Shown here one piece after another: positions 1-32,000 of a stretch of DNA of 32,000 nucleotides. Source of the stretch: Candidatus Annandia pinicola (GTDB lineage: Bacteria; Pseudomonadota; Gammaproteobacteria; Enterobacterales; Enterobacteriaceae_A); the NCBI RefSeq assembly GCF_020541245.1, contig NZ_CP045876.1, forward strand, positions 286,354 through 318,353, written 5' to 3'. How positions within the stretch are numbered: position 1 is the stretch's first letter; the number at the start of each line of letters is the position of its first letter. The notes under the pieces were generated by a model. It saw only the letters and a list, made by a program, of their open reading frames with translations. It did no database searches and was not told the origin of the DNA. The translations under genes were made by a program, and so were the position numbers.

Positions 1-14
1 AGTAATTATTTATA

Positions 15-96
15 TGGTGGGAGAAGGATTCGAACCTTCGAAGTCAATGACGGCAGATTTACAGTCTGCTCCCTTTAACCACTCGGGAATCCCACC
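15..96 (-). tRNA. tRNA-Tyr (anticodon GUA), long variable arm, CCA encoded
   Basis: Reverse complement reads GGTGGGATTCCCGAGTGGTTAAAGGGAGCAGACTGTAAATCTGCCGTCATTGACTTCGAAGGTTCGAATCCTTCTCCCACCA. It has a 7-bp acceptor stem, a CTGTAAA anticodon loop and a TTCGAAT T-loop. Confidence 0.9.
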
Positions 97-106
97 TAAA
101 AATGTA

Positions 107-121
107 TTTTTTTTTTTTTTT
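107..121. repeat. T15 homopolymer between tRNA-Tyr and tRNA-Thr
   Basis: Direct count of 15 consecutive T on the plus strand. Confidence 0.95.
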
Positions 122-136
122 AAAATTTTATTAGAT

Positions 137-209
<73 letters not shown>

Positions 210-210
210 C

Positions 211-230
211 AAAAAAAAAAAAAAAAAAAA
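211..230. repeat. A20 homopolymer (T20 on the minus strand, immediately 5' of tRNA-Thr)
   Basis: Direct count of 20 consecutive A. Confidence 0.95.
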
Positions 231-293
231 TTATCTTTAAAAAATAGTAAATGGTTTATAATTTAAAAAAAATATAATATATAAAAAATTATT

Positions 294-302
294 GGGGGGG
301 GG
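294..302. repeat. G9 homopolymer (C9 on the rRNA-operon strand) in the 5S to tRNA-Thr spacer
   Basis: Direct count of 9 consecutive G, embedded in otherwise nearly pure A/T spacer. Confidence 0.95.
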
Positions 303-325
303 TTATTTTTAAATTCTAAATTTAT

Positions 326-444
326 AATCTGGCAGTATCCTACTCTCGCACAGGGAAACCCCGCACTACCATTGGCGCTACAGCGTTTCACTTCTGAGTT
401 CGGTATGGGATCAGGTGGTTCCACTAAGCTATTACCGCCAGAAA
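326..444 (-). rRNA. rrf: 5S ribosomal RNA
   Basis: Reverse complement aligns along its length with E. coli 5S: ...CTGGCGGTAATAGCTTAGTGGAACCACCTGATCCCATACCGAACTCAGAAGTGAAACGCTGTAGCGCCAATGGTAGTGCGGGGTTTCCCTGTGCGAGAGTAGGATACTGCCAG... Ends are approximate (+/-3 nt). Confidence 0.9.
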
Positions 445-487
445 AAAAATATAGATAGTTTCATTTTTCAAATAAAATTATAATTAT

Positions 488-3484
<2,997 letters not shown>

Positions 3485-3507
3485 AATTTTATTAAAATAT
3501 TATTACA

Positions 3508-3580
3508 TGGAGTTAAGCGGAGTTGAACCGCTGACCTCCTGCTTGCAAAGCAGGCGCTCTACCAACTAAGCTATAACCCC
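3508..3580 (-). tRNA. tRNA-Ala (anticodon UGC), spacer tRNA
   Basis: Reverse complement reads GGGGTTATAGCTTAGTTGGTAGAGCGCCTGCTTTGCAAGCAGGAGGTCAGCGGTTCAACTCCGCTTAACTCCA. The G3:U70 identity pair is present and the anticodon loop is TTTGCAA. Confidence 0.92.
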
Positions 3581-3596
3581 CTTACTGAAAAAAAAA

Positions 3597-3671
3597 TAGG
3601 CTTGAGTGGATTCGAACCACCGACCTCACCCTTATCAGGGGTGTGCTCTAAACCTTCTGAGCTACAAGCCT
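3597..3671 (-). tRNA. tRNA-Ile (anticodon GAU), spacer tRNA
   Basis: Reverse complement reads AGGCTTGTAGCTCAGAAGGTTTAGAGCACACCCCTGATAAGGGTGAGGTCGGTGGTTCGAATCCACTCAAGCCTA. The anticodon loop is CTGATAA. Confidence 0.92.
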
Positions 3672-3748
3672 ATTTATTACAATAAAAATTATAAAATACT
3701 CAATTTTTTTAATAATTTAAGGAGGTAATCCAACCACAGGTTCCCCTA

Positions 3749-3779
<31 letters not shown>

Positions 3780-3844
3780 TGAGTCACAAAGTGGTAAGTT
3801 ATTTCCTTGTTAAGAAGGTTAATTTTCTTACTTCTTTTGCAAAC

Positions 3845-3880
<36 letters not shown>

Positions 3881-4056
3881 TGGAAACATATTCACCGTGG
3901 CATGCTGATCCACGATTACTAGCGATTCCGACTTCGTGGAGTCGAGTTGCAGACTCCAGTCCGAACTAAGACATATTTTATAAGATTGGCTTTATTTTGC
4001 AATATTGCATCTCTTTGTATATGCCATTGTAGCACGTGTGTAGCCCTGGTCATAAG

Positions 4057-4092
<36 letters not shown>

Positions 4093-4154
4093 AGTTTATC
4101 ACTGGCAGTCTCCTTTGAGTTCCTGAATAAATAAAATTCTATGGCAACAAAGAA

Positions 4155-4190
<36 letters not shown>

Positions 4191-4196
4191 TTCACA

Positions 4197-4228
<32 letters not shown>

Positions 4229-4304
4229 CTCACAATTCAAATTGCACTTCTACATTTCTGTAAAATTTTGTGGATGTCAAGACCAGGTAAGGTTTTACGC
4301 GTTG

Positions 4305-4338
<34 letters not shown>

Positions 4339-4463
4339 AGGCCCCCGTCAATTCATTTGAGTTTTAGCCTTGCGACCGTACTCCCCAGGCGGTCGACTTA
4401 ACGCGTTAGCTACAGAGATTAAAAGTCTTGCTTCCAACCTCTTAGTCGACATCGTTTACAGCA

Positions 4464-4494
<31 letters not shown>

Positions 4495-4728
4495 ACCCAT
4501 GCTTTCGCATTTGAGCGTCAGTTATCGTCCAGGAGGCCGCCTTCGCCACTGATATTCCTCTAGATATCTATGCATTTCACCGCTACACCTAGAATTCTAC
4601 CTCCCTCTACGAAACTCTAGCCTATTAGTTTCAAATGCAGTTCCTAAATTAAGTCTAGGGATTTCACATCTGACTTAATAAACCACCTACATGCTCTTTA
4701 CGCCCAGTAATTCCGATTAACGCTAGCA

Positions 4729-4773
<45 letters not shown>

Positions 4774-5091
4774 CTTCTATAGCTAACGTCTGACAATAAA
4801 ATTATTAATTTTATTATCTTCTTATGCTATCGAAAGTACTTTACAACCCTAAGGTCTTCTTCATACACGCGACATAGCTGCATCAGGCTTGCGCCCATTG
4901 TGCAATATTCCCCACTGCTGCCTCCCGTAAGAGTCTGGACCGTATCTCAGTTCCAGTGTGGCTGGTCATCCTCTCAGACCAACTAGAGATCGTGGCCTTG
5001 GTAAGCCTTTACCTTACCAACAAGCTAATCTCGTCTAGGCTCATCTAACAGCGCGAGAGCATATATTATTAAAATTATTCCCGCTTTGGTC

Positions 5092-5424
5092 ATCAATAGT
5101 GATAAATTTATAAAAATTTATATTTTATAAGATAATTTATATTATAAAAAATTATAATATAAATTATATTATTATAAATTTTTTTTTTAAAATGATATTT
5201 ATTTAAATCTTAAACTTAAATATAAATAGTATTATAAAAGTATGTTAAATACTTATTTATAACTATTTAAAAAATATTAATTTTTATAAATCATTAATAT
5301 TTACATTTTAAATAAGATTAAATTTTATATTAATTTTTAGTTACTACAAAATCAATATAAAACTTAAATATTTATAAAAATATAAATCACCATTTATTTT
5401 AAAATATTGACTAAAATAAATATT
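5092..5424 (-). other. Roughly 330-nt A/T-rich insertion (intervening sequence or expansion segment) replacing the helix-9 tetraloop of 16S rRNA
   Basis: E. coli reads GCTAATACCGCATAACGTC-GCAA-GACCAAAG. Here the rRNA strand reads GCTAATACCATATAATGTCAATA[...]TATTGATGACCAAAG, so conserved sequence resumes on both sides. The insert ends are complementary (TCAATA/TATTGA), which extends the helix. By hand count the insert has only about 25 G/C. No ORF is present. Confidence 0.8.
5132..5167. repeat. Perfect 16-bp inverted repeat with a 4-nt loop inside the 16S insertion
   Basis: ATAATTTATATTATAA (5132-5147), then AAAA, then TTATAATATAAATTAT (5152-5167), which is the exact reverse complement. All pairs are A-T. 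Confidence 0.85.
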
Positions 5425-5726
5425 GACATTATATGGTATTAGCTATCGTTTCCAATAGTTATCCCATTCTGCTAGGTAGATTCCTAGATATTACTCACCC
5501 GTTCGCCGCTTTTTGTCATCTAACTTAAACAAAATTCGCACGACTTGCATGTGTTAAGCCTGTCGCTAGCGTTCAATCTGAGCCATGATCAAACTCTTCA
5601 ATTGTAAAAACCCAGATACAAACTTCTAGTATTTTAAAATTTATAAAACAAAAAATTTAAAAATCAAATATATTAAAAATTGTTTTAGCTATTTTCAATA
5701 TATTATCAAATTAAATAGTATAAAAT

Positions 5727-5754
5727 ATAATACTACATTTTAAATAATAGTCAA
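5727..5754 (-). promoter_or_regulatory. Candidate sigma70-type rRNA operon promoter (TTGACT-N16-TATTAT)
   Basis: The minus strand reads AAAAGTTTGACTattatttaaaatgtagTATTAT, about 125 nt upstream of the mature 16S 5' end, with A/T-rich sequence upstream. -10-like hexamers are common in this composition, so the call rests mainly on the rarer TTGAC. Confidence 0.3.
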
Positions 5755-5944
5755 ACTTTTCTTTTATATTCTTAAATCTTGAGGTGTTTTGTTAGAAATA
5801 GAGCAATTTTAATTATTAATTAAAAAAATAAAAATAATTGAAAAAAATAATTATAAAAAAAATATAAAATTAATTTAAAAAAATATATTATTATAAAATA
5901 TAATTTAAAAAAAAATATTATTTAATTTTTATAAAGGAATTATT

Positions 5945-7810
5945 TTGAATAATTTAAATAAATTTGATGTAATAATTATAGGAGCTGGACATGCTGGTAC
6001 AGAAGCAGCTATAGCTTCTAATAATATGAAAAGAAAAACTTTATTAATAACACAAAATATTCACACAATTGGTCAAATGTCATGCAATCCATCTATTGGA
6101 GGAATAGGAAAAAGTCATTTAGTAAAAGAAATAGATTCTCTTGGAGGTTTAATGGCAAAAGCAATAGATTATTCAGGAATTCAATTTAAAATTTTAAATT
6201 ATAGTAAAGGACCTGCAGTAAGATCGACAAGAGCTCAGGCAGATAGAAACTTATATAAAAAAATTATATTTAATACATTAAAAAAAAAAAAATATATTAC
6301 TATTTTAGAATCAGAAGTAACTAAATTAATAATAAAAAAATATAATATTATATCTGGAATAGAAACTAAAAATTATTTAAAATTTTATTCAAATAGTATT
6401 ATATTAACTGTTGGAACATTTTTAAGTGGTAAAATTCACATAGGTTTTAATAAATATAATGGTGGTAGAGAAAATGAATTACCTTCTAATTTATTATCTA
6501 AAAATTTAAATTATTTACCTTTTAGAGTTAGTAGATTAAAAACTGGAACACCTCCAAGAATTGATAAAAATACAATAAATTTTAAAATATTAAAAAAACA
6601 ATATAGTGATATTCCTATACCTAAATTTTCATTTATGGGAAAATTATATAAAAATTTACCTCAAATGCCTTGTTATATAACTAACACTAATAAAAATACT
6701 CATGAAATTATACAAAATTCTTTAATTAATAGTCCTTTATATAATGGTTTAATTAAGGGATTAGGTCCTAGATATTGTCCTTCTATTGAAGATAAAATAA
6801 TTCGTTTTCCCAATCGTGATAAACATCAAATATTTTTAGAACCAGAAGGTTTATTTAGCAATGAAATATATCCTAATGGTATATCTACTAGTTTACCAAT
6901 TAATATTCAAAAAAAATTTATAAATTCAATTAATGGTTTAGAATCAGCTAAAATTACTAGACCTGGTTATGCAATAGAATACAATTTTTTTGATCCTAGA
7001 GATTTATTACTTACTTTAGAAAGTAAACACATAAAAGGTTTATTTTTAGCTGGTCAAATAAATGGTACTACTGGATATGAAGAAGCAGCAGCTCAAGGTT
7101 TATTAGCAGGTATAAATGCATCATTATTAAATATGAACAAAGAACCATGGTATCCTAAAAAATATTATTCTTATATAGGAGTATTAATAGATGATTTATG
7201 TAATTTAGGAACTAAAGAACCTTATAGAATGTTTACATCTAGAGCTGAAAGTAGATTATATTTAAGAGAAGATAATTCTGATTTAAGACTTACAGAAATT
7301 GGATATAAATTAGGATTAATATCAAAAATTCATTGGAAATTATTTAATCAAAAAAAAAATTATATTTATAAAATAAATAATTATATTAATAATAATTTTG
7401 TTTTTTTTAAAAATATTAATATTAAAAATAGAATTTATAAAAAAAAATATTATATAAAAGAATTATTAAAAAGACCAAATTTTAATTATAAAAAAATTAT
7501 TAAATATACTAATTTTTATTTAAAATTTTTTAATTCAGAAATATTAGATCAAATAGAAATACAAATTAAATATAATGGTTATATAAAACTTAAAGATATT
7601 AAAATAATTAATAAAAAAAATAATAATAAATATACTATATTACCTAAAAATGTAAAATATAATAAAATAAAAGGATTATCAGTAGAATTAATTAAAAAAT
7701 TAAAAAAATATAATCCTAAATTAATAGAACAAATTAAAACTATTTCTGGTATTACTCCATCAGCAGTTAAAGCTATTTTGATATATTTAAAAAAAAAATA
7801 TAAAATTTAA
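5945..7810 (+). CDS. mnmG: tRNA uridine-5-carboxymethylaminomethyl modification enzyme MnmG (GidA)
   Basis: 621-aa ORF with a TTG start preceded by AAGGA. Motifs: FAD-binding [49 protein letters not shown], and [19 protein letters not shown]. The C-terminal third is strongly recoded. Confidence 0.95.
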
Positions 7811-7822
7811 ATCATTATAAAT

Positions 7823-7851
7823 TTGCATTTTTTATAATTATAGTGTATAAT
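7823..7851 (+). promoter_or_regulatory. Candidate sigma70 promoter of the atp operon (TTGCAT-N17-TATAAT)
   Basis: TTGCAT at 7823-7828, a 17-nt spacer ending in TG, and TATAAT at 7846-7851, about 120 nt upstream of the atpB ATG. Confidence 0.35.
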
Positions 7852-7967
7852 TTATTTTAAAAAAGTAATATAATAAACAATAATATTTATTAAAATTGTA
7901 ATTTAATATTGATTTTAAAATAAAATATTAAAATATAAAATAATATATTAATTTATAATTATAATAA

Positions 7968-8777
<810 letters not shown>

Positions 8778-8816
8778 AATTATATTATAATAGTAAACTA
8801 ATTTAAAATATTATAA

Positions 8817-9062
<246 letters not shown>

Positions 9063-9120
9063 TATTTTTTTTTAATTTAATTATAAAAATAATTATAAAT
9101 TAAAGAAAAGGAAATAATAT

Positions 9121-9591
9121 ATGGATATAAATAGCACAATTTTAGGACAAACTATATCTTTTATAATATTTGTACTATTTTGTATGAAATATATATGGCC
9201 TCCTATAATAAATAAAATTAATAATCATCAAAAAAAAATAATTAATGAATTAAAAAAAATAGAATTATCTAAAAAAAATTTTAAAATAATAAAAAATAAA
9301 ATGTTACAAAAAATTAAAAAAACAAAAAAAATATCTGATTTAATAATAAAAAATGCTAATAAAAAAAGTAAAAAAATAATAAAAATATCTAAAAAAAAAT
9401 CTATGGAAGAACATAATAAAATAATTAAAAATGCTTTAATTAAAATAAAATTAGAAATAAAAATTGCAAAAGAAAAATTGAAAAAAGATTTTTCTAACTT
9501 AGTAATTATAGGAATAAAAAAAATAACAGAAAAATACTATTACAAAAATAATCATGAAGATTTGTTAAATGATATAATAAAAAAACTATAA
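9121..9591 (+). CDS. atpF: F0F1 ATP synthase subunit b
   Basis: 156 aa, the same length as E. coli b. The N-terminal TM segment ILGQTISFIIFVLFCMKYIWPPI resembles the E. coli b N-terminus. The rest is a K-rich helix. Operon position also supports the call. Confidence 0.82.
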   Translation: MDINSTILGQTISFIIFVLFCMKYIWPPIINKINNHQKKIINELKKIELSKKNFKIIKNKMLQKIKKTKKISDLIIKNANKKSKKIIKISKKKSMEEHNKIIKNALIKIKLEIKIAKEKLKKDFSNLVIIGIKKITEKYYYKNNHEDLLNDIIKKL

Positions 9592-9602
9592 ATAAAATTA
9601 AT

Positions 9603-10142
9603 ATGAATATAAAAATAATTAAAATAATTAGAATTTATACAAAAGCTATTTTTGAATTTTCTGTAGAAAATAATAAAATTAATTATTGGTATTATATGTT
9701 ACATATAACTTCTAAAGTTATATGTAATATTTATAAAAATATAAAATCGTTAAATTATATAAATTTAAAAAAAATATATAAAATAATAGAAAAAACTTTT
9801 ATTAAAAATAAATTAAATTTTTTTTATATAAATTTTATAAAAATTTTAATAAAAAATGAAAGATTAACATTGATTCCAAAAATATTTAAAGAATTTAAGA
9901 AATTAAGATATAAATATTATAAAATTAATAAAATAAAATTAATAACTATAAATAAAGATTATAAAAATAAAATAAAATTAATTAAAAATAAAATTAAAAT
10001 TAAATATTATAATAAGGTAATATTTAAATATAATTTAAAAAATAATATGATAGCTGGAATTATTATTGTTATTAACAATAAAATTTTAGATTATAGTATT
10101 TTAAATAAAATAAATTGTATAGAAAAATGTTTAAAATTTTAA
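9603..10142 (+). CDS. atpH: F0F1 ATP synthase subunit delta (highly diverged)
   Basis: 179 aa lying between atpF and atpA, with the size expected for delta. Only weak residual similarity remains (C-terminal MIAGIIIVINNKILDYS). The call rests mostly on synteny. Confidence 0.7.
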   Translation: MNIKIIKIIRIYTKAIFEFSVENNKINYWYYMLHITSKVICNIYKNIKSLNYINLKKIYKIIEKTFIKNKLNFFYINFIKILIKNERLTLIPKIFKEFKKLRYKYYKINKIKLITINKDYKNKIKLIKNKIKIKYYNKVIFKYNLKNNMIAGIIIVINNKILDYSILNKINCIEKCLKF

Positions 10143-10151
10143 GGAAATAAA

Positions 10152-11684
10152 ATGCAATTTAATTCTAATGAAATTAGTGAATTAATTAAAAAAAAAATAT
10201 CTGAATTAAAAATTAATGAAGAAAAAAAAAACGAAGGAACTATTATAGCTGTTAATGATGGTATTATTTGGATTAATGGAATAAAAGATGTAATGCAAGG
10301 AGAAATGATAGAATTATCTAATAATTTATATGCTATTGCATTAAATTTGGAACAAGATTTTGTAGGTGCTATTGTAATGGGTAAATATATTAATTTAAAA
10401 GAAGGTATGAAAGTAAAATGTACTGGTAAAATTTTAGAAATACCAGTTGGAGAACAATTATTAGGTAGAGTAGTTAATACTTTAGGTAAAGAGATTGATG
10501 GAAAAGGAATTATAAATAGTAAAAATTTTTCATCAATTGAAAAAATAGCTCCAGGTGTTATTGATAGAGAACCAATTAATACACCATTACAAACTGGTTA
10601 TAAAATAATCGATTCTATGATACCTATTGGTAGAGGACAAAGGGAACTTATAATAGGAGATAGACAAACTGGAAAAACTACTTTAGCTATTGATACAATA
10701 ATAAATCAATATAATAAAAAAGTTAAATGTATATATGTTGCTATTGGGCAAAAAGCTTCTACTGTACATAATTTAGTTTCTAAATTAGAAAAATATGGTG
10801 CTTTATCTTATACAGTAGTAGTAGTTGCTAGTGCATCAGAATCTGCTTCTATGCAATATTTAGCTCCATATGCAGGTTGTACTATAGGAGAATTTTTTAG
10901 AGATAATGGTGAAGATGCTTTAATAGTATATGATGATTTATCTAAACAAGCTATTGCTTATCGTCAAATATCTTTATTATTAAAAAGACCACCTGGTAGA
11001 GAAGCTTTTCCAGGAGATATATTTTATTTACATGCACGTTTATTAGAAAGATCTGCTCGTGTAAATTCTAATTATATAGAACGTATTACAAAAGGTAAAA
11101 TAAAAAATAAAACTGGTTCTTTAACATCATTACCAATAATAGAAACCCAGTCTGGAGATGTTTCCGCTTTTGTACCAACTAATGTTATATCAATTACAGA
11201 TGGACAAATATTTTTAGAAACAAATTTATTTAATTCTGGAATTCGTCCTGCTATTAATCCTGGAATATCAGTCTCTCGTGTAGGTAGCGCAGCTCAAACA
11301 AAATTAATAAAACATTTATCTAGTGGTATTAAAAATTCTTTAGCTCAATATAATGAATTAGCTGCTTTTTCACAATTTACATCTGATTTAGATGACAAAA
11401 CTCGTAAAAAATTAGAAAATGGACAAAAAATAACAGAACTATTAAAACAATTACCTCATAAACCTATGTCTGTTGTAAAACAAGCTATTATATTATTTAT
11501 AATTGATTCTGGATTTATAGATGAAATTAAATTAAACAAAATAAATGAATTTGAATCTAATTTACTAGATTACATAAAATATAATAAAAATAAAATAAAT
11601 AAATTTAAAGAAGATCCTAATAAATTTATATCTGAATTAAAAAATATTATAAAAGAATATAAGAAGACAAATATGGTAAAATAA
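10152..11684 (+). CDS. atpA: F0F1 ATP synthase subunit alpha
   Basis: 510 aa with Walker A GDRQTGKT and [45 protein letters not shown]. Confidence 0.97.
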
Positions 11685-12551
11685 ATGTCAAATATAAAAA
11701 ACATTAGAAATAAAATTATTAGTATAGAAAATACTAAAAAAATAACCAAAGTTATGGAAATGATAGCTACTTCTAAAATGTTAAAAACTAAAATTAACAT
11801 GAAAAATAGTAGCTATTATATTAAAGCTATAAAAAAAGTAATAGAACATCTTTTATTAGGTAATTTAGAATATAAACATAATTATTTTAAAAAAAAAAAA
11901 AAAAATAATGTTGGTTTTATAATTATTTCTAGTGATAGAGGTTTATGTGGTAGTTTAAATAATTTATTATTTAGAAAAACATTAAATAAAATAAAATATT
12001 TAAAAAAAAAAAATATTAATTCTTATATTTCAATAATAGGTTTAAAAGGAATATCTTTTTTTAAAAATTTAAATTATAAAATTGTTTCACAATGTGATAA
12101 TTTAAATATTAAACCTAATTTAATAGATTTAATTGGTGTAATTAAATCTATGTTAAATTTATATGATAAAAATAAAATAGAAACATTATATTTATCATAT
12201 AATAAATTTTATAATACAATGAAACAAAAACCTAAAATTATAAAATTACTTCCAATTAATATTTATTCCGATAATAAAAAAAAAAATAAAAATAGATGGG
12301 ATTATATATATGAAGGTGATTCTAAATTTTTATTAGATACATTATTAGTTAGATATATTGAATCACAAATATATAATTGTGTTTTAGAAAATATTGTTAG
12401 TGAACAATCATCTCGTATGATAGCTATGAAATCAGCTACAGAAAATAGTAATAATTTAATTATGGAATTAAAATTATTATATAATAAAATTAGACAAACA
12501 AATATTACAAAAGAATTAAGTGAAATTGTTTCCGGTACATTTATTTATTAG
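11685..12551 (+). CDS. atpG: F0F1 ATP synthase subunit gamma
   Basis: 288 aa. The ATG directly abuts the atpA stop. Motifs: KITKVMEMIATSKM, SDRGLCGSLN, and C-terminal ITKELSEIVSG. Confidence 0.92.
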   Translation: MSNIKNIRNKIISIENTKKITKVMEMIATSKMLKTKINMKNSSYYIKAIKKVIEHLLLGNLEYKHNYFKKKKKNNVGFIIISSDRGLCGSLNNLLFRKTLNKIKYLKKKNINSYISIIGLKGISFFKNLNYKIVSQCDNLNIKPNLIDLIGVIKSMLNLYDKNKIETLYLSYNKFYNTMKQKPKIIKLLPINIYSDNKKKNKNRWDYIYEGDSKFLLDTLLVRYIESQIYNCVLENIVSEQSSRMIAMKSATENSNNLIMELKLLYNKIRQTNITKELSEIVSGTFIY

Positions 12552-13964
<1,413 letters not shown>

Positions 13965-13998
13965 AAATATTTTAATAATTTTATGAGATTATTTAAAA

Positions 13999-14424
13999 AT
14001 GAAATTATATTTATTAAATGTAGTAAGTGCAAAAAAAAAAATTTTTAAAGATCATATTTATAAAATGACGATAAATGGTATTGAAGGTGAGTTAGGAATA
14101 TTTTATGGTCATATGGCTCTTTTAACAACTATTAAACCTGGTAAAATTTCAATATTTAAAAATAAATCAAAAAAAAATGAATACATTTATGTTTCTGGAG
14201 GTATTTTAGAAATACAACCTAAAATTGTAACTGTTCTTGCAGATGAAGCTATTAGAGGAAATGATATAGATGAAAAATTAGTATTAGAATCTAAAAAAAG
14301 AGCTGAAAAAAATATTAGTAAATTTCCAATTGGAGATATAAATTATATTAAAAATATAGTTAAATTATCTAAAGAAATGGCTAAATTAAATATAATAAAA
14401 CTAATAAAAAATAAAAGTTTATAA
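13999..14424 (+). CDS. atpC: F0F1 ATP synthase subunit epsilon
   Basis: 141 aa, last in the atp operon, with LNVVSA...[19 protein letters not shown] typical of epsilon. Confidence 0.88.
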
Positions 14425-14431
14425 TATTTTA

Positions 14432-15820
14432 TTATTTACCAATACAAAATTTAGAAAATATATTTTTTAAAAGATCTTTTGTTGTAAAATTTCCTGTTAT
14501 TTTACTAATTTCTTTTTGTGCTAAATTTAACTTATTAGCAATAATATCAATATAATTTCCTGTATCTAATAAATATTTACTTTGTTTTATATATTCTAAT
14601 GTTTTTTTTAATATTTTAATATGACGTTTATTATTTATAAATATTGTAGATAAATCTTTATTAAAATATGAAATTTTTGTTAAATGATTAAATAATATAT
14701 TTTTTCCTAAACCAGTTAAAGCAGACATTTTAATAATATTATATCCTTTTTTATTTTTTATAATGTCTGCTTTTTTTTTTTTAATATCTATTTTATTTTC
14801 TATTATAGTTATTTTATTTTTATCAATTTTATTATATACATTAAAAAATAATTCTTTTATTTTGTAATTTTTTGAAATATTACTATCAATAACTAATAAT
14901 AAATGATCTGCATTATTTATTTCTTTTTTAGTTTTTTCTATACCTATTTTTTCTATAATATCATAAGATTTTCTTAAGCCAGCAGTATCTATTATTTGTA
15001 TTGGTATTCCATTAATATATATATTTTTTCTTATTATATCTCTTGTTGTTCCTGGAATATTAGTTACAATAGATATATTTTTTTTTGTAATTAAATTAAA
15101 TATAGTAGATTTTCCAGAATTTGGTTTTCCTAAAATAACTATTTTAATACCATGTTGTTTTAATTTACCTAATTTTGATTCATAACATATATTTTTTATA
15201 ATTTTGATAATTTTATTTAATTTATTTGAAATTTTAAATATTGGAATAACTTCAGTCTCATATTCTGAAAAATTTATAATAGTTTCTATATATATTCTTG
15301 TTTTTATTATTTCTTTAATAATATTATTAATACATAATGATAAGTTACCATTTAAAGAATTTATAGAAGATTTTACTGCAAATTTTGAATTAGAATTTAT
15401 TAAATCCATTATAGATTCAGCTTGTATTAAATCTATTTTATTATTTAAAAAAGCTCTATATGAAAATTCTCCAGGTTTAGCAAAACGAATATTAAATTTA
15501 TTAATAATATAATTCATCAATGATATTAAAGAAATTGGGTTTCCATGACAATGTAATTCTAATATATCTTCGCCAGTAAAAGAATAAGGTTTTTTAAAAA
15601 AAATAGCTATACCTTTATCTAAAATATTATTTTTATGATCTCTAAAAATTAAATAATTTGCTATACGGGGTTTTATTATTTTATTTAAAATTTTATTTGA
15701 AATATATTCAGTTTTTTTACCAGATATTCTAATAATACCAACACCACTATTACCATATGGTGTAACTTGTGCTATAATAGTATCTAAATTATTAAAATTT
15801 TTATTTATTATATTTTTCAT
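14432..15820 (-). CDS. mnmE: tRNA modification GTPase MnmE (TrmE/ThdF)
   Basis: 462 aa with N-terminal DTIIAQVTPYGNSGVGIIRISG, G1 GKPNSGKST, G3 DTAGLR, and the diagnostic C-terminal CIGK. Confidence 0.94.
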   Translation of the reverse strand: MKNIINKNFNNLDTIIAQVTPYGNSGVGIIRISGKKTEYISNKILNKIIKPRIANYLIFRDHKNNILDKGIAIFFKKPYSFTGEDILELHCHGNPISLISLMNYIINKFNIRFAKPGEFSYRAFLNNKIDLIQAESIMDLINSNSKFAVKSSINSLNGNLSLCINNIIKEIIKTRIYIETIINFSEYETEVIPIFKISNKLNKIIKIIKNICYESKLGKLKQHGIKIVILGKPNSGKSTIFNLITKKNISIVTNIPGTTRDIIRKNIYINGIPIQIIDTAGLRKSYDIIEKIGIEKTKKEINNADHLLLVIDSNISKNYKIKELFFNVYNKIDKNKITIIENKIDIKKKKADIIKNKKGYNIIKMSALTGLGKNILFNHLTKISYFNKDLSTIFINNKRHIKILKKTLEYIKQSKYLLDTGNYIDIIANKLNLAQKEISKITGNFTTKDLLKNIFSKFCIGK

Positions 15821-15821
15821 T

Positions 15822-17405
15822 TTATATTATATTTTTTTTTCTTTTTTCTACTATATTATTATATATAAAGTTTTGTTGTAATATTGTAAATATATTACTT
15901 ACTATATAATATATAACTAATCCTGATGGTAACCATAAGAAAAATATTGTAAATATTATAGGTATAATATTTAATATTTTTTTTTGTTTATAATCATAAA
16001 TATAAGATGATGACATTTTTTGAATTATTGATATAGTAATACCCATTAATATAGGTAATACATAATAAGGGTCTTGAGAAGATAAATCTTTAATCCAAAA
16101 TATAAAAGGAGCATTATTTAATTCAGCAGAATTTGTTATCATGTAATATAAAGATAAAAAAACTGGTGTTTGAATTATTAATGGTAAAAAACTACTAAGT
16201 GGATTTATTTTTTCTCTTCTATATAAATTAATAATTTTATCTCTTAATAAATTTTTATCATAAGAAAAATTTTTATATATTAAATTAATTTCAGGTTGTA
16301 AAAAACCCATTTTTATCATATAAATATACTGAATTTTTGTAACAGGATACATAATATAACGTAATAATAATGTAATTATAATAATTGATAAACCCCAATT
16401 ATTAACAATAAAATTAATAAAATTTAATAATATAAACAATGGTTTTGAAATAAACCAAAATAACCCATAATTTATTGTTAAATATAAATATGGATATTCA
16501 TTTATATAATTTTTAATTTTAGGACTTAATAACAAAGTTGTTTCAAATGTTTTATAATTGTTTTTATATATTAAACATGGTTTTGTATAATATCCTAAAT
16601 TAATAATTTTATTTTTTATACTATTTATATAAATTAAATTATTATAATTATGAGGTATTATTACAGTTAAAAAATATTTTTGTAATATAGCAATCCATCC
16701 ATTTTCTGTAATTTCTTTTATTTTTATATTATTTTTTATTTCTTTAAAATCATATTCTTTATATTTTTCTTTTGATGTACTAAAAGCTACTATTAAATTT
16801 TTTTTATAATAATTATTATCTTTTTTTAAATTATTTTCTATGTTTATATTTTGTTTTAAATTATTAAATAATGATATTTTTACTGGTTTTTTTGAAAAAT
16901 TTAAAATATTATATTTTAAATCTATTTTATATTTATTAAAATAAAATATAAAGCTTTTTTTTAAAATTAAATTATTTATATTTTTACTATATATACTTAT
17001 TATTATTTTATTTTGTTTTTCTTTAAGTTTAATAAATTTAGGTAAATAATATTTATTATAATAATTTATATCTTTAAATATTTTATTATTTTTAATTAAT
17101 CCATCATTAAAATTACATATAAAATCAGATTTATTTTTTATTAAAGTTAATAATTTAGATGTTTTTTTATCTTTATATTTTAATAATTTTATATTTTCAA
17201 TAAAACCTTTATTAATATTTATTTTAGCAGATATTACATTTGTTTGAATTTTTATTTTATTTTTTTTTAATATATTATTATAATTTTCTAATATAAGTAT
17301 TCCATTATGATTTTTATAAAAATTAGAATAAAAAGAAATACTTGATATAAAAAAATATATAAAAATGAAAATAAAAAAAAATATAAATTTATGTTTTTTT
17401 AACAT
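15822..17405 (-). CDS. yidC: Membrane protein insertase YidC
   Basis: 527 aa with an N-terminal TM segment, a degenerate periplasmic domain, and a conserved C-terminal core (GLSIIIITLLLR, NPLSSFLPLIIQTPVFLSLYYM). It sits in the rpmH-rnpA-yidC-mnmE synteny. Confidence 0.9.
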   Translation of the reverse strand: MLKKHKFIFFFIFIFIYFFISSISFYSNFYKNHNGILILENYNNILKKNKIKIQTNVISAKININKGFIENIKLLKYKDKKTSKLLTLIKNKSDFICNFNDGLIKNNKIFKDINYYNKYYLPKFIKLKEKQNKIIISIYSKNINNLILKKSFIFYFNKYKIDLKYNILNFSKKPVKISLFNNLKQNINIENNLKKDNNYYKKNLIVAFSTSKEKYKEYDFKEIKNNIKIKEITENGWIAILQKYFLTVIIPHNYNNLIYINSIKNKIINLGYYTKPCLIYKNNYKTFETTLLLSPKIKNYINEYPYLYLTINYGLFWFISKPLFILLNFINFIVNNWGLSIIIITLLLRYIMYPVTKIQYIYMIKMGFLQPEINLIYKNFSYDKNLLRDKIINLYRREKINPLSSFLPLIIQTPVFLSLYYMITNSAELNNAPFIFWIKDLSSQDPYYVLPILMGITISIIQKMSSSYIYDYKQKKILNIIPIIFTIFFLWLPSGLVIYYIVSNIFTILQQNFIYNNIVEKRKKNII

Positions 17406-17490
17406 AATTTTTCTCTTTTTGTTATTATATTAATATTATTTTTAAAATTATTTACATATTTAATATATTAATTTAAAAAAAATAAAATAT

Positions 17491-17847
17491 TTAATTTATT
17501 TTATTTTTTTTTTTTTTATTTTTTTTCCATAATTTATTTAAATTATTAAATATAATATTATTAGAAAACTTAGTTATACATTTTCTTATTATAACAATAT
17601 AATCTTTTTTTTTACAAATATTTTGATTTAATCTAAAACTTTCTTTTACATACCTTTTTATTTTATTTCTATCATGAGAATATTTAACATTTTTTTTTGA
17701 AATTATAATACCTAACCTAGAATAATTAAATTTATTATTTTTTGTATATAATAATATACATGATGAATAAAAAAAATATATTTTTTTAAAATTATTTTTA
17801 AAATCTTTAAATTTATTTATTTTTTGTTTTTTTTTGAATTTATACAT
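17491..17847 (-). CDS. rnpA: RNase P protein component
   Basis: 118-aa basic protein with the RNR-type motif DRNKIKRYVKESFR, located immediately downstream of rpmH. Confidence 0.82.
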   Translation of the reverse strand: MYKFKKKQKINKFKDFKNNFKKIYFFYSSCILLYTKNNKFNYSRLGIIISKKNVKYSHDRNKIKRYVKESFRLNQNICKKKDYIVIIRKCITKFSNNIIFNNLNKLWKKNKKKKNKIN

Positions 17848-17854
17848 AAATATT

Positions 17855-17998
17855 TTACCTAGAAGAAACTGTTAAATGAATTCTACCTTTATTTCTACGT
17901 CTTGATATTATAGCTCTACCTTTTTTAGTTGACATTCTAGAACGAAATCCATGTAAACGTATTTTTTTAATTATTGAAGGTTGAAATGTACGTTTCAT
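17855..17998 (-). CDS. rpmH: 50S ribosomal protein L34
   Basis: This gene is not in the ORF track because it is too short. My translation of the minus strand is [47 protein letters not shown], a clear L34 (MKRTFQPS...GFR...GR). Confidence 0.92.
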
Positions 17999-18122
17999 AA
18001 TTTAATTTTTCCTTTTATGTTAATTTATAAATAAAATGTTAAAATAATTATAAATAATTTATTTAAAAATTAAAATTTATAAATACATAATTTTAATTTT
18101 TTTTAATAATGTATATTAAAAT

Positions 18123-19223
18123 ATGAAATTTGTTATAATGCGTGAAAATTTATTAGAACCATTACAAAAAATTACTAATATATGTATAAATAAATCTAAT
18201 TTGCCTATATTAAATAACATTTTAATAAAATTAAAAAAAAATATATTATTTTTAATTTCTCATAATTTAGAAATTGAAATTTCAACAAAAATAAAATTAT
18301 GTAAAATAATTAAGGAAGGGGAAATAAGTGTATCTGCTAAAAAATTTTTAGAGATTTGTCGAAATTTTTCTTATAATGATATAATGGAAATTAGTTTAAC
18401 AAATAATAGAATGACAATAAAAAATAATTATATTAGTTTTGTTTTATCTGTATTACCTTCAAATTTATTTCCTAATTTTGTTAATAATAAATTTTTATTA
18501 AAATTTAATTTATTAAATTTTACTTTAATAAAATTAATTGAGTCAACTCAATTTTCTATGGGTATAAAAGATGCTAGATATTATATTAATGGGATGTTAA
18601 TTAAGTCTAAAAAAAATATTATGCATACAGTAACTACAGATGGATATAGAATATCTTTATGTAATTATAAAAATTTAAATAAAATACCAGATTTTTCTAT
18701 AATTATTCCTAGAAAAAGCATAATAGAATTAATAAAATTATTAAAAAAAAAAAAAAATAGTATTATTAATATTAAAATTAATATTAATAGTATATCATTT
18801 AAATTTAAAAAAACATTATTTACTACAAAATTAATAAATGGTAGTTTTCCTTCATATAATACTATATTTAATAAAAAATATAATTATTTTATTGAATTTA
18901 ATAATAATATATTAAAAACAGCTATTAAAAGGGTTTCTATTATTTCTAATAAAAATAATATCATTTATATGAATATAAAAAAAAACTATGCTATTATTAT
19001 ATCTAAAAACGAAATAGAAGAAATAGCAAAGGAAAAAATTAAAATAAATTATTTTGGTAATAATTTTAAAATAGCTTTTAATGCAAAATATATAATAGAT
19101 ATATTAAATTTTTTTAAATGTGGTTTTGTTAATTTTTTATTAAATGATGATATTTCTAGTATTAAAATAGAAAATAAAGATAATCCTTATAATTCTTATA
19201 TTGTAATGCCAATTAAATTATAA
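18123..19223 (+). CDS. dnaN: DNA polymerase III beta sliding clamp
   Basis: 366 aa, the same length as E. coli. Motifs: MKFVIMRENLLEPLQKI, TDGYRIS, KLINGSFPSYN, and C-terminal YIVMPIKL. Confidence 0.92.
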   Translation: MKFVIMRENLLEPLQKITNICINKSNLPILNNILIKLKKNILFLISHNLEIEISTKIKLCKIIKEGEISVSAKKFLEICRNFSYNDIMEISLTNNRMTIKNNYISFVLSVLPSNLFPNFVNNKFLLKFNLLNFTLIKLIESTQFSMGIKDARYYINGMLIKSKKNIMHTVTTDGYRISLCNYKNLNKIPDFSIIIPRKSIIELIKLLKKKKNSIINIKININSISFKFKKTLFTTKLINGSFPSYNTIFNKKYNYFIEFNNNILKTAIKRVSIISNKNNIIYMNIKKNYAIIISKNEIEEIAKEKIKINYFGNNFKIAFNAKYIIDILNFFKCGFVNFLLNDDISSIKIENKDNPYNSYIVMPIKL

Positions 19224-19228
19224 ATTAA

Positions 19229-21733
<2,505 letters not shown>

Positions 21734-21738
21734 TTTTA

Positions 21739-21811
21739 TGCCCGAAGGTGGAATTGAACCACCGACACGGGGATTTTCAGTCCCCTGCTCTACCGACTGA
21801 GCTATTCGGGC
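21739..21811 (-). tRNA. tRNA-Phe (anticodon GAA), CCA not encoded
   Basis: Reverse complement reads GCCCGAATAGCTCAGTCGGTAGAGCAGGGGACTGAAAATCCCCGTGTCGGTGGTTCAATTCCACCTTCGGGCA. All four stems are perfect. Confidence 0.93.
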
Positions 21812-21922
21812 AAATTTATATAACTATATATATATTAAATATTAAATTTAATTAAAGGTCAAGATTTTTTTTTATTTTCATAAATTTTATAGTAAAAACT
21901 AACTAATAAATAGAATTTAAAT

Positions 21923-21951
21923 TTGACTATATTTTTTTCATAATATATATT
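21923..21951 (+). promoter_or_regulatory. Candidate sigma70-type promoter of groES-groEL (TTGACT-N17-TATATT)
   Basis: TTGACT at 21923-21928, a 17-nt spacer, and TATATT at 21946-21951, about 45 nt upstream of the groES ATG. By eye I could not find a sigma32-like CTTGAAA...CCCCAT pair in the 186-bp upstream spacer. Confidence 0.3.
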
Positions 21952-21997
21952 AATAGCTAAAAAATTAAGAAACAACAATTAAAAAAAAGGAATAAAA

Positions 21998-22288
21998 ATG
22001 AAAATTCGTCCATTACATGATAAAATTATATTAAAAAAACAAAAAGTTGAATCTTCTTCATCAGGGGGTATTTTATTAACTGGATCTGCAGCTGGTAAAT
22101 CTAATAGAGGTAAAGTTATAGCTGTAGGTAAAGGAAGAATATTAGAAAATGGTAAAATAAGACCTTTAGATATAAAAGTTAACGATATTGTTATATTTAA
22201 TGAAGGATATAATTCTAAAATAGAAAAAATTGATAATGAAGAAATTTTAATTATTTCTGAAAATGATGTATTAGCAATTATAGAATAA
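21998..22288 (+). CDS. groS: Co-chaperonin GroES
   Basis: 96 aa with [13 protein letters not shown]...[10 protein letters not shown]...[10 protein letters not shown]. An AAGGA SD lies upstream. Confidence 0.96.
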
Positions 22289-22302
22289 AATTAAATTTAT
22301 AA

Positions 22303-23988
<1,686 letters not shown>

Positions 23989-24031
23989 TTTTTTAAAAAA
24001 AATAAATATTAATTTTTTTTTTTTAAAATTA

Positions 24032-24057
24032 CCCTTTTTATCATGAGGTAAAAAGGG
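24032..24057 (+). terminator. Candidate stem-loop terminator downstream of groEL
   Basis: CCCTTTTTA (24032-24040), loop TCATGAGG, then TAAAAAGGG (24049-24057), giving a perfect 9-bp stem 44 nt after the groEL stop. No clean U-run follows it (AATTGATAATAA), so its function is uncertain. Confidence 0.35.
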
Positions 24058-24582
24058 AATTGATAATAATAAAATTTTAAAGATTATAAAAATTTTATAG
24101 GAAATGTCAATTAAAAACTTAAAATAGAAAAAAATAATAATTAAAAATTAACCTTATAATATTGAAAATATTAAGTTTGTAACCTTCCTGTTAAAGGAAA
24201 TCATTTATTAGTATAAAGTTACTTAATTTATTAAATAAAAAAATAATAAAAAAAATAATTTTGAACATATTAAAATTTTAAAAAAAAATTATAAAAAATA
24301 AAAGTTTTGGATAAAATTAAAAATAGAGTGTAATATTGTTATGTGTAATAATTTTCCTATAGATATAAATATTTCTAATTTTATAAATTTATTAGTTATT
24401 AAAACTATAAGATAAAAAAATATTCTATATCAAATAATATTAAATATGTATTTTTAGGTAACAATTTAAATATTAAAGTTCATTTATTTATAAAAAAAAA
24501 TGATATAATTAAAGTAAACGCTCGTTCAATAAAATATGTTTTTTTTATTAAAAATAAAAAAATTATAAATATTATATAATTT

Positions 24583-27423
24583 TTATTTATTATTTTTTAT
24601 TTGTAGAAATAAAAAAGGTATATCAATATTATTATCTTTAAAAGAATTTAAAATTAACATATTTAATGAATGTTTTAATAATTTTCTATTTTTTAATTTA
24701 GAAGTATAAATTCTCATTTCAAAAATTTGAATACCTTGTTTAAAATCTACTAGAAAAGCTTCTGGATTAGGTTTATTTAATACATAATTACATTTTTTAG
24801 AAGAATCTATTAAAATTTTGATTATTTTATTACTATCAATTTTAATCGGTGCCGTAATATTTAAAACAATTCTTGTTATAGAATCCGATAGAGACCAATT
24901 AATAAATTGTTCAGTTATAAAAGATTTATTTGGTATAATAACTTCTCTTCTATTACAATCTATAATAGTTGTGGCTCTTGTATTAATACTTTTTATATTA
25001 CCAGTAAAATTTTTAATTGTAACAGTATCATTAATTCTTATTGGTTTCTCAAATAATATTATTAAACCAGATATAAAATTTGCAAATATTTCTTGTAAAC
25101 CAAAACCCAATCCTAAACCTAAAGCAGTAAATAACCATTTTAATTTATTTAATTTTATTTTTAATAATGAAACAATAATAAATATTCCAAAAAAAAACAA
25201 AAATTTTTTAGTTAAATTTATAATAGCATATTTTGTATTTGGCATTAAATCTAAATATTTTAATATAAAAAGTTCTAATAATATAGGTATATTACTAACT
25301 AATTGAAATGTAATTAATAATGTTAATATTATTAATAATATTGATTTTAATTTAATAAATTTAAAATTTTTATAGTCAATAAATTTTATATTTTTAATTA
25401 TATAAAATAATTTTATATTTTCAATAAAATTTAAAATAATATATATCTTAAACCAAATTAAATAAATCATAATTAAACTAATAATAATTAAAGTAAATTT
25501 AATTAATCTAATTATTTTAATTTTTGTATTCTTTATATTAATAATATTACTTTTTTTATATAATTTATTATTATTATTTACATCTTTTTTATTTTCCATA
25601 ATACTATGTATATCTTTAATTTTATTTGAATCTATAACATATTTAATAGCATAAAAGTATTTTAATATTATCATTTTTTTTATTATAAAAAATATTATTA
25701 AATTTAAAAACCAAATCAATAATGATGATAAAAGTTTTATTAATAAATCTTTTATAGCATATGTATATCCATATAATATTAATATTACAAATAATAAAGA
25801 TAAAAAAAACAATAAATTCCATAAGATTTGATTAATGATAAAATTTATTTTTATATTTTTATTTAAATAAAGAGGTATGTTAGTTTTTTTTAAATTAAAT
25901 ATAAATACACTTACATATAAACAAATAAAAATTAAAAAAAATCTATTAAAATCTTTAATAAAATTAAAATTTTTTAAAAAAAATATTAATATAAGTAAAA
26001 TAAAAAACGGAACAATAAATCTTAAAAAAAATAAATAATGATATTTTTTTTTTTTAAAATTATAAATAATTTTTTTTATTTTTTTTATTATTTTTTTATT
26101 TTTATTTAATATATAAAAACATATTTGTTTTATTAAAAACATTATAGAAAATATTTTTAGCATTGTAATAACAATAATTTTATATTTATCTTTAATATAT
26201 AAATTTTCAAAATAATAAATAAAATCCCATAATAAAATTAATGTTATAGATAAAAAAAAAATAACAAAAATAATATTATATAATAATAAAAAATTATATT
26301 TAAATAATGAATAAATGTTATTCAAAAAAAAATAATTATTTTTTTTAGCAAATTTTAAAATAAAATTTATATAAAAAATCATTAATATTATAATTAATAT
26401 TATATTAATTATAAAATTAATATTAAAAAAACATATGTATTTTAATAAAAATATTGTTATAATTAAAAAATTATAAATGTAAAGTAAATAATTATAATTA
26501 ATATATGATTTATTTGATATCCAAAATAAATATCTATAGTTACAATCTTTTATTATAAGTAATAATATATTTAATTTTATATATTGTGATTTTAATTTTA
26601 CTAAATTAATATTTAAATATTTATAATTTTTTAATAATAATTTAATATTTTTTCTTTTTATTTTTATTTGATAATTTAAAATTTTATTTTTATTAAATTT
26701 ATTATTTTTATTAAAATAATAAAAATTATTTTTATAATTTAACTTTACTAATTTTATTTTATTTATAATTAAATTATTTTTATTAATTATATATTTTAAA
26801 TATAATAATTTTAATATTTTATCTTTAATTTTTAATTTAGAAAAATTAAAACTATTTATAAATTTAAAACAATTAATTATATTATGAAATATTTTATATA
26901 ATTTTTTTATAATTAAATTATTATTATAAATATATTTATTATTTTTTATATTATAATAATATTGTTGCATTATTTTTTTTATAAGCTTGTTATTATTATA
27001 ATATATTTTTTTTTTAAATGAACAATAATTACTATTGATTATTATATTTTTATATTCAATTTTTTTATTATAATATTCAGTATATATTTCTCTTTTATAA
27101 ATATTAATTTTTTTTTCTTTATTTTTTATATTTAAATTTATTTTAAAATGATAATTTTTATTTTTTTTTTTTTTTATTAAATCTATTTTTTTTAATAATT
27201 TTTTATTAAGATAATAATATTTTTTTTTAATATTTTTAAATAAGTATTTTTTATTTATATTATTTTTTGTATTATAAATATATATATTACATATATTTAT
27301 AAATTTATTTTTAATAATTTTATCATGAATATTAAATTTAAATATATTAATATTTAATAAAAAATTAAATATTAAATTAAATATAAGAAAATATATAATG
27401 AAATTTATTTTTTTTTCAATCAT
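24583..27423 (-). CDS. MscS-family mechanosensitive channel of the large MscK (KefA/AefA) / MscM (YjeP) type
   Basis: 946-aa ORF. The C-terminal roughly 230 aa carry a recognisable MscS core (LGLGLGFGLQEIFANFISGLIILFEKPIRINDTVTI...GNIKSINTRATTIIDCNRREVIIPNKSFITEQFINWS). Upstream lie many hydrophobic segments, and a long N/K/I/Y-rich N-terminal region matches the large periplasmic-domain architecture. I cannot decide between MscK and MscM orthology by eye. Confidence 0.78.
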   Translation of the reverse strand: MIEKKINFIIYFLIFNLIFNFLLNINIFKFNIHDKIIKNKFINICNIYIYNTKNNINKKYLFKNIKKKYYYLNKKLLKKIDLIKKKKNKNYHFKINLNIKNKEKKINIYKREIYTEYYNKKIEYKNIIINSNYCSFKKKIYYNNNKLIKKIMQQYYYNIKNNKYIYNNNLIIKKLYKIFHNIINCFKFINSFNFSKLKIKDKILKLLYLKYIINKNNLIINKIKLVKLNYKNNFYYFNKNNKFNKNKILNYQIKIKRKNIKLLLKNYKYLNINLVKLKSQYIKLNILLLIIKDCNYRYLFWISNKSYINYNYLLYIYNFLIITIFLLKYICFFNINFIINIILIIILMIFYINFILKFAKKNNYFFLNNIYSLFKYNFLLLYNIIFVIFFLSITLILLWDFIYYFENLYIKDKYKIIVITMLKIFSIMFLIKQICFYILNKNKKIIKKIKKIIYNFKKKKYHYLFFLRFIVPFFILLILIFFLKNFNFIKDFNRFFLIFICLYVSVFIFNLKKTNIPLYLNKNIKINFIINQILWNLLFFLSLLFVILILYGYTYAIKDLLIKLLSSLLIWFLNLIIFFIIKKMIILKYFYAIKYVIDSNKIKDIHSIMENKKDVNNNNKLYKKSNIINIKNTKIKIIRLIKFTLIIISLIMIYLIWFKIYIILNFIENIKLFYIIKNIKFIDYKNFKFIKLKSILLIILTLLITFQLVSNIPILLELFILKYLDLMPNTKYAIINLTKKFLFFFGIFIIVSLLKIKLNKLKWLFTALGLGLGFGLQEIFANFISGLIILFEKPIRINDTVTIKNFTGNIKSINTRATTIIDCNRREVIIPNKSFITEQFINWSLSDSITRIVLNITAPIKIDSNKIIKILIDSSKKCNYVLNKPNPEAFLVDFKQGIQIFEMRIYTSKLKNRKLLKHSLNMLILNSFKDNNIDIPFLFLQIKNNK

Positions 27424-27620
27424 TTTATATAATTTTTATTTTTTTTAAATTATTTTTTTAATAATAATTTGTTATTTTAAATTTTTAAATTTTTAATAAA
27501 TAAAATTATTAAAAAAATATAATTATTATAAATAATAGTAAAATATTAAAGTGATATATTTAACAATAATAAAATACTTGATATAAAATAATTATTGTAA
27601 TATAATATAATAAAATATAT

Positions 27621-27693
27621 GCGGGAATAGCTCAATTGGTAGAGCACAACCTTGCCAAGGTTGGGGTTGCGAGTTCGAGTCTCGTTTCCCGCT
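27621..27693 (+). tRNA. tRNA-Gly (anticodon GCC), CCA not encoded
   Basis: GCGGGAATAGCTCAATTGGTAGAGCACAACCTTGCCAAGGTTGGGGTTGCGAGTTCGAGTCTCGTTTCCCGCT. Stems are perfect, the discriminator is U73, and a T-run follows. Confidence 0.93.
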
Positions 27694-27758
27694 TTTTTTT
27701 TATTTTTTTTATTAATATATTTTAAATTATTTAATATAAATTTAAAGGATAAAATATA

Positions 27759-29288
27759 TTGAATAATAAAGTTATAATTTTTGATACTACTTTGAGAGAT
27801 GGAGAACAATCATTACAATCAAGTTTAAATGTAAATAATAAATTAGAAATCGCTTTTTCTTTAGAACGTATGGGTATTGATATTATTGAAGTTGGATTTC
27901 CTATATCTTCTCCAGGAGAATTTGAATCAGTAAAAACTATAGCAAAAAATATAAAAAAAAGTAGAATATGTGCTTTAGCTAGATGTTTAAAAAAAGATAT
28001 TGATGCTGCTTATGAATCTTTAAAGTTTTCTAATTTTTATAGAATACATATTTTTATTGCTACTTCACCAATACATATAAAAACTAAATTAAAAAGTAAA
28101 TTATCAGATATAATTTGTCTTGCTGTAAATATGGTTAAATATGCAAAAAAATATACTGATGATATAGAGTTTTCTTGTGAAGATGGTGGAAGAACACCAA
28201 TTAATGATTTATGTTATATAATAGAATCAGTTATAAAAGCAGGAGCAAACACAATTAATATACCTGATACTGTTGGATATACATTACCAAATGAATACGG
28301 TAATATTATAAAAAAAATTATGAATAGTGTAATTAATATTGATAAAGCTATTATTTCAGTTCATACTCATAATGATTTAGGAATGGCAACAGGTAATGCT
28401 ATTTCTGCAATACAATATGGGGCAAGACAAGTAGAAGGAACAATTAATGGTTTGGGCGAAAGAGCAGGAAATTGTGCTTTAGAAGAAGTTATTATGGCAA
28501 TACATACTAGAAAAAAAATATTAAATTTATTTACTAATATAAATCATAAAGAAATATATAATACTAGTAAAATTATAAGTAAAATATGCAATATAAATAT
28601 ACCTATGAATAAATCTATAGTTGGTTCTAATGCTTTTTCACATTCTTCAGGTATTCATCAAGACGGGGTTTTAAAAAATAGAGAAAATTATGAAATTATG
28701 ACTCCAAAATTTATTGGATTAAATAAATCAAAATTAAACTTAACATCAAGATCAGGAAGAGCAGCGGTTAAACATAGAATGAAAAAAATGGGTTATAAAA
28801 GTAATGAATATAATATAAATAAATTATATTCTTTATTTTTAAAATTTGCAGATAAAAATGGTCAAGTATTTGATTATAATTTAGAACATTTAGCTTTTTT
28901 AAAAAAAAAAAATGAAATATTAAATTATTTTTCTTTAAAATATTTTAATATTACTTCAAATTTAAAAACTAAATCTACAGCATTTATTAAAATATGGTGT
29001 GGTAAAAATTTAAAATCTGATATATCAATTGGTTATGGACCAATTGATGCTTTATATAAAGTTATAAAAAAAATAACATTATTAAATATTAAAATAATAA
29101 AATATAAATTAAAATTTCAAAATAATAATAAAAAAAAAATCAGTATTACATTAATTTATAATAATCGTAAATTTTACGGTATAGGTATAGATTATGATAT
29201 TTTAAAATCTTCAATTATATCTATAATTAATGCTTTAAATAACATTTGGTTGTCAAATAAAGTAAAAACTAAATTAAAAAAAATATAA
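27759..29288 (+). CDS. leuA: 2-isopropylmalate synthase
   Basis: 509 aa with a TTG start after AAAGGA. Motifs: [12 protein letters not shown] and [37 protein letters not shown]. The C-terminal regulatory domain is recoded. Confidence 0.95.
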
Positions 29289-29305
29289 AAGGATATAAAA
29301 AAATA

Positions 29306-30436
29306 ATGTTTAGTAATTATAAAATAGCTGTTTTACCAGGTGATGGTATTGGTCCAGAAGTTATGAAACAAGTATATAAAATTATATATTTAATAAATAA
29401 AATATTTAAATTAAATATAATTACTAAAGAATATAAAATTGGTGGAATAGCTATTGATGATATAAATATACCGTTACCTTTAAATACTTTATTAGGTTGT
29501 TTAAAATCTAATGCAATTTTATTAGGATCAGTTGGAGGAAATAGATGGGATAATTTGCCATCAAAAAAAAAACCAGAAATAGGATCGTTATTATTTTTAC
29601 GTAAATATTTTAAACTTTTTAATAATTTAAGACCATCAAAATTATATTTAGGATTAGAATATTTGTGTCCTTTAAAAAAAGAAATTTATAATAAAGGTTT
29701 GGATATTTTATGTGTAAGAGAATTAATTAGTGGAATTTATTTTGGAAAACCTAAAGGATATAATGGTTATAATAAATTAAAATATGCTTTTGATACTGAA
29801 ATATACTATAAATTTGAAATTGAGAAAATTGCTCATGTTGCTTTTAAAAAGGCTTTAGAAAGAAAACTTAAAGTTACTTCGGTTGATAAATCTAATGTTT
29901 TACAATCTTCTATATTATGGAGAAAAACTGTTTGCAATATATCTAAACTATATCCTAAAGTAGAATTAAATCATATGTATATAGATAATATTACTATGCA
30001 ATTAATTAAAAATCCATCACAATTTGATGTTATATTGTGTTCTAATTTATTTGGAGATATAATTTCAGATGAATGTGCTATGATTTCTGGTTCTATAGGT
30101 ATGTTACCTTCTGCAAGTTTAAATGAAAATAAATTTGGAATATATGAACCAGCTGGTGGTTCTGCTCCAGATATTTCAGGTAAAAATATAGCTAATCCTA
30201 TAGCTCAAATATTATCTTTTTCAATGTTATTAAAATATAGTTTTAATTTAGTAAAAGAATCTGATATAATAGATAATTCTATAAATAAAGTTTTAAAATA
30301 TGGATATAAAACTAAAGATTTAACATTAAATAGTAAAGATTTTATTAGTACTAGTGAAATTGGGTCTTTAATTTCTTGTTTTATAATTAAGGAAAATAAT
30401 ATTAATGAGCAAAACACTATACGAAAAAATATATAA
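29306..30436 (+). CDS. leuB: 3-isopropylmalate dehydrogenase
   Basis: 376 aa with [13 protein letters not shown] and [26 protein letters not shown]. The 3' end overlaps leuC by 32 nt. Confidence 0.95.
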
Positions 30437-31808
30437 TAATCATATAGTATATAAAAATATTGATGAAGAAACTATATTATATATTGATAAACATTTAATA
30501 CACGAAGTAACTTCTCCTCAAGCTTTTGATGGATTAAGAATAAATAATCGTAAGGTACGTTGTCCATCTAAAACTTTTGCTACCATGGATCATAATGTTT
30601 CTACTAAAACCAAAGATATAGAAGCTTCTGGAAATTTAGCAAGTATTCAAATGAAAACATTAATTAAAAATTGTAAAGATTTTAAAATTAAATTATATGA
30701 TTTAAATCATCCTTTACAAGGAATCGTGCATGTTGTAGGACCAGAACAAGGAATTACTTTACCTGGTAATACTATAGTATGCGGTGACTCACATACTGCT
30801 ACTCATGGCGCATTTGGTGCTTTATCTTTTGGAATAGGAACTTCAGAAGTAGAACATGTATTAGCCACTCAAACTTTAAAACAAAGTAAATTTAAAAATA
30901 TGAAAATAGAAATATTTGGAGAATTAAAGCCTTATATTTCAGCTAAAGATATAGCTTTGTTTATTATTGGTAAAATTGGTCATTCTGGTGGAACAGGATA
31001 TATAATAGAATTTTGTGGATCCGTAATTAAAAATTTAAGTATGGAAGGAAGAATGACTTTGTGCAATATGTCTATTGAAATGGGGGCAAAATCTGGATTA
31101 ATAGCTCCTGATAATATAACTTTTAAATACTTAAAAAATAAAAAGTTTTCACCTAAAGGAAAATATTGGGAAAAAGCAGTAAATTATTGGAAAAAATTAA
31201 AATCAGATATAAATAGTAATTTTGATAAAATTTTTAAATTTAATATAACAAATATTAAACCTCAAGTTACATGGGGTACTAATCCTGGTCATGTAATTGG
31301 TATTGATCAAAATATACCAAATCCTAAATTATATAATAATATTGAAGAACAAATATCAGCTCAAAATGCTTTATATTATATGAATTTAAATCATGGTGTT
31401 AATTTAAAAAAAATTAAAATAGATAAAATTTTTATAGGATCATGTACTAATTCTAGAATAGAAGATTTAAGGTCTATTGCTTATATTGTTAATGGTAAAA
31501 AAATATCTAAAAATATAAAACAAGCTATTATTGTACCAGGATCTAATCCAGTTAAAATTCAAGCTGAAAAAGAAAATTTACATAAAATATTTATAAATTC
31601 AGGTTTTGAATGGAGATTACCAGGATGTTCTATGTGTTTGGCTATGAATGATGATAAACTTAATCCAGGAGACAGATGTGCTTCTACAAGTAATAGAAAT
31701 TTTGAGGGAAGACAAGGTAGGGATAGTAGAACTCATTTATTAAGTCCATTAATGGCAGCAGCATCAGCAATAAAAGGATATTTTTCTGATGTAAGAGATT
31801 TTTTTTAA
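30405..31808 (+). CDS. leuC: 3-isopropylmalate dehydratase large subunit
   Basis: 467 aa with MSKTLYEKI (compare E. coli MAKTLYEKL), [37 protein letters not shown] and [10 protein letters not shown]. Confidence 0.96.
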
Positions 31809-31828
31809 AATTTAAAATGGTTATATAT

Positions 31829-32000
31829 ATGAAAAAATTACTAAATCATGTAGGTACAGTATTACCTTTAAATATACCTAATGTAGATACAGATGCTATT
31901 ATTCCTAAACAATTTTTACAAAGAGTTCATAAAAAAGGTTTTGGTAAATATTTATTTTATAATTGGCGTTTTCTAAATGATAATATTAATAAAATTAATT
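31829..32000 (+). CDS. leuD: 3-isopropylmalate dehydratase small subunit, 5' partial (runs off the window)
   Basis: My translation is [51 protein letters not shown]..., matching the LeuD N-terminus (..[19 protein letters not shown]). An in-frame alternative ATG lies at 31817. Confidence 0.9.

Follow-up and report, generated by a model that had tools for sequence, protein, structure and literature searches.

The window, that is, the whole stretch of 32,000 nt of the Candidatus Annandia pinicola genome analysed here, contains a complete rRNA operon on its minus strand, which Rfam and ARAGORN resolve into the genes for 16S rRNA (3718-5604), tRNA-Ile, tRNA-Ala, 23S rRNA (482-3486) and 5S rRNA (327-442). 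Downstream of the operon, on the plus strand, are found mnmG, atpBEFHAGDC, mnmE, yidC, rnpA, dnaN, gyrB, groES/EL, a gene encoding an MscK-like channel and leuABC. Annandia is an ancient “senior” bacteriome symbiont of adelgids, and A. pinicola lives in Pineus; the MnmG of the window is 100% identical to the NCBI protein of Ca. Annandia pinicola and 81% identical to that of Ca. Annandia adelgestsuga, and GroEL points to the same organism. The 16S gene, the first of the operon, is 1887 nt long and matches the bacterial small-subunit model RF00177 (SSU_rRNA_bacteria) over its full length (model positions 1-1533, 1389.7 bits). This full-length match, together with the conserved core regions, indicates that the single 16S gene copy of Annandia is functional. 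A promoter scan revealed TTGACT-16-TATTAT (5727-5754, minus strand), probably the rrn promoter, within a block upstream of the 16S gene that is conserved in all three Annandia genomes considered here. A 68-aa ORF lying within the 16S gene gave no match in an exact-protein look-up, nor did MnmG or AtpD.

An earlier, sequence-only reading of this DNA had put the length of the 16S gene at about 1886 nt and nearly all of its excess at one point, which corresponds to the GCAA tetraloop of E. coli helix 9, with 5092 and 5424 as the limits. Our alignments agree with it on each count. A single insert of 333 nt (5092-5424, minus strand), standing in place of the tetraloop (E. coli positions 187-190), is responsible for about 95% of the extra length. 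It is supported by cmscan, MAFFT, base counts and the GC profile, and its limits as first read are exact. Along the RNA strand, ...AUAAU is followed by GUC (5427-5425), the 5′ strand of the helix-9 stem and the equivalent of E. coli G184-C186, then by the 333 nt (5424 to 5092), then by GAC (5091-5089), the 3′ strand of the stem and the equivalent of G191-C193, and finally by the conserved CAAAG; both strands of the stem were assigned from the sequence and from the pairing given by cmscan. In E. coli, positions 184-193 read GUCGCAAGAC, i.e., helix 9 including its GCAA tetraloop. Alignment to a covariance model, which the sequence-only reading had proposed as a check, fixes one insertion within helix 9: cmscan leaves one unaligned block, of 323 nt, within the helix at model positions 178-200, and when the gene is aligned to E. 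coli rrsH by MAFFT, 329 extra nt follow E. coli position 187, all the remaining indels of the gene being 11 nt or shorter. The possibility that the extra bases are spread over several variable regions is excluded by both alignments. Relative to both the Rfam model and E. coli, a helix tip is thus replaced by extra sequence, as is characteristic of intervening sequences (IVSs). The insert also has attributes of an expansion segment: it is located at the tip of a helix that is peripheral and variable, its insertion point is conserved, and its length differs between lineages.

Smaller additions are present in other rRNA loops. The helix-10 loop carries a small AT-rich enlargement (5061-5081, minus strand) of 11-21 nt according to the aligner, which appears as insert columns in cmscan and for which MAFFT sets 11 nt after E. 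coli position 204. A small AT-rich enlargement of the helix-10 loop is found in A. adelgestsuga as well. The insertions of the 23S gene are all small, as first read, and measure 31, 39, 7 and 24 nt. AT-rich additions to rRNA loops other than that of helix 9 (the loop of helix 10 and several 23S loops) range from 6 to 41 nt, and the helix-9 insert looks like the extreme case of this general trend.

The insert itself is not a discovery of this work, since it has been in print from 2017 as a “GC-poor 5′ insertion”. The unusual length of the 16S gene was noted as well. Von Dohlen et al. 2017 found this gene to be longer by about 380 bp in the A. pinicola of Pineus similis and by about 750 bp in A. 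adelgestsuga, with a G+C content of 8-10% in the insertion and with the two species not alignable (PMC5468457), and Weglarz et al. 2018 gave lengths of 2,149 bp for the 16S and 2,974 bp for the 23S of A. adelgestsuga (PMC6022629). The words “helix”, “secondary structure” and “intervening” are absent from the former paper, which thus does not address the fate of the RNA (PMC5468457). What is added here is the placement of the insert in the helix-9 tetraloop, its conserved termini, its hairpin architecture, and tests of its rate of change and of its structure.

The base counts of the insert (A149, U159, G15, C10) amount to 25 G/C, the very number estimated in the sequence-only reading, and to 92.5% A+U, and in 100-nt windows across the insert the GC content lies between 3 and 10%. 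The insert is rich in repeats. The repeat search recovered the 10-nt direct repeat that had been noticed at 5402-5411 and 5418-5427, for which a composition-based estimate gives a chance expectation below 1e-3. It corresponds to a local 16-nt duplication at the 5′ boundary (5402-5427, minus strand; repeat family D3), with GUCAAUAUUU at 5427-5418 and again at 5411-5402. The first copy of this duplication takes in the GUC of helix 9 itself, and the second copy is partly preserved both in a second Annandia from Pineus (AUCAAUAUUU) and in A. adelgestsuga. Tandem-repeat arrays lie within 5104-5339, where TRF returns nine rows, and the repeat search as a whole yielded the families D1-D3 and 39 inverted-repeat pairs.

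Two further Annandia genomes allow the comparison with related symbionts that the sequence-only reading had suggested. The second Pineus Annandia is represented by Logan contig L004, an independent assembly from a separate Pineus sample, with an MnmG 91% identical to that of the window; A. adelgestsuga is represented by its complete genome, CP026513.1. The second Pineus Annandia has a homologous insert of 337 nt at the identical insertion point, and the 16S gene of A. adelgestsuga, 2155 nt in length, has 602-604 nt inserted at the same nucleotide. The insert is fixed in the Annandia lineage, with lengths of 333, 337 and 604 nt, and its presence at the same nucleotide in three of the three Annandia genomes examined contradicts the sporadic distribution typical of IVSs. 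The insertion point is thus conserved and the length and the interior vary. Between A. pinicola and A. adelgestsuga recognisable conservation is confined to the 5′ terminus, GUCAAURUUUAUUUUA, and the 3′ terminus, AAAUUUUUAUAAAU...GACC. Homology of the interior of these two inserts was considered and rejected: any offset aligns at about 65%, which is the noise expected of A/T composition, and only the termini can therefore be called homologous between the genera. As the insertion point is common to A. pinicola, the second Pineus Annandia and A. adelgestsuga, it predates the split between Pineus and Adelges, a divergence stated to be older than 87 My (PMC8692619). The only matches that MnmG retrieved from genome contigs were in Stammera (52% identity) and in one unrelated MAG, and in both cases no rRNA operon is close by; in the next-closest relatives (contigs L007-L010, MnmG 59-62% identical) no rRNA operon adjoins mnmG, and a scan of JGI metagenomes for the insert boundary motif returned no match.

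On the rRNA-sense strand the insert folds with −71.5 kcal/mol (z −6.0 relative to dinucleotide shuffles), and on the antisense strand with −54.5 kcal/mol (z −3.7). Five AT-rich spacers of the same window (6-17% G+C, the insert being taken at about 9%), which served as controls, gave z values from −2.3 to +1.5 on either strand. The insert of the second Pineus Annandia reaches a z of −7.2. The fold computed for the Pineus insert is far more stable than base composition predicts, and we regard it as suggestive, not conclusive, that in the Pineus symbionts the insert is a folded RNA on the rRNA strand. The fold of the A. adelgestsuga insert is weaker and, with z −2.9 on the sense strand and −4.7 on the antisense strand, shows no specificity for the former. 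Self-contained helices, as are typical of expansion segments, are accordingly found in the folds of the two Pineus symbionts and are weaker in A. adelgestsuga.

Independent folds of the two Pineus inserts agree on about seven local hairpins, namely those designated A to F here and a short terminal one; the two folds disagree on long-range pairs, which are for this reason not trusted. All hairpins are given on the minus strand. Hairpin A (5390-5422), of about 12 bp, pairs AUAUUUAUUUUAG with UUAAAAUAAAU in the folds and the alignment and adjoins the 5′ boundary; clear conservation of the insert in A. adelgestsuga is limited to the 5′ arm of this hairpin, AAURUUUAUUUUA. Hairpin B (5318-5367), with 23 bp, an apex of GUAGUAACUA and −14.2 kcal/mol, is predicted in both Pineus Annandia, and of its 23 pairs two are switched between G.U and A.U and three are broken in the second genome. 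Hairpin C (5272-5302) comprises 10 bp in the window, whereas its counterpart in the second Pineus Annandia is perfect over 14 bp; it includes one double change from A-U to U-A. Hairpin D (5223-5269), of 19 bp with an internal loop, shows one double change from G-C to A-U. Hairpin E (5200-5222) has 10 bp in the folds. The largest, hairpin F (5112-5183), which is outlined by the folds, by inverted repeats and by repeat family D2, totals 31 bp at −18.6 kcal/mol. The perfect 16-bp palindrome with a UUUU loop at 5132-5167, which the sequence-only reading had picked out, forms its core and is reproduced by the folds; in the second Pineus Annandia the core comprises 18 bp, one of them a G.U pair, and five extra loop bases.

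Nearly all G residues of the insert are predicted to be paired (13 of 15), eight of them with U. When the pairs predicted for the window are transferred to the second Pineus Annandia, 112 of the 121 are kept; the 21 that changed comprise 10 switches between A-U and G.U, two double changes that leave the bases paired, and nine broken pairs. In permutation tests, 11 pairs were broken where 15.5 were expected, and reciprocally 14 where 18.4 were expected, with P about 0.05 each. Covariation, for which only two alignable sequences are available, was not significant, since 135 of 500 shuffles reached the observed value.

The rate of change was estimated between the window and the second Pineus Annandia. 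The helix-9 insert has accumulated 0.105 substitutions per site plus nine indel events, compared to 0.017-0.026 substitutions per site in the flanking 16S core, 0.075-0.146 in the intergenic spacers, 0.08-0.11 at third codon positions and 0.15-0.18 at the four-fold sites of mnmG and atpB. Since this rate is similar to that of the spacers and the third codon positions, the primary sequence of the insert is close to unconstrained.

We propose that the insert is an AT-rich expansion, specific to this lineage, of the hairpin loop of helix 9 within a single functional 16S gene, that it arose by slippage and that it is probably retained; we give this account as a whole an even chance of being correct. 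The surface loop would have grown through replication slippage along with local or inverted duplication, under an extreme A+T mutational bias and weak selection in a small and ancient symbiont genome. The tandem arrays, the direct and inverted repeats and the duplicated GUC of helix 9 are the signature that points to such growth. The insert would necessarily be transcribed as part of the pre-16S rRNA, and it would then most likely stay in the mature 30S subunit as a bundle of hairpins, perhaps nicked, instead of being precisely excised. The hairpins would hold the A/U-rich RNA compact and clear of ribosome assembly. At the foot of the 30S body the tip of helix 9 is exposed to solvent, and eukaryotic 18S rRNA carries expansion segment ES3S at this site; extra RNA there need not disturb decoding. 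The ribosomal protein bS20 binds close to helix 9, and three of the 54 ribosomal proteins are lacking in Annandia. The fate of the RNA is the weakest step of this account. That the whole insert of 333-604 nt, with about 92-94% A/U, is kept in the Annandia 30S subunit, independently of eukaryotic ES3S, and has been maintained for more than 87 My, is a claim to which we assign a little less than an even chance. Among bacterial small-subunit rRNAs, no retained expansion of greater size is known to us.

The foremost rival is that the insert is an IVS, removed from the pre-16S rRNA by RNase III or another endonuclease, which would leave a mature 16S rRNA of two pieces, of about 185 nt and about 1370 nt, that proteins and what is left of the pairing would keep together within the subunit. 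We deem this a serious possibility, although we would place it clearly below an even chance. The replacement of a helix tip is what IVSs do, and the lack of any ORF in the insert, which the sequence-only reading had reported and which holds for ORFs of at least 25 aa, is shared with many IVSs. Internal duplexes of 16-23 bp are present that could serve as RNase III substrates, and the A/U-rich linkers between them are plausible nuclease targets of a kind typical for endonucleases. The near-neutral sequence change and the doubling of length between the genera are equally expected of a discarded spacer, and as such they count against retention. There are also precedents in the endosymbionts of Paramecium and of the Rickettsiales lineage: Springer et al. 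in 1993 reportedly dealt with a Paramecium endosymbiont whose 16S rRNA is fragmented, and Baker et al. in 2003 reportedly with IVSs in the 16S genes of endosymbionts of the Rickettsiales lineage. To our knowledge, wherever a large 16S insert of a proteobacterium was examined by experiment, as in Caedibacter caryophilus, Helicobacter canis and Campylobacter species, it proved to be excised, resulting in fragmented rRNA.

The ends of the insert would speak mildly against such excision. The sequence-only reading held that complementary termini, TCAATA/TATTGA, extend helix 9. The complementarity stands (5426-5421 with 5098-5093), but it lies three bases off the canonical GUC/GAC register, and the extension of the helix is weak and restricted to the Pineus symbionts. 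In the canonical register these have three pairs and five more with two mismatches, the perfect 6-bp register being an alternative, and in A. adelgestsuga the ends form just three canonical pairs, the TCAATA/TATTGA complementarity being absent. The ends are therefore not predicted to form a long duplex, and both the MFE and the centroid folds favour local hairpins over their pairing. A leader-trailer stem around the 16S gene, of the type that RNase III processes, was sought and was no better than in shuffled controls. The gene for RNase III itself, rnc, was not found by tblastn (queries: rnc, era and lepB of E. coli) in the window or in contigs L001-L004, which represent less than 10% of the genome, and rnc is not mentioned in the main texts of the Annandia genome papers. 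Furthermore, the insert is fixed across three genomes, not patchy, and hairpins and G.U-preserving changes occur throughout it, beyond its base. The lack of a long end duplex, the fixation in the lineage, the structure throughout the insert and the lack of a leader-trailer stem are sequence features that would weigh mildly against a classical IVS of the RNase III type. Judging by these features, we favour a retained domain resembling an expansion segment, at about even probability, over an excised IVS, to which we assign a distinctly lower one.

A degenerate self-splicing intron or another mobile element, removed by splicing that rejoins the 16S exons, would also account for a large insert, but we consider it highly improbable. 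The insert is only 7.5% G+C, too low for the G-C-rich helices expected in catalytic intron cores, and no such core was recognised: both strands of 5085-5430 were without a match at E≤10 to Rfam, intron families included. With no ORF of 25 aa or longer, neither an endonuclease nor a reverse transcriptase nor a transposase is encoded, and no target-site duplication flanks the insert, the 10-nt direct repeat sitting within its 5′ end. Plasmid matches obtained by BLAST (Stammera, Clostridioides, Aliarcobacter) had 71-75% identity over at most 59% of the query and were rejected as noise of AT composition. In favour of an intron it can be said that large inserts in the rRNA genes of some bacteria are introns, sometimes with homing endonucleases (PMC11270868).

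Least probable of all, to the point of being negligible, is that the insert is an artefact of assembly or of a chimera, or that the 16S gene is decaying and no longer functional, since, even though AT-rich repeats are prone to misassembly and an earlier 16S entry of Annandia pinicola, KC764418, proved to be chimeric (PMC5468457), the artefact that the sequence-only reading had named as its possible undoing is excluded by two further assemblies (the independent Logan assembly, with the same insertion point and homologous sequence, and the complete A. adelgestsuga genome, with an insert at the same point) and by published products of PCR on this region with specific primers (von Dohlen et al. 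2017, PMC5468457), and since a non-functional gene is at odds with the match to the full bacterial SSU model and with the conserved core regions.

If the helix-9 expansion is retained, as we propose, Annandia would have a bacterial ribosome with an expansion segment of eukaryotic size and almost purely of A/U, located at the site of ES3S. It would represent a natural case of the birth of an expansion segment by mutational bias, not by function, in a genome of 0.33-0.35 Mb, and would thus bear on the origin of expansion segments, that is, on neutral growth at tolerated surface loops versus recruitment for a function. Retention would also bear on the limits of ribosome degeneration in an organelle-like symbiont. 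If the insert is excised instead, the result would be a fragmented 16S rRNA in an insect nutritional symbiont, with the break in helix 9. The insert also accounts for the mis-handling of the Annandia 16S gene by universal 16S primers and automated pipelines, and a chimeric GenBank entry has been traced to the region of the insert (PMC5468457).

Among the known systems, bacterial IVSs resemble the Annandia insert in that they replace a conserved helix tip, are transcribed with the rRNA and are often non-coding. Classical IVSs form a long stem from both of their ends, are cut by RNase III, are patchily distributed among strains or operons, and are usually 100-250 nt long and of ordinary composition; they occur in 23S helices 25 and 45, as in Salmonella and Campylobacter, and in the 16S rRNA of Caedibacter, Helicobacter and Campylobacter. 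The 16S IVSs we are aware of reside in helix 6 or helix 10, and we know of none described in helix 9. In contrast to the classical IVSs, the Annandia insert has no long terminal stem, has been fixed in its lineage for more than 87 My, measures 333-604 nt and consists of 92-94% A+U. Two reports name 23S helices 25 and 45 as sites of IVSs (PMC2801512, PMC4990558), and the IVS in helix 45 of the Coxiella 23S rRNA is given as 428 nt.

Closer in phylogeny, symbionts of psyllids and lice that group with Annandia are described as showing “larger deletions and insertions” in 16S alignments, in which the 5′ region is hypervariable (PMC11842425); unlike in Annandia, no single insert of 330-600 nt is described in these reports. 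A literature search on 16S inserts in Blochmannia and Nardonella found nothing relevant.

The other system with which the insert is to be compared is eukaryotic ES3S. Both are located on helix 9, and in both the point of insertion is conserved and the length variable. Extra RNA in ES3S can be accommodated, since in yeast this segment tolerates inserted oligonucleotide tags (PMC4931108). ES3S is a retained segment, generally rich in G+C, that pairs with ES6S, whereas the Annandia insert, which may be retained, is almost pure A/U, has no ES6S partner and would be of independent, bacterial origin.

The helix-9 insert (the 333-nt AT-rich segment of the 16S rRNA gene) looks like the extreme case of a trend of AT-rich additions in rRNA loops, of which the 23S rRNA gene holds smaller-scale cases. 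Three AT-rich insertions lie on the minus strand: 31 nt (window 3315-3345), 39 nt (3062-3100) and 24 nt (593-616), located after E. coli 23S positions 139, 358 and 2795, respectively. The 31-nt and 39-nt insertions are also present in A. adelgestsuga, the 24-nt one exclusively in A. pinicola. The cmscan alignment also shows a deletion in the 23S rRNA, near model positions 273-315.

The complementarity between the 16S leader and trailer (in the flanks of the gene at 3673-3717 and 5605-5760) reached -12.0 kcal/mol, against -13.2 +/- 2.5 kcal/mol for shuffled sequences, and so did not exceed the controls; the leader and trailer of A. adelgestsuga gave the same outcome. A classical RNase III processing stem around the Annandia 16S rRNA seems to be missing. 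In the 16S-mnmG spacer, the sole stretch that is nearly identical across the three Annandia sequences (A. pinicola, a second Annandia from Pineus and A. adelgestsuga) is a block at about 5700-5760, which contains a promoter-like site, TTGACT-16-TATTAT (5727-5754, minus strand). This site is probably the rrn promoter. The neighboring mnmG starts at 5945 with a TTG codon.

dnaA is absent from its usual site, where it would have dnaN on one side and the rnpA end of the rpmH-rnpA pair on the other. All that separates rnpA (17491-17847, minus strand) from dnaN (18123-19223, plus strand) is a 275-nt AT-rich spacer (17848-18122). This absence agrees with a published account of A. adelgestsuga, in which most replication-initiation genes are lost and dnaB alone is kept.

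Elsewhere in the window, groEL is separated from the gene of a mechanosensitive-channel (MscK/KefA-like) protein by an unusually long, AT-rich spacer of 594 nt (23989-24582), the first 340 nt of which, on the plus strand, fold slightly more stably than shuffled sequences (z -2.3). This spacer may be the remnant of a decayed gene, or else hold regulatory sequence. The channel protein itself (946 aa; 24583-27423, minus strand) is a large membrane protein for so reduced a symbiont to retain, the genome being about 0.35 Mb in size and holding about 290 protein-coding genes. The reading frames of leuB and leuC overlap by 32 nt (30405-30436).

In the loci of the next-closest relatives (L007-L010, with MnmG 59-62% identical) no rRNA operon adjoins mnmG. 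For those co-symbionts of psyllids and lice that group with Annandia, a hypervariable 5' region of the 16S rRNA, with "larger deletions and insertions", has been reported (PMC11842425); growth of helix 9 or helix 10 may therefore extend beyond Annandia.
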